From positions 10,828-74,827 of the forward strand of contig DASPOF010000089.1 in assembly GCA_035626155.1 (NCBI GenBank): a DNA stretch of 64,000 nt. Reading direction: 5' to 3'. The first letter of the stretch is position 1. The number at the start of each line of letters is the position of its first letter. This document shows, one piece after another, positions 1-64,000 of this stretch. Origin of the DNA: Candidatus Binataceae bacterium. GTDB taxonomy: Bacteria > Desulfobacterota > Binatia > Binatales > Binataceae. A model generated the notes under the pieces. That model worked only from the letters and a program-made list of their open reading frames with translations, ran no database searches and was not told the origin of the DNA. The position numbers were made by a program, and so were the translations under genes.

Positions 1-1135
1 GCGCGGAGCGCTCCGCGAGTTCCGGGTAGGCGTCGCCCATCGCGACGCGGACCGCGTAACAAACGTCGGACAGAAACGGCCGCTTCAGTCCCAGGTACCT
101 GCCGTGGCGCGCCGCCCGCCGGATGAGACGCCGCAGCACGTATTCCCGGTCGCTGTTGCCGGGCACGACGCCCTCGGCGATGAGAAAGCAGACGGCTCGC
201 GCGTGGTCCGCGATTGCTCGATATGAAACGTCCGACCATTCCTGCGAACCGTAAGCAGAAATAACCGGCGTGGGGCTCGCCGGCGCCTTCGGCTGGGCTA
301 TCACGACCTGTCTTTCGATCGCGTTGATGATCATCTGGAACAGATCGATATCGTAGTTGCCGAGCAGGCGGCCGGTCTCGAAACTTTGCAGCACCGACGC
401 GACGCGCTCCAGGCCCGTCCCGGTATCGACGCACTTCATCGGCAGCGGCGTCAGCGCCCCGGCGGAGTCGCGGTTGTACTGGATGAAGACCAGGTTGCCC
501 AGTTCGATGAACCGCGAGCATCCGTCCACGTTCACTGCGCACGCGACCCCGCGATGGGGACTTCCGTTGCACGCGGCGGGACCGCGATCGATGTCGATCT
601 CGGAGTTGGGGCCGCATGGCCCGGTATCGCCCATCTCCCAGAAATTGTCCTTGTCGCCGAAGCGGAGGATTCGTTCCTTGGGCAGCACGCCGAGCTTGAG
701 CCAGATGTCCTCGGCCTCCTGGTCATCCTTGTGCACCGTCGCCCAGAGCAGCTTCGGGTCGACTTCCCAGACCCTGGTGATGAGGTCCCAGTGCCAGCGG
801 ATCGCCTCCTCCTTGTAGTAATCGCCGAACGACCAGTTCCCGAGCATCTCGAAAAACGTGTGATGATACGTGTCGCGGCCGACCGCCTCGAGGTCGTTGT
901 GCTTGCCCGAGATGCGCAGGCACTTCTGGCAATCGGCCACCCGCGCATCGGGCGCCGTGCGCACGCCCAGGAAATAATCCTTGAACGGCACCATCCCGGC
1001 ATTGACGAACAGCAGGGTCGGGTCGCCCTTCGGAATGAGCGCCGCCGACGGGGCGATCGTGTGGCCGCGCTCCTTGAAGAAGTCGAGGAACGATTGGCGG
1101 ATGTTCGCGGTGGTCCAGCGCATAGGAACCGTCAT
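1..1135 (-). CDS. alaS: alanyl-tRNA synthetase, N-terminal catalytic part (5' partial in window; continues beyond position 1)
   Basis: Reverse-complement translation from the ATG at 1133-1135 reads [57 protein letters not shown]...[16 protein letters not shown], the classic class II AlaRS N-terminus. There is no in-frame stop before the window edge, so it is not in the M-to-stop ORF track. Confidence 0.9.
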   Translation of the reverse strand, partial: [378 protein letters not shown]

Positions 1136-1305
1136 ACTAGCCGAGGACGCATCGGATGCCCACTTCCGTCGCGGCGGGCGGATGGCGGCGCATACGCCAA
1201 TTATCGCGCATCGTGCCGGCGTGCGTAAGGGGATTGGCCGCCCTGGGTTTTGGGCGGCCGGAGTTCCGCGAGCCTCGCTTGACTCGGGAGGCGCGCGGCC
1301 CTAGG

Positions 1306-1327
1306 TTAGTGAGTAATCACTCACTAA
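1306..1327. promoter_or_regulatory. perfect inverted repeat TTAGTGAGT-aatc-ACTCACTAA in the alaS/acad divergent promoter region; candidate TetR-type operator
   Basis: Seen directly: TAGTGAGT and ACTCACTA are reverse complements separated by 4 nt. It lies between a TTGACT -35-like hexamer and the AGGAGG ribosome-binding site of the acyl-CoA dehydrogenase gene, which is co-transcribed with a TetR regulator. Confidence 0.45.
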
Positions 1328-1337
1328 GGAGGCCGCC

Positions 1338-2498
1338 ATGGATTTTCAATTCAGCGCCGAGGACGAGGCCTTGCGGCTTGAGTTCGTCGAATGGCTCGCC
1401 GCCAACCCGGCAACCGAGCAGCCGGGCGAGGACGACTGGCAGCGGCGGCTAAGGTGGCATCGCTGCATGAACGCCGGCGGCTGGATCGGGATCGGATGGC
1501 CCAAAGAGTACGGCGGCCGCGGCGCGACGCTCTCCCAGCAGGTGGTCTTCAATCGCGAGCAGGCGCGCGCCGCCCGCCCTCAACTGGTCAATACGATCGG
1601 CATCGGGATGGTCGGGCCGACGCTCATCCGCTGGGGCACCGAGGAGCAGAAGCGCCGCCACGTCTCCAAGATTCTCTCCGCAGACGAAATCTGGTGCCAG
1701 GGCTATTCGGAGCCCAACGCAGGGTCCGACGTAGCCGGCCTGACCACCCGCGCGATCGAGTCGGGGGATTACTTCGTGGTGAGCGGGCAGAAGGTGTGGA
1801 CCACGGATGCCCATCACGCCGATTGGTGCATCCTGCTGTGCCGCACCGATCCCGACGCGCCCAAGCATCGCGGCATCAGCTACCTGCTCGTCGATATGCA
1901 CAGCCCGGGGGTTACCGTCAGGCCGCTCAAGCAAATCACCGGCGACGCCAACTTCAACGAGATGTTTTTCGATGAGGTCAAGGTCCCGAAACAAAACCTC
2001 GTCGGGGAAAAGAACCAGGGCTGGCAGGTTGCGATTACCACGCTGATGTTCGAGCGCTCCTCGATCGGCGCGGGCCTGAGCATGGCCGACGCGGTCAAGG
2101 ACCTGGCTGTGCTCGCGAAGGGATTGCCGCGCGGCAGCGCGAGTTTGTGGGACGATTCGGCGGTGCGGCATCGGATCGCGCAGTTCGCGTGCGAGGCGGA
2201 GGCGCTCCGCTACACGGAATTCCGGCAACTGACGCGGCAACTCAAGGGGATGCCGCCGGGGCCGGAGGGCTCGATCCTGAAGCTCGGCGCAAGCGAACTC
2301 AATCTGCGGCTCAACTCGTACGCGATGGAGCTGCTCGGGGCCTACGCGCCGCTCGATTCCGGCGCGCCCTTCGGCATCGACCGCGGCCGATGGTCGTACC
2401 GGATGCTCGCATCGCGGGCGCTGACGATCGCAGGCGGGACCAGCGAGATCCAGCGCAACATCATCGGGGAGCGCGTGCTAGGATTGGCCAAGGGCTGA
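1338..2498 (+). CDS. acyl-CoA dehydrogenase family protein
   Basis: 386 aa. Acyl-CoA dehydrogenase architecture with the C-terminal GGTSEIQRNIIGERVLGL motif. Preceded by an AGGAGG ribosome-binding site. Confidence 0.85.
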   Translation: MDFQFSAEDEALRLEFVEWLAANPATEQPGEDDWQRRLRWHRCMNAGGWIGIGWPKEYGGRGATLSQQVVFNREQARAARPQLVNTIGIGMVGPTLIRWGTEEQKRRHVSKILSADEIWCQGYSEPNAGSDVAGLTTRAIESGDYFVVSGQKVWTTDAHHADWCILLCRTDPDAPKHRGISYLLVDMHSPGVTVRPLKQITGDANFNEMFFDEVKVPKQNLVGEKNQGWQVAITTLMFERSSIGAGLSMADAVKDLAVLAKGLPRGSASLWDDSAVRHRIAQFACEAEALRYTEFRQLTRQLKGMPPGPEGSILKLGASELNLRLNSYAMELLGAYAPLDSGAPFGIDRGRWSYRMLASRALTIAGGTSEIQRNIIGERVLGLAKG

Positions 2499-2541
2499 CG
2501 ACCTTGGGCGTGGACTGGTGCGCGGCCCGATAAGCTCTGAG

Positions 2542-3189
2542 ATGAGTACGCGGGCCCCACGCAAGCGCCTCCCGGCAAAAGAGCGCGAGTTGCAGATCCT
2601 GCACGCGGCAGCGCGCGCGTTTGCCCGCTCGAATTTCCGGATGGCGGGCACGGCGGAGATCGCCGCGGAAGCGGGCATCGCCGAGCCCACCATCTACAAG
2701 TATTTCCCCAGCAAGAAGGATCTGTTCATCCGGATTCTGCGCCGCATCGGCGAGCGCATCCTGGAGCAGTGGAAGGCAGCGGCCGCCGAGGAGGCCGGCG
2801 CGGGCGAGGCGCTCAGGCGAATCGGGAAGAGCTACCTGGAAGCGGTGCAGACGCACAGCGATGAGTTGAAGCTTCAGTTCCAGGCGCTGGCGGAGTCCGA
2901 CGATGCCGACATCGCCCGCCAGTTGCGCAAGAACCACTCGGCGTACGTCGAGTTTCTTGCCGGCCTCGTCGCGCAGGCGAAGAAAGAAGGAACCATCCGG
3001 GGCGAGGTCGATGGCTATGCCGCGGGCTGGCTGCTCAACGGCATCGGGTTCACGCTCACGATGAGCAAGCTGCTGGACTTCAAGGGTAAGCCCGGGCGCG
3101 GAGCGGAGAGGATGGTGCTTGGCTACCTGGATTGGATTGCGCCGTCGCCACCCGCGCGCCCCGGCGCGGTCGAAGGCCGGCGCAGTTGA
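2542..3189 (+). CDS. TetR/AcrR family transcriptional regulator
   Basis: N-terminal helix-turn-helix ERELQILHAAARAFARSNFRMAGTAEIAAEAGIAEPTIYKYFPSKKDLF. Sits 20-40 nt downstream of the acyl-CoA dehydrogenase stop, consistent with an operon. Start is placed at MSTRAPRK; the track ORF begins 24 nt earlier. Confidence 0.85.
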   Translation: MSTRAPRKRLPAKERELQILHAAARAFARSNFRMAGTAEIAAEAGIAEPTIYKYFPSKKDLFIRILRRIGERILEQWKAAAAEEAGAGEALRRIGKSYLEAVQTHSDELKLQFQALAESDDADIARQLRKNHSAYVEFLAGLVAQAKKEGTIRGEVDGYAAGWLLNGIGFTLTMSKLLDFKGKPGRGAERMVLGYLDWIAPSPPARPGAVEGRRS

Positions 3190-3308
3190 TCGCGTCGCGA
3201 TGCGACTGACATCGGTGCGGCGTGCGGCGAACTCTCCGGTCTGGCAGCATCCCGCCGCCAGATAGTAATTTCGATTGTCCGCGCGCGAATGCGAAACGGC
3301 GCGCGCGT

Positions 3309-4394
3309 CTATCCCTTCTTTTTCGCCGGGGCCGGCGCAGAAGCGCGCTCCGTGGGCGCCTCTTCCTCCTCGACTGCGGCTGACGCGGGCAGGGCGACCG
3401 GGCGGGCGCCGACCTTGGCGCGAACCTTTAGCTCGATTTCATCGGCGAGCTTGGGATTGGCCTTGAGCAGGTCGCGCGCATTCTCGCGCCCCTGTCCGAT
3501 TCGCTCGCCGTCGTATGAGTACCACGCGCCGAGCTTCTCGATGACTCCAAGGTCGGCGCCGAGATCGACCAGCTCGCCTTCCTTCGAGATGCCCGAGCCG
3601 TAGAGGATGTCGAACTCGGCCTCGCGGAACGGCGGTGCGACCTTGTTCTTGACGACCTTGACCTTGGTGCGCGAGCCGATCACTTCCTGCGCGCTCTTGA
3701 TGGTGCCGATGCGCCGGATGTCGATTCGCACCGAGGAGTAAAATTTCAGCGCGTTGCCGCCGGTGGTCGTCTCCGGGTTTCCGAACATCACGCCGATCTT
3801 CATCCGGATCTGATTGATGAAGATCACGATCGTCCGCGAGCGCGCGATTATCGAGGTGAGCTTGCGCAACGCCTGCGACATGAGCCGCGCCTGCAAGCCC
3901 ATCTGCGGCTCGCCCATCTCGCCCTCGATCTCCGCGCGCGGCACCAGCGCCGCGACCGAGTCGATCACGAGCACGTCGATTGCGCCCGACTGGACCAGGG
4001 TTTCGGCGATCTCGAGCGCTTGCTCGCCATTGTCGGGTTGCGAGATCAGGAGGTCTTCGACGTTAACGCCGAGCTTGCGAGCGTAATTGGCGTCGAGCGC
4101 GTGTTCGGCGTCGATGAATGCGCCGATTCCGCCCGCCTTCTGCGCCTCGGCGATGCACTCGAGCGCAAGCGTGGTTTTGCCCGACGATTCCGGGCCATAG
4201 ATCTCGACCACGCGGCCGCGCGGGAGCCCGCCCACGCCGAGCGCGATATCCAGGCCGAGCGAGCCGGTCGAGATCGCGGCGACGTTGGCGTCGACGGCCT
4301 GCTCGCCGAGCTTCATGATCGAGCCTTTGCCGAATTGCTTCTCGATTTGGCTGAGCGCCAGGTCGAGCGCCTTGCTTTTGATCTCCTGCACCAT
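3309..4394 (-). CDS. recA: recombinase RecA with a low-complexity Ala/Pro/Glu/Lys-rich C-terminal tail
   Basis: [12 protein letters not shown] Walker A, the L2 loop region and the ...IDAEHALD motifs. 361 aa. Confidence 0.97.
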
Positions 4395-4499
4395 CGAATG
4401 TCCTGCCCCCTGCGGGTCTTGGATACTCCGAAGAGAGTCCTCTCACAATAACGTTCAGACGGGGGTCCGCGCGATGGGGGTCGCCTGCGGGCCTTGGAC

Positions 4500-5090
4500 T
4501 CAGGCGGCGGGGCGGAACACGAACGTGGCGAGCGCTTCGTAAATCGATCCCTCGGGCGCAAGAACGCTCCGATACAGAGTCATCGAGTCCACGCGCGAGA
4601 CGCCGAAATCGCGTTCGCGGGCCGCCTCGAGCCGCGCCCGCGTCGCGCGGTATCCGCGCAGGCTGCGCACCCGTCCGATCGTGAGATGGCCCGAGAACGG
4701 ACGCGACTCGCGCTCGAACCCGCAAGTAGCGGCGGCCTGCTCGACCCGCTCGGCGAGCGGCGCAAGTCTGTCGCTGATAAGTCCCGCCCAAATCACTCGC
4801 GGGCGCGCGAGGTCGGGGAAACCGCCAACCCCGCGCGCGCGAAATTCGAACGGCTCAGTCGCGCTCGCGATCGAGCGCAGTTCGCCGGCCAGCGGCTCGA
4901 TCGCCGTGAGCTGGACCGCGGGGCCCAGGAATTTGAGCGTCACGTGCAGGTTGGAGCGGCGCACCCACTTGATTCCGTCGTCCGGCGAGCGGAGTTCCGC
5001 GATGAAGTCCGCTAGCGCGGCCTCGGCGGCATCGCTCATGCGGACCGCGATGAACGCGCGGATCCGGTCGGGCATCGTCTGCGCAGCCAT
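4500..5090 (-). CDS. thpR: RNA 2',3'-cyclic phosphodiesterase (2H phosphoesterase, ThpR/LigT)
   Basis: Two H-x-T-x motifs (HVTLKFLG and HLTIGR) in about 196 aa. Start chosen at MAAQTMPDRIRAFIAV; the long track ORF 4500..5432 extends upstream as a spurious N-terminal extension. Confidence 0.8.
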   Translation of the reverse strand: MAAQTMPDRIRAFIAVRMSDAAEAALADFIAELRSPDDGIKWVRRSNLHVTLKFLGPAVQLTAIEPLAGELRSIASATEPFEFRARGVGGFPDLARPRVIWAGLISDRLAPLAERVEQAAATCGFERESRPFSGHLTIGRVRSLRGYRATRARLEAARERDFGVSRVDSMTLYRSVLAPEGSIYEALATFVFRPAA

Positions 5091-5145
5091 GCCAATTGTT
5101 GGCGAAGTACTCAGCCGGCCGCGCGCGAGCGCATTACGCGCCGCG

Positions 5146-5745
5146 TTATTTGTCGAGTTCCCACTCGACCAGGACGAGGCGGTCGTTGCCGAAGAACATC
5201 GAATTGCCCACGAACATCGTCGGCGAGCCGAAACCGCCGCGCGCGATGAGTTCATCGGTATTGGCGCGCAGCTTCGCCTTGTACGGATCGGAATTGATCT
5301 TCTCGAAGAACTCGCGCTCGTCGAGTCCGACCTCGCGCACGATGGAGCGCAGGACGTCGTCCTGGCTGATGTCCCGGTTCTCGCCCCAGTAGCTCTCGAA
5401 CGCGCGCCGCAAGTACGGCGAAATCTTCCCATGCTCGATCGCGACGAATGCGCCGCGCATCGCCTTGACCGGGTTCACCGGGAACACGGTCGGACTGCCG
5501 ATTTTGACCCCGTAGAAGTTCGCCCAGTCCCGGAGGTCTTTGCCGTAATAATCGCTCTTGGCCTTGACCGGCTTGGTGCGCGACTCGTACACGGACGGGT
5601 TCACCGTGTTGAACACGGCGCCGACCAGGAACGGCTTCCAGACGAGTTCCGCGCCGTGACGCCGGGCGATGTCCTCGATCTTGGTGAAAGCGAGGTACGT
5701 CCACGGACTCGAGCAATCGAAGAAGAATTCCAGTTTCTTGGCCAT
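5146..5745 (-). CDS. DsbA-like thioredoxin-fold protein (2-hydroxychromene-2-carboxylate isomerase family)
   Basis: MAKKLEFFFDCSSPWTY... with an N-terminal CxxP/W thioredoxin-like motif; 199 aa. The N-terminal part of track ORF 5146..5946 (poly-Pro/Arg) is judged spurious. Confidence 0.6.
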   Translation of the reverse strand: MAKKLEFFFDCSSPWTYLAFTKIEDIARRHGAELVWKPFLVGAVFNTVNPSVYESRTKPVKAKSDYYGKDLRDWANFYGVKIGSPTVFPVNPVKAMRGAFVAIEHGKISPYLRRAFESYWGENRDISQDDVLRSIVREVGLDEREFFEKINSDPYKAKLRANTDELIARGGFGSPTMFVGNSMFFGNDRLVLVEWELDK

Positions 5746-5828
5746 GACTGATGCTCCCGCGCCGGGTTGCGGCGCATCCAGCATTGCATCGCCGGGGGCG
5801 CGATTGCCAGCGGCATCAAACGCCCGGC

Positions 5829-6746
5829 TCATTTGGCGGCGGGATTCGCGACGTCGTCGATCTCGACCAAATCCGCGCGCACGCTGCCGATGAAAGCCGC
5901 CGCCTCGGCCCGAAGCGGGAGGTGGCGGGGGTCGGCGCTGACCCACAGGCGCGTATCGTGACCGGATTTGCTCATCTTGCCGTTGCTCTCATAGACGACT
6001 GCGGGCGTGAGCCGGATCGCGTCGAACGATCCCGCCTTTACGCTTACCTGCTCGTGATCGCCGACTGCGAAATCGAATACATAGCGCGAGCTGCCGGTGA
6101 AGACGTCGAATGCCAGATGTCCGCCCGGCTGAAGCGGCTGCGAGAGCGCCATCATGGTGCCCGATATCGGCCCGCTGGGGTTCGCCGAGATGAACCTGCG
6201 CGTCTGCGAGCCCTTGTGATTCTCCTGTACCAGCGTGACGAGGCTTTCCGACTGGTCGAAGGAGACCCGGTACTCGTTGAAGCGCTGGTTCTCGTGCTGG
6301 CGGATGTACATGTCGTGGGGCGCAAGGGTGCCCACGCTGAACGACTCGCGCACGTAATCGCGCATCCTGAACAGCAGGTCCACGAGCGGATTGGTCTGAA
6401 CCCATACTTCCGCGGTCCACATCGAGGGTTGCTTGCGATCGCGATGCAGTTCGACTTTAGCGTCGGCGGCTGGAATCCCCAGCCACGATGCCTGGAATAC
6501 CAGCCGTTCTCCGTCGTGGAACGGGAGCGGCCCGGCCTTATATGCCGGGACTTTCACGCCGTCGGGGAGCGGGATGGGTTCGGCCGAAAGGGCGGGCTTT
6601 CGCGCGGCGTGGATGGCCGGCGCGGGCGTCGCCGCAATGGTCGGCGCGGCAGGCGCGGCCGGGCTCGCGATTAAAAGCGCGGCAACGACTGCGTAGGGCG
6701 CGATTACCGCCCTTCGAGCCGCTATTTTGGTTGCAATACCCGCCAT
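5829..6746 (-). CDS. DUF3108-like secreted protein (signal peptide, Ala/Pro-rich linker)
   Basis: MAGIATKIAARRAVIAPYAVVAALLIASPAAP... then a beta-rich domain. The upstream part of track ORF 5829..7523 overlaps a convincing opposite-strand gene and is rejected. Confidence 0.5.
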   Translation of the reverse strand: MAGIATKIAARRAVIAPYAVVAALLIASPAAPAAPTIAATPAPAIHAARKPALSAEPIPLPDGVKVPAYKAGPLPFHDGERLVFQASWLGIPAADAKVELHRDRKQPSMWTAEVWVQTNPLVDLLFRMRDYVRESFSVGTLAPHDMYIRQHENQRFNEYRVSFDQSESLVTLVQENHKGSQTRRFISANPSGPISGTMMALSQPLQPGGHLAFDVFTGSSRYVFDFAVGDHEQVSVKAGSFDAIRLTPAVVYESNGKMSKSGHDTRLWVSADPRHLPLRAEAAAFIGSVRADLVEIDDVANPAAK

Positions 6747-6785
6747 GATGCCCGATAATTTTGTCCGATCGCGGAGGGCTGGGAA

Positions 6786-7577
6786 ATGTTTAGACGCCGG
6801 CTTTTTCCTGCAGCGTTCGTTCTCGGCGCGGCTTTGGCGCTTCCCTGCGCAGCGCGCGCCCAATACGGCGGCGAGGGTATGGGCAGCGCGCTCAGTTCCA
6901 ACCCGATGATGCACCAGGGGAAGGTCGTGCCCGGCGTCGACGACCAGGTTTCGCGCGCGCAGCAGGAATCCTCCTTCAAGATTATCAAGGACGTGAAGGT
7001 TGGCCTCAAGGACGCCGACCCCAACGTGCGCGTCAGCGAGCTCAAGAAGCTCATCCCGCTCAAAGACCCCGAGGTGGATACGATCCTGGTCGAGTCGATG
7101 GCGGATCCGGACATCCGCGTAAAGATGAAGGCGATCGACATCCTCGGCGGCCGCGAGAGCAATGCCGCCGTGCCGCCGATGTCGCAAATGCTGTTCCTGC
7201 GATCGACCGAGCCGATCGTCAAACTGCACCTGGTCGCCGCGCTCGGACGGATCGGAGATTCGGGCGGAACGCTGCCGGTGATGCAGTACATGGAGCAGCA
7301 GGCGGACGATCGCGCGCGGGGCACCGCGGTGTTCGCGCTGGGCGAAATCGGCGGAGATCGCGCGGTTCCGCTGCTGGCAAGCGCCGCGCAAATGGATCGA
7401 AGCCCGATGGTGCGCCGGCTTGCCAAGGAAGCACTGGAAAAGATCGACGGCGAGATTCCCACCCAGCACAGCGAGCAGCTCGCGGCGGACAAAAAGCCCG
7501 CGGGGCTGCAAACCACCGATCAAAAGCTCGCCAAGTTGCGCGAGTACGACAGCAAGATCCAGGAACAGGAACGTTAG
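6786..7577 (+). CDS. HEAT-repeat (PBS-lyase type) protein with signal peptide
   Basis: Signal peptide MFRRRLFPAAFVLGAALALPCAARA, then repeated DPNVRVSELKKL / DPDIRVKMKAIDILG / ...VRRLAKEAL HEAT-like units. Confidence 0.6.
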   Translation: MFRRRLFPAAFVLGAALALPCAARAQYGGEGMGSALSSNPMMHQGKVVPGVDDQVSRAQQESSFKIIKDVKVGLKDADPNVRVSELKKLIPLKDPEVDTILVESMADPDIRVKMKAIDILGGRESNAAVPPMSQMLFLRSTEPIVKLHLVAALGRIGDSGGTLPVMQYMEQQADDRARGTAVFALGEIGGDRAVPLLASAAQMDRSPMVRRLAKEALEKIDGEIPTQHSEQLAADKKPAGLQTTDQKLAKLREYDSKIQEQER

Positions 7578-7624
7578 CAGGATATTGGCGCTCAGCCGGG
7601 ATCGATCGCGGTTTGCAGCCGCGC

Positions 7625-8941
7625 TCAGATTTTGAGCAGGCCGGCGGGGTTGCTGCGGGCCGCTGAGAAGCCGGGGAACACCGTCTTAAGCTGGCCGTCG
7701 CTGAGTGCCATGTGGCCCGCGAGCACGGTCGAAATCGCATCGCGGAAATCGGTCGTGACGGCGAGATCGCGTTCCTGGTAAAGCTCCGCGGTCCCCAGCC
7801 CGGGCCATCGCCCATACACCTTTGCACCGCGCACCAGGCCGCCCATCACCCACATCGCGTTGCCATGCCCGTGATCGGTGCCCGCATTTCCATTCTCGCG
7901 CACGGTGCGGCCGAACTCGGAAATCACCAGCACGATGGTGTCGTTCCATGCCGGTCCAAGCGCCTTGGCGAAGCCCGCCAGCCCCTCGGCGAGCGGCTTG
8001 AGATGGTTTGCGAGCTGGCCATTGGCAGCGCCCTGGTTCACGTGCGTGTCCCATCCGCCGAGCGCCATGAACGCGATGCGGATGGTCGGGTCGCGCTGGA
8101 TGAGACGGGCAAGGCGATCGGTGTCGGTGGAGAATCCTTCCGGCGACGGCGCGCCGTTGTTCGCCTCGGCCATGTCCTGCGCGAGTTCGCCCATGAGCCG
8201 CTGCCGCGCCGCACGTCCGTCGCGATATGCGATGCTGAGCGGGTCCTTGCCCGTGTATAGGCGGTCGAATGCCTGTTCGATAATCGGGCGGTCCAGCGGC
8301 ATCGGGCGTTCGGCGGCCCGGCCGGTCGGGATGTTCGCAACCGGCATCCTGCCGCTAAGAATTCGCGGAAGTGTCGGCCCGAGGCTCAGCGCCTCGGTCG
8401 GTCCGTGATTTCCCGCCATCGTCGCGAGCACGCGGTTAAGCCATCCGTCCGAGGTGGTTTTCACGCCCGGCGTGCCGCTCTCCATGAAATCCTGCGCATC
8501 GAAGTGCGAGCGCGTCGGGTCGGGCGAGCCGCAGGCGTGGATGAAGGCAAGCGTGCCGTCCTTCCAAAGCGGCATCACCGGCGCCAGCGCAGGGTGAAGT
8601 CCGAAGTATCCGTCGAGGTCGAGCGCGCCGCCGGCGCCATTGCGGCCCACCGCGATGTTCGGTCGCGCATCGTAATAGATGGAATCGCCGTGAGGGACGA
8701 CCACGCTCAGGCCGTCCACAGCGCCGCGCTGGAACACCACGACCATGCGCTTGCGGCCTGGGCCGCCGCTATCGGTGCGCGCAGCCCATGCGTGCGGGCT
8801 TACGAGCACGATTCCGGCGGCGGAGAGAATCGCGGCGCGGCGCAGAAACTCGCGCCGTCCGATCGGGTTTGCAAGCCGGGGATTGCAGGCGGCGCATCGC
8901 GCGGCGGCCGCTTCGAGTTCTCGCTTGTCGATTGGCTCCAT
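7625..8941 (-). CDS. DUF1501 (sulfatase-like) protein with a Tat signal
   Basis: RREFLRRAAILSAAGIVLV twin-arginine motif. 438 aa of DUF1501-type sequence, paired with DUF1800 upstream. Confidence 0.7.
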   Translation of the reverse strand: MEPIDKRELEAAAARCAACNPRLANPIGRREFLRRAAILSAAGIVLVSPHAWAARTDSGGPGRKRMVVVFQRGAVDGLSVVVPHGDSIYYDARPNIAVGRNGAGGALDLDGYFGLHPALAPVMPLWKDGTLAFIHACGSPDPTRSHFDAQDFMESGTPGVKTTSDGWLNRVLATMAGNHGPTEALSLGPTLPRILSGRMPVANIPTGRAAERPMPLDRPIIEQAFDRLYTGKDPLSIAYRDGRAARQRLMGELAQDMAEANNGAPSPEGFSTDTDRLARLIQRDPTIRIAFMALGGWDTHVNQGAANGQLANHLKPLAEGLAGFAKALGPAWNDTIVLVISEFGRTVRENGNAGTDHGHGNAMWVMGGLVRGAKVYGRWPGLGTAELYQERDLAVTTDFRDAISTVLAGHMALSDGQLKTVFPGFSAARSNPAGLLKI

Positions 8942-8952
8942 CGGCGATGCTC

Positions 8953-10524
8953 CTACCTCGTCATGAACTCCGGGCTTCCAAGGATCAGGGCGGCGCGAAG
9001 CTTCGGGTCGGCCGCCGCGATTGCCTCGGAAGTCGATGCGGTGAAATCGGCGCCGAGCGCGGCGGCAAGCCGGCCGGGTTCGAGCGGCGGCATCTTCTGC
9101 GCCGGGCGCTCAGGATGATCGCCCGCGGCCAGCTCGGGGCCGTGCTCGTCGGGCGGCCGCTCAAGCGGCAGATTCCCGGTGCCGAGCCCGGTTGCGAAGC
9201 TGAGCCGCCTCATCATCGCATCGGGATTCAGCCACGCATCGCGCACCGACGCATATCCGTTCGGCGTCTGGCATCCATATGGCGGCATCCCGAGCATCGC
9301 CATCGTTCCGGCCAGCGGACGGTAATTGCGCACTGCCACGCCGCTTAGCCGCACCGATGAAATCACGTACTCGTATGGCGTCTTGAACTTTGCGCCGAAG
9401 CAGGCGCGGTCCCAGAACTCGGGCGCGCTGAACATCGTCTCGAGCACCGCCCGGATGTCGCCATCGGAGGAGAGGTAGCGTTGCGCCATCCGCTCCACGA
9501 GCCGCCGGGGCGGATCGTCGGCGACGAAGTATTGCGCGAGCTGGTAGCTCAGATGATTCGCGGTGGACGGATGGCGCGCGAGAATGTCCAGCGCCTGCTC
9601 GCCCTCCTGCGCTCCTCCTGCGCCGATCCGATGGCCGAGCAAAGTCTTGTCGGAAGAATCGTGGCGGTCGGGGTCGAAATAAAATCCGCTCGCGGGAATC
9701 GCCGGCATCCCGGTTCCCCATCGGCGGTACCGGCCCGCGAAACGACCCATCCCCTGCCCGGAAAACTTGCGGCGCGCTTCCTCATCGCCCTTCGGGATTC
9801 CCCATCCGGTCAGGATGCGCGCGAGCGCGATCACATCCTGCTGCGAGTATCCGCCGTTTACGCCCAGCGTGTGCAGCTCCATCAACTCGCGCGCGTAGTT
9901 CTCGTTTATGCCCTCGAACTTGCCCTTCGCGCCGGGGCTCCCGGGCGCGGTGTTCTGCCAGTTGTCGAGGTAGAAGAGCATCGCGGGATGCCGGGCGGTC
10001 GCGGCGAGCAGGGTGCGGAACTTGCCCATCGTGTTCGGTCGAATCGCGTCCTGCTCGAATGAGCCAGTCCAGATATGATCGAGACCCTTGCCGGCGAAGA
10101 CGTTGAAGTGATTGAACCAGAAATGGGTCATCACCTCCTGGAGCTGGCGCGGGCCTTCGATCGCACGCAGCAGGCGCGCCTCGACCGCCTCCTCGAGCAC
10201 GATCCGCTGCGCCTTGAGCGCGTCCTTGATGGCGCCCTTGTCATCGCCGTTGTCGCGCTTAATCTCGTGCCGGGCCTGCATCACGGGGCGCCAGTATTCG
10301 AGGAAGAGCGCCATCGGCGTCATGTGCAGCGTTCGATAGCCGGCGACTTTGCGGACGAGGCCTTCGGGGATCGGAATCATTTCCGGATGGAGCTGCTGGC
10401 GGATGTATTCTTCGACTCCGATGTTCCGCACGAATTCCGCATCGCCCGGGCGCGGTCCGAAGGCGAGCCGATTGAGCGCGTGCATCGCGCGATCGCGCCC
10501 GGGCATATCACCTGTTTCGCGCAC
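8953..10524 (-). CDS. DUF1800 family protein
   Basis: 523 aa. The canonical DUF1800/DUF1501 gene pair sits 12 nt apart. Confidence 0.65.
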   Translation of the reverse strand: MRETGDMPGRDRAMHALNRLAFGPRPGDAEFVRNIGVEEYIRQQLHPEMIPIPEGLVRKVAGYRTLHMTPMALFLEYWRPVMQARHEIKRDNGDDKGAIKDALKAQRIVLEEAVEARLLRAIEGPRQLQEVMTHFWFNHFNVFAGKGLDHIWTGSFEQDAIRPNTMGKFRTLLAATARHPAMLFYLDNWQNTAPGSPGAKGKFEGINENYARELMELHTLGVNGGYSQQDVIALARILTGWGIPKGDEEARRKFSGQGMGRFAGRYRRWGTGMPAIPASGFYFDPDRHDSSDKTLLGHRIGAGGAQEGEQALDILARHPSTANHLSYQLAQYFVADDPPRRLVERMAQRYLSSDGDIRAVLETMFSAPEFWDRACFGAKFKTPYEYVISSVRLSGVAVRNYRPLAGTMAMLGMPPYGCQTPNGYASVRDAWLNPDAMMRRLSFATGLGTGNLPLERPPDEHGPELAAGDHPERPAQKMPPLEPGRLAAALGADFTASTSEAIAAADPKLRAALILGSPEFMTR

Positions 10525-10617
10525 GCCAAGCCCCTGTTACTTGATATATACGACGCCCACGCGGATCGGATTCGCGGAAATCCGCAAATCGGCGCGACCG
10601 CCCGGCGGCGGTCCTGC

Positions 10618-11064
10618 TCAGCGCGTCGCGCGGCCCCAGGCTTCGATCAGGCTCTCGAAAGCGCGGCGCAGTTCCGGGTCCTTGAGCGCGGGCAATTCGA
10701 TGGCGTGGCGCGCCGCGCGCGGCACCGGACGCAGCGGAGAGCGCTCGCGGCGCGAGAGGCTTCCGCGCACGAATCGGATGTCGCGCACGCTGTCGTCGCC
10801 GAGCCGTTCGCGCACTCGGGTGAGGATCTGCGACTTGATCAGCCCGAGCTCCTGGATCCACATCGCCGTCGAGACTTTAATCACAGCTGTGTGGAACTTG
10901 ATGGAATCGACCTGAGTACGCCGCGCGATATTCGCGCCGACGATATCGGGCCATTCGCGGATGAGGCGCACGATCGCGAAGTGACCCTCGGCATCGAGGC
11001 GATCGATGATCGGGCGCAGGAGCGCGCCGACTTTCTGGGGAGCATCTTTTCGCGTCGATGGCAT
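10618..11064 (-). CDS. DUF721 / DciA-like protein
   Basis: 148 aa with the pattern LRPIIDRL...WPDIVGANIARRTQ...VIKVSTAMWIQELGLIKSQIL, typical of the DUF721 (DciA) family. Confidence 0.45.
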   Translation of the reverse strand: MPSTRKDAPQKVGALLRPIIDRLDAEGHFAIVRLIREWPDIVGANIARRTQVDSIKFHTAVIKVSTAMWIQELGLIKSQILTRVRERLGDDSVRDIRFVRGSLSRRERSPLRPVPRAARHAIELPALKDPELRRAFESLIEAWGRATR

Positions 11065-11376
11065 CGGGGTTTGACGATAACGCCCCCCGCTGGCATTTCA
11101 AGACCCGGCGCGAATCGGCGGGCTCAAGCGAGGGTTTAATGGTGTTTTATTCCGGTCAATTTGAATTAGCCATCCTCATTTGACTTAGGACTTCTCATTG
11201 GGAAGTATATGAAAGCGAAGAAACGTCGAACGGTTATCAACAGCCCGATGTATAGATTATGAACAGGCCTGTAAACACTACATCTAGCGGTAAAGGACTT
11301 GACATCGACACAATGCCGGGAGCATATTTTCCCGCGCGCACGATGATTTTATGAGGCGGAAACGTCATTGAGCCGA

Positions 11377-11415
11377 CGGACTTAACGCCCCCTCCCGGAG
11401 GGGGCGCTAAGTCCG
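11377..11415 (+). promoter_or_regulatory. near-perfect 19-nt-arm palindrome (strong hairpin) in the nrdJ 5' leader
   Basis: CGGACTTAACGCCCCCTCC-c-GGAGGGGGCGCTAAGTCCG with one mismatch, about 50 nt upstream of the nrdJ start. No U-tract follows. Confidence 0.6.
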
Positions 11416-11463
11416 TGGCCGCGGCAGGTGTAACAGAAGCGAAATCTGGTGGAGGGGCGGCGG

Positions 11464-14310
<2,847 letters not shown>

Positions 14311-14314
14311 GGCG

Positions 14315-14587
14315 GTGGAGGTGGACGCGATGAAGCCGGATGAAAGACTGGTGCTCAAGTCGTCGCGCGCATTCGCAGTGCTCGCGATGCGCCATCCCAG
14401 GGCGTCGCTGCATGTGGCGGCGATCGTGCAGGGCGCAGAGAGCGGGCCGAGCTACGCGTGGGTCCAGTGCCTGGATTGCGCGGCGGATTTCGATTTCGAG
14501 AAAGACGGCGAATGGCGGCTTGCGGGAGCGCCCGCGAGCGAGCTTGGGCGGGAATTGCGCGCGGGAAATCCCGCGAACACGAATTGA
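14315..14587 (+). CDS. small hypothetical protein immediately downstream of nrdJ
   Basis: 90-aa ORF starting 4 nt after the nrdJ stop, with G/C-rich third codon positions consistent with coding. No recognisable family. Confidence 0.3.
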   Translation: MEVDAMKPDERLVLKSSRAFAVLAMRHPRASLHVAAIVQGAESGPSYAWVQCLDCAADFDFEKDGEWRLAGAPASELGRELRAGNPANTN

Positions 14588-14880
14588 TTGTAGCGGCTGT
14601 TTGAAGGCCCCGGAGGAAGCGCGGAGGGGACGCCAGGGAAGTTTTACGATGAGGAGTGGACGCGGAGGGGTGCGCGGCGCAGAGAAGTTTCGTCACTCCT
14701 TGGCGCGGTGCTGAGGATGATTCCTCCGGGGCCTGCCTGAAACAAGGCGGGGCGCACGCTCCGCTTGCGAGTGTGGCGGTGGGGTGGCGGATGTGGTGAC
14801 GGCGAGGGGCGGCGGCAACGCCGCCCCTCCAGTTTCCTGGAAGGGCGGGAGACAGCCGGGTGATCGCCGGCGCGCGGCGC

Positions 14881-15276
14881 CTAACTCTGTCTGAGCGTGG
14901 CCTCGAACGCGCCGCTGGTATCTTTCCTGAGGCCAAGGGCGATCAGCAGCCGCGCCAGCAGGATCATCGGGAACGCGTACCAGTACTTGCGGCCGACGAG
15001 GGCGAAGACATGATCGCGCTGGCGGTCGTCGGTGATCATCTGCGCATCCGCCTCGAATTTCTCTTCCCCGATCGCGAGCTGAACCCGCGGCGTCTTGCGC
15101 ACATTGCGGACCCAACTGCGATTCACGTCAGCCGTGGGCAGAAACAGCCGGTCGCCATCGACCATGAACCAGATTGTCACCTGGTACGGCTTGCCCGACG
15201 TGCGCCCGATGTGGGTGAGCGTGAGCGTCGAATTGGCGGCGACGCGTCGTAATCGATCGGCAGGGCTCGCATCCAT
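14881..15276 (-). CDS. DUF385-like (putative F420H2-dependent reductase / PNPOx-like) protein
   Basis: THIGRTSGKPYQVTIWFMVDGDRLFL motif, typical of DUF385 deazaflavin-dependent reductases. Start could be the upstream codon at 15330. Confidence 0.5.
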   Translation of the reverse strand: MDASPADRLRRVAANSTLTLTHIGRTSGKPYQVTIWFMVDGDRLFLPTADVNRSWVRNVRKTPRVQLAIGEEKFEADAQMITDDRQRDHVFALVGRKYWYAFPMILLARLLIALGLRKDTSGAFEATLRQS

Positions 15277-15373
15277 GGCCGTCTCCCGTGGCGCGCTTGA
15301 CGGCCGCGCGCCGCTTGGTTGCCCGCGCACTCGCGCGCATGGCAGGCGGTCGCGCGCGGGAGACGGGGCGGGT

Positions 15374-16636
15374 CTAGTCCGTGATCGTTTGCATCACGCG
15401 GCCACTTGCGCTGTCGACGATATCCATTTCGACAGTGCCTGCAACCTTGTGATCCTTTTTGGCTGACTCAATTCCCGCCTTGATGTCGGTCACGAACTTC
15501 TGCTTGGCGAACGGCGGCATCTGGTCGATCGGGAAGTTGTCCATCATGACCTTGGCCTGGAGGTCCTTGGGCCACTGGACCGAGCCGACCTTGGGACCCA
15601 TGTTGGGCAGCCCGCGGACCATCTGCTCGATTTCGCCGTGGAAGGTGCCGGGTGCGGACTCGGCAACAGGGGCCTGAGCGGCTGCCGATGGCGCGGATGA
15701 GGGCGCACCGCCGCCCGGCGGAGGCGTCAGGCTGCCGCTGTTGATTCTTGCGGTCAGTTCCTTCACCTGGTTGCGCGTATTGTCGTCGGGCGCAAGCGGC
15801 AACGCCTTCTCCAGCGCCGCGAGCGCATCGCTCGGTTTGTTGCTCTGCACATAGGCGACGGCCATGTTGAAGTAGCCCTGGTAGAAGTCGGGCTTGGTCT
15901 TGATCGCCTTTTTGTACTGAACGATCGCCTGGTCGGCATTGCCGGTGTAGAGGTACATCGTGCCGAGATCGGTCCGCACCTCGGGATCGTCGGGCTTCTT
16001 CTTCAGAAAATGCTCGTAGGCTGCGATCGCTTCATCGTACTTGTTGCGATCGTAATCGATGTCGCCGATTCCGCGCAGCGCATCGAGGTTGTCCGGGTCG
16101 ATTTTGAGGACGTGTCCGTACGCATCGGCGGCCATCCCGTAATACGACTCATCGAACATCGCGGCGCGCAGCGCGACTGTCCCGAGCTTGTTCCACGCGG
16201 CGGTATCGTTGGGCTTCGACTCTGCCTCCTTCTTGGCTTTGTCGATGAAAGTGCGCGCCTCGGTGGGAAGTTCGATTTTCGGGTGGCCGGGCGGGAGTTG
16301 GCCGGGGGCGCCGCCGCCCATTCGGCCTGCCTCCGGGCCGGCGTTTGGAGCGCCCCCGCCGGGGACGCTCGCAAGCTGCTCGCGGACATTCTCGGGCGTC
16401 CGGAGCATGATCCATCCGGCGGCGAGCAGGCCGACGACTGTGATCGCGAGGAACACGCCGACGAACGCCGTCGTGATCGGCAGATTGCGCAGCGGCTTGG
16501 TTTCACCGGTCATTGCCGATGCCCGGTCCGGGCCGCCACTCGTGCCGGAAGCCGCTCCGCTGAGCGGCCGGCCGCATTCGACGCAAAATCGGGCGCCCGC
16601 CATCAATGCCGCGCCACACTGGGGACAAAATCGCAT
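15374..16636 (-). CDS. zinc-ribbon / single-TM / TPR-repeat protein
   Basis: MRFCPQCGAALMAGARFCVECG zinc ribbon, a TM helix (ITTAFVGVFLAITVVGLLAAGWIML), then several TPR units. Confidence 0.7.
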   Translation of the reverse strand: MRFCPQCGAALMAGARFCVECGRPLSGAASGTSGGPDRASAMTGETKPLRNLPITTAFVGVFLAITVVGLLAAGWIMLRTPENVREQLASVPGGGAPNAGPEAGRMGGGAPGQLPPGHPKIELPTEARTFIDKAKKEAESKPNDTAAWNKLGTVALRAAMFDESYYGMAADAYGHVLKIDPDNLDALRGIGDIDYDRNKYDEAIAAYEHFLKKKPDDPEVRTDLGTMYLYTGNADQAIVQYKKAIKTKPDFYQGYFNMAVAYVQSNKPSDALAALEKALPLAPDDNTRNQVKELTARINSGSLTPPPGGGAPSSAPSAAAQAPVAESAPGTFHGEIEQMVRGLPNMGPKVGSVQWPKDLQAKVMMDNFPIDQMPPFAKQKFVTDIKAGIESAKKDHKVAGTVEMDIVDSASGRVMQTITD

Positions 16637-16767
16637 GAGCAAACTTCTACCGGCGGATTGCCGCGCGTGCAACTGGGGGACCGGCCGCGTCTTCGCTGTT
16701 CCGTGTGCCGGGCGCGCTGGAGTATATTCGCCCGGAACATCGAAGCCCGCACCGAAGGAGAGAGACG

Positions 16768-17418
16768 ATGCTACTATACGACTCGCTGGGACCAAATCCG
16801 CGCGCGATGAGGATGTATCTGGCCGAAAAGGGAATCACGCTTCCCACCAAGGCCATCGACCTCAGGGGCGGGGAGAACCGCCGCCCGCCCTACACCGACC
16901 GCAATCCCGGAGGCCAACTTCCCGCGCTCGAACTCGACAACGGCCAGTGCATCGGCGAGACCGTTGCGATCTGGGAGTACCTCGAGGAGAAGCATCCCAG
17001 CCCGCCGCTGATCGGCGCCACCGCCGAGGAGCGCGCCGAAGCGCGCCAATGGCAGCGGCGCATCGAACTCACCATCACCGAGCATCTTTATAACGGCTTC
17101 CGCTACGCCGAGGGAGCGCCGCTATTCAAGGATCGCATGCGAATCCTTCCCGAGGCCGCACCGGGCCTGAAGCAAATCGTGCAGGACCGGCTCAAGTGGC
17201 TCGATGGCCAACTGGAAGGAAAGGACTGGATCGCGGGCAAACGCTTCACGATCGCAGATATCATCCTGTATAGCGCGCTCGATTTCGGCAGCGGCGTCGG
17301 ACAGAAGATCGACCCGTCGCTGAAGAACGTCAACGCGTGGTTCAAACGGGTTGAGTCGCGGCCGAGCGCCAAGGCGAGCCTCCATCCGGCGGCCGCGCAA
17401 ACCGGGGTGAGAGGATAG
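16768..17418 (+). CDS. glutathione S-transferase
   Basis: MLLYDSLGPNPRAMRMYLAEKGI... with GST N- and C-terminal domains. Confidence 0.8.
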   Translation: MLLYDSLGPNPRAMRMYLAEKGITLPTKAIDLRGGENRRPPYTDRNPGGQLPALELDNGQCIGETVAIWEYLEEKHPSPPLIGATAEERAEARQWQRRIELTITEHLYNGFRYAEGAPLFKDRMRILPEAAPGLKQIVQDRLKWLDGQLEGKDWIAGKRFTIADIILYSALDFGSGVGQKIDPSLKNVNAWFKRVESRPSAKASLHPAAAQTGVRG

Positions 17419-17530
17419 CGACGCCACCGGGGCCGGATACACATCGCGATGAGGCTCGCTCGCAGGAGGGGGCACTAGCGTGCGGTCCGGACTCGCGGTT
17501 GAATGTGGGGCAGGGTCGGAGGAGATCCTG

Positions 17531-17695
17531 ATGGCTAACGAGGGCGCAAAACGGCATTCACCCAGGGACCTTGACGGACGCGTTTTAGAGTTGGAGCGGA
17601 AGATCGACGAGATGAGCGAGCGTCTCGCAAAGCTCGACGAGCGAGTTCAGCGGATCGCGAACTCGCTTGCCGCGTCGCAGGCCACGCGCTTCTGA
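17531..17695 (+). CDS. small coiled-coil hypothetical protein
   Basis: MANEGAKRHSPRDLDGRVLELERKIDEMSERLAKLDERVQRIANSL with a heptad pattern. Weak support. Confidence 0.3.
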   Translation: MANEGAKRHSPRDLDGRVLELERKIDEMSERLAKLDERVQRIANSLAASQATRF

Positions 17696-17702
17696 CGGCG
17701 CA

Positions 17703-18254
17703 CTACGCCTGCGCGCCCTCGAACGAATCCCCGAAAATCAACGCGTACACGCGGCGGTCATCGGTCAGCTCGGGATGAAACGTCGCGGCGATTACCCGTC
17801 CCTGCCGTACGAGAACCGGCTCACCATTCCATCGCGCCAGTATCTCGACCCCCGGTCCGATGCGCCGGATTCGCGGCGCGCGGATAAACACACCGGTGTA
17901 AGGCGGGTCGAGCGTCGCCTCGAATGAATCGACCTGCCGCCCGAAGGCGTTGCGCTCGATATCGATATCGATGAGCCCCCACGAGGGCTGGCTTGGGCGC
18001 GATACGTTCTTCGCAAGAATGATCGCGCCCGCGCAGGTGCCGAAGATCGTGCCGCCGCGCTTAAGCAGCCGGCGCGCGGCGTCCTCGATGCCGGTTCCTT
18101 CCAGCAGGTGCAGGAGGGTAGTCGATTCGCCGCCCGGGATTACCAGCACCTCGAGCGCATCGATTTCGCTCGCGTGGCGCACCTCGATTGCGCCCGGAAT
18201 CGCGCGGACGTGGGCCGCAAAGTCGCCCTGCAGCGCGAGCACGCCGACCTTCAT
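17703..18254 (-). CDS. pdxT: pyridoxal 5'-phosphate synthase glutaminase subunit
   Basis: [12 protein letters not shown]...GTCAG...HPE, a class I glutamine amidotransferase. Overlaps the pdxS stop (ATGGTAATGA). Confidence 0.9.
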   Translation of the reverse strand: MKVGVLALQGDFAAHVRAIPGAIEVRHASEIDALEVLVIPGGESTTLLHLLEGTGIEDAARRLLKRGGTIFGTCAGAIILAKNVSRPSQPSWGLIDIDIERNAFGRQVDSFEATLDPPYTGVFIRAPRIRRIGPGVEILARWNGEPVLVRQGRVIAATFHPELTDDRRVYALIFGDSFEGAQA

Positions 18255-19138
18255 TACCATCCCCTCGCTTGCAGCCTCTGTTCCTTCGGTATGGTGGAGA
18301 TTTCCAGCCCCGGCATCGCATCGCCGAGCGGTCCCGAAACCTCGGCCAGCACCCTGGGGTCGCGGTAATGCGTCACGGCGAGCACGATCGCGCGGGCGCG
18401 GTCGGCGGGATCCGCAGACTTGAAGATTCCCGAGCCGACGAAGACGCTCTCCGCGCCGAGTTGCATCATCAGCGCCGCATCCGCCGGCGTCGCGATTCCG
18501 CCCGCGGCAAAGTTTGGTACCGGGAGCTTGCCGTCCGCCGCGACCATCCGCACCAGCTCATAGGGAGCGCCGAGTTCCTTCGCTGCGGCCATCAGTTCAT
18601 CTTCGGGCGCGGTCTGAAGCCTGCGAATCTGCGAGTTGACCGCGCGTACGTGACGGACCGCCTCGACGATATTGCCCGAGCCCGCCTCGCCCTTGGTGCG
18701 AATCAGGGCCGCTCCCTCGCCGATGCGCCGCAGCGCCTCGCCGAGATCGCGCGCGCCGCACACGAAGGGGACCTTGAACGCGTGCTTGTCGACGTGAAAC
18801 GACTCGTCGGCGGGCGTGAGCACTTCGCTTTCGTCGATGAAATCGACGCCGAGTTCCTCGAGGATCTGCGCTTCGACGAAATGGCCGATGCGCACCTTGG
18901 CCATGACCGGGATCGAAACCGCATCCTGGATTTCGCGAATTTTGCTGACCGGGGCCATCCGCGCCACCCCGCCCTGCGCGCGTATGTCGGCCGGGACGCG
19001 CTCGAGCGCCATGACCGCCACTGCGCCGGCCTTCTCCGCGATTTTGGCCTGCTCCGCATTGACGACGTCCATGATGACGCCGCCCTTGAGCATCTCGGCC
19101 AGTCCTGTCTTAAGCCGCATCGTTCCGGTTTCCTGCAT
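18254..19138 (-). CDS. pdxS: pyridoxal 5'-phosphate synthase lyase subunit
   Basis: [23 protein letters not shown]...[16 protein letters not shown]...[19 protein letters not shown]. Highly conserved PdxS sequence. Confidence 0.95.
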
Positions 19139-19159
19139 GATCCTGTGCTCCTATTGTTC

Positions 19160-20704
19160 CTATACGAGAATTCCGGGACCGCTCGGCTCGGCGCTCTCCG
19201 CGCCGCGCGCGACCAGTCCATTAATGATCGATCCGAGACGCCGCACCCCGGTGCGGATTTCTTCCGGCGCGCAATGCCCGTAACCAAGCCGGAAGCAGTT
19301 GAGGTAGCGGCCGTCGATATCGTGCGCGGGGCCCGGCACGATCGCAACCCCTTGCTCCATCCCCTGTAAGAAAAGCTGAACCGACGATGCCCCCGCCGGC
19401 ATCATGACCCATAGCTGGAACCCGCCCTGCGGGCGCGTCCAGCGCACGCCCTCAGGCGCGAATTCTTCCAGCGCCTTGAGCGCGGCGTCGCGCCGCAGCC
19501 GATAATACGCGCGCATCCGCTCGAGATGTTTCGCGTAGCCCGACTTGAGGAACTGCGCCGCGATCGCGTGCATCAGGGACGGGCCGCTTACATCCATGTA
19601 ACGCTTGTAGGCGAGCAGTTCTCGGACCAGCGGGCGATCGGCGACCAGGTATCCTATTCGCAGCCCGGGCATGAAGGTCTTCGAAATCGATCCGATCAGG
19701 ATTCGATGGCCCGGCGCGAGCAGCGAGTAGAGACTTACCGGCTCCTCGCCCTCGAAGCGCAGCTCGCGGAAGATCTCATCGACCAGCACGCACGAGTCCG
19801 AGCGCCTCGCCCAGTCGGCGATCTCGCGCCGCGCCTCGGTCGGCACGGTCAGGCCGGTCGGATTGTGGAAGTCCGGGCACGTGTAGAAGAGCGCGCGCTG
19901 GCTCTCGGACAGGGCGCGCAACTCCGCGAGGTTCGGCGCGCCGTCCTGCCAGCCTACGCTCTGCACCCAATGGCCGAACAGCATCATCGCGCCCGGGACG
20001 CCCGTGAACGTCGGCGTTTCGCAGATCGTGGCGCGTCCCTCATCGTGCGCCCACGCAGCCGCCAGCGTCACCGCCTGCTGCGATCCGTTGGTGATGATGA
20101 TCTCATCGGGGGTCACCGCAATTCCGCGATGAGAGAGCGTGGCGCAAAGCGCCTCGCGCAGCTCCGGCAGCCCGGCCGGGCCTGCATACTCGTAGAGGCG
20201 GTGCGGGTTGGCCTTTAGCGCTTCCTCCGTGAGCCTCTCTAGTGACCCGTCGGGAATGGTTGCCGAACTCGGCACTCCGCCCGAAAGGTTGATCGTGCCC
20301 GCCGGCCGCTCCATCGCCATCAACTCGCGCAGTCCGCGCGCGTAGCCCTCGCGCAGGCGGCGCATCGACCTCGCGACGTCCGGCCTCGCATCGGCGGCCG
20401 GGCCGGGACTCGGTGTCGCTTCTCCCCTGGAGGCGACGAACGTCCCGCGTCCGACTTCGGAGCGAATCAGCCCAGCCTTCTCGAGTTGCTGGAATGCCTT
20501 GACCGCGGTGAGCTTGTTGACCCCGATCTGTCGGGCGAGGTCGGCCACGGACGGCAATCGGTCGCCGGTGGCGAGCTGGTGCGAGTCGATCGCGGCGCGG
20601 ATAGCGCCTTCGATCTGTCGGTAAAGGGGCGTTGACCCGTTGGGCTTGAGCTTCAGTTTTAAGGCCACCCTGCTCGTATATACTACAGCATATACTACAG
20701 TCAA
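19160..20704 (-). CDS. pdxR: MocR/GntR-family regulator with an aminotransferase-like domain, likely PdxR
   Basis: N-terminal GntR helix-turn-helix (TPLYRQIEGAIRAAIDSHQLATGDRLPSVADLARQIGVNKLTAVKAF) plus a fold-type I PLP domain. Sits 21 nt upstream of pdxS on the same strand. The track start at 20704 is a TTG; a GTG at about 20668 is an alternative. Confidence 0.75.
   Translation of the reverse strand: MTVVYAVVYTSRVALKLKLKPNGSTPLYRQIEGAIRAAIDSHQLATGDRLPSVADLARQIGVNKLTAVKAFQQLEKAGLIRSEVGRGTFVASRGEATPSPGPAADARPDVARSMRRLREGYARGLRELMAMERPAGTINLSGGVPSSATIPDGSLERLTEEALKANPHRLYEYAGPAGLPELREALCATLSHRGIAVTPDEIIITNGSQQAVTLAAAWAHDEGRATICETPTFTGVPGAMMLFGHWVQSVGWQDGAPNLAELRALSESQRALFYTCPDFHNPTGLTVPTEARREIADWARRSDSCVLVDEIFRELRFEGEEPVSLYSLLAPGHRILIGSISKTFMPGLRIGYLVADRPLVRELLAYKRYMDVSGPSLMHAIAAQFLKSGYAKHLERMRAYYRLRRDAALKALEEFAPEGVRWTRPQGGFQLWVMMPAGASSVQLFLQGMEQGVAIVPGPAHDIDGRYLNCFRLGYGHCAPEEIRTGVRRLGSIINGLVARGAESAEPSGPGILV
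20676..20700. repeat. tandem direct repeat TATACTACAG(ca)TATACTACAG overlapping the pdxR start region
   Basis: Seen directly: GTATATACTACAGCATATACTACAGTC. Each unit contains a TATACT -10-like hexamer. Confidence 0.5.
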
Positions 20705-20786
20705 TTGAAAATGATGGGGTTCGCCGCGGCAGGCCGGGAAATTCTCGGACGGTCGAAACGGCCGAACTCTCCGCAGGCGGGCCCTC

Positions 20787-21509
20787 CTAGCGCGAGGCGA
20801 GCACCTCGGCCAGATGATGCACCTCGATCTTGTCGCCCGCGCGATGCAGCCCGCCGCCGATCTGCATCAGGCATCCGCAGTCGGCCGAGACCACCGCATC
20901 GGCGCCGCTTTGGCGGATGCGCGCGAGCTTGTCGTCGAGGATCGCGCCCGAGATCTGCGGAAACTTGACCGCGAACAATCCGCCGAAGCCGCAGCATTCC
21001 TCGCGGCCGCCGAATTCGACCAGGCGGATTCCATTGACCGCGCTTAGAAGCGCGATCGCTTCGTCGCGCCCGTTGAGTTCGCGCATCAGGTGGCAGGACG
21101 GATGGTACGCCACGGCCCGCTCGTAGCGGGCGCCGACGTACTTGACCTTGAGCACGCCGGCCAGGAATTGCGAGAACTCGAAGACCCACGGCCGGATGGC
21201 GCTCGCTTTCTCCAGCATCGCCGGCTCATCCGCCAGCAAATCGGGATAGAAGATTTTGATCATGCTCGTGCACGATCCCGAGGGAACCACGATCGGCGTC
21301 CCCGGCGCGCATGAGAAAAGGAAGCGCCGGGCGAGCGAGCGCGCCTCGTCGCGAAGCCCATCGTTGAACGCGGCCTGTCCGCAGCAGAATGCGCGGCGAA
21401 GCGGCCGCACCTTGAGCCGCAGCCGTTCCAGCACCGTTGCGGCCCCCTCGACCGCCTCGGGAAAAAATTCCTCGGCAAGGCACGTCTGGAAGAGCTGAAC
21501 TTCAGTCAT
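20787..21509 (-). CDS. lutA: lactate utilization protein A (CCG-domain Fe-S oxidoreductase subunit)
   Basis: Two CCG cysteine-rich motifs (CCGQAAFNDG ... CCGFGGLF). Confidence 0.85.
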   Translation of the reverse strand: MTEVQLFQTCLAEEFFPEAVEGAATVLERLRLKVRPLRRAFCCGQAAFNDGLRDEARSLARRFLFSCAPGTPIVVPSGSCTSMIKIFYPDLLADEPAMLEKASAIRPWVFEFSQFLAGVLKVKYVGARYERAVAYHPSCHLMRELNGRDEAIALLSAVNGIRLVEFGGREECCGFGGLFAVKFPQISGAILDDKLARIRQSGADAVVSADCGCLMQIGGGLHRAGDKIEVHHLAEVLASR

Positions 21510-21542
21510 CTGATTGCCGCCGGCTGCCTGTCAAAGGACTGC

Positions 21543-22235
21543 TTACTCCCTGGGCCATACGAGAATCACATCGAGCGATTTCGGCCCGTGGACCCCGACC
21601 ACGATCCGCTTTTCGATATCCGCGGTACGGCTCGGTCCGGTGATGAGCGTGATGCGTTGCGCGGCGGCGGCCTCGGGTCCGATCGTGGCGAGGAGCGCCG
21701 CGAGGTCCGGCACGAGCCCGTCGACCTGCACGAGGACCAGGCTTGCCGGCGGCACGAGCGTCAGCGAATTGGGGCGGCCCGCGCTGGAGAGCATCGCGAC
21801 CGTGCCGGTAGCCGCGATCGCGTAATGCGCCTCGGCGACGCCGAGCGCGCATCGTGCGATTCGCTCGCGCATCACGATGCGCGCCGCGGGGTCGGCGACC
21901 GGGCCGGGCCGCACGACCGAAATCCCGGCCGAAGTAAGCGCGGCAGCGATCGCGCCGGTGTCGTTCGCGACACCCTCGCCGACGGCGATGCTCTGCGCGT
22001 TGCGCTCGCGCGCAACTTCGACGATCCGCGCGACGGCCTCATCGGGGGTGAGGATGCCGAGAAACCGGCCCGCGACCGCCTCGAGTTCGCGTGCGAACGT
22101 CGAGGCGAGTTCCGCGCGATGGGCGTGCGGCGGGATCCGGACCGGCGCGGGCTCTGCGGGCGGTTTCTTTTCGCCCGCTCCGGCGGTTTCGAGCGCGGTC
22201 TTGAGCCGCGCGACGATCTTGTGCAACTCGGCCAT
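21543..22235 (-). CDS. lutC: lactate utilization protein C (LUD domain)
   Basis: MAELHKIVARLKTALE... 230 aa LUD-domain protein. The longer track ORF 21543..22712 overlaps lutB and is rejected upstream of the MAELHK start. Confidence 0.75.
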   Translation of the reverse strand: MAELHKIVARLKTALETAGAGEKKPPAEPAPVRIPPHAHRAELASTFARELEAVAGRFLGILTPDEAVARIVEVARERNAQSIAVGEGVANDTGAIAAALTSAGISVVRPGPVADPAARIVMRERIARCALGVAEAHYAIAATGTVAMLSSAGRPNSLTLVPPASLVLVQVDGLVPDLAALLATIGPEAAAAQRITLITGPSRTADIEKRIVVGVHGPKSLDVILVWPRE

Positions 22236-22237
22236 CG

Positions 22238-23656
22238 TCAGGCGCCCGGCGCTCCTTTTGCGCGTCGCTTTCGCGGATGCGGCCTGGGGAAGTCGCGGAT
22301 CCTCGTCCAGTTGCCGAGCGGCGGCGGCATCCTGCGCAGCCATCCGTCGCGCGAGAATGGCCCAAGCGCGATCGCGGCCAGCCGCCCGAGCAGCCGAATC
22401 GTCCGGGGATGGCGCGCCATCCGCGCAAACCGCCGCGCGCCTGCGCGCGCCCGCGCCGCTGCGCCCGGCCATTTGATCGCATCGGCGCCGCGCGCGCTCT
22501 CCTTCCATCGCAGATGAAGCAGGAGGCGCGGGATGTCGATCTTGACCGGGCAGATCTCCTTGCACGCTCCGCACAGCGTCGAGGCGAACGGCAGTTGCGC
22601 GGTCGCGCTGCCGATCAGGTCCGGGCTCACGATCGATCCGATCGGCCCCGGATACGGCGACCGGTACGCGTGGCCCCCGATATGACGATAGACCGGGCAT
22701 ACGTTGAGGCACGCGCCGCAGCGTATGCAGTAGAGCGCCTCGCGCATCACCGGGTCCGCGAGCATCGTGCTGCGCCCGTTGTCGAGGATGACGACGTGCA
22801 TCTCGCGCGGCCCGTCCAGGTCGCCCTCGTGGCGCGGTCCGTTGATCAGGTTGGTGTAGGTCGTGAGTTTCTGGCCGGTTGCGGTGCGCGCGAGAATTTC
22901 CAGGAAGTGGGGCAGGTCGGCCAGGCGCGGGATCACTTTTTCGATCCCCATCACCGCGATGAACACCTCGGGCATCGTCGAGGACATCCGGCCGTTGCCC
23001 TCGTTCTCGACCACGACCAGGGTGCCGGTTTCCGCAATCGCGAAATTTACCCCGGTCACGCCGAGGTCGGCGGCAAGAAAAATGTCGCGCAGCCGCGCGC
23101 GCGCCTCGCTGGTGAGTTTTTCGGGCTCGTCCGTGTACGCCATCCCGAGCTTGTCGCGGAACAGGGCGCCGATGTCCTCCTTGGAGAGATGAATCGCGGG
23201 CGTGATGATGTGCGAGGGCGGCTCGTTTCGGAGCTGGACGATGTATTCGCCCAGGTCGGTCTCGACCGCCTCGATGCCCGCCGCGGACAGCGCCGGGTTA
23301 AGCCCGATCTCCTCGGTGGTCATCGACTTGCCCTTGACCACCCGCCGCGCGCCCGCCCGCTTTGCGGCGGAGACGATGTAGTCGCGCGCCTCCGCCGCGC
23401 TCGCGGCGAAAAATACCTTGCATCCGCGGGCTTCAAGCTTTCTGGTGAGCTCGACCACGAGGTCATCGAGGCGGCCGATCGCGTCCTCTTTGATTCGCCT
23501 CGCCTGCGCGCGCTCATCCTCGTACGGCGGAAACTCGGCGCGGACTTCGGCGAAGTGCTCCAGGTGTCGCGCGCTTGCGTTTTCGAGCTTGCGATGGAGT
23601 TCGCGATCCGCGGCGGCGGCGCTGCTCGCCTCAAAGAAATCTCGCGGCGCGGCCAT
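22238..23656 (-). CDS. lutB: lactate utilization protein B (4Fe-4S, LUD domain)
   Basis: CIRCGACLNVCPVY ... CGACKEICPVKIDIP ferredoxin motifs plus a LUD domain. 472 aa. Confidence 0.85.
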   Translation of the reverse strand: MAAPRDFFEASSAAAADRELHRKLENASARHLEHFAEVRAEFPPYEDERAQARRIKEDAIGRLDDLVVELTRKLEARGCKVFFAASAAEARDYIVSAAKRAGARRVVKGKSMTTEEIGLNPALSAAGIEAVETDLGEYIVQLRNEPPSHIITPAIHLSKEDIGALFRDKLGMAYTDEPEKLTSEARARLRDIFLAADLGVTGVNFAIAETGTLVVVENEGNGRMSSTMPEVFIAVMGIEKVIPRLADLPHFLEILARTATGQKLTTYTNLINGPRHEGDLDGPREMHVVILDNGRSTMLADPVMREALYCIRCGACLNVCPVYRHIGGHAYRSPYPGPIGSIVSPDLIGSATAQLPFASTLCGACKEICPVKIDIPRLLLHLRWKESARGADAIKWPGAAARARAGARRFARMARHPRTIRLLGRLAAIALGPFSRDGWLRRMPPPLGNWTRIRDFPRPHPRKRRAKGAPGA

Positions 23657-23679
23657 CGGGTCCGGCGCTTGCGCGCGGC

Positions 23680-24507
23680 TCAGTTGATGAGCGCCACCTG
23701 GCGCGCCAGCCGCATCACCGCCTCGCGCGCCGCGGCGGAGGCGGGATGCTCGGGAGCCAGGGAAAGGAAGCTTTGGAAGTCATCGAGCGCGGCCTTGAAG
23801 CACTCCAGCCGCTCGAACAGCGCGCCGCGTTCGACCAGCTCCTCGATTGCGCGCGGATCGAGCAGGAGGATCCGATCGAGCGCGGCGAGCGCGCGGTGCC
23901 AGTCCGCAAGATCCGTGTAAACGCTCTTGAGATTCTTGAGCACGCGTACGAGGATCTGCCGCCCGCGCACCGCCTGGAGCATCGCGGGATGCAGCTCGAC
24001 GGGCTGCCCGTACACCTGCGCGAGCAGCGCGCGGATTTCCTCCAGGTTCAGGATCGCGCCGCCGTTGAACGGGTCGATAATCAGCTCGCCGCGATCATCG
24101 ACCGCCTTGACCAGGAAGTGGCCCGGAAAGCCGACGCCGTAGAGGTTGAAGCCGAGACGCCGGCCGACTTCCAGGTAAATGATCGAGAGCGTGATCGGGA
24201 TGCCGAGGCGGCGATTGAGGACCTCGTTCAGAAACGAGTTGCGCGGGTCGTTCTTGTGGTCCGCATCGCCCTCGAAGCCCTTCTGCTCGAACAGATAATG
24301 CGACAGGAGCTGGATGCGCTCGACGGTGTCGCTGCCCGCGCGGACAATGGGTTCGGCCTCGCGCGCCATCGCGGCAATCCGCTCCATGTAAGCATCGACG
24401 TCGAGGTCGGGATATTCCTCCCTGGCAATCAGCAGCGCACCGAGCGCCACCGGAACCGGCTCGCGCGAGGCAAGCCACTTGAATTCGCGCCGCGCGTCAT
24501 CGTTCAT
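23680..24507 (-). CDS. transglutaminase-like/TPR protein (SirB1/YchA family)
   Basis: NSFLNEVLNRRLGIPITLSIIYLEVGRRLGFNLYGVGFPGHFLVK. Start placed at MNDDARREF. Confidence 0.55.
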   Translation of the reverse strand: MNDDARREFKWLASREPVPVALGALLIAREEYPDLDVDAYMERIAAMAREAEPIVRAGSDTVERIQLLSHYLFEQKGFEGDADHKNDPRNSFLNEVLNRRLGIPITLSIIYLEVGRRLGFNLYGVGFPGHFLVKAVDDRGELIIDPFNGGAILNLEEIRALLAQVYGQPVELHPAMLQAVRGRQILVRVLKNLKSVYTDLADWHRALAALDRILLLDPRAIEELVERGALFERLECFKAALDDFQSFLSLAPEHPASAAAREAVMRLARQVALIN

Positions 24508-24563
24508 CAAGATTATTCCCCGCGCTTTCCAGTCTTGTCTTGCGCAACGGATTTGACAAGCGC

Positions 24564-25679
24564 TCATGGAGACCCGGTAGTGAGCGCCGCATCGATTTCC
24601 GCCGCTGTCGCGCCGTCCGGCTCTCGCGCGCGTGCGCGGTCGAGTGCGCGGCGCGATGGCGCCCCGCCGATACGCCCGAGCGCCCACGCCGCGTGAGCGC
24701 GCACCAGCGGCTCGGGATCGTTTTCGAGCGCGCGCGCCAGATGCGGTCCCGCCTCGGGATTGCCGGTATTGCCGAGCACGACGGCCACGTTGCGCGCAAG
24801 TCCGCGCCGCTTCGTGCGCTTGATCGCGCTTGCGGAGAATCGCCGGCTGAAACCCGCATCGTCGAGCGCGAGCAGCTCGGGAAGATACGGAAACAGGTCC
24901 GCCGTCGCGCCATTACCCTCCGCGCCGTTCCACGGGCAGACTTCCTGGCAGACGTCGCAGCCGAAGATCCACATCTCGAGCTTCGCGCGAAGCTCCACCG
25001 GAATCGATCCGCGATGCTCGATCGTGAGGTACGAGATGCAGAGCCGCGAATCGATCGCGCAGCCCGGCCCAAGCGCGCCGGTCGGGCACAGATCGAGGCA
25101 TCGCCGGCACGTTCCGCAGTGCTCGCGATACGGTTGCGCGCTCGGCTCCAATTCGGCGTCGGTCAGAATCTCCGCGAGGAAAAAATACGAGCCGTGCTCG
25201 CGATTGAGAATCATCGTGTTCTTCCCGAACCATCCCAGACGCGCCCCGGCCGCCCATTCACGCTCGAAGACCGGCCCGGTGTCGACGTAAACCCGGGTCA
25301 CCGCGCGGGGCTTAAGCGCCGCGATCGCGCCGGCGACGGCGCGCGCCTTCGCGAGAACGTAATCGTGATAGTCGGTCCCGAGCGCATAGGCGGCGATTCG
25401 TCCGCGCAACTCCGCGCGCCAATCCCCGGACGGCGCGGCCGGCGCCGGGTATGGATAGCCGAGGCTCACCACGGACTCGATTCGGGGATCGAGCCGGCGC
25501 GGGTCCAATCGGCGCTCGGGCTCGCGCGCGAGGTAGGCCATCGTGCCGTGGCGCCCCTCGCCAAGCCATTGGCGATAGAACGCCTCGCGATCCTCGAGCC
25601 GGCGAATGCGGGCAAATCCGACCAGGGAAAACCCGTTCGCGCGAGCGGCATCTGCGATGGCGCGATTGACGCGGTCCAC
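24564..25679 (-). CDS. queG: epoxyqueuosine reductase
   Basis: DUF1730 region, two 4Fe-4S motifs (CGTCRRCLDLCPTGAL ... CDVCQEVCPWN) and C-terminal HEAT-like repeats. Confidence 0.85.
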   Translation of the reverse strand: MDRVNRAIADAARANGFSLVGFARIRRLEDREAFYRQWLGEGRHGTMAYLAREPERRLDPRRLDPRIESVVSLGYPYPAPAAPSGDWRAELRGRIAAYALGTDYHDYVLAKARAVAGAIAALKPRAVTRVYVDTGPVFEREWAAGARLGWFGKNTMILNREHGSYFFLAEILTDAELEPSAQPYREHCGTCRRCLDLCPTGALGPGCAIDSRLCISYLTIEHRGSIPVELRAKLEMWIFGCDVCQEVCPWNGAEGNGATADLFPYLPELLALDDAGFSRRFSASAIKRTKRRGLARNVAVVLGNTGNPEAGPHLARALENDPEPLVRAHAAWALGRIGGAPSRRALDRARAREPDGATAAEIDAALTTGSP

Positions 25680-25724
25680 GGGACTTGCAAAACGCTAGCA
25701 CTTTCGCGATGTTCTTGCTCCAGG

Positions 25725-25751
25725 AATAGTGGGTACGTTGACTCCACTATT
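25725..25751. promoter_or_regulatory. inverted repeat AATAGTGG-n11-CCACTATT upstream of erpA (candidate Rrf2/IscR-type operator overlapping TTGACT)
   Basis: Seen directly, 60-90 nt upstream of the erpA start. Confidence 0.35.
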
Positions 25752-25814
25752 TGGTATGATTAGGTTTGCACTGAGACGCTGGGCGCCTTTCTCAAGCATC
25801 TGTTACGGGAGAAA

Positions 25815-26210
25815 ATGATGGCCGAGGAACTGAATCAGGAACCAGTCGAGCAGGAACCTTCCAAGATCGATCTCGCAAGCCTGCCCGACGTGAAGCTTAC
25901 CGCCAAGGCGGCCGAGATGGTCCACAAGCTGCGCGCGAAAGAGAACCTGTCGCCCGAGCACGGACTTCGAATCGGCGTCGTCGGAGGCGGCTGTTCGGGG
26001 TTCCAATATGCCCTAAGCTTTGACCTGGCCAAGGATGGCGATCGGGTGGTCGAGTTCGACGGCGTCCGCGTCTTCGTGGATGAGCTGTCACTCCCATATA
26101 TCGCAGGCACGACGCTGGACTTTGTCGAGGGGCTGCACGGAGCGGGCTTCCGCTTCGAAAATCCTCGTGCGACGCGCACTTGCGGATGCGGGTCGTCCTT
26201 CAGCGCGTAA
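25815..26210 (+). CDS. erpA: iron-sulfur cluster insertion protein (HesB/IscA family)
   Basis: ...GGGCSGFQYALSFD... CGCGSSF C-terminus typical of A-type carriers. Confidence 0.9.
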   Translation: MMAEELNQEPVEQEPSKIDLASLPDVKLTAKAAEMVHKLRAKENLSPEHGLRIGVVGGGCSGFQYALSFDLAKDGDRVVEFDGVRVFVDELSLPYIAGTTLDFVEGLHGAGFRFENPRATRTCGCGSSFSA

Positions 26211-26236
26211 CGGAAGAAATCTTATTCGATTCAATT

Positions 26237-26267
26237 GGCCGGCCGCGAAAGCGGCCGGTCTTTTTTT
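26237..26267 (+). terminator. rho-independent terminator after erpA
   Basis: GGCCGGCCGC-gaaa-GCGGCCGG followed by TCTTTTTTT. Confidence 0.85.
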
Positions 26268-26391
26268 GCCCTTGCGCGATTGAGGCGGCCTCGGCGCGAG
26301 TTCTTCCGCCCGTCGGGCTCAGCGCATCCGTGGGGTCGCGGGGCTCGACCGGATTCTTCTTTCGATTGCTCTGTGTTAGACCGACCCGGCG

Positions 26392-26943
26392 ATGCTCGCG
26401 GCCCTGATTCACTGGCTTTCGCCTGCGCGGCGGAGCTTCATGCGCCGGCTCGGCCGTCCGGCGCTTTCGAAGTTCGATGAGCGCCTGCGTGCGTGCGGAT
26501 CGCCGCGCGCCGCCGGGTTCATGTCGATCCTGCTTCGCGCCAACAGCGACTTCCTCGCCTACGCGCTCTCACGCAAGGGTCCGCTTGCCCGGTATGCCGG
26601 CGGCGCGACCCCGGAGCGCGTCGAGGTGTGCCTCGGATCGATGCTGATCTTTGCGACGAACCTGTTTGCGCGCGATGAGATGAGGAACGAGGGAAGCGGG
26701 CTGGTCGGGCTGCTTGCGGGGATCGTCGGATGGGAGCCGAAACAGGTGATGCTCCGGCGCGACAATCTGCGAAAGGCTCCCCGCTCGGAGGAATGGATGC
26801 TCTATTCGTGGCTGGTCATGGACCTTGGCGGAGAGCGGCCGGCCTACGATGCGGAGCTTGAGCGCAGCTTCGGTTACAACTACCTATCGTACATCGGGCA
26901 ATTTCGCGCCGAGCTGGAGCGCGCCGCCGCTCAGCCAAAATAG
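26392..26943 (+). CDS. hypothetical protein
   Basis: 183-aa ORF with coding-like codon bias and no recognised family. Confidence 0.45.
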   Translation: MLAALIHWLSPARRSFMRRLGRPALSKFDERLRACGSPRAAGFMSILLRANSDFLAYALSRKGPLARYAGGATPERVEVCLGSMLIFATNLFARDEMRNEGSGLVGLLAGIVGWEPKQVMLRRDNLRKAPRSEEWMLYSWLVMDLGGERPAYDAELERSFGYNYLSYIGQFRAELERAAAQPK

Positions 26944-26970
26944 CCGCGGCGAATCCAGCGGGCGATTCGA

Positions 26971-27729
26971 TTGGAGACAACCGTGAAGGACCTCGACGGC
27001 AGGGGAGTCATCGTAACCGGAGCGACCCGCGGAATCGGCCGCGCGATCGCGCTCGAAGCCGCCCGGCGCGGCGCCAACATCGCCTTCAATTACCTCAAGA
27101 GCGAGGATGAGGCCGCGGTGGTCAAGGCGGAAATCGAAAAGCTCGGCGTAAAGGCGCTCGCATTCAAGGTCGATGTCGGCGATCTGAAAAACGTGCGCGA
27201 GATGGTCAACGCGGCGAAAAAAGAGTTCGGCTCCATCGACGGCCTGGTGAACAACGCCGGTCTCACCCGCGACAAGGTCTTCGTGATGATGACCGAGGAG
27301 GACTGGAACGACGTCATCCGCACCAACCTGACCGGCGCCTTCAATTTCGCCCGCGCGGCCGTGTTCAACATGATGAAGGCCAAGCGCGGCTCGATCCTGA
27401 ACATCACGTCGGTGAGCGGGCTTATCGGGCTTCCGGGGCAGGTGAATTACTCGGCCTCGAAGGCAGGCCTCATCGGGCTAACCAAGGCGCTCGCCAAGGA
27501 GGTCGCCCGGCTCAACGTGCGCGTCAATGCGCTCGCGCTCGGATTCATCGAGACCGACATGACCGCTGCGCTGCGCGAGGAGAATCGCGCGCAGGCGCTC
27601 GGGATGATCCCACTCGGACGATTCGGAAAGGTCGATGACGTCGCGCCGATTGCAGCGTTCCTGCTTTCGGACGCGGCGTCATACATCACCGGCGCGGTCA
27701 TCCAGGTGGACGGCGGCCTGGCGATGTAG
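26971..27729 (+). CDS. fabG: 3-oxoacyl-ACP reductase-like short-chain dehydrogenase
   Basis: TGATRGIGRAIA ... NNAG ... S-x12-YSASK SDR catalytic tetrad. Confidence 0.8.
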   Translation: METTVKDLDGRGVIVTGATRGIGRAIALEAARRGANIAFNYLKSEDEAAVVKAEIEKLGVKALAFKVDVGDLKNVREMVNAAKKEFGSIDGLVNNAGLTRDKVFVMMTEEDWNDVIRTNLTGAFNFARAAVFNMMKAKRGSILNITSVSGLIGLPGQVNYSASKAGLIGLTKALAKEVARLNVRVNALALGFIETDMTAALREENRAQALGMIPLGRFGKVDDVAPIAAFLLSDAASYITGAVIQVDGGLAM

Positions 27730-27963
27730 GAATCATCCGGGGCTCCCCGGCGAACGCAACCGGATGGTCCGCAGCGACGCCCCGCAGCGCGCCGCAAGTG
27801 CGAGGCCGCCGGAGGCGTGACAGGCGCGCCGCCGATGACGTAATCTGGCGTGCCCCCGCGGCTGTAGATGCGAGGCGGTCGATCGAACTATAAGGGGAGC
27901 CTGGGGCGAGCAGGACAGTGCTCGCGTGGGGCCGCGAAGATCAGCTCGAGAGGAGACTCGGAA

Positions 27964-28851
27964 ATGGCAAAGCTCAATGGCAAGGTCGCGATCGTCACCG
28001 GCGCGAGCCGCGGAATCGGCAAGGCCATCGCGGAATTGTTCGCGAAAGAGGGAGCGCGAGTGATCTGCACCGCGCGCACGGTCAAGGAAGGAGACCATCC
28101 CCTGGAGGGCTCGCTTCAGACAACCGTCGCCGGGATCAAAGCCGCGGGCGGCGATGCGACCCCGATCGCGTGCGACGTATCGAACGAGGCGGAGCTCGAA
28201 AAGCTCGTCGCTGACACCAAGAAAATCTATGGTCCCTGCGACGTGCTGGTGAACAATGCCGCGCTCACCTACTTCATCCCGGTCAAGGATTTTCCGCCCC
28301 GGCGATGGGCGAGGTCGTTCGCGGTCAACGTCCACGCGCCGTTCATCTTGAGCCATCTCGTGCTGCCCGACATGATCGAGCGCAAAGCGGGCGCGATCGT
28401 TAATATCTCGTCGGGAGCGGCGATCGGTCCCGGCCGCGGGCCATACAAGCCGGCGGTGATGCGCGGAGGGACCTGCTACGGCGCCGAGAAGGCCGCGCTC
28501 GAACGCTTCACCCAGGGACTCGCCGAAGAGGTCTATGAGTACGGAATCTCCGTGACGTGTCTGTCGCCGTCCGAGGTCGTCGTAACGCCCGGCACCGTGT
28601 ATCACCACCTGGTCAGCTCGCCGAAGGAAGGCGAGCCGGTCGATTACATGGCGATCGCGACGCTGGTGCTTGCAACCGAGCCGCTCGACAAAGTGACCGG
28701 CTGGGTGACCTACAGCCAGGAGCTGATGAAGCAGTACAAGATGCTCGACAAGGCGACGGGAATCGGAGTGGACTTCCCCGGCAGCGGATACTCAAGGATG
28801 GCGGCGAACGTGACGATTCCGCTGCGCCGGGCGAGGTCTCAGTCGGAGTAA
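27964..28851 (+). CDS. short-chain dehydrogenase/reductase with a long C-terminal extension
   Basis: MAKLNGKVAIVTGASRGIGKAIA ... NNAA ... YGAEKAA; about 295 aa. Confidence 0.75.
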   Translation: MAKLNGKVAIVTGASRGIGKAIAELFAKEGARVICTARTVKEGDHPLEGSLQTTVAGIKAAGGDATPIACDVSNEAELEKLVADTKKIYGPCDVLVNNAALTYFIPVKDFPPRRWARSFAVNVHAPFILSHLVLPDMIERKAGAIVNISSGAAIGPGRGPYKPAVMRGGTCYGAEKAALERFTQGLAEEVYEYGISVTCLSPSEVVVTPGTVYHHLVSSPKEGEPVDYMAIATLVLATEPLDKVTGWVTYSQELMKQYKMLDKATGIGVDFPGSGYSRMAANVTIPLRRARSQSE

Positions 28852-28878
28852 ATCGGACCGCCGGGATGCGCCGCTCGC

Positions 28879-31800
28879 TCAGGCAGCCTGCGGGATTTTG
28901 AGCGAGATGACGCGCGAGATGCCGGGGCGATCCATCGTGATGCCGTGGATATGATCGGCGCGCTGCATCGTGCGCTGATTGTGCGTGATCACGATGAATT
29001 GCGAGCGCTGCTTCAACTCCGATACGAGCGAGGTGAACGCGGCCAGGCTGAACTCGTCGAGCGGCGCATCGACCTCGTCCATCACGCAGAACGGACTCGG
29101 GTTCAGCAGAAACAGCGAGAACACCAGCGCCAGCGCTGACAGCGCCTTCTCACCGCCCGAGAGCAGCCCGATCTCCTTGACCTTCTTTCCCGCCGGCTGA
29201 ACCAGGATGTTCACGCCGGCTTCGAGGATGTCGCCGGATTCGACCAGCTCAAGGCGCGCCTTGCCGCCGCGCAGGAGCTTGGGGAACAGCTCGGCGAAGT
29301 TACGCTGAGCGCCCTCGAACGTCTCGGCGAAGCGCTTGCGCGCCTCGCGGTTCAGCTTCGTGATGGTCTGGCTGAGATCGTGGACCGCGGTTTCGAGGTC
29401 GGCCTTCTCACGGCCCAGCGTGGCGGCGCGCTCCTCGAGTTCCTGGACCTCGCTCTGGGCGGCGAGATTGACCTCGCCGATCCGCTCGGCGCGCGCGCGC
29501 AGCTCGACGAGCCGCTGCTCGTCGGCGGCCGGGTCGCGGCCCGCAAGCGCCGCCACCAGCTCCGCCGCGACCTCATCGAAGGCGGCGCTGAATTTCTCGG
29601 CAAAACCGCGCGCGAGTTCCTCGCTTAGCGTGCGAGCGCGCTCGCGCCTGAGCCCGCACTCGGTCGCGTCAGCTTCGATTTGGGAAAGGGCATCGCTCGA
29701 GCGCTTATGCTCCGCGCGGCGCGATTCGAGTTCCTCCTCGCGGGCGACAGATTCCGCGCGAAGGCGCGCGGCGGATGCGGCCAGCTCGGATTCCCGCGCG
29801 CGCGCGATCTCATCCTGCTCCGCGATCTTTTTCAGCTCGGAATCGAATTCCGCGCGCTCGCCTCGCGCGCGCTCCAGGCTGCGGCGGTTCTCGCCGATTT
29901 GGCCTTCGAGATGGTTGGCGGTTTCGACTGCATGGCGGAAATCGCGATCGAGCGCCTCCAGGTGCGACTTGCGCGCCTCGACGCGCGATGCGGCCTCCAT
30001 CACGGCGGCGGCAAGCTCCTCGGCGGCCGCGCGCCTTTGCGCGAACTCATCGCGCAGCGCGGCCAGCCGCGCGCGCGCATCCTGCTCGGCTACCGCGAGC
30101 TGCTCCAGGCGCGTGTTGGACGCAACCACCAGCTCGGCGATTTCGTCCATGCGCCGGCGCGCGCCGCTTGCCTGCGCCTGCGCGAGCGCCTGTGTCTGGC
30201 GGGCGCGCGCGAGCGCATCCCTGCGCTCGCCCACGATCCGTTCGGCCTCGCGGGCGCGATGGCGCGCATCGCCGAGCGCGGACTCCGCGCGCTCGCGCGC
30301 GTCGCGCATCGCATCGAATCGCTCGGCGGCCGCACGATGCTGTTCCTGGGCGCGCGCGAGTTCCCGCGCCGCCGCATCCGGCGCCGCATCCTGCCGCTGG
30401 CCCGACGCCGTATCCTCCTCGCCGCTCCCGCCCCGAATCATTCGCCCCGGCAGCAGAAGGTCCCCATCGCGGGTGACGAAGAGCGTGCCGTGGCCGTTGA
30501 GGTTCGATGCGGCAAGGGCGGAATCGAGGTCATCGGCCAGCAACACGTGGCCGAGGAACTGTTCGGCGACCGGCTGGAAGCGCGGATCGATGTCGAGCAT
30601 CTCCACCAGCCGGCCCGCGATCCCGGGCGCCTCGACCGAGGGATGCGCCTGCACTGCGGCATCGGGCGCCTGCACGAAACTGAGTTTTCCCGAGCGGGTC
30701 TCTTTCAGAATTTCGATCGCGCGAAGCGCAAAGTAAGGCGACTCCACGATCACCGCCTCGAGCTCATCGCCCAAGACCGCGCGCAACGCGGGCGCGAGTT
30801 TCTCGGACGCCTTCACCACGTCGCGCAGCCAGGTCGGATCGGCGCTCGGACGATCGCCATTGAGTGATGCGAGCACGGTGCGCAGCCGCGCGTCGGCCTG
30901 GACGGCGGCGCTGTCGCTCAAGCCGGCGCCAGGTTCCTCCGGCGCGGGGCCGAGCGCCGCGATTCGCGCCGCGAGATGCTCCATCGCGGTGCGCGCCTCG
31001 ACTTCGTGCTCGGCGGCCTCGCGGTCGGCCGCCTCGAAGGCGCCGACTCGTTCGCGGCAGGTCTCGAGTTCCTGTTCGGATGCGCGCATCAGCTCGGCCG
31101 CCATCCCGGTTTCCGCACCGAGCGCCGGCGCGCTGCTCTCGGAGGCGGCCAGACGCTCCTCGAGTTCGGCGCGCTCCCCGGTCAGATCGCCGAGCCGGCC
31201 GCGGACCACTGCACCCTCGCGCACGATGTCGGACAGCTCGTCCTTGAGGTCCTCGGCGCGCCGCTCGGCATCGCGGACCAGCTTGCGCGCCGCTTCCAGG
31301 CGGGCGGAGAGATCCGCAAGCGCCTGCGGGCTTGCGTCATCGCCGCCCGCCGACTCGCGGGCAAGCCGCGCGCCGGTCGCCGCGCGCGCCGCACGCGCGA
31401 GCACCGCCTTCTGTTCGAGTTCCGTGATTCGCGCGGCGAGCAACGGCTCCAGCTCGCTTACCGAGCGAAGCCGCCGCTCGAGGAATTCGCGGGTGCGCGC
31501 GCGTTCGGCCGCTCCTGCATGAAGATTTTCAAGCTCGCGCTCGGCGGAGGAGAGGTCCCCGCGCGCAGAATGGGCTGCCGATGCTGCCGCTTCAACTCCG
31601 GATTGCAACTCGGCGATCGCCCGGCGGGCCGCGTCGATGGCGGCTTTGAGTTCCCCTTCGCGCGCGGTTTGCGCCGCAAGTTCCTCGCGCTGCTCGATCA
31701 GCCGGCGCGCGGCCGCGAGCCGCTCCAGCTCGGAAAGTTCCGCCTTGATTATGCGGTAGGTCTCGGCGCGCTTGGCCTGGCGGCGCGCGTAGCTCAGTTG

Positions 31801-32412
31801 CCGCTCGATTTCGGCGAGCACGTCGTTGAGGCGCGCTAGGTTTTCCTTCACGCGTTCGAGCTTGCGCTCGGAGATCTCGCGCCGTCCCTTGAAGAGCGAC
31901 AGCCCGGCGGCCTCCTCGATCATCGAGCGCAACTCCTGCGGCTTGGCCTGGATGATCTCCTCGATGCGGCCCTGCTCGATGAGCGCGTAGCCGCGGCTGT
32001 GGATTTGCGCGGCCATGAAGAACTCGGTGATGTCCTTGAGGCGGCAGGGGATCTTGTTGAGCAGGTATTCGGACTCGCCCGACCGATAGACCCGCCGCGT
32101 CACCGCGACCTCGCTCAGCGCGGAGTATGGATCGGGAAGCTGATTCAGCTCATCAGCCTCGAGCACGAGCGAAATCTCGGCCATCCCGGCGGCGGGATTC
32201 GACTCGTTGCCCGTGTAGATGAGGTCCTCGGTGGTTTTGCCGCGCAGCCGGGTCGGCGCCTGTTCGCCGAGTACCCAACGGATTGCGTCCACCACGTTCG
32301 ACTTGCCACAGCCGTTGGGCCCGACCACCGCGGTGATGCCGGGGGCGAAAGTTATCGTCGTGGGATCGAGAAAGGACTTGAAGCCTACTAACTCAAGGCT
32401 CTTGAGACGCAT
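28879..32412 (-). CDS. smc: chromosome segregation protein SMC
   Basis: MRLKSLELVGFKSFLDPTTITFAPGITAVVGPNGCGKSNVVDAIRWVLGEQ, long coiled coils, a hinge, and a C-terminal LSGGEKALSALALVFSLF...DEVDAPLD. Confidence 0.97.
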   Translation of the reverse strand: MRLKSLELVGFKSFLDPTTITFAPGITAVVGPNGCGKSNVVDAIRWVLGEQAPTRLRGKTTEDLIYTGNESNPAAGMAEISLVLEADELNQLPDPYSALSEVAVTRRVYRSGESEYLLNKIPCRLKDITEFFMAAQIHSRGYALIEQGRIEEIIQAKPQELRSMIEEAAGLSLFKGRREISERKLERVKENLARLNDVLAEIERQLSYARRQAKRAETYRIIKAELSELERLAAARRLIEQREELAAQTAREGELKAAIDAARRAIAELQSGVEAAASAAHSARGDLSSAERELENLHAGAAERARTREFLERRLRSVSELEPLLAARITELEQKAVLARAARAATGARLARESAGGDDASPQALADLSARLEAARKLVRDAERRAEDLKDELSDIVREGAVVRGRLGDLTGERAELEERLAASESSAPALGAETGMAAELMRASEQELETCRERVGAFEAADREAAEHEVEARTAMEHLAARIAALGPAPEEPGAGLSDSAAVQADARLRTVLASLNGDRPSADPTWLRDVVKASEKLAPALRAVLGDELEAVIVESPYFALRAIEILKETRSGKLSFVQAPDAAVQAHPSVEAPGIAGRLVEMLDIDPRFQPVAEQFLGHVLLADDLDSALAASNLNGHGTLFVTRDGDLLLPGRMIRGGSGEEDTASGQRQDAAPDAAARELARAQEQHRAAAERFDAMRDARERAESALGDARHRAREAERIVGERRDALARARQTQALAQAQASGARRRMDEIAELVVASNTRLEQLAVAEQDARARLAALRDEFAQRRAAAEELAAAVMEAASRVEARKSHLEALDRDFRHAVETANHLEGQIGENRRSLERARGERAEFDSELKKIAEQDEIARARESELAASAARLRAESVAREEELESRRAEHKRSSDALSQIEADATECGLRRERARTLSEELARGFAEKFSAAFDEVAAELVAALAGRDPAADEQRLVELRARAERIGEVNLAAQSEVQELEERAATLGREKADLETAVHDLSQTITKLNREARKRFAETFEGAQRNFAELFPKLLRGGKARLELVESGDILEAGVNILVQPAGKKVKEIGLLSGGEKALSALALVFSLFLLNPSPFCVMDEVDAPLDEFSLAAFTSLVSELKQRSQFIVITHNQRTMQRADHIHGITMDRPGISRVISLKIPQAA

Positions 32413-32554
32413 GCCGCCATCGCCTCCACCACACCACCGCGCTCCGGGAGTTTATCCCGGAGTTATTCCGCACGATCAATGCTGCCCTACGATAGCAGGT
32501 TCTCCAGGCGATTTCGCCTGGTCCGATCGCATTCGCGGGCAGCTATGGACCCTT

Positions 32555-33202
32555 CTAATCCTGAATCAGCTCCGTATTCCAGTATGCACTATCGACCTGC
32601 GAAAGGAACGGCATCCATTCGCGATAGCGCCTGAGGCTGAACATGTCGGAGCTGAATGGCGTCCACTCGGGGCGGTGCGGCCTGCGCACCAGCGCCATCG
32701 CGGCCTCCTCCGGCGTGCGCCCGCCCTTCCTGCGATTGCACCGGTGGCACGAGCACACGATGTTTTCCCACGTGGAGGTGCCGCCGCGCGATCGCGGAAT
32801 CACGTGATCGAGGTTGAGGTCGGTGCGCGGCAGCCGCTTGCCGCAATACTGGCAGGTGTTGTTGTCGCGCGCGAAGATGTTGAAGCGCGAAAACCGCACG
32901 TGGCGCTTCGGAACCCGCTCGTACGCGATCAGCAGCAACACCCGCGGGACCCGGATGACCCCGCCCACGGTGCCGAGGCGCTCGTGGTGGATTTCGACGG
33001 ACAGGTCGCGCCAGCTTTGGAAATCGAAGGTCCGGTATTGCTCATCGACCGCCCGCGCGATTCCCTGGTAAAGCAGCGCGAAGGCGCGTTTTACCGAGGT
33101 GACATGCACCGGCAGGTAAGACCGGTTCAGCACCAGCACCTTGCTGTTAAGCAGGGCAGAACCCGGGAGCGGAACCGCCGCAACGTCGGCCGCCAAGCTC
33201 AT
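32555..33202 (-). CDS. HNH endonuclease
   Basis: CQYCGKRLPRTDLNLDHVIPRSRGGTSTWENIVCSCHRCNRRKG HNH motif. Start placed at MSLAADVAA. Confidence 0.8.
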   Translation of the reverse strand: MSLAADVAAVPLPGSALLNSKVLVLNRSYLPVHVTSVKRAFALLYQGIARAVDEQYRTFDFQSWRDLSVEIHHERLGTVGGVIRVPRVLLLIAYERVPKRHVRFSRFNIFARDNNTCQYCGKRLPRTDLNLDHVIPRSRGGTSTWENIVCSCHRCNRRKGGRTPEEAAMALVRRPHRPEWTPFSSDMFSLRRYREWMPFLSQVDSAYWNTELIQD

Positions 33203-33452
33203 CAAGAAAGAGCTAACGGCCCCTGAGGTCCAAGTCAAGGCGGACGACCGTGAAATGTTAGTGATTTCGCGAGGTTCCGAGAGCGCCTTGCGCAAGCCGG
33301 CTCGCCGCCCGTATGATCACGCGGGAGGTTGCGGGCGTGGCGGTGACATCGTCTGTCGGCGGTCGGTGGCGCTCAGGGCAATAGCCCGGCTATCCGTAGT
33401 GCGGCACGCGATCGTCTGAAAGCGCGATACAACGACTTAGAAGACACAGCAA

Positions 33453-35081
33453 GTGAGACGCGAAATTGTAATCAACGCATCCGCGATGGAAGTGCGGGTG
33501 GCGCTGCTCGAAGATGGTTCGCTCGCGGAGTTCTACCTTGAGCGCAACTCGCACCGGAGCCTGGTCGGAAATATCTACAAAGGAAAAGTGACCCGCGTGC
33601 TGCCCGGGATGCAGGCGGCGTTCGTCGATATCGGGCTCGAGAAGGCGGGCTTCCTTCACGTGTCCGATTTCCGCGACCCGCGCGAGGTGCTGAGCTCGGT
33701 CGCCGATGTGACCGGCGAAGAGGACGTCGAGACCGACGAGGCCGGGCCGCCGCCCGCCGCGCCGATTCCAGAAACCGTGCAGGAGGGCGCTGCCGAGACC
33801 GCAATCGAACCGTCCGCGCCCGAGGGGCGGCGCCCGCGCCGCCGCCATCAGCGTCACCGCAGCCGCCTCCCTATCGAGCAGCAGCTCCGGCGCGGGCAGG
33901 AGATCATCGTCCAGATCGCCAAGGAGCCGATGGGCACCAAGGGAGCGCGCCTGACTTCCGCGATTTCGCTCCCCGGGCGATACCTGGTTTGCACGCCGAC
34001 CAGCGACCATCTGGGCGTATCGCGCCGGATAGCGAGCGCGGAGGAACGCGCGCGGCTTCGCGACCTGATCACCGAGCTGCGCCCGCCCCAGACCGGATTC
34101 ATCGTGCGCACCGCGTGCGAGGGATTGAGCCGCCGTGAAATCCAGCGCGACATCGCGTTCCTTACCAAGCTCTGGTCCTCGATCGTGGCCAAGCAGGAGA
34201 CCGCTGCGCCCGCCTCGATTCTCTACGGTGAACCCGACGTTGCGGTGCGCACCGTGCGCGACCTCTTCTCGAGCGAGGTCGAGCGGCTGTGGTGCGACGA
34301 GCAGGCCACTTACGGACGAATCGTCCAGTTCGTGCAGACCTACATGCCGCGGCTGCGCTCGCGCGTGGTCCTGTACGACGAGCCCGAGCCGATCTTCACC
34401 CGCTTCGATATCGACAGCCAGATCGAGCGCGCGCTCGACCGCAAGGTCTGGCTCAAATCGGGCGGCTACCTGGTCTTCGATCAGGCCGAGGCGCTCACCG
34501 CGATCGATGTGAACACCGGCCGCTTTGTCGGCAAGCGCAGCCAGGACGAGACCATACTCAAGACCAACCTTGAGGCGGTCGATGAGATCGTAAAGCAACT
34601 GCGCCTGCGCAACATCGGCGGGATCATCATCGTCGATTTGATCGACATGGCCCGCGAGGCCGACCGCAAGCGCGTGAGCGAGGCGCTCGCGGTGGCGCTC
34701 AGGCGCGACAAGGCGCGTACCTCCGCGCTCAAAATCTCCGAACTCGGCCTTGTGCAGATGACGCGCAAGCGCACCCGCGAGAGCCTCGAGGCCTTGCTCA
34801 CGGAGCAATGCCCGCGATGCCTGGGACGGCGCGTGGTCAAGTCCGTCCCGACGCTGGCCGCCGAGGTGCTGCGCGGGATTTACCAGGAGGCGAAGCGCCA
34901 TCCCGGGGGCGAGATGATCATCGTCCGGCTGAACCCCGAAGTCGCGCGCCATCTCTACGATCACGGCGCGAAAGACCTCGCGAGGCTGGAACAGAAGCTC
35001 TCGATGAAAGTCGTATTGCGGTCCAAGGAAGGCATCGAACCCGGCGCCTTCGAACTCGCGCAGGAACCCGCCGCGGCCTGA
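33453..35081 (+). CDS. rng: ribonuclease E/G family endoribonuclease with a charged insertion
   Basis: S1 domain (LVGNIYKGKVTRVLPGMQAAFVDIG) and an RNase E/G catalytic core (FIVRTACEG ... DVNTGRFVG ... GGIIIVDLIDM). 542 aa. Confidence 0.85.
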   Translation: MRREIVINASAMEVRVALLEDGSLAEFYLERNSHRSLVGNIYKGKVTRVLPGMQAAFVDIGLEKAGFLHVSDFRDPREVLSSVADVTGEEDVETDEAGPPPAAPIPETVQEGAAETAIEPSAPEGRRPRRRHQRHRSRLPIEQQLRRGQEIIVQIAKEPMGTKGARLTSAISLPGRYLVCTPTSDHLGVSRRIASAEERARLRDLITELRPPQTGFIVRTACEGLSRREIQRDIAFLTKLWSSIVAKQETAAPASILYGEPDVAVRTVRDLFSSEVERLWCDEQATYGRIVQFVQTYMPRLRSRVVLYDEPEPIFTRFDIDSQIERALDRKVWLKSGGYLVFDQAEALTAIDVNTGRFVGKRSQDETILKTNLEAVDEIVKQLRLRNIGGIIIVDLIDMAREADRKRVSEALAVALRRDKARTSALKISELGLVQMTRKRTRESLEALLTEQCPRCLGRRVVKSVPTLAAEVLRGIYQEAKRHPGGEMIIVRLNPEVARHLYDHGAKDLARLEQKLSMKVVLRSKEGIEPGAFELAQEPAAA

Positions 35082-35160
35082 AAATCACCGCATCGCCCGT
35101 CAAAATCGCGGCCAATCGCCCGTGCAACGGGAGTGCTCCGATGCCGTCGATCGGAGCTTG

Positions 35161-35182
35161 GCTGACACATGGATGTGTCAGC
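35161..35182. promoter_or_regulatory. perfect 22-bp palindrome GCTGACACAT-gg-ATGTGTCAGC
   Basis: Seen directly in the 264-bp rng-to-hypothetical intergenic region. Also nested in a larger imperfect repeat (CCGTCGATCGG ... CCATCGGCGATGG). Confidence 0.5.
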
Positions 35183-35345
35183 GGAGTGCCATCGGCGATG
35201 GAAAAATCTCGACTATCGGATGGCCCGCAGGTTGCTTAAGCACACAATGTTTTATAGGCCGCGTGACTTCTGACGTTCCGGCACACCTCGGGAACGGGGG
35301 ACCGGAATGCAGTCGGACGCGGATGTTTGCGTTTGGGATTGACCC

Positions 35346-35843
35346 GTGGAAAGCCTCGCCAGATCGGTCCTCAAGGTCATCGGCGCGGTGGCCGGTATTG
35401 GCGCTCTGGCATTCATTGCGCTGTTCGTCCGGGTGCTGATGGATGAGCATGCGCTCGACCGCGAGAGCCGGGAATTCGCGGATCATTCCGCGCTCGCAAT
35501 CCTCACCGGATGGAAGGAGCAGGCGCTCGTCGATCGGGGGAGCGATCAATTCAAGTTGGCGACTCGATCGAACGCCCAGATCGATCGAATGTTCGCGCGA
35601 TGGCGCCGGCTGGGCGAGCTGGAAAAGTACGACGGCTCGACCGGGAAAGCCTCGATCCATCTGACCCCCGATGCGAAGGCGGTCGTGACCGCAAGCTATG
35701 TGGGCAAGGCGGACTTTCGCCACGGCTCAGCCGAAGTCCGCATCTCTCTCATCCAGCAGGACGGCGAGTGGCGGATTTTGGGCTTCGGCATCTATCCGGT
35801 GGCGGCCACCGCCGATTCGAACGTTCGCCCACCCGACCTTTAG
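35346..35843 (+). CDS. hypothetical N-terminally membrane-anchored protein
   Basis: TM helix VIGAVAGIGALAFIALFV followed by a soluble domain. No family recognised. Confidence 0.45.
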   Translation: MESLARSVLKVIGAVAGIGALAFIALFVRVLMDEHALDRESREFADHSALAILTGWKEQALVDRGSDQFKLATRSNAQIDRMFARWRRLGELEKYDGSTGKASIHLTPDAKAVVTASYVGKADFRHGSAEVRISLIQQDGEWRILGFGIYPVAATADSNVRPPDL

Positions 35844-35883
35844 CCGCGGCGGGAATCGCGCCGGTCCTCCCGCGCGCCGACGG

Positions 35884-36811
35884 TCAGCTCGGCTCGGCCG
35901 CGGATGCGGCGGCGACCTGGGCCGCAGCCTGAATCTGGCCGAAGTGGATCTTGCCGAGGTCGAACTCCTCGAGCGCCTTGATTAGCGAGTTCAGCGCGGT
36001 CTTGCAGGGCGGGAGGGTCTTGCGCGCTCGCGAAAGCGGATTGCATCGCGCGACGATGAAATTCTTGAGATACGGGTGGACCAGTCCGCGCTTGCGTCCG
36101 CGCACAACCAGGTCCGCCAGGATTTTGTCGGCGCGCTCGACTTGCCCGGCGCGCTCGTCGCGCTCCTCGAACGCATCCTTGAGCGGCTTGGCGAGGAACG
36201 TATCGACGCGGCTCAGAATCGGCGCGTAGGCGCCGCCCGAGAACTTCGGCGTGCGATCGTAAGAGATCCCGAGCGTGATGAAGTGGGCGCGCTCGAACTC
36301 GAATGCGAAATCCTTCTCCGGCGAGCGCGGATGCTCCTCCGCCCGCGCGCGGTACATCCTGATCACCTCCAGCGACTTGTCCCTGAGGTTGTGCGCCTTC
36401 TCGGTGTTGAGCGCGAGAATCTGGAAGGCGACCTCTGATTCCGGAATCACGATCGCGGGGATCGTCTTCGCGCCCGCCTTGGCGGCCGCGGCGCGGCGAT
36501 GGTTCCCGTTGGGAGTCCAGTAGATGTCGCCCGCGCGCACGGCGACGATCGGCTCGGTGTAGCGGTCGAGCTTCTTCATCACCTCGACCATGCGCTTCAA
36601 GTGCGCGGGCGAAAGGTCGCGCTGATAAGGCGTGGGCTGCACCTTCGCGAGCGGCAGCAGCGCGAAGACGTGCCAGTGGCCGCCCACCGGCTCCTGGAAC
36701 GCGGCGAGCGCCGCACCGCCATCGATGTCGATCGCCTCGGCAAGCTGCTGCACCGGCGCAGGAAGTTTCGCATCGTGGGGCGCGATCGCGATATCCGCCA
36801 TATCAAAGATT
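35884..36811 (-). CDS. ParB-like nuclease-domain (ParB/Srx fold) protein
   Basis: LLPLAKVQPTPYQRDLSPAHLKRMVEVMKKLDRYTEPIVAVRAGDIYWTPNGNHRRAAAAKAGAKTIPAIVIPE. Start at MADIAIAPHD; the remainder of track ORF 35884..38658 is antisense to the RND gene and is rejected. Confidence 0.55.
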
Positions 36812-36902
36812 TGTAGTGTAACGGCGCGGCTCGCGCCAACCCGTGCCGATAGCCGCGCGGCCGCGAACTGGCCGGCGCGGGACCGCCGGAGCGCACTGCC
36901 GG

Positions 36903-39293
36903 TCAGGACGGCGCAGTGACGGCACGCTGCGCGATGTCGGGGCGGCGCGATGCGATCACGCGATCCTTCGCGCGGTGGATGAATGCGGGATCGAACACCA
37001 CGATCAGGACCGGCAGAATCGTCATCGCTCCCAACATCGAGACGAACATCCACACCGCCAGCAGCAGTCCCATCTCGGCATCGAACCGTATGCTCGACCA
37101 GTACCAGAAGAGCACGGACGCAACGAGCGTAAGCGCGGTGAACGCGACCGCCTTGCCCGACGTGGTAAGCGCCCGGTAGGTCGCATCGTTGAGTTCGTGG
37201 CCGAGCGCGAGTTCCTCGATGACGCGGCTTACGATGTAAATTGCGTAGTCGATTCCAAAGCCGACGCCGACCGTCACCACCGGCAGAGTGTTGATGTTGA
37301 TGCCGATGTCGCGCGCGCCCATATACGCGTTGACTGCCGCGTTGGCTAGCGCGAGCGGAAACAGCAGGTACAACCCCGCCATGAACGAGCGGTAGGTGAA
37401 CAGCACGATCACATAGATCGTCGCGAACGCGAGCACGTTGAGCAGCAGATCGTTCTTGAGGATCTCCTCGTTGGCGGCTGCCAGTTCTCCGATAATTCCG
37501 GCCGCGAGCTTGAATTCGACGCCGTCGACCTTGTGCTCCGGTTCGGCAAAGAAGCGCCTGGTCCGCGCAACGATCCGCTGCACGTTCTCGCCCTCGCGAT
37601 CCTTGGAATAGACCGTGATCTGGGTCGCATCCCGGCGCGGCGTGATGATGTAGGCGGTCGACAGCGGCGATCCGCCCGCGAGCAGGCCGCCAACCAATTG
37701 GCTCGTGCCTTGCCGCGTGGTCGGAAGCACATTCCACTTGGGCTCGAACTCGCGCAGCGCCGAGGCGCCATTGGCGATCAGGTCGGCGATTGAGAAAGTA
37801 TGGCCGACCGCCGGATCGCCCTCCATGTAGCGCTGGTATGCATCCATCACGTGATAGAGCTTGGGATCGTTGATCGCGTCGCGGTTGGATGCCTCGGCGA
37901 CCACGACGAACTGTTCTATCGCGCCGAATTTGTTCTGTATCGCCGCCATCGAGCGATTGTACTGCGAGTCGGGCCAGAGGATCGGAGTTGCCGATGACGG
38001 GTCGCCGACCTTGAGTCCCGTCCAGCAGGACGCGCAGACAGCGATCGCGCCGGCCGCCGCGGCGATCGTGAAGATGCGGCCCGTCTTCGAGAGCATCGGG
38101 CCCGCGCTCGCCTCGAGCACCCGCTTGAAGATTCCGTGCTCGCGCCGCTCGATTACCAGGATTCGCGGCGGCTCGAGATAATAGTAAACGATCGGGTTCA
38201 GCAGCAGCTCGCTCACGATGATCGCGGTGATCCAGAACGCGGCGGTGATCGCAAGGTGCTGCAAAATGACGACCGGCACGAGCAGGATCACGAGCACGCC
38301 GAACGCGTCGGCGAGAATCCCCGACAGCGACGGCACGAACAGCTCGGAGAACGCGGAAAGGATCGCCCGGTTCTTGTTGCGCAACCGGTAATACTCCTCG
38401 TAATACCGATCGTGCATCTGCACCGAATGGCTCACCGCCCGCGCGGTTATCAAAAATGGAATCACGAGCACGAGCGGGTCCAGCGCGAATCCGATCAGGC
38501 GGATGAAGCCGAGGCCCCAGATCGCGCAGATCACGCCCGAGATGGTCGGACGCAGCGCGCCGCGCCAGTCGAGAAAGTAAATGTACAGAAGCGCCCACAC
38601 CGCGATGACAGTAACGATGAAAATCCGGAACACCTGCGGCGCGAAGTCGTAAACCCATCCGTAGAGCACCGGCTGGCCGCCGTAATATATCTCCACCGTC
38701 GCATCGCGCTCCGGGTCCACCACCGTGCTGCGGATCTCATTGAAGATGCGGCGGTAGTCGAGCCGCGATTCGAGGAAGCTGCCCTCGACTATCGCCGCCT
38801 GGTCATCGAGCGACACGAACCGCCCGAAGACCACGCCCGGATTCTTGTGGACATTGCTGCGGACCTCGTCGATCTCGCGCTGCGTGGTGGGCACCTTGCC
38901 CTCGGGAAAGACGGGAACGTTGAGGATTACTCCGCCGGCCAGCGGGCGAAAGTAGCTCGCCGTCACCATCGAGCGCACCGACCCGTGCTGGATGCCGTAG
39001 ACGACGTCCATGTTGCGGGTTATGCGCACGATCTTGGCGAGAATCTCGGGCGTGTAGATCGTGCCCTCGCGCGCCTCGATCATGATCGTCACGTTGTTCA
39101 CGGCGCCGAAGTAGGTGTCGTACTTGTGAGCGATCTGGACGAAGGGATGGTTCTGCGGGAGCAGGTCGCCGAAGCTTGTGACCTGATGGGTTCTCGCGGC
39201 GAAATATCCGAAGAATGCGGTGAGCGCTCCGATCGCGAGCAGCACGGCGAACCGCCTGCGCAGGATCCAATCGCCGAATCGATACCAGACCAT
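36903..39293 (-). CDS. RND-superfamily (MMPL-type) transporter
   Basis: About 797 aa with two 6-TM bundles and large periplasmic loops. Start at MVWYRFGDWILRRRFAVLLAIGAL; the upstream 135 codons of the track ORF are judged a spurious extension. Confidence 0.8.
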   Translation of the reverse strand: MVWYRFGDWILRRRFAVLLAIGALTAFFGYFAARTHQVTSFGDLLPQNHPFVQIAHKYDTYFGAVNNVTIMIEAREGTIYTPEILAKIVRITRNMDVVYGIQHGSVRSMVTASYFRPLAGGVILNVPVFPEGKVPTTQREIDEVRSNVHKNPGVVFGRFVSLDDQAAIVEGSFLESRLDYRRIFNEIRSTVVDPERDATVEIYYGGQPVLYGWVYDFAPQVFRIFIVTVIAVWALLYIYFLDWRGALRPTISGVICAIWGLGFIRLIGFALDPLVLVIPFLITARAVSHSVQMHDRYYEEYYRLRNKNRAILSAFSELFVPSLSGILADAFGVLVILLVPVVILQHLAITAAFWITAIIVSELLLNPIVYYYLEPPRILVIERREHGIFKRVLEASAGPMLSKTGRIFTIAAAAGAIAVCASCWTGLKVGDPSSATPILWPDSQYNRSMAAIQNKFGAIEQFVVVAEASNRDAINDPKLYHVMDAYQRYMEGDPAVGHTFSIADLIANGASALREFEPKWNVLPTTRQGTSQLVGGLLAGGSPLSTAYIITPRRDATQITVYSKDREGENVQRIVARTRRFFAEPEHKVDGVEFKLAAGIIGELAAANEEILKNDLLLNVLAFATIYVIVLFTYRSFMAGLYLLFPLALANAAVNAYMGARDIGININTLPVVTVGVGFGIDYAIYIVSRVIEELALGHELNDATYRALTTSGKAVAFTALTLVASVLFWYWSSIRFDAEMGLLLAVWMFVSMLGAMTILPVLIVVFDPAFIHRAKDRVIASRRPDIAQRAVTAPS

Positions 39294-39328
39294 CCTCGTG
39301 CCCGCAGCCGTCCTGCTCGATTCGGCGC

Positions 39329-40468
39329 TCAGCCCTGGCAAAAGCGCCAGGTCTTGCCGCCATCCTCGGTATAGAGAATCGTTCCGTAGCCGACGATCCA
39401 TCCGTGCCGATCGTCGAAGAAGCGCACCTGGCTGAGCGGGAATGGGAGCGCCGGCACGCTTGAGTCGTGCGCCCACGCGCCATTGGGCTGCAACCTGAGC
39501 ACCGTGCCGGTGAGTCCCGTCGTCATTCCCTGGCCGGTGCCGAAGAGGTCGATCGAAAAGAGCGGATCGCGCGCAGGAATCTGCGGCGCGCCGGGCATCA
39601 CGGTATCGGGCGGTCCGCCCGGGCTGTCCGCCTGATGCGCGAAGGACCAACTCTTGCCGCCATCGATGGTCTGGATGACCCATCCTTCCAGACCGCATGC
39701 CGCGCCGTGGAGCGCGTCGCGGAACGACACGCCGAACATCGTCGGCAACATGAAATCCGCAAAACGCGCGTCCTCATTAGGGCCGAGCGGACGGTGCCAT
39801 TGCCCGACCAGCGAGCCCTGCTCCTCGTCCCAGGTCCTGCCCCCATTGACGGTGCCCCAGACTCGTCCGAGTTCGCCGACCACCCATCCGCGCTGGCTAT
39901 CGACGAACGCTGTCGAGTAAAGGACCGGCTCCTCGTATGGCAACGCGTATTCCTCGATTTCGCGCGGGAATATCCGTTGTAGCTGCCGCTTGAAAAAGCT
40001 CTCGCCGCCATCGGTTGTGCTGAGCACCAGCGCGCGGTCCCCGACCAGGAACCCGTGGAGGCGATCGGGAAATGAAAGCCCGAAGATAAACAGGTGCGTG
40101 CGCGAAGCGAGCCGCTCCCAGGTCTTGCCGCCCTCGCGCGTGCGCATCACGAGTCCATCCTGGCCGCACAGGAAGCCGTTGCGGTCATCGGTCATCTGGA
40201 TTCCGAAGATGGCAAGATCGGTACCGATATTGATTCGGGTGAAATGAAGGCCGCCATCCTCGGTGAGCAGGAGTTTCCCCCGTGCCCCGCCGATAAACGC
40301 TCGCGAGGGTCCTGTCGGCCACACATCGAAGAACTTGTCGGTCAGCGTGACGTTCCGCTCTGGGAGCGGAGGGACTGGGACCTCGCGATGGCATCCGCAC
40401 ACGGCCAAAGCCGCGGCGATCGCGAGTGCACGGATCCCGCGTAAGGTGAAAATCTTTCCGAACAACAC
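39329..40468 (-). CDS. Ycf48-like BNR/sialidase-repeat lipoprotein
   Basis: Predicted GTG start giving MLFGKIFTLRGIRALAIAAALAVCGC (lipoprotein-like signal), then repeated TxDGGxTW BNR-like motifs (TEDGGLHF, TDGGESF, VNGGRTW, IDGGKSW, TEDGGKTW). Confidence 0.6.
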   Translation of the reverse strand: MLFGKIFTLRGIRALAIAAALAVCGCHREVPVPPLPERNVTLTDKFFDVWPTGPSRAFIGGARGKLLLTEDGGLHFTRINIGTDLAIFGIQMTDDRNGFLCGQDGLVMRTREGGKTWERLASRTHLFIFGLSFPDRLHGFLVGDRALVLSTTDGGESFFKRQLQRIFPREIEEYALPYEEPVLYSTAFVDSQRGWVVGELGRVWGTVNGGRTWDEEQGSLVGQWHRPLGPNEDARFADFMLPTMFGVSFRDALHGAACGLEGWVIQTIDGGKSWSFAHQADSPGGPPDTVMPGAPQIPARDPLFSIDLFGTGQGMTTGLTGTVLRLQPNGAWAHDSSVPALPFPLSQVRFFDDRHGWIVGYGTILYTEDGGKTWRFCQG

Positions 40469-40554
40469 GACTTTGGTCCTGAAGATTTGCCTTATACTCA
40501 AGGAAAGCCGCCAGCTTCGCAAGACAAATGATCGCGGCGGGTCCGCAACGAGGA

Positions 40555-41724
40555 TCAGCCGAGCGCCGCCAGCAGCAGACCGGTCAGATATTCGCCCTCG
40601 ACGTGGCCGAGAAGCACGGGATGATCGGGGCCCGCTCCCAGATGCGCGAGCAGGCGCATCATGCGGCCCGCGCGAGTCTGCCCGATTCGGACCGCGCGTA
40701 TGAAATCCTCTCCGCGCACGTGCGCCGAGCAACTGAAGGTCATAAGTCGCCCGCCGGGCGCGAGCACTTTCATCGCGAGCGTGTTCAGCTCCGCATAAAG
40801 CCGCCCAGCGCGCTCCGCATCGGCGCGGCTTCGGGCGAGCGGCGGCGGGTCGAGCACGACGAGATCGAAGCGCCGATCGGTCTCTGCCATGTACCGGGCC
40901 GCCTCGCCATGGACGAACTCGGCGCCGTCGCGTGAGTGTCCGTTAAGTTCGAGGTTGCGCCGCGCCCAGTCCAACGCGCGCGCCGACGTATCGATCGCGA
41001 CCACCTGCGACGCTCCACCCGCCAGCGCCGCCAGCGCGAATCCGCCGCCATAGCAGTACGCATCGAGCACTCGCGCGCCGCGGGCAAGCTCGCCCGCCCG
41101 CGCGTGATTCTCGCGCTGGTCGAGGAACGCGCCGGTCTTCTGGCCGTGGACGAAATCGACCACGAACTTGATGCCGTTTTCGGTCGCGATTGTCTCCGCG
41201 ATCGTTTCCCCCGCAAGCACCCCGTCGCGATCGTCGAGGCCCTCCTGTTTTCGCACTGCGCCGCGGCTGCGTTCGATTATCGCGCGAGGACCGGCCAGCT
41301 CGCCGATGGACCCGGCCAACGCCTCGCGCATGCGGTCGGCGCCCGCAGTGAGCAGTTGCAAGACGATGACATCGCGATAGCGATCGGCCACCACGCCCGG
41401 AAGTCCGTCGCCCTCGCCGTTGACGAGGCGATACGCATCGGTGTCATCGCGGACCAGCGCGCGCCTCAAGGCGAGCGCCGCCTTGAGGCGGCGCTCGATA
41501 AGGTCCGCGCCCGGCGCGCCCCACGCGAGCATCCGGACCGCGATCGTGGTGTTGGGGTTGTAATAGCCGGCGCCGAGCAGGTCGCCGCCCGCATCGCGCA
41601 CCTCGACTTGCGTGCCCGGCTCGATGCCGGCGGGCTCGACGCGTCCGATCGCCTGCGAAAATATCCACGGATTTCCGCCGCGTACTGGGCCATCGCGGCC
41701 GGGGCGAAGATAGACCACGCTCAT
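40555..41724 (-). CDS. rlmI: 23S rRNA m5C methyltransferase RlmI-like class I SAM-dependent methyltransferase
   Basis: PUA-like N-terminus and a Rossmann methyltransferase core (VLDAYCYGGGFAL ... DLVVLDPPP). Confidence 0.7.
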   Translation of the reverse strand: MSVVYLRPGRDGPVRGGNPWIFSQAIGRVEPAGIEPGTQVEVRDAGGDLLGAGYYNPNTTIAVRMLAWGAPGADLIERRLKAALALRRALVRDDTDAYRLVNGEGDGLPGVVADRYRDVIVLQLLTAGADRMREALAGSIGELAGPRAIIERSRGAVRKQEGLDDRDGVLAGETIAETIATENGIKFVVDFVHGQKTGAFLDQRENHARAGELARGARVLDAYCYGGGFALAALAGGASQVVAIDTSARALDWARRNLELNGHSRDGAEFVHGEAARYMAETDRRFDLVVLDPPPLARSRADAERAGRLYAELNTLAMKVLAPGGRLMTFSCSAHVRGEDFIRAVRIGQTRAGRMMRLLAHLGAGPDHPVLLGHVEGEYLTGLLLAALG

Positions 41725-41797
41725 CGGGACATTGCGCTCAGCCGCCGCCGAACCCATCGGTTTCCTCTGATTGCGCGCTCGGCGCGCAGCACCCCGT

Positions 41798-42349
41798 TCA
41801 GCGCAAGGGCGATTGGTCCTCGCCGGAGCGTATGAATTCGCCGCTGCGCCCGCCGCGCTTGCTCACCAGCCGAATCGGACCGATCACCATCGCGCGATCG
41901 ATCGCCTTGGCCATGTCGTAAATGGCGAGCGCGGCGACGCTGGCCGCGGTCATCGCCTCCATCTCGACGCCCGTGCGCGCGCTGGTTGCAGCACGCGCCT
42001 CGATTTCGATCGACGATTTCGCCCGGTCGGGGCGAAAGCTCACCTCGACGACTTCGAGCGGGATTTGATGGCAGAGCGGGATGAGATCGTGGGTGCGCTT
42101 GGCGGCCATGATGCCCGCGATCCGCGCCGCCGCGAGCGCCTCGCCCTTCTTGAGCTTGCCGCCGGCGATCGCATCGAGTGTCGCACGCGCCATCGCGATG
42201 CGTCCGCGCGCGACCGCCTCGCGCCGCGTGACCGGCTTCTCGCCCACATCGACCATCGCGATCCGTCCGCGGGCGTCAAGATGCGTGAGCGTCGCGCGCG
42301 GCGCTCGTCCGGCCAAGCGCCCTGAACTCTTCTGTTTCTTGCTCCCCAT
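41798..42349 (-). CDS. moaC: cyclic pyranopterin monophosphate synthase
   Basis: LTHLDARGRIAMVDVGEKPVTRREAVARG...DLIPLCHQIPL. An N-terminal extension may mean a later true start. Confidence 0.9.
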   Translation of the reverse strand: MGSKKQKSSGRLAGRAPRATLTHLDARGRIAMVDVGEKPVTRREAVARGRIAMARATLDAIAGGKLKKGEALAAARIAGIMAAKRTHDLIPLCHQIPLEVVEVSFRPDRAKSSIEIEARAATSARTGVEMEAMTAASVAALAIYDMAKAIDRAMVIGPIRLVSKRGGRSGEFIRSGEDQSPLR

Positions 42350-42436
42350 CGCGGCAGCGGATAAGAGCTTATGTTGGCCACCTGCTCATATACAATAAAC
42401 TTCACGGGTTTGGACCGAATTCCGCGAGCGAAACCT

Positions 42437-43378
42437 ATGGCAGATGAAGCAAATCGGGTTGTGATTCTTGGCTCCGGACCGGCGGGATTGACCGCCGCCA
42501 TATACACCGCGCGCGCAAACCTGACGCCGTTGGTCGTCGAGGGCCTGGAGCCCGGCGGGCAGCTCACGATCACCACCGAGGTCGAGAACTACCCGGGCTT
42601 CGAAAATGGAATTCAGGGCCCCGAGATGATGGAGGTGTTCCGGCGCCAGGCGGCCAGGTTCGGGACCCGGTTCCTCACGGGCGAGGTCACCGAGGCGCGT
42701 CTTAACCGGTGGCCGTTCGAACTTGTCGTGGATGGCACCGCGGTCGCGGGCGAGACCCTCATCATTGCGACCGGCGCCTCGGCCAAGTTGCTCGGCATCG
42801 AATCCGAAAAACGGCTCATGGGTTACGGAGTGAGCGCATGCGCGACCTGCGATGGCGCATTCTTCAAGGGCAAGGAGGCGGTGGTCGTCGGCGGCGGCGA
42901 CACCGCGATGGAGGAGGCGATGTTTCTGACCCGGTTCTGCTCCAAGGTGACGATCGTCCATCGCCGCGACTCGCTGCGCGCATCGAAGATCATGCAGGAC
43001 CGTGCGCGCAAGAACCCGAAGATCGCCTTCGTGTGGGACTGCGTGATTAATGAGATTTTCGGCGAGCAGAAAACCGGCGTGAGCCGCGTCCGGCTGAAGA
43101 ACGTGAAGACCGGCCAGACCAGCGACTTCAAGACCGACGCGGTTTTTATGGCGATCGGGCATCAGCCCAATACCGCCATTTTCAGGGGCCAGCTAAAGAC
43201 CGACGAAACCGGCTACCTGGTCGTCCGGCCCGGCTCGACATATACCAGCATCGACGGCGTGTTCGCGGCCGGCGACGTGGCCGATCACGTGTACCGCCAG
43301 GCAATAACGGCCGCCGGCAGCGGCTGCATGGCGGCCATCGATGCCGAGCGCTGGCTCGAAGCCCGCCACGCGGCCTAG
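42437..43378 (+). CDS. trxB: thioredoxin-disulfide reductase
   Basis: ILGSGPAGLTAAIYTARA ... CATCDGAFF redox-active disulfide ... GDTAMEEA. Confidence 0.92.
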   Translation: MADEANRVVILGSGPAGLTAAIYTARANLTPLVVEGLEPGGQLTITTEVENYPGFENGIQGPEMMEVFRRQAARFGTRFLTGEVTEARLNRWPFELVVDGTAVAGETLIIATGASAKLLGIESEKRLMGYGVSACATCDGAFFKGKEAVVVGGGDTAMEEAMFLTRFCSKVTIVHRRDSLRASKIMQDRARKNPKIAFVWDCVINEIFGEQKTGVSRVRLKNVKTGQTSDFKTDAVFMAIGHQPNTAIFRGQLKTDETGYLVVRPGSTYTSIDGVFAAGDVADHVYRQAITAAGSGCMAAIDAERWLEARHAA

Positions 43379-43503
43379 CGCTTCGGCCGCAGAGCACCGT
43401 TCCCTCGACAAGTAGGCGGGGAACCGGCGTCTATGTTAAGAGGGGAACCAGCTTAGGGGCCCAGCCTCATCGGCGCGCCACCGCAGAAAAGAGGAATATC
43501 GCG

Positions 43504-44505
43504 ATGCTACGAACGCCAATCTGCGATTATTTTGGAATCGAGTACCCGATCCTGCTTGCCGGAATGGGCGGGGTCGCGATGCATAAGCTGACCGCCGCAG
43601 TGTCGAACGCAGGCGGCCTGGGCGTGCTCGGGGCGGCATCGCTGATGCCCGAAGAATTGCGCGCGGAAATCCGCAAGATCCGCGAACTTACCGACAAGCC
43701 GTTTGCGGTGGACCTGCTCGTGCCGCTTCCCGAGATGCTGCGGCCGTATCTGCCGATCATGTTCGAGGAGAAGGTCAAGATTTTCGTGGCGGGACTGGCA
43801 GTGCCGGCCGAGGCCGTCCAGACCATGCACGATCACGGGATGAAGATCGTCGTAATGTGCGGCAAGGTTCATCACGGCGAAAAATCGCAGGCGGCGGGCG
43901 CCGATGTGGTCGTCGCGCAAGGCACCGAGGCGGGCGGGCATACCGGCGAGGTCGGCCTGATGTCGCTGCTTCCGCAGATGGTTCGCGCGGTTAAGATTCC
44001 GGTTCTCGCCGCAGGTGGAATCGCGCATGGCAGCCAGGTGGCGAGCGCGCTCATGCTGGGCGCCCAGGGCGTCGTGGTGGGGACGCGGTTCGTTGCAACT
44101 AACGAGGCGCAGGCTGCGCGGGTCTATCAGGAGCGGATTCTGGCCGCCGGCGATGACTCCACGTTGCGGACGCGATGTTACACGGGCAAGCCGTGCCGCG
44201 TGCTTCGCACCTCGTATGCGCTCGAATGGGAGCGCGATCCCTCGAAGATCAAGCCGTTCCCGCAGCAGGGGATGATCTCGCGCGACAACAAGGTGATGAA
44301 TTACTCGGGGCGCGGCGAAGGCCCTTGCGATCCGGACCGCACCTTCATGCCCACCGGTCAGAGCGCGGGCCTGATTAAGGAAATCAAACCGGCGGCGGAA
44401 GTCTTTTCCGATTTGGTCCGAGAAGCTATCGAGACATTCAAGAGCGCGCAAAGATTTCTCGCTGACGATACGCGCGAAAAATTCTCCGCCGCGCCGGCGC
44501 GCTGA
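43504..44505 (+). CDS. nitronate monooxygenase-like (NMO/2-nitropropane dioxygenase family) FMN oxidoreductase
   Basis: ILLAGMGGVA...AGGLGVLGAA ... VVAQGTEAGGHTG ... AAGGIAHGSQVA. Confidence 0.75.
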   Translation: MLRTPICDYFGIEYPILLAGMGGVAMHKLTAAVSNAGGLGVLGAASLMPEELRAEIRKIRELTDKPFAVDLLVPLPEMLRPYLPIMFEEKVKIFVAGLAVPAEAVQTMHDHGMKIVVMCGKVHHGEKSQAAGADVVVAQGTEAGGHTGEVGLMSLLPQMVRAVKIPVLAAGGIAHGSQVASALMLGAQGVVVGTRFVATNEAQAARVYQERILAAGDDSTLRTRCYTGKPCRVLRTSYALEWERDPSKIKPFPQQGMISRDNKVMNYSGRGEGPCDPDRTFMPTGQSAGLIKEIKPAAEVFSDLVREAIETFKSAQRFLADDTREKFSAAPAR

Positions 44506-44669
44506 ACTTTAGTGGGGCTCCTCGTGATTGGACCCATCGAGGCGCCGCTTCATCGCAACGTGATCAATCTGCGGTCGAGCGCGATCCAACGCGCCGTCGT
44601 GCTCGCGCATCGCTCGCGCTCAGGTTTAGACTCGCCCTCCTGCTGACATTCGCAGACCTATGTTGCGTG

Positions 44670-44701
44670 CCTCCCGGCGTTTAGAATTGAACGCCGGGAG
44701 G
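44670..44701. terminator. 12-bp perfect-stem hairpin between convergent genes (candidate bidirectional terminator or REP-like element)
   Basis: CCTCCCGGCGTT-tagaattg-AACGCCGGGAGG. No strong U-tract on either side. Confidence 0.45.
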
Positions 44702-44724
44702 ACGCCTAAGTCCGCGTGGTTCAT

Positions 44725-44904
44725 TCAGGCGAGTGACAACAGCGAGCTTACAATATAGGCGACGGTCAGAAGCCCGAATGCGAGTCCCGGCAGTTCGCTC
44801 AAGAAGCTGTTCTGAGCGTAAGCGATGTACTCGGTGGGTTCCTCCGCGGGACGGCTCGCGCTTAATCCAGTGAGTCTGATTTGGCCTTTAATCGATGCGT
44901 TCAT
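44725..44904 (-). CDS. small tail-anchored membrane protein, paralogue B (59 aa)
   Basis: MNASIKGQIRLTGLSASRPAEEPTEYIAYAQNSFLSELPGLAFGLLTVAYIVSSLLSLA. GGAGGA ribosome-binding site 7 nt upstream, hydrophilic N-terminus, single C-terminal TM. Confidence 0.6.
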   Translation of the reverse strand: MNASIKGQIRLTGLSASRPAEEPTEYIAYAQNSFLSELPGLAFGLLTVAYIVSSLLSLA

Positions 44905-44940
44905 GATGGATTCCTCCGCTCGATAATTTGTATGGTTCGG

Positions 44941-45117
44941 TTAAGCCAGGGAGAGCAGGGAGCTGACAATGTAGGCCAGCGTCAGCAGGCCGAAGACCGC
45001 TCCCGGCAGTTCGCTGAGCCAGCTGTATTGCGCGATGCGAACGTAGTCGGTCGCTTCCGCAGCCTCTTCCGCCCTCGCGAACCCAGCAAGCCTCGCCTCG
45101 TTAGTCGTCGCGTTCAT
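44941..45117 (-). CDS. small tail-anchored membrane protein, paralogue A (58 aa)
   Basis: MNATTNEARLAGFARAEEAAEATDYVRIAQYSWLSELPGAVFGLLTLAYIVSSLLSLA. AGGGAGG ribosome-binding site upstream. By-eye alignment to paralogue B is about 60% identical overall and about 85% identical across the last ~27 residues, which span the SELPG motif and the C-terminal TM. Track ORF 44941..45156 starts 13 codons earlier. Confidence 0.6.
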   Translation of the reverse strand: MNATTNEARLAGFARAEEAAEATDYVRIAQYSWLSELPGAVFGLLTLAYIVSSLLSLA

Positions 45118-45435
45118 GTTGAATGCCTCCCGTACGTGATAATCTAAGGGAGGCATTAAGCAACGGCTATGCCATCGAAAAACTCTCGATTTTCAAAGGG
45201 GAAGGGATTTCGCAGCCTGTGCATAATTTTCGTGCAATAGTGAGAAAAGCCGCAAAATCTCTAGACTTTTCCGATAATCGCAATTTGCGAGTGGCGAAAT
45301 CTTATAACCGTGATGTCTGAGACATATTCCTAAAATGCAAATGCACGCAGGCCAGAGACTGCGGCGATCACCGCAGTCAATTGCAGGCTGAAATCAGTTC
45401 TTTGATGCTCCGTACCTATCTGCGAGAGAATCCCG

Positions 45436-46200
45436 ATGCCGACAGACAGCGATGCTGAACAACCCGCCTCTTCGACCAGTAAATCCACCGGAGCGCTGAC
45501 CGCGGCGACCGGGCCGTTGACCGCTCCGCAGCCGCGGCGCGCTCACATCAGCCCCCGGTCTCTGGTCCGCCTCGGCGAGCAGATAATTTTTCTGACCGCC
45601 GTCATCGGTGCGGTTGCTCTCGGACTGGGAATCACCGACTACATCCGCGAGCATCGCTACGTAGCCGCCTACCTGCTTGCCTACGTGGGGTTCCGATTGG
45701 CGGAGCTGGTCGTGGACGACCATCCCGGCAATCGCGACGGCGCCGACCATCGCGCGCGGCGGGTTTTGGACGAATTCCCGGTATTAATCCTGTTCGCAGC
45801 CGCGCCATTCGAGCGGACCTTTTATACGGGCGATGCGCCGGCGTGGCTCGGTGCGCTCGGGCTGCTTCTCCAGCTCGGAGGTTTATGGCTCGCGCTCGGG
45901 TCGCGGGTGCAGATTCACTTTTTCTCGGAGGATAGTACCGGCCGCGAGCATGCGGTGCTGGTCACGACGGGCTTCTACCGCTACGTGCGCCATCCGGTGT
46001 ACGCGGGGAGGATGCTGGTATTGGTTGCGTGGCCGCTGGTGTACGGCGCGCCGATCGTCGCCCTGATTACGATCGTAATCTCCGTGGTCGTGGCGCGCCG
46101 GCAGGTGACCGCCGACGAGCAGGTGCTGCTGAAGCGTTTCGGCACGGAGTACGAGGAGTACCGCCGCCGCACCGACGCTCTCATCCCGAGCATCTGGTGA
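45436..46200 (+). CDS. isoprenylcysteine carboxyl methyltransferase (ICMT/PEMT)-family membrane methyltransferase
   Basis: Multi-TM protein ending VLVTTGFYRYVRHPVYAGRML...EEQVLLKRFGTEYEEYRRRT, carrying the RHPxY-...-E-E ICMT signature. Confidence 0.7.
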   Translation: MPTDSDAEQPASSTSKSTGALTAATGPLTAPQPRRAHISPRSLVRLGEQIIFLTAVIGAVALGLGITDYIREHRYVAAYLLAYVGFRLAELVVDDHPGNRDGADHRARRVLDEFPVLILFAAAPFERTFYTGDAPAWLGALGLLLQLGGLWLALGSRVQIHFFSEDSTGREHAVLVTTGFYRYVRHPVYAGRMLVLVAWPLVYGAPIVALITIVISVVVARRQVTADEQVLLKRFGTEYEEYRRRTDALIPSIW

Positions 46201-46247
46201 GCGTCCCGCTCACGGCGCCGATCCGATTCGTGCGGGTGCGGCGCAAG

Positions 46248-46805
46248 TCAGCGGCGCGCGATAAGTTGGCATTCGGCGAGCGAGCAGTACGATTCGCCCG
46301 CCGGTGAGCTTACGAACTCGCGCCCGCATCCCGCGCATCGCATGAGCGACTCGCCCGGCCTGAGCATCGCGTCGAGCCTGCGCGCCGAATCGCCGGCGAT
46401 CTGGCCCCGCGCGCCCATGTTGGCGAGTTCGTCGGCGCGGTTGTTGAGCGCGTCGTCCGCGTGCCCTCTCACCCATTCGAACTCGACATCGCGCAGTTGC
46501 GCCTCGTGGTCGAGCTGCTCCCACAAGTCGAGATTCTTGTTGCGCTTCCAGCCAAGCTTCATCGTGTTGATGACGTACTGGCTGTCGCTGCGCAGGACGA
46601 CCCTGGCGCCGCTCTCGACATGACGCAGTCCCTGGATGGCTGCGGTCAGCTCCATTTTGTTGTTGGTGGTGTGCGCGGCGGCGCCGTGGAGTTCGCGCCT
46701 GCGGCCGCCGGGTTCGATGATCACGACGCCCCATCCGCCCGGCCCCGGATTCCCGATGCATGCGCCGTCGGCGTAAACGAGGTAGTGGCCGTTGCCCGCT
46801 GTCAC
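46248..46805 (-). CDS. rnhA: ribonuclease HI with a C-terminal Cys-rich extension
   Basis: YADGACIGNPGPGGWGVV ... TNNKMELTAAIQGL ... DSQYV ... WVRGHADDALNNRADELA, then CAGCGREFVSS...CSLAEC. Confidence 0.9.
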   Translation of the reverse strand: MTAGNGHYLVYADGACIGNPGPGGWGVVIIEPGGRRRELHGAAAHTTNNKMELTAAIQGLRHVESGARVVLRSDSQYVINTMKLGWKRNKNLDLWEQLDHEAQLRDVEFEWVRGHADDALNNRADELANMGARGQIAGDSARRLDAMLRPGESLMRCAGCGREFVSSPAGESYCSLAECQLIARR

Positions 46806-46811
46806 GTTTAT

Positions 46812-48317
46812 CTATGCACCCGCACGAGCGCGGCGCAGTTTCTCAAACCATTCGAGATAGGCGGCTGCGGCGCGGGACCACGAAAAGTCGGCCCGGAAGC
46901 AATTCGCCATCAACTTCCGCCAAAGCGGCGGATCGGCGAACACTTTCACCATCCGCGCGAGCGCGCCCACGAGCGCATCGGGCTCGTACTTTTCGAAGAC
47001 AAAGCCGTTGCCTGACACCGATGCGGGATCGAACTCGACGACCGTGTCGCGCAGGCCGCCGGTTGCGCGGACCACCGGCGCGGTCCCGTATTTGAGCGCA
47101 TACATCTGCGTGAGGCCGCACGGCTCGAATCGCGACGGCATCAGGAACGCATCGCTGCCCGCCTGGATTCGATGGGCGAGCGAGTTGTCGAACTCGATAA
47201 TCACCCGCAGGCGCTCGCGATGGCGCGCCTCGGCGGCCCGGTAGGCCTGCTCCAGCTTCGGATCGCCGCTGGCCAGCATCACGAGCTGCAAGTCGAGCTT
47301 CATCACCGCCTCGATCGCATCGCGCAGCAGGTCGAGCCCCTTCTGCGACGTGAGCCGGGTGACCATCCCGACCAGCGGGCGATCGTCCCAGGGCGGAAGT
47401 TCGACCGACTGGCGCAAATCGCGCGTGCATACTCGTTTGCCGCCGGGCCTGGCGGGCGTGAATTGCGCGGGGATCATCGGGTCGTGCGCGGGATCCCACT
47501 CGGTATAGTCCGCGCCGTTGAGAATCCCGATGAAGCGCTCGCCCTTATGCCTGAGCACGCCCTCCAGCCCGAAGCCGAGTTCGGGATCCTCGGTCACTTC
47601 GCGCGCATAGGTCGGGCTAACCGTCGAGACGCCGTCGGCGAGCACTACCGCGCCCTTCATCAGGTTTACCCGCCCGTAGAACTCAAGCCCATCGATCGTG
47701 AAGTAGGAGCCGTCGATTCCGAGCAGCGGAAAATTCTTCGCATCGAACAAGCCCTGGAAGGCGAGATTGTGAATCGTGAAGACGACCAGCGCGCGCGCGA
47801 AGCGTTCGCTGAGCGCCCGATCGGCGCGCATCACGATCGGCGCGGCCGCGGCGTGCCAGTCGTGCGCGTGCACCACGTCGGGACTGACGAGTTCAGCCGC
47901 GGCGGCTGCGGCGGCGCGCCCGAAGAAGATGAATCGCTCGATATTGTCCGGGTAGTCGGCGCCCTTCTCGCCGTAAACGCCATCGCGGCCGAAGTATCCC
48001 GGGTGATCGATCAGGTAGAGCACGACGCCACCGGGCGCCTGCGCTCGCAGCACGCGGAAAGCCCGCGGCTTGCCGCCGATTAGCGCTGACATCGGACTGC
48101 CAACTGGAGCCGGCGCAAGCTTGCTCACGATCGACTTGTAGGCGGGGAGAAACACGGACACGTCCGCGCCCGCGCCGGCGAGCGCGCCCGGCAATGCGCC
48201 GATCACGTCGGCCAGGCCGCCGACCTTGGCCCAGGGCGAAATCTCGGCCGCGACGATCGCGATTTTCTGCTTTATTTGAGGGGAAATAGCGGTTGCACCC
48301 CAGATTTTGCTGCTCAA
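46812..48317 (-). CDS. glgA: glycogen synthase
   Basis: KIAIVAAEISPWAKVGGLADV (GT5 N-terminus KTGGLGDV-like) and a GT-B C-terminal domain. Confidence 0.9.
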   Translation of the reverse strand: MSSKIWGATAISPQIKQKIAIVAAEISPWAKVGGLADVIGALPGALAGAGADVSVFLPAYKSIVSKLAPAPVGSPMSALIGGKPRAFRVLRAQAPGGVVLYLIDHPGYFGRDGVYGEKGADYPDNIERFIFFGRAAAAAAAELVSPDVVHAHDWHAAAAPIVMRADRALSERFARALVVFTIHNLAFQGLFDAKNFPLLGIDGSYFTIDGLEFYGRVNLMKGAVVLADGVSTVSPTYAREVTEDPELGFGLEGVLRHKGERFIGILNGADYTEWDPAHDPMIPAQFTPARPGGKRVCTRDLRQSVELPPWDDRPLVGMVTRLTSQKGLDLLRDAIEAVMKLDLQLVMLASGDPKLEQAYRAAEARHRERLRVIIEFDNSLAHRIQAGSDAFLMPSRFEPCGLTQMYALKYGTAPVVRATGGLRDTVVEFDPASVSGNGFVFEKYEPDALVGALARMVKVFADPPLWRKLMANCFRADFSWSRAAAAYLEWFEKLRRARAGA

Positions 48318-48519
48318 TTTCTGCGTGCGCGCTCCATATTATCGGGGGCCGGAGCGCAAGACAATTTGATTGCTTCGCAAAGCCCGCGCCTGGGAGCGAG
48401 TCGATCGCGTTCACGTGACGCAGGAAGAGAGCTAGCATCTTGACTTGGGTGTGGCGCGCCGGCAACTTTCCAAGGCGGGATGGATCTCGCAGCTTGAAAA
48501 TGACGGAAGTGGCGCGGGA

Positions 48520-48852
48520 ATGAGACTTCTTCGTCCTATCGGCGGCTCGCGGCGGGCGCGGAAACTCGCGACCGTCGCGGCGATCCTGCTGCTGCTCGCT
48601 CAATCGCTGAGCGTCGCGCACTATCATCCGCTTCCCATCCAAAGCAAGATTTCGGCGAGCTTGGCCGCCGGCGACGACGGCGTGTGCTCGCTTTGCCTGT
48701 TTCACTTTCATTCTCCCACCGTGTCGGCTTCTTCGCTCTCGCTTACGATTCCGGCAGCGATGCGCAAGGTTCGGCCGCTGGCCGGAGCTATCGAGCTTCG
48801 CCGCGGCTTCGACTCTCATCTGTTCGGCCGGGCACCGCCCGCGTCGGTCTGA
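48520..48852 (+). CDS. small secreted Cys/His-rich protein (DUF2946-like) upstream of a TonB-dependent receptor
   Basis: Signal-peptide-like MRLLRPIGGSRRARKLATVAAILLLLAQSLSVA, then HYHP ... CSLC ... HFHSP motifs. Confidence 0.4.
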   Translation: MRLLRPIGGSRRARKLATVAAILLLLAQSLSVAHYHPLPIQSKISASLAAGDDGVCSLCLFHFHSPTVSASSLSLTIPAAMRKVRPLAGAIELRRGFDSHLFGRAPPASV

Positions 48853-48967
48853 ACTCATCCGCTTCGTAAATTTGGACTAGAAGTGCGCGGCCTCGGCCGC
48901 GCGCGGGCCCGTATTTGGGCGGCGGCGCCGCCGCTTTTCGGGTCGCGACAGAGCGAGGATTTGACCG

Positions 48968-51364
48968 ATGCGAAACATTGCCATCGTGGCACTCGGGCTG
49001 GTGATTCTGCTTGGCGGGCCGCGCTGTTCCTGGTGCGCGCCTGCGGCGGCGGCGAAACCGGCGCGCGCGACAATATCAGGCACGGTCCGCGATGCGCTCA
49101 ATCGGCCGGTCGAGGGCGTATTGCTGTCGCTTCAGGACAGCAGGGGCGGGATTGCGGCGCGCGCGCATAGCGGGCCCAAAGGTGAATTCCGCTTTCGCGA
49201 TGTGGCGCCGGGCGTGTACGCGATCATCACCGAGAAGCCGGAGTTCAAGCCCGCGACCGCGATCGTCACCGTTACCGCAAGCGGCGCGGCGCCGGTCGCC
49301 TTGACTATCGAGTCGCAGGCCGCGCTCAGCGTGGCGGTGATCGCCAAGCGGCTCAATATCGCGCGCAACCGCTTGTCGCCCGAAACGGGCGGGAGCGTGT
49401 ACCAGTTCAGCAAACAAGCGATCAACGATCTGCCGCAAAGCGATAACACCGCGCTCAACCAGGTCGTTCTGCAAGCGCCCGGCGTCGCGCAGGATTCGTT
49501 CGGACAGCTTCACGTGCGCGGCGATCACGCCAACCTTCAATACCGGATCAACGGCGTCCAGCTCCCCGAAGGGATCACCGGCTTCGGGCAGGCGCTCAGT
49601 CCGCGCTTCGCGCAAAGCATCAGCCTGCTTACCGGCGCGCTGCCTGCGCAGTTCGGATTGCGCACCGCCGGAATTATCGACATCAAGACCAAGGATGGCC
49701 TGCTCGACAACGGCGGCGACATCGATTTCTACGGCGGACAGCGCGGCACCACTCAGCCGAGCTTCGAGTACGGCGGGTCGGAAGGGAACTTCAATTATTT
49801 CGTGACCGGCCAGTATCTAGGCACCGACCGGGGCGTCGAGCCGCCGACTCCCGGGCCGACCGCGATTCACGATACGAGCAACCAGGGCAACGGATTCGGC
49901 TACTTCTCGTATTTCCTGACGCCGACCATCCGCATCAGCCTCATCACCGGCACGGCGATCAATCATTTCCAGATTCCGGCCAATCCCGAACAGCCGCAGC
50001 AATTCGTGCTCGCCGGGGTGCCGGTTTACCCGTCGGCGAAGGTGCGCGAGAATCAGTTCGAGCAGAACTACTTCGGCGTAATCGCGCTCCAGGGCGTGGC
50101 CGGGCCGGACTTCGACTATCAGATAGCGCCGTTCAGCCGATACTCGACGGTGACGTTCAATCCCGATCGCGCCGGCGATCTGATCTACAACGGCGCGGCC
50201 TCAAAAGTGTTTCGCAGCGACTGGGGCAATGGAATCCAGGCCGACACCGCATACCACGGAATCGCGAACCACACTTTTCGATTTGGCGGCTATTTCGATT
50301 CGGAACGCGCGGAGATCGACAATCACGAGTCGGTATTTCCGGCCAATCCGATCACCGGCAAGCAGAGTTCCGATATACCCTTCTCGATCGTCGATGACAT
50401 CGCGCTGCAAAGCTGGATCTACAGCGTTTACGTGCAGGACGAATGGAAACCGGTCGAGCAACTGACGATCAACTATGGCGCGAGGTTCGATCTCTACGAC
50501 GGACTGGTGCGCGCCGATCAGGCGAGCCCCCGCGTCGGCCTCCAGTACACCCCGATCAAGGGGACCACGTTCCACGCCGCCTACGCGCGGCAATTTACTC
50601 CTCCGGCGACCGAACTGGTGACGGTTACCGACATCCAGAAGTTCAAGAGCACGACCGGCGCGCCGCCATCGAGCGCCAACGGCACCCCGACCGTCGAGCG
50701 CGACCATCTCTTCGATGCGGGCGTCACGCAGGAGGTGATTCCCGGGCTCAATCTCGGGATCGACTCCTACTACAAGAAGGCCGCGGACCTGATCGATGAA
50801 GGGCAGTTCGGCCCGGCGCTGATTTTCGAGACCTTTAACTATGCGAAGGGGCGCGTGTACGGAGTCGAAGCCACCGGCTCATACACGCACGGCAAGCTCT
50901 ATGCCTACGCCAACTTCGCCTACAGCGTCGCGCAAGGCACCCAGGTCGAGTCAGGACAGTTCAATTTCGCGCCCGCCGAACTCAAGTACATCAGCAATCA
51001 TTATGTTTTCCTCGACCACGATCAGACGTTCACCTCGTCGGCTGGCGCGGTCTACAACTGGCGCGACTACATGTTCAGTATCGACGGAATTTACGGCAGC
51101 GGGCTTCGGAGGGGGTTCGCGAACACAGGCAATCTGCCCTTTTACATTCAGGTCGACGCCGCCATCAGCAGGAGAATCGATCTGGGGTCGCGCGGCGCGC
51201 TCGAGCTTCGTGCGGCGGTAGTCAATCTCAACGACCGGATTTACCAGATTCGCAACGGCACCGGGATCGGCGTCTTCGCCGCGCAGTACGGTCCGCGCCG
51301 CGCCCTGTACGGCGGCATCAAGTGGGAATTGCCGACCTTGAAGGCGGCTGGAGCGGGACGCTGA
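48968..51364 (+). CDS. TonB-dependent receptor with an N-terminal carboxypeptidase-regulatory-like domain
   Basis: Signal peptide, a CarbopepD_reg-like beta-sandwich (ISGTVRDALNRPVEGVLLSL...FRFRDVAPGVYAI), a plug domain and a 22-strand barrel. Confidence 0.8.
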   Translation: MRNIAIVALGLVILLGGPRCSWCAPAAAAKPARATISGTVRDALNRPVEGVLLSLQDSRGGIAARAHSGPKGEFRFRDVAPGVYAIITEKPEFKPATAIVTVTASGAAPVALTIESQAALSVAVIAKRLNIARNRLSPETGGSVYQFSKQAINDLPQSDNTALNQVVLQAPGVAQDSFGQLHVRGDHANLQYRINGVQLPEGITGFGQALSPRFAQSISLLTGALPAQFGLRTAGIIDIKTKDGLLDNGGDIDFYGGQRGTTQPSFEYGGSEGNFNYFVTGQYLGTDRGVEPPTPGPTAIHDTSNQGNGFGYFSYFLTPTIRISLITGTAINHFQIPANPEQPQQFVLAGVPVYPSAKVRENQFEQNYFGVIALQGVAGPDFDYQIAPFSRYSTVTFNPDRAGDLIYNGAASKVFRSDWGNGIQADTAYHGIANHTFRFGGYFDSERAEIDNHESVFPANPITGKQSSDIPFSIVDDIALQSWIYSVYVQDEWKPVEQLTINYGARFDLYDGLVRADQASPRVGLQYTPIKGTTFHAAYARQFTPPATELVTVTDIQKFKSTTGAPPSSANGTPTVERDHLFDAGVTQEVIPGLNLGIDSYYKKAADLIDEGQFGPALIFETFNYAKGRVYGVEATGSYTHGKLYAYANFAYSVAQGTQVESGQFNFAPAELKYISNHYVFLDHDQTFTSSAGAVYNWRDYMFSIDGIYGSGLRRGFANTGNLPFYIQVDAAISRRIDLGSRGALELRAAVVNLNDRIYQIRNGTGIGVFAAQYGPRRALYGGIKWELPTLKAAGAGR

Positions 51365-51366
51365 GC

Positions 51367-52065
51367 ATGGACGAGCGGTTCAGCGAGTACGCGCCCTACC
51401 GGCAAGCCGCACGGCGGCGATTTGCCTGTACCATCCCGCTCTCGGTCAGCGTGATGACGCTGATACTGATCGAGGCGGCGCTCATCAGGCCGAATCTCCC
51501 GCCGCCGCCCGAATTCAATGCGGTCGAGGCGCGCTTAATCGAGCTCGCCCCGCCGCCCAAGCCCGCCGGCCTCCAGGGTGGAGCCGCTCCCGCCACCGCG
51601 CCAAAGCCCCGGCGCCGGCCGGCTCCGCCGCCCAGTGCGCGTAAGGCCGAAGCCGCACCGCCGATCAAGAAAGGGGAAGTTACGATCGTGACTGTGCCGG
51701 CGCCGGCCGGTCCGTCTTCAGGCTCAAAGGGGGCGGCGGAAGAGGGCGGGGTCGCGGGAGGGACGGGGATTGGCAGCGGCCGCGGGCTCGGCAATGACAG
51801 CGCCGGCGCGCGGGCGATTTATGCTCCGATTCCGAAAATACCCGACGATCTGCGCGAGGAGAGCTTCAAGGCCATCGCGATCGCGCACTTCAGGGTTCTG
51901 CCGGACGGCACCGTACAGGTTTCGCTGGCGACGCCGACCTCCAATCCGCGGCTCAATCAGATCCTGCTGGCGACGCTGGAACAATGGCGGTTCTTTCCGG
52001 CGATGAGGGACGGGGTCGCGGTGCTGTCCGAGTTCGACGTGCGAATCCCGATCGCCGTCGAGTGA
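51367..52065 (+). CDS. TonB-family energy transducer
   Basis: N-terminal TM, a Pro-rich spacer (PPPPEF...PPPKPAG...PKPRRRPAPPP) and a TonB C-terminal domain. Starts 2 nt after the receptor stop. Confidence 0.75.
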   Translation: MDERFSEYAPYRQAARRRFACTIPLSVSVMTLILIEAALIRPNLPPPPEFNAVEARLIELAPPPKPAGLQGGAAPATAPKPRRRPAPPPSARKAEAAPPIKKGEVTIVTVPAPAGPSSGSKGAAEEGGVAGGTGIGSGRGLGNDSAGARAIYAPIPKIPDDLREESFKAIAIAHFRVLPDGTVQVSLATPTSNPRLNQILLATLEQWRFFPAMRDGVAVLSEFDVRIPIAVE

Positions 52066-52151
52066 GCGCGGGGAGGGAAACGAGCTTCGCCGCGCCAAGT
52101 TCGCGCGGCGTCGCATGAGTTCGCGCGGTGGCGCGCCGCGTCTCGGGGTGA

Positions 52152-53192
52152 TCAGCCCGCCTGGGCCTGCTTGAGCGGGACCACGACGCCCTCGCTCATG
52201 ATGTTGCGCAGATGCGCGGCCGCATCCTCGGGCGGCACCGGATTGATGTAGAAGCCGGTGCCCACCTCGAAGCCCGCGACCTTGGTCAGCGCGGGAGTGA
52301 TCTCGAGATGCCAGTGATAATGCTTGCTCTCCGCCTCGCGCAACGGCGCCGAATGGATGATGTAATTGAACGGCGGATCATCGAGCGCCGCCTTGAGCGC
52401 GCTAAGCGTCACCTTGAGCGAGTTGGCGAGCGCGCGATACTCCGTCGCGGTCGCATACACGAAGTGCGAGGAATGCACCTTCGGGATGATCAGAAGCTCA
52501 AACGGAAAACGCGCCGCGAACGGACATGAGACGATGAAGTGGTCGTTTTCGATCACGACGCGGCGGCCGTCCTGGCTCTCCTGGCTCACGATATCGCAGA
52601 AGATGCAGCGCTCTTTGCCCTGGTAGTAATCGTTCGACCCGCGCAATTCCTGCTGCACGCTGAGCGGGATAATCGGGAGCGCGATTAGCTGGGAGTGCGG
52701 ATGCTCGAGGCTCGCCCCCGCATCGGCGCCGTGATTCTTGAAGATGATCACGTACCGGAAGCGCTCATCGCGGGCCAGATCGAGCACGCGATCGCGGTAC
52801 GCCCACAACACCTCCTCGATCTGATGCGGCGTGAGGTCGGCCATCCCCTTGTCGTGTATCGGCGTGTCGATTACCACCTCGTGCGCGCCGATCCCGTTCA
52901 TCAGGTCGTACAAGCCCTCGCCCCGGCGGCCAGCCGATCCTTCAATTCTGAGCGCGGGGAACTTGTTGGGTACTGCGCGCACCCTCCATCCGGGCGCGTT
53001 GGCGACGGAGCCGGGCTCGCGATACGCAAGCACCTCGGGTGGCGTCAGATGCTCCATGCCGTAGCAGAAGACGCAGGCGCCGTTCTTGCCGGGTTCGACG
53101 TGAGCCTTGCGGAAGTCCGACGGGCGCTTGCTGCGCTCCGTCGACATGATTACCCATCGCCCGACGACCGGGTCTTTCCTCAATTCAGGCAT
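52152..53192 (-). CDS. galT: galactose-1-phosphate uridylyltransferase (HIT-family nucleotidyltransferase)
   Basis: CVFCYGMEH...zinc site, HPHSQLIALP HxHxQ motif, and a second half-domain ending HYHWH. Confidence 0.85.
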   Translation of the reverse strand: MPELRKDPVVGRWVIMSTERSKRPSDFRKAHVEPGKNGACVFCYGMEHLTPPEVLAYREPGSVANAPGWRVRAVPNKFPALRIEGSAGRRGEGLYDLMNGIGAHEVVIDTPIHDKGMADLTPHQIEEVLWAYRDRVLDLARDERFRYVIIFKNHGADAGASLEHPHSQLIALPIIPLSVQQELRGSNDYYQGKERCIFCDIVSQESQDGRRVVIENDHFIVSCPFAARFPFELLIIPKVHSSHFVYATATEYRALANSLKVTLSALKAALDDPPFNYIIHSAPLREAESKHYHWHLEITPALTKVAGFEVGTGFYINPVPPEDAAAHLRNIMSEGVVVPLKQAQAG

Positions 53193-53470
53193 CTAAGCGA
53201 CCTTCCCCCAATGGCGGTCGAAAACGTATGCAACACCCTGCACCTTCGCGGGCGGCCAATGCAACTGGAATTTTGGAGGGCATTTTAAAGGTCGCCACGC
53301 TTTGGCCCTTCTATTCCTAGTAAATCACTCATTAGGATGCCAAACCAGCAGGAAGATAGCCCCCGCTGTGGAGGGCAGGCAGATGGGCGCTTCCACCCGT
53401 CTTCAACCCTATCCTTCCCGGATGGTTGAGACAGGTGGGGCGCTCCCGCCCAAAGAGGTTTGGAACGGCG

Positions 53471-55894
53471 CTAGTTGAGCGCGGTCCGCTCGATTCGCAC
53501 GGGCGCCTCGGCCGGATGCTCGGCAGCGCCGTCGCGCAGTGCATAACGGAGAACCTCATCGACCGTGTCGACGAAGATCAGTTCGAGTTCATTGCGCAAT
53601 TCGGCGGGGATGTCCTCGAGGTCGCGCTGGTTGCGGCTCGGCATGATGACCGTATGAATTCCGGCGCGCCGCGCCGCGAGCACTTTTTCCTTGATCCCGC
53701 CGACCGGAAGCACCTTTCCGCGCAACGTGATCTCTCCGGTCATCGCGACGTCCGGTCTAACCGGCCGCCCGCTCAGCAGCGATGCGAGCGAGGCCGCAAT
53801 CGTGACGCCGCCGGAAGGACCGTCCTTGGGGATCGCTCCCGCCGGGACGTGAACGTGAATGTCGGACTTTTCGAAAAAGTCGGCCGGGATGCCGAGCCGG
53901 TCGGCGCGCGAGCGAATGTATGAAAGCGCAGCCTGCGCCGACTCCTTCATCACGTCGCCCAGAGAGCCGGTAAGGGTGAGTCCCTTCTGGCCCGCCATCC
54001 GCGTGCACTCGATGAACATGATGTCGCCGCCGTTGGCGGTCACGGCAAGGCCGGTTGCGACGCCCGGCTCGTTGGCGCGTTCGGCGACCTCGGAGTAGAA
54101 CCTCGGCGATCCGAGGTAGCGCTGAACGTCTTCGACGGTGATTCGTTCGGGCAGCTTTTCGCCCTCGGTGTACGCGCGCGCAATTTTGCGGAACACGCGC
54201 GCAATCTCCCGCTCGAGATTCCGCAACCCCGCCTCGCGGGTGTAGCTCCGGATGATCTCGGCCAGCGCCTCGGGAGCGATCTCCATCTTGGCATCGGCCA
54301 GGCCATTCTCCTTTAGCTGCTTGGGAACCAGGTGCCGCTGGACAATCTGGAGTTTCTCCTCCTCGGTGTAACCCGGAAGTTCGAGCACCTCCATCCGGTC
54401 GCGCAGCGCCGGCGGAATCGGGTCGAGCACGTTCGCGGTCGTGAGGAAGAGAACCTTCGACAGGTCGAACGGGACGTCAAGGTAATGGTCCACGAAGCTG
54501 TTGTTCTGCTCGGGATCGAGCACCTCGAGCAACGCTGCCGCGGGATCGCCGCGGAAGTCCATGCCGAGCTTATCGACCTCATCGAGGATGAACAGCGGAT
54601 TATTGGAGCCTGAGTTGCGGACGCCCTGGATGATCCGACCGGGGAGCGCGCCGATGTAGGTCCGGCGATGGCCCCGGATTTCCGCCTCGTCGCGGATTCC
54701 GCCAAGCGACAGCCGCACGAACTTGCGCCCGAGCGCCCGCGCGATCGAGCGGCCGAGCGAAGTCTTGCCCGTTCCCGGCGGTCCGACGAAGCAGAGGATC
54801 GGGCCCTTGGTGTCCTTCTTCAGCTTGCGCACTGCGAGGAACTCGAGGATGCGCTCCTTTATCTTTTCAAGGTCGAAGTGGTCCTCATCCAGGACCTTGT
54901 GCGCGTTGGCGATGTCGAGGTTGTCCTCGGTCCCGACTGCCCACGGCAAGCTCACCAGCCAGTCGAGGTAAGTGCGCACGACGGTGTGCTCTGCCGACTC
55001 GGGCGGGATCATCTTGAGCCGGTCGAGTTCCTTATCGGCCGCCTTGCGCGCTTCGGGAGGCATGTTGGCCTCCTCGACCTTCTTCTGAAGCTCCTCGAGT
55101 TCGCCCGAGCGTACGTCGCCCTCGCCGAGCTCCTTCTGGATCGCCTTGAGCTGCTGGCGCAGGTAGTACTCGCGCTGATTCTTGTTGAGTTCGGTCTGAA
55201 CCTGCGACTGGATCTTGTGGCCCAGCTCGAGGAGCTCGATTTCGCGGGTCAGGATGGTGATGAGCTTCTCGATGCGCTGGCGGACGTCGGTGGTGGAGAG
55301 CAGGTCCTGCGCCTCCTCGATGGCGATCTTGAGGTAGGAGGCGACCATGTCGCTGAGCTTGCCCGGCTCCCGCACCTGCATCGCGGTTACCTGCAACTCG
55401 TCGGGAAGATATGGCACCAGCGAGACGAACTTCGAGAACTGGCTCACCAGGTGAGCATGAAGCGCCTCGACCTCCTTGTCGGCCGGCGCGGTCTCCTGGA
55501 GCCGTTTTACGCGCGCCACGAAAAATGGCTCGCGCTGGACGAACTCTCCCAATTCGATTCGCGCGATTCCCTGCACCAGCACGCGTACGCTCTGATCGGG
55601 GTAGCGCAGGACGCGCAATACGCGGACCGCGGTGCCGCGCGCGTACAGCGCGTCAGGGGTTGGGCTCTCGTCCTCGGGATTCCTCTGGGCGGCGAGCGCG
55701 ATTACTCGCGTCGCGGTGCCGAGATCCTCGATGAGCTTCAGCGATGATGCCCGAGAGACCAGGAAGGGCAGGATTTGGCTTGGGAAGACCACGATGCCGC
55801 GCAATGGCAGCACCGGGAGCACCTCGGGAATCTCAACCTTGCTCAGGTCCTCCTCGATGTCGAAACGTTTTTCGCGAGCTGGTTTATCAGCCAT
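53471..55894 (-). CDS. lon: ATP-dependent Lon protease
   Basis: N-terminal LON domain, AAA+ module (GPPGTGKTS), and S16 protease domain with PKDGPSAG catalytic Ser and K. Confidence 0.97.
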
Positions 55895-56096
55895 GGTTAG
55901 ATTCGAACCTCGTAGGGAGGGGACCCCGCCTCACCACGCTTCCACCAATTCCGGGATTTACCGTAGTATATGGGTGCCGGGCAGACAAGGAACCTCCAAA
56001 CTCAAAGCTAACCACGCCTGGCGCTCCGCGCCACCGGCGAGGAGGTTATCGAAAATTCGGTTCGAGAAGCTATTCAGCGCCGAGGAAGCCAACGAG

Positions 56097-56474
56097 ATGA
56101 TTCCCCGGCTGGAGATACTCCTGCGCGATCTGCAACTGGCAGCCAACGCCTTGCGCAATCGTGTCGGCGAACTCGCCGATTCGGACACGGCGGCGGCCGG
56201 TTCTGAGCTCCGCGACCTTATTGCCCGCTATCCGGAGCTTGGAGGATTTGCCCGCCGGATGGCCGAGGCGGCGAAGCAAATCGACTTGTTGGGCTGCGTG
56301 CTCAAAGATATCGACCTGGGGCTGGTCGATTTCCCTTACGATGCGGGCGGCGGCAAAATCGTGTTCTTGTGCTGGCAGTTCGGTGAGCCTCGAATCGTCG
56401 CCTGGCACCCGGTCGATGGCGGCTTCGCCAGCCGCAAGCCGCTCCCCGGCGTGGTAAAGCCGCATCTCAACTGA
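56097..56474 (+). CDS. DUF2203-like protein
   Basis: MIPRLEILLRD...GGKIVFLCWQFGEPRIVAWHPVDGGFASRKPLPG. The track ORF 55632..56474 extends far upstream, antisense to lon, and is rejected. Coordinates may be off by 1 nt. Confidence 0.5.
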   Translation: MIPRLEILLRDLQLAANALRNRVGELADSDTAAAGSELRDLIARYPELGGFARRMAEAAKQIDLLGCVLKDIDLGLVDFPYDAGGGKIVFLCWQFGEPRIVAWHPVDGGFASRKPLPGVVKPHLN

Positions 56475-56507
56475 GGCGTTCCCAGCCGGGGCAAGAGGCA
56501 TCGGACG

Positions 56508-56975
56508 ATGGTCGCGCTTTTCGTTTATCTCCTGAGTATCGCGTGCTGGCTGGGCGCGATCGTGTTTTTCTCGTTCTTCACCGCGCCCGCGATTTTCCAA
56601 GAACTCCCGGTCGCCGAGGCGGGCAAGGTGATCGGCGCGATCTTCCCTCGCTACTACGCGCTCGGGTATGCCGCCGGCATCGTCGCGGTGCTGCTCGCGG
56701 CGTATTTCACCGCGATGCGGGAGGCGCGCGGATGGTGGGGAGGTTGCGCGTTGACCCTGGCGGTCGCGCTCGGAATCACGTTATATGCGGGAGGGGTCTT
56801 GTTGCCGCGGGTAGCCCAAATTCGAAGCGTGACCGAGCAACAGAATCCCGACGCCGAGCGCAAAGCCGAGTTCGACCGGCTTCATCATCTGTCGGTTGTC
56901 CTGAACGGGATGGTCCTGATGCTCAACCTCGCCGCCCTCGCCGAAACCGCAGGAGCCTTGACCCATCGTGGCTGA
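56508..56975 (+). CDS. DUF4149-like 4-TM membrane protein
   Basis: Four predicted TM helices; TMEM205/DUF4149-like topology. Confidence 0.5.
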   Translation: MVALFVYLLSIACWLGAIVFFSFFTAPAIFQELPVAEAGKVIGAIFPRYYALGYAAGIVAVLLAAYFTAMREARGWWGGCALTLAVALGITLYAGGVLLPRVAQIRSVTEQQNPDAERKAEFDRLHHLSVVLNGMVLMLNLAALAETAGALTHRG

Positions 56976-57726
56976 CGCACGCATCAAGGCGGTGGTGCTC
57001 GACCTGTTCGACACGATCGTCGAGTGGAATCCGGCGGGATTGCCGCGGTTCGAGTGGCGGGGACGCGAGGTTCGCAGCACGGCGCCGCTCCTGTTCAAAC
57101 CGCTCGAGGCGGCGCTCGGGGAGGGCTTCGATCGGGACGCGTTCCTGGAAATGCACGAGTCGGTCATCCGGGAAATCTTCGCCGAGCGCGCCGGAGACAA
57201 CCCGCGCGAGGTCACCTGCTACCAGCGATTCGAGCGGATTCTCCTCAGACTCGGCATCGACGATGCCCGCGCGCGCTCGCTCGCCGACGAACTGCGGCGC
57301 ACGCACATGGGGCAGGTCCGCGCGGTTACCTCGGCCCCGCCGCATCGAGTCGAAGCGGTGCATCGGCTCAAGCGCGCCTACCGGCTCGGATTGCTCTCGA
57401 ATTTCGACGATTCCGAAACCGGCCATCAGATCATGCAGGACACCGGCGTGCGGGACCTGTTCGATGCGGTCGTGCTATCGGCCGATCTCGGGCTGCGCAA
57501 GCCGAGCGCGGGGATTTTCGCCGCGATCGCCGGGATGCTCGCGCTCGATCCGCAGGAAATCCTGTTCGTGGGCGATACTGCGAACGAAGACGTGCTCGGC
57601 TCGAAGCGCGCCGGGATGCGCGCGGCGTGGATCAACCGGCACGGAAAACCGCTCCCCGATGGCATCCCGCAGCCCGACATAATCATCGCGGACCTGGCCG
57701 AATTGCCCGGCGCACTGGGACTCTGA
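56968..57726 (+). CDS. HAD-superfamily hydrolase (subfamily IA)
   Basis: AVVLDLFDTIV motif I, ...SNFD motif II, ...VGDTANEDVLGSKRAGM motif IV. Confidence 0.8.
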   Translation: MADARIKAVVLDLFDTIVEWNPAGLPRFEWRGREVRSTAPLLFKPLEAALGEGFDRDAFLEMHESVIREIFAERAGDNPREVTCYQRFERILLRLGIDDARARSLADELRRTHMGQVRAVTSAPPHRVEAVHRLKRAYRLGLLSNFDDSETGHQIMQDTGVRDLFDAVVLSADLGLRKPSAGIFAAIAGMLALDPQEILFVGDTANEDVLGSKRAGMRAAWINRHGKPLPDGIPQPDIIIADLAELPGALGL

Positions 57727-57727
57727 G

Positions 57728-58204
57728 ATGGCGCGTGCGCTCGTGATCTCGGTGATCGGCGCGGGCGATGCGCCGGCTGCGGTCTGCAAACTCGCCTTTG
57801 AACTCGGATGCGAAATCGCACGGCGCGGCGCGGTGCTGGTCAATGGCGGCCGGACCGGTGTGATGGAAGCCGCGGCCGAGGGCGCCCGCAGCATAGGCGG
57901 CCATACGATCGGCATTCTGCCCGGCTACGATCGCGCCGAGGCGAATCCGCACATCGAGTTCGCAATCGCGACCGGGATGGGCGAGGCGCGCAACGCAATC
58001 GTCGTCGCCAGCGCGGATGCGGTAATTGCGCTGGCGGGCGAGGGCGGTACGCTCGCCGAGATCGGATTCGCAAAGAAGATGCGCAAGCCCATCGTCGCGC
58101 TCGACTCGTGGCGCGAGATTGACGGCCTCAAGCGCGCGGCGACGCCCGCCGAGGCGGTCGCGCTCGCTCTCGAACTGGCTGGCAAGCTCGGACGCCGGAG
58201 CTGA
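57728..58204 (+). CDS. TIGR00725 / LOG-like (SLOG Rossmann) family protein
   Basis: ISVIGAGDA...VLVNGGRTGVMEAAAEGA...IGILP...AIATGMGEARNAIVVASADAVIALAGEGGTLAEI. Confidence 0.6.
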   Translation: MARALVISVIGAGDAPAAVCKLAFELGCEIARRGAVLVNGGRTGVMEAAAEGARSIGGHTIGILPGYDRAEANPHIEFAIATGMGEARNAIVVASADAVIALAGEGGTLAEIGFAKKMRKPIVALDSWREIDGLKRAATPAEAVALALELAGKLGRRS

Positions 58205-58621
58205 ATGGCGATGGCGCAAATCGATCACTCAATCGCGCTCGCATCGCTGCAAAGAGCCCCCTTTGCGGCGATGCTCGAGCTTAGAATCGAGTCCGCGGAC
58301 AACGGCGTCGCGGTCGCGCGGCTGCCGATGCGTTCCGAGCTGCTCAATGATGGCGGCGCAAGCGCGCCAGTTCACGGCGGTGCGATCGCATCGCTCGCCG
58401 ACTTCGCCGCGTGCGCCGCGGTATGGAGCCTCGCCGAGACCCGGCGGAGCGCGACGATCGCGATGACGGTCAATTACGCGGCTCCGGCCGTGCGCACCAG
58501 CCTCGTTGCTCGCGCGACGGTGCGCCGGGCGGGCAAGCGCGTCGCGACGCTCACGGTCGAAATCCGCGACGACTCGGGCGCGCTCGTAGCCGATGCGCTC
58601 GTCACGTACAAAATCGCGTAA
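58205..58621 (+). CDS. PaaI-family hotdog-fold thioesterase
   Basis: ...VHGGAIASLADFAACAAV...; 138 aa. Confidence 0.7.
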   Translation: MAMAQIDHSIALASLQRAPFAAMLELRIESADNGVAVARLPMRSELLNDGGASAPVHGGAIASLADFAACAAVWSLAETRRSATIAMTVNYAAPAVRTSLVARATVRRAGKRVATLTVEIRDDSGALVADALVTYKIA

Positions 58622-58667
58622 TCATCGGCCGCTCGGCCGGCACGTCAAACAGGGATAGGATCGAGCG

Positions 58668-59438
58668 GTGATGCCGATGCTCGACGCCGTGCGTGCCGCG
58701 GCCGCCCCGTGGGGCCTCAATTTGGCCGCCGCGGTACCGGTCGAGCGCTACGATGCGATCGTTGCGCCGCAATACCGGGCCAGCGCGATCGGTCCGCGCG
58801 CGCGCTCGATAATCGTGCTCGGAAACGGCGGCGGCGCTTTCTGGGAGGCGTTCAAACGACACGCCGAGCGCAACCCGGGATGGCGCGATCGCGATCATCC
58901 CCTCGATGATTTCACGCACGAGATAATCGAGCGCGACGTTGCCCGCGCCGCTCGGTCCGCAGGCGCACATTGCATCACCGTCTATCCCTTCATGGACAAC
59001 GGCGCGACGCTGAATTTCATCGCGCTTGCGACCGTGGCCGGACTGGCCGGCCCGAGCATCCTCGGCGTCGCCGTTCATCCGCTATTCGGCCCGTGGATCG
59101 CGTTTCGCGCCGCCCTGCTGACCGACGTACTCATCGACGAGCCCGGCCGCGCGCTCAAGTTTGATCCATGCCCGGCGTGCGCGACCCGCGATTGCATCGC
59201 GGCCTGTCCGGCCGGCGCGGTCGCGTTCCCCTCGGGATGGGATATTCCGAAGTGCCTGGCGCATCGAGTCGAAGTGGAAGCCGGCTGTGCGCCGCGATGT
59301 CACGCCCGAGCGGCGTGCGTGCTCGGACCCGAGCATCGGTACCCCGACGATGCGCTCGCGTACCATCAGATGCGCGCGCTCCGCGCGATGCGCCCGTATT
59401 ACGAGGAACACATCAAAGGGAAGCAGAGAAAAGCTTGA
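58668..59438 (+). CDS. Cys-rich Fe-S protein, QueG/DUF1730-like N-terminal half
   Basis: CPACATRDCIAACPAGAV ferredoxin-like motif plus additional Cys (CLAHRVEVEAGCAPRCHARAAC). Family assignment is tentative. Confidence 0.45.
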   Translation: MMPMLDAVRAAAAPWGLNLAAAVPVERYDAIVAPQYRASAIGPRARSIIVLGNGGGAFWEAFKRHAERNPGWRDRDHPLDDFTHEIIERDVARAARSAGAHCITVYPFMDNGATLNFIALATVAGLAGPSILGVAVHPLFGPWIAFRAALLTDVLIDEPGRALKFDPCPACATRDCIAACPAGAVAFPSGWDIPKCLAHRVEVEAGCAPRCHARAACVLGPEHRYPDDALAYHQMRALRAMRPYYEEHIKGKQRKA

Positions 59439-59530
59439 GGACTATCGACCTCGCGCGAGAATTCAGACTCTAGGTTATCGCGGTCGCAGAGCTGTACGGC
59501 ACGGGAGTCGTTATCGCGCAGCGCTTCGCT

Positions 59531-59737
59531 TCAGGGTTCCAGGTACTCGCAGATGGTGGTCGGTGGTGGGACCGGCAAACCGTCGCCTCGCAGACCGTCG
59601 ATATGAAAACGGATGGCTTCGCGGATGTTGCGTTCGACTTCCTCGACGGTGTCGCCGGTCGCGACGCACCCAGCCAAGTCCGGAACGTATGCGGAGAAAT
59701 TCCGCGCCGTCTTCTCTATGACGATCGCGTAACGCAT
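59531..59737 (-). CDS. hicB: type II antitoxin HicB (UPF0150)
   Basis: MRYAIVIEKTARNFSAYVPDLAGCVATGDTVEEVERNIREAIRFHIDGL. Confidence 0.85.
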   Translation of the reverse strand: MRYAIVIEKTARNFSAYVPDLAGCVATGDTVEEVERNIREAIRFHIDGLRGDGLPVPPPTTICEYLEP

Positions 59738-59931
59738 CAGCGGTCTCCCTTAAGCTGCGCTTGCTTCAGGACGCTATTCAGAGTTCCCGGGGCCAAATCA
59801 TCGGAGGGTTTGCCCGCAATCGTTACTCTACCCCGCTTGCTTGCGTGCTTGAACTGGCGGTGGCTACCGCGCGTCGCAGCCAGGAACCAACCGTCGTCTT
59901 CGAGCATCCTGATGACTTCCCGCACTTTCAC
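59737..59931 (-). CDS. hicA: type II toxin HicA (mRNA interferase)
   Basis: MKVREVIRMLEDDGWFLAATRGSHRQFKH...; ATGA overlap with hicB. Confidence 0.85.
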   Translation of the reverse strand: MKVREVIRMLEDDGWFLAATRGSHRQFKHASKRGRVTIAGKPSDDLAPGTLNSVLKQAQLKGDR

Positions 59932-59951
59932 GCGGCGACCGGTGCCAGCGG

Positions 59952-60926
<975 letters not shown>

Positions 60927-60982
60927 CACGATATCTCCGCCCGCGCGGGCCTGATCAAATATAGATAATGAGGCGGCACTCC

Positions 60983-61048
60983 AACAGGCTGTGATTTATC
61001 ACAGCCTGTTCCCCCTCTCTTATCTCCCCCGGGAAAGACCGGGGGAGA
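60983..61048 (-). promoter_or_regulatory. two consecutive hairpins in the hemB leader / cobA-hemD to hemB spacer
   Basis: AACAGGCTGTGA-ttta-TCACAGCCTGTT (12-bp perfect stem, 60983-61010) and TCTCCCCCGG-gaaaga-CCGGGGGAGA (10-bp perfect stem, 61023-61048). Confidence 0.55.
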
Positions 61049-61073
61049 AGATAGAGGAAAGCAGCCATCTTTC

Positions 61074-61141
61074 ATGCAGGATGTTGAGACCGTGGCGCAT
61101 TCGAAGTGCGATGACCGCGCCTTCTTCAACATCCTGCTATG
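61074..61141 (-). repeat. about 68-nt palindromic intercistronic element, copy 2 (overlaps the cobA/hemD stop codon)
   Basis: Plus strand TGCAGGATGTTGAGACCGTGGCGC...CGCGCCTTCTTCAACATCCTGCTA. 13-bp perfect terminal inverted repeats GCAGGATGTTGAG/CTCAACATCCTGC. The terminal CTA is the TAG stop of cobA/hemD on the minus strand. Confidence 0.7.
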
Positions 61142-62684
61142 AAGCTCCCGCGCGCCCGCTGAAGTAATCGCAAATTGCCGCGGCAAGCGCGGGGACTGTG
61201 TATCGCATCGGACGCACGACCACCTCGAACCCTTTTTTCTCCGCAGTCTGCGCGGTAATCGGGCCGATCGCCGCGGCCTTGATCGGCCGCGTGGGCTCGC
61301 CGACCATCGCGCAGAAATTCGTCACCGTGCTCGAACTGGTGAACGTCACAAGGTCGATTTCGCCCGCGGCGGCCATCTCGCGAACCCGGTCGGCCGCCGC
61401 AACCTTGGGTCTCACAGTTCGATAGGCGTGCACGACCGCGACCTCGCGCGCGCCGGCGCCGCGGAGAATTTCGGGCAGCGCCTCGCGCGCGACCTGCGCA
61501 CGCGGGATGAGAATGCGGGTGCCGCGGATCCGGCGCCGTCCGATCGCCGGCACGATCGCCTCCGCGCGGTACTCCTCCGGCATCGCGGCGACCCTCAGCG
61601 CGTAAGCGCGGACACGCTCGGCGGTTGCCGGGCCGATCGCGCCGATCGACGCGCGGCTCATTTCGCGGATGTCGTGGCCGAGCCGCTTCACCCTCGCGAT
61701 GAACGCATCGACGCCGGTTGCGCTCGTGAAGATCACCCAGTCGAATTTCCCAAGCCGCGCGATCGCCCGATCGAGCGCCGCGTAGCTCGTCGGAGGCGCG
61801 AACTCGATCGTCGGGAACTCGATCACGTCAGCGCCGAGCGCGCGCAGGTCGGCGGCGAAGCCAGAGGCCGCATCGCGGGCGCGGGTCACCACGATTCGCT
61901 TGCCGAACAGCGGCATCGCCTCGAACCACTTGACCTGATCGCGCAATCCCGCGCATTCACCGACGACTATCACTGCCGGAGCGCCGAGCTTTTCGCGCTC
62001 GCACCGCGCGGCCAGCGTCGCCAGCGTTGCCCGGACGGTCCTCTGCGATGCGGTCGTGGCCCACTGAATCGCGGCGGCCGGGGTGCGCGAGGCAAGTCCG
62101 GCCTTCACAAGCTCGCCGAGCACGTCGCGCATCCGCTCGCTCGCCATCAGGAGCACCAAGGTTCCGCCGCGTTTTGCTGCCGCGGCCAATTCTTTCCACG
62201 GCACCGGCGCGGACGATTTCTTGCTCGAACCTCGATGGCCGGTCAGGAATGCGACGAAGGAACCGTACCTCCGATGCGTCAGCGGAATTCCGGCATACGT
62301 CGGCGCCGCGATCGCGGAAGTAACGCCGGGGACCACCTCGAATGCGACGCCAGCATGGGCCAGCGCCTCGGCTTCCTCGCCGCCGCGGCCGAAGATGAAG
62401 GGGTCGCCGCCCTTGAGGCGCACGACCGTTTCGCCCCTTCGGGCACGCGCGATTAGAACCTGGTTGAGCGCGTCCTGGTCGATCCTGCGCCCGCTGCCGC
62501 GAATATCTCCGGCGGGTAGGAGCGCGGCTTTCGCGGGCGCCAGCCGGAGCAGATCGGGATTAGCGAGATAATCGTAGATTACGGTATCGGCGCGGCGCAG
62601 GCACTCGGCGCCGCGCATCGTGATCAGATCCGATGCGCCCGGGCCTGCTCCGACCAGGTAAACTTTGCCCCTGCGCTCACGCAT
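61137..62684 (-). CDS. cobA: bifunctional uroporphyrinogen-III C-methyltransferase / uroporphyrinogen-III synthase (CobA-HemD fusion)
   Basis: N-terminal SUMT domain (VYLVGAGPGASDLITMRGAECLRRADTVIYD...GGDPFIFGRGGEE), C-terminal HemD domain. Start at MRERRGKVYLVG, 5 nt after the hemC stop. Confidence 0.85.
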   Translation of the reverse strand: MRERRGKVYLVGAGPGASDLITMRGAECLRRADTVIYDYLANPDLLRLAPAKAALLPAGDIRGSGRRIDQDALNQVLIARARRGETVVRLKGGDPFIFGRGGEEAEALAHAGVAFEVVPGVTSAIAAPTYAGIPLTHRRYGSFVAFLTGHRGSSKKSSAPVPWKELAAAAKRGGTLVLLMASERMRDVLGELVKAGLASRTPAAAIQWATTASQRTVRATLATLAARCEREKLGAPAVIVVGECAGLRDQVKWFEAMPLFGKRIVVTRARDAASGFAADLRALGADVIEFPTIEFAPPTSYAALDRAIARLGKFDWVIFTSATGVDAFIARVKRLGHDIREMSRASIGAIGPATAERVRAYALRVAAMPEEYRAEAIVPAIGRRRIRGTRILIPRAQVAREALPEILRGAGAREVAVVHAYRTVRPKVAAADRVREMAAAGEIDLVTFTSSSTVTNFCAMVGEPTRPIKAAAIGPITAQTAEKKGFEVVVRPMRYTVPALAAAICDYFSGRAGAS

Positions 62685-63630
62685 CGCCCACCAGCGCGCC
62701 AGCGCCGCGGGCAAGCATCCGCTCGCCGAGCCGCACCCCCGCCGCCTCGGCGACCGAGGGCGCCAGATCGCTGTCGAGCGGCTCCTGGAGCGCATCGGCC
62801 AGCTCCCGCGCGCCATCGCGGCTGAATACGATCGCGCGGATCGAAAGCGAGCCGCCCGCCGCGACCGCCCTCACGCCGACCGGTGTCACGCAGGAGGCTC
62901 CGATCGTCGCGAGATACGCGCGCTCGGCCGCGATTTCATACATCGCGCGCGCGTCGTTGATCGCGGTGAGCGCCCGTTCGAGATCGGACGGACGGTCCAG
63001 CCGCGAGTTCTGGAGCATCTCGATCGCAAGTGCGCCCTGGCCGCCCGACGGGATGAAGTCGCGCTCATCGAGCGGCACGAGTTTCAATCCGGCGAGCCGA
63101 TTGAGACGCTGAAGCCCCGCCATCGCGAGAATGATCGCATCGAGACCGCCCTCCTCGATACGCTTGAGGCGCGTGTCCACGTTGCCTCGAAGGGGAGTGA
63201 TCGAAAGATGCGGGTTCACGCGCAGCGCCTCGAACTGCCGGCGCGATGACGAGGTGCCCAGGCGCGTCCCGGCCGGCAGCGACTCGAACCCATCGCCCGT
63301 GCGCGTGACCAGCACATCGCGGGGGTCCACACGCTCTGGCACCGCCGCGAGGCGGAACTCCGGCGGGAGCGCCGCCGGCAGGTCCTTCATCGAGTGGACC
63401 GCGATATCGATCGTGCGCGCCTTGAGCGCCTGTTCCAGCTCGCGGATGAACAATCCCTTGCCGCCGACCTGCGCGAGCGACGCCGATGTCATCTTGTCGC
63501 CGCTGGTTCGAATCTCGACGATTTCAGCGCTGAGACCCGATGCGACCGCGGCCAGGCGTTCGCGGACGATCGCAGCCTGGGTAAGCGCGAGCCGGCTGGG
63601 CCGCGAGCCAATCCTTACCGTAAGAGCCAT
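62677..63630 (-). CDS. hemC: hydroxymethylbilane synthase (porphobilinogen deaminase)
   Basis: MALTVRIGSRPSRLALTQA...AVHSMKDLP...; 317 aa. Confidence 0.95.
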   Translation of the reverse strand: MALTVRIGSRPSRLALTQAAIVRERLAAVASGLSAEIVEIRTSGDKMTSASLAQVGGKGLFIRELEQALKARTIDIAVHSMKDLPAALPPEFRLAAVPERVDPRDVLVTRTGDGFESLPAGTRLGTSSSRRQFEALRVNPHLSITPLRGNVDTRLKRIEEGGLDAIILAMAGLQRLNRLAGLKLVPLDERDFIPSGGQGALAIEMLQNSRLDRPSDLERALTAINDARAMYEIAAERAYLATIGASCVTPVGVRAVAAGGSLSIRAIVFSRDGARELADALQEPLDSDLAPSVAEAAGVRLGERMLARGAGALVGDA

Positions 63631-63651
63631 GATGGATTTCCCGCCGCAGGC

Positions 63652-63723
63652 CGCTAGCAGGCTGGTGTTGAGACCGCAGGGCGGCCGAACTCCGATGCTC
63701 TCGCTTTTCTCAACATCCTGCTA
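63652..63723 (-). repeat. about 70-nt palindromic intercistronic element, copy 1 (overlaps the hemA stop codon)
   Basis: Plus strand TAGCAGGCTGGTGTTGAGACCGCAGGGCGGCC...TTCTCAACATCCTGCTAG. Both ends and the TTGAGACCG-GG-GC core are shared with copy 2. The terminal CTA (63721-63723) is the hemA TAG stop on the minus strand. Confidence 0.7.
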
Positions 63724-64000
63724 GTGGGCCTCGGTTTCGCCATCTTCGTCGGATTCGTCGCCGTCGATCAAGCCGCCGGCGGCATGAAGCTCGCCGCCCA
63801 GCAGACGGCGCGCCACCTCGGCGGCATGCGCGCCCTCGGGCGTGTCGGCGCCGCTCTGGCGAAGGCCGCGCAGAATGCGGTGGAGGAGCTTGTTGGTCAG
63901 CCCGCGCGTGACCCTTTCCACGCGCTCGCGCTCGGCGGGCGCGAGTCCCGCGAGCCATCCGCGATGGCGTCCGAGTTCGAGATGGCGCAGGCGCTCGATG
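63721..64000 (-). CDS. hemA: glutamyl-tRNA reductase, C-terminal dimerisation region (partial; start beyond window end)
   Basis: ...ERVTRGLTNKLLHRILRGLRQ... , the characteristic HemA C-terminal LTNKLLH motif. Stop at 63721-63723. Confidence 0.8.
   Translation of the reverse strand, partial: IERLRHLELGRHRGWLAGLAPAERERVERVTRGLTNKLLHRILRGLRQSGADTPEGAHAAEVARRLLGGELHAAGGLIDGDESDEDGETEAH

Follow-up and report, generated by a model that had tools for sequence, protein, structure and literature searches.

The two palindromic elements in the heme operon of the window (the whole stretch of DNA analysed, 64,000 nt of a Binataceae contig) very probably arose by insertion of a MITE-like mobile repeat that is lineage-specific, non-coding and non-autonomous. 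An earlier note on this DNA had offered two readings, an operon-specific RNA or a REP/MITE-like selfish palindrome, and the second is supported by the dispersed family to which both elements belong.

Two family members in the heme operon

Inspection of the sequence located two related palindromic elements on the minus strand, where the earlier note had placed them. Since the family HMM matches both (E=3e-46 and E=1.6e-12), their similarity is not due to chance. They lie in the intercistronic spacers of hemA, hemC, cobA/hemD and hemB, as had been described, but the labels given to the two copies were swapped relative to the gene order. Copy 1 is here the element at the cobA/hemD-hemB junction and copy 2 that at the hemA-hemC junction, so that the order reads hemA, copy 2 (63657-63721), hemC, cobA/hemD, copy 1 (60984-61137), hemB. 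The hemA gene continues past the window edge. Neither the HMM nor sequence searches detected a third family copy within the 64-kb window. The features are as follows:

63721-64000, minus strand: 3′ end of hemA (glutamyl-tRNA reductase; Pfam GlutR_dimer; 446-aa gene call in L001)
63722-63723, minus strand: left TA of the copy 2 duplication (sequence)
63657-63721, minus strand: copy 2, a 65-nt derivative (nhmmer, model positions 1-58, E=1.6e-12)
63655-63656, minus strand: right TA of the copy 2 duplication (sequence, comparison with L005)
62677-63630, minus strand: hemC (hydroxymethylbilane synthase; Pfam; database protein P0001 100% identical)
61137-62714, minus strand: cobA/hemD fusion (uroporphyrinogen-III methyltransferase plus synthase; Pfam TP_methylase and HEM4; 525-aa gene call)
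61138-61139, minus strand: left TA of the copy 1 target-site duplication (sequence)
60984-61137, minus strand: copy 1, full-length unit of 154 nt (consensus 155; nhmmer, model positions 1-155, E=3e-46)
61076-61137, minus strand: hairpin A of copy 1, 62 nt (fold and consensus structure; outer stem GCAGGATGTTGA / TCAACATCCTGC)
61014-61057, minus strand: hairpin B of copy 1, CCTCTATCTTCTCCCCCGG / CCGGGGGAGATAAGAGAGG (inverted repeat; kept in all full-length copies)
60984-61010, minus strand: hairpin C of copy 1 (ACAGGCTGTGATAAATCACAGCCTGT), 3′-terminal palindrome with the right terminal inverted repeat (sequence and alignment)
60982-60983, minus strand: right TA of the copy 1 duplication, decayed to TG (plus strand CA; alignment of filled and empty sites)
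59952-60926, minus strand: hemB (porphobilinogen synthase; Pfam ALAD; gene call)

Copy 1, which reads GCAGGATGTTGAAG...CACAGCCTGT on the minus strand, was aligned with 25 other full-length copies. A length of ~70 nt had been claimed for both elements; copy 1 is more than twice as long. The ~68 nt assigned to copy 1 left out two further hairpins (61014-61057 and 60984-61010), hairpin A being the only part covered. The last base of copy 1 has changed from C to T, and the terminal pair of its hairpin C is altered on both sides, from G-C to A-U.

Copy 2 is made up of the left arm and core of hairpin A, joined at ...GGTCTCAACA / CCAGCCTGC to the final 9-11 nt of the full-length unit; the full-length 3′ ends, by comparison, read ...ATCACCAGCCTGC. 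It looks like an internal-deletion derivative of the full-length unit that would have lost ~90 nt. The two copies have TAGCAGGATGTTGA in common on the 5′ side and GGTCTCAACA on the 3′ side; the consensus quoted for them matches exactly at only one end of each copy.

Each element was said to begin at the stop codon of the upstream gene, a plus-strand CTA being the minus-strand TAG. This is correct for both cobA/hemD (61137-61139) and hemA (63721-63723). The TA at 61138-61139 and the first G of copy 1 (61137) form the stop of cobA/hemD; the TA at 63722-63723 and the G at 63721 form that of hemA. At the other end of copy 2, the G at 63654, located 3′ of the right TA, is the base with which the original TAG stop ended. 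The predicted folding on the mRNA strand was likewise confirmed, both copies being far more stable than shuffled sequences: -35 kcal/mol for hairpin A of copy 1 (z -5.6) and -32.8 kcal/mol for copy 2 (z -2.8). The 13-bp perfect closing stem ascribed to copy 2 does not exist, however; since its 3′ arm reads ...TCAACA followed directly by CCAGCCTGC, the stem consists of 8 bp, an internal loop and 7 bp.

The hem elements are not obvious terminators or promoters, since a scan of positions 59800-64000 on both strands found no terminator-like sites (a GC-rich hairpin plus a T run) and no promoter consensus. Rfam was searched with the whole window at gathering thresholds and with positions 60800-64000 at E values of 10 or less. 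All matches were weak and fell far short of the gathering score of their family, and neither copy 2 nor hairpin A of copy 1 was hit.

Dispersed copies and empty sites in relatives

The full family unit is 155 nt long and consists of three hairpins, A, B and C (62, 44 and 27 nt), flanked by TA. Its ends are 5′ GCAGGATG... and 3′ ...CAGCCTGC; GCAGGATG and the reverse complement of CAGCCTGC (GCAGGCTG) are identical at seven of eight positions and constitute terminal inverted repeats. A short form of 62 nt corresponds to hairpin A alone, with perfect arms of 14-16 nt. Both unit and short form are small and non-coding, and the boundaries are sharp: similarity begins at GCAGG and ends at CCTGC. An exact two-arm pattern search recovered 35 metagenome loci, plus one more contig from a Binataceae MAG, and the family HMM delimited at least 36 distinct insertion sites in ~0.3 Mb, 26 of them full-length and ~10 short. 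The sites are spread over many contigs, which belong to Binataceae, a lineage found to be represented by metagenome assemblies only; three samples within a single JGI series (contigs Ga0187769-71 and Ga01878xx) supplied most of them, and their GC content (0.59-0.66) brackets that of the window (0.65). One further pattern match, in L009 (Acidobacteriaceae), lies inside an ORF, lacks the palindrome and was discarded as a chance hit. There may be about one copy per 30 kb, a figure extrapolated from metagenome contigs that may mix related populations.

Parts of the repeat resemble two other kinds of site, both of which were rejected. The core sites of integron attC sites have the form RYYYAAC ... 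GTTRRRY; the motifs GTTGAGA and TCTCAAC resemble them but, on inspection, proved to be in reversed order with a misfitting last base. The TGTGAT..ATCACA of hairpin C might be taken for a hem-specific site of a CRP/FNR/Fur-type regulator, but this palindrome is present in all full-length copies genome-wide.

The earlier note had suggested an RNA, specific to this operon, that acts in cis or in processing and sets different levels of hemA, hemC/D and hemB. Two copies in the intercistronic spacers of a single operon, each with stable hairpins running from a stop codon onward on the mRNA strand, would suit such a role. The note had proposed to decide the matter by counting copies and inspecting orthologous operons, and on both counts the idea was refuted. 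At least 34 further copies adjoin unrelated genes, so that the family is not hem-restricted; ten of ten upstream ORFs tested were ordinary unrelated genes, coding for an FHA/VWA protein, GlgB, PBP2, GroEL, HflX, a cytochrome, an ABC-2 permease, FtsX, an MFS transporter and an aldo-keto reductase. The orthologous operons gave a concordant picture: at the junctions covered, the element was missing from all four distinct relatives, in which either both copies were absent or the copy was absent at the sole junction on the contig. These relatives share 85% (L005) and 74% (L006/L007) HemC identity, or 93% (L045-L047) and 89% (L049/L050) HemB identity, with the proteins of the window. The closer relatives have spacers of 21-23 nt and 48 nt and L049/L050 spacers of 58 nt each, versus 90 and 210 nt in the window, and the family HMM found no match in 31.5 kb of their hem loci. 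In two of them the empty site is clean, a lone TAG standing in place of the TA[element]TA of the window: the hemA-hemC site of L005 reads ...CCG TAG CGGCCTCGGGCGGGAAATCCACC ATG, and the cobA/hemD-hemB site of L045-L047 reads ...GGGGGCTTCT TAG AGCGCCGCC...

Other observations point the same way. Copy 1, with 87.8% identity to the family consensus, is the most decayed full-length copy apart from the divergent L036 member, and the elements have neither an Rfam match nor a promoter or terminator consensus. The copies hardly covary: double changes occur at only 6 of 49 pairs, each in one sequence, the covariation term is just -0.24 kcal/mol and most pairs are invariant. With copies that match the consensus at 88-97% of positions, however, the family is too young for this analysis to say much. 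Overall, a hem-specific regulatory RNA is highly improbable.

TA duplication and the class of the element

The TA-like flanks mentioned in the earlier note proved to be a TA duplication. TA is present at the left flank of 27 of 36 copies and at the right flank of 20 of 34; nearly all the non-TA flanks are one base off TA, mostly by a transition (TG or CA). What is duplicated is TA and not TAG, since the right flanks include TAT and TAA. Together with the empty sites, this supports a TA target duplication, which formally has the same appearance as an HUH-type element ending in TA and inserted 3′ of a TA.

In size, in its terminal inverted repeats and TA duplication, and in the number of its copies, the family fits the bacterial MITEs of the IS630/Tc1-mariner style. 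Its features agree with the published definition of bacterial MITEs (PMC2229807), and TA is the dinucleotide duplicated by IS630-family elements (PMC2170065). The likely mover would be a transposase supplied in trans by an element of the IS630/Tc1-mariner type, as the TA duplication and terminal inverted repeats suggest, with each insertion duplicating a TA dinucleotide. One unit would have entered the TAG of cobA/hemD, where it is still full length, its right TA and last base having mutated later; a second unit would have entered the hemA TAG, and apparently an internal deletion has since reduced it to 65 nt.

No transposase with matching ends was found between paired copies, where the ORFs are ordinary genes, nor in the gene-poor gaps of the window, whose ORFs code for NMO, LigT, a TonB-like protein or products of unknown nature. 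A tblastn search of 469 kb with approximate IS200, RAYT and Tc1-like queries gave nothing below E=0.08, a weak negative, and a scan for further terminal-repeat motifs returned only chance matches and one fragment. As these searches found no transposase, a REP/RAYT-like route retains some probability. In that case a single-strand transposase of the HUH (Y1) type, a RAYT or the TnpA of IS200/IS605, would move the repeat as a REP/REPIN-like element, with hairpins A and C as recognition structures, the left TA as target motif, the right TA as the 3′ end of the element, and insertion being strand-specific. Both termini are indeed hairpins that begin at the very ends of the element, and the orientation bias of the full-length copies (13 versus 2-3) would be a natural outcome of strand-specific insertion. 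There are also precedents, as the termini of GTAG REPs have been reported to give TAG stops to flanking ORFs, and RAYT genes with long flanking terminal inverted repeats, along with moderately abundant families of such repeats, have been described (PMC3733652). Several details of the repeat speak against this mechanism. It has no GTAG tag, since TA is preceded by G in just ~5 of 27 copies, and the TA is base-paired with the opposite TA rather than being an unpaired tag. The palindromes A (62 nt) and C (27 nt) are alike in their first 8 nt only, while a REPIN comprises two near-identical REPs; moreover, over those outermost 8 nt the two ends are inverted repeats in register, with TA on both sides, the signature of IS630/Tc1-mariner elements. 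The 469 kb searched with the approximate queries contained no Y1 transposase, again a weak negative. Mobilization by an HUH transposase is therefore regarded as unlikely.

The statement that such elements are not a standard named feature was too strong, since REP termini that give TAG stops (PMC3733652) and TA-flanked bacterial MITEs (PMC2229807) have already been described. The closest parallels to the MITE-like reading are RUP of Streptococcus pneumoniae and Correia/NEMIS of Neisseria, which are linked to TA-duplicating IS630/Tc1-mariner elements. Like the Binataceae repeat, they are non-coding and shorter than 200 bp, have terminal inverted repeats and a 5′-TA-3′ at both ends produced by target duplication, occur in many intergenic copies, form long hairpins once transcribed, and include internal-deletion and short derivatives (PMC2229807, PMC2170065). 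The Binataceae repeat has no sequence similarity to them, however; it is GC-rich rather than AT-rich, is built as a mosaic of three separate palindromes and not as one long stem, strongly prefers the TA of stop codons, has an orientation bias, and had no partner IS in the 469 kb.

The GTAG-tagged REPs and REPINs mobilized by RAYTs are also extragenic palindromes that often abut genes and whose terminus provides a TAG stop (PMC3733652), and they share a mosaic, BIME-like organization with the Binataceae repeat. The latter differs from them in having no conserved G before TAG, a paired and target-duplicated TA, a unit of 155 nt rather than 20-40 nt, terminal palindromes unlike each other, and no RAYT in the 469 kb (weak). 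For ERIC/IRU and YPAL of enterobacteria, effects on the stability of mRNA have been reported that depend on orientation. These repeats are similar in size (127-168 bp), are transcribed together with the genes beside them and give stem-loops in the mRNA (PMC2229807), but the Binataceae repeat belongs to a different phylum and bears no sequence relation to them; YPAL, in addition, lacks TA ends and has variable duplications, in contrast to the fixed TA duplication seen here.

Stop codons, orientation and meaning

In 17 of 36 copies the left TA and the G of the element form the stop codon of a credible gene, and the right end does so in 3-4 copies. In total, ~57% of the copies sit exactly on a stop codon, compared with the 8-15% expected from a TA and TAG census of the window itself, a 4- to 8-fold enrichment (binomial p ~1e-9). 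Among the full-length copies, 13 have hairpin A turned towards the upstream gene and 2-3 have it turned the other way (p ~0.02). Such a bias is unexpected for a symmetric, TA-targeting DDE transposase, and so calls for selection or a strand-specific mechanism.

The family might have been domesticated, being kept at stop codons for a use such as mRNA 3′-end protection, a barrier between cistrons or the tuning of TAG termination, with the hem copies as working examples. Stop-codon enrichment and orientation bias are what this would predict, the left TA, located in the stop codon, is better kept than the right one (27 of 36 versus 20 of 34), and effects on mRNA are on record for REP, ERIC and Correia elements (reviewed in PMC2229807). 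The enrichment could nevertheless arise from TA targeting followed by the purge of harmful insertions, because the TA of a stop codon is one of the few harmless TAs where 3′ spacers are short and GC-rich. Selection on the stop codon itself accounts for the better-kept left TA, and the element is missing at the same sites in close relatives. Domestication is accordingly judged improbable.

A mobile repeat of the MITE kind would explain these positions. Because the element starts with G at either end, a TAG stop is rebuilt after insertion into the TA of a TAG or TAA; because the upstream TAG is rebuilt, insertions at stop codons are tolerated and over-represented. Should the insertions affect hem expression, this would be a side effect: their stable hairpins could change the stability or processing of segments of the polycistronic mRNA, or slow termination at the stop codon.

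A stronger version, in which the family is a stop-codon-targeting mobile element, seems quite unlikely. Dedicated machinery or strong selection would bring it to the TA of TAG or TAA in a preferred orientation, its first base would be fixed as G to restore the stop every time, and its stop-codon hairpin would have a conserved effect on termination, mRNA stability or the coupling of cistrons. If this were true, the family would be a widespread post-transcriptional modifier in Binataceae and not a neutral parasite.

These results remove a tempting false lead, in that an RNA structure joined to the stop codons of heme genes seemed regulatory but is a genome-wide repeat. The 155-nt consensus and the HMM describe a new MITE/REP-like family of Binataceae, which is of use in annotating MAGs and in accounting for contig breaks. 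The data also show that TAG stop codons can harbour, without harm, an element that duplicates TA and starts with G, and the high stop-codon occupancy, together with the orientation bias, provides a handle on whether repeats at gene ends are tolerated or selected.

Two inserts in the hem operon

The window belongs to an 82 kb contig of a Candidatus Binataceae MAG, and its hem genes follow one another on the minus strand in the order hemA, hemC, cobA/hemD fusion, hemB.

Genes of the hem operon (support: Pfam and source-contig gene calls)
63721-64000, minus strand, hemA 3′ end
62677-63630, minus strand, hemC
61137-62714, minus strand, cobA/hemD fusion
59952-60926, minus strand, hemB

The earlier note described two related palindromic elements in this operon, each fused to a stop codon. 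Both were found: on the minus strand the two start with TAGCAGGATGTTGA and contain GGTCTCAACA, and each opens with a TAG that serves as the stop codon of hemA (63.7-kb copy) or of cobA/hemD (61.1-kb copy). The labels first assigned to them were corrected, copy 1 being the element between cobA/hemD and hemB and copy 2 that between hemA and hemC, as were the 13-bp perfect stem ascribed to copy 2 and the extent of copy 1, which a family HMM recovered as a full-length copy at 60984-61137 (E=3e-46). Both copies folded far better than shuffled controls; the full copy 1 spacer gave -107.9 kcal/mol (z -6.7).

Orthologous operons were retrieved via HemC and HemB homologues.

Spacer lengths in the window and in the hem loci of relatives (L numbers)
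Window: hemA-hemC 90 nt; cobA/hemD-hemB 210 nt
L005 (HemC 85% identical to that of the window): hemA-hemC 23 nt; cobA/hemD-hemB beyond the contig
L006/L007 (HemC 74%): hemA-hemC 21 nt; cobA/hemD-hemB 48 nt
L045-L047 (HemB 93%): hemA-hemC beyond the contig; cobA/hemD-hemB 48 nt
L049/L050 (HemB 89%): hemA-hemC 58 nt; cobA/hemD-hemB 58 nt

The hemA-hemC junction reads ...CCG TAG CGGCCTCGGGCGGGAAATCCACC ATG when empty (L005) and ...CAC TA[GCAGG...65 nt...CCTGC]TA GCGGCCTGCGGCGGGAAATCCATC ATG when filled (window). That between cobA/hemD and hemB reads ...GGGGGCTTCT TAG AGCGCCGCC... when empty (L045-L047) and ...GGGAGCTTCA TA[GCAGG...154 nt...CCTGT]TG GAGTGCCGCC... in the window. Both align as clean empty/filled pairs, indicating that each insertion hit the TA of an existing TAG stop and duplicated it. 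Copy 1 has since decayed, its right-hand TA having become TG and its last base having changed from C to T. In hem loci of the relatives (31.5 kb in all), the family HMM found no match. The junction comparison also places the ribosome-binding regions of hemC and hemB outside both inserts, and similar to those of the relatives.

Neither an Rfam family nor, in a scan of 59800-64000, a sigma-70-type promoter or intrinsic terminator was detected at the hem elements. Stable hairpins starting inside stop codons could alter the stability or processing of hem mRNA segments, or slow termination. Effects on mRNA have been described for Correia/NEMIS repeat hairpins (PMC2229807), and an mRNA-stabilising role has been hypothesised for REPs (PMC3733652).

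A hicA/hicB toxin-antitoxin pair lies immediately downstream of hemB (59531-59907, minus strand; 13724-14100 of the source contig, L001). Its place is taken by a GNAT acetyltransferase in L006/L007, which looks like a local gene replacement. Two further strong, intergenic-looking palindromes at 11376-11416 and 45117-45162, one with 20-nt arms (95% complementarity, 1-nt loop) and the other with 18-nt arms (83%), are unrelated in sequence to the hem-element family.

A dispersed family with TA ends

An exact two-arm pattern (GCAGGATGTTGA, 30-55 nt, GGTCTCAACA) was searched in one genome per species (185,579 species) and identified one other Binataceae MAG contig, in which the copy adjoins an RHS-repeat gene; a second match, in an Acidobacteriaceae ORF, was a chance one. 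In JGI metagenomes the pattern yielded 35 loci on many different contigs, all from one sample series. Most copies, listed with their flanks, exceed the 70 nt first described. The HMM rests on 22 full-length copies; of its 156 positions the last is the T of the flanking TA, which leaves 155 nt for the element proper. The model matched copy 2 over positions 1-58 (E=1.6e-12) and no third copy across the 64-kb window.

After duplicate removal, at least 36 distinct sites were counted (26 full-length and ∼10 short). Eight bystander copies in ∼233 kb of non-redundant flanking sequence suggest a density of about one copy per 30 kb, though the contigs possibly come from a mixture of related populations. 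GC at the loci (0.59-0.66) is in line with that of the window (0.65). A divergent copy (L036, 884-1037), with just 67% identity to the consensus, lies on a contig of lower GC (0.59); another organism therefore carries the family or an older subfamily of it. Another locus (L037) holds two copies at 440-593 and 607-671, one short and one full-length, in like orientation and with 13 nt between them; this tandem or adjacent insertion suggests a hot spot or local reinsertion.

The unit comprises TA, GCAGGATGTTGAGA...TCTCAACATCCTGC (hairpin A, 62 nt), an 18-nt linker, CCTCTATCTTCTCCCCCGG TCTTTT CCGGGGGAGATAAGAGAGG (hairpin B, 44 nt), GGGA, GCAGGCTGTGATTTATCACCAGCCTGC (hairpin C, 27 nt) and TA. Family similarity has sharp boundaries, starting exactly at GCAGG and ending exactly at CCTGC, and the outer 8 nt form inverted repeats (GCAGGATG; other strand, GCAGGCTG). 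The consensus folds into three hairpins. At 88-97% identity to the consensus, the copies are too alike to show more than negligible covariation, copy 1 (87.8%) being the most diverged of these. Short copies contain only hairpin A; L023 and L030 have TA at either end of it, and L015 has CA on the left. In copy 2, hairpin A is joined to the 9-11 nt that end the full unit (...GGTCTCAACA/CCAGCCTGC TAG), and this copy is read as a probable internal-deletion product. One short form (L035, 6104-6165) starts with GCAGGCTG, the hairpin C terminus type, instead of GCAGGATG, which points to ends of recombinant or chimeric origin in the family.

On the left, TA is present in 27 of 36 copies, and on the right in 20 of 34; the remaining flanks, with few exceptions, are one base off TA, mostly by transitions (TG or CA). 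Right flanks TAT and TAA exist, so the duplication is TA, not TAG. In its size, target duplication, TA ends and terminal inverted repeats the family resembles bacterial MITEs, which are <200 bp long (PMC2229807). The IS630/Tc1-mariner family has TA duplication as its hallmark (PMC2170065). No mobilising gene was found between paired copies, in gene-poor gaps of the window or by weak tblastn over 469 kb, and the MITE assignment therefore rests on the end signature. From one study's title, IS630 reportedly transposes preferentially to TA within CTAG. Mobilization by a REP/RAYT-type mechanism is possible, but the conserved GTAG tag and near-identical terminal palindromes that define REPs are absent, the family's terminal palindromes being different.

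The family is a previously undescribed, lineage-restricted, MITE/REP-like one. The hem-specific regulatory role once proposed is refuted by relatives without inserts and by dispersed copies beside unrelated genes, while the selfish-repeat reading gains support from the dispersed copies, terminal inverted repeats and TA duplication. The observation on the two hem elements was real, its scope misjudged.

Stop-codon occupancy and orientation

A flanking TA plus the G that begins the element makes TAG. In 17 of 36 copies a credible gene ends at this left-end TAG; 13 of these genes have Pfam support (ten tested upstream ORFs, one GNAT gene, hemA and cobA/hemD), and the other four have coding-type GC3. 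The right-end TAG does the same in 3-4 copies for a gene that converges from the opposite side. For a neutral expectation, window sites were counted with a crude GC3-based gene set, giving ∼23 stop-codon TAs versus 279 intergenic TAs, and ∼19 TAG stops versus 112 intergenic TAG/CTA. The expected stop-codon share is thus 8-15%; that observed was ∼57% (binomial p ∼1e-9). Stop-codon fusion is a family-wide property, with a precedent in the GTAG REP termini that supply TAG stops to flanking ORFs (PMC3733652).

Part of the enrichment is likely survivorship, since the stop codon is often the sole harmless TA in short, GC-rich 3′ spacers. The consensus frame xxT AGC AGG ATG is open through all 155 nt, ending at the flanking TAG (by inspection; e.g. 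window 60984-61139, minus strand), while the other two meet a stop immediately or three codons in. Depending on frame, a gene hit close to its 3′ end would therefore be terminated promptly or gain a tail of ∼52 residues.

Right flanks are mostly TAG, matching the 18 TAG:4 TAA stop usage of the window, where the crude gene set also contains 23 TGA stops. Far stronger TGA dominance is expected in a 65% GC genome, and TAG looks unusually common in the window; a high TAG share would widen the pool of harmless targets for the element.

Hairpin A lies toward the upstream gene in 13 full-length copies and is reversed in 2-3 (p ∼0.02). A symmetric TA-targeting transposase alone does not explain this bias, which points to selection or a strand-specific mechanism. 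The residual interest of the family lies in its strong stop-codon occupancy and orientation bias, for which targeting, selection or both are candidate causes.
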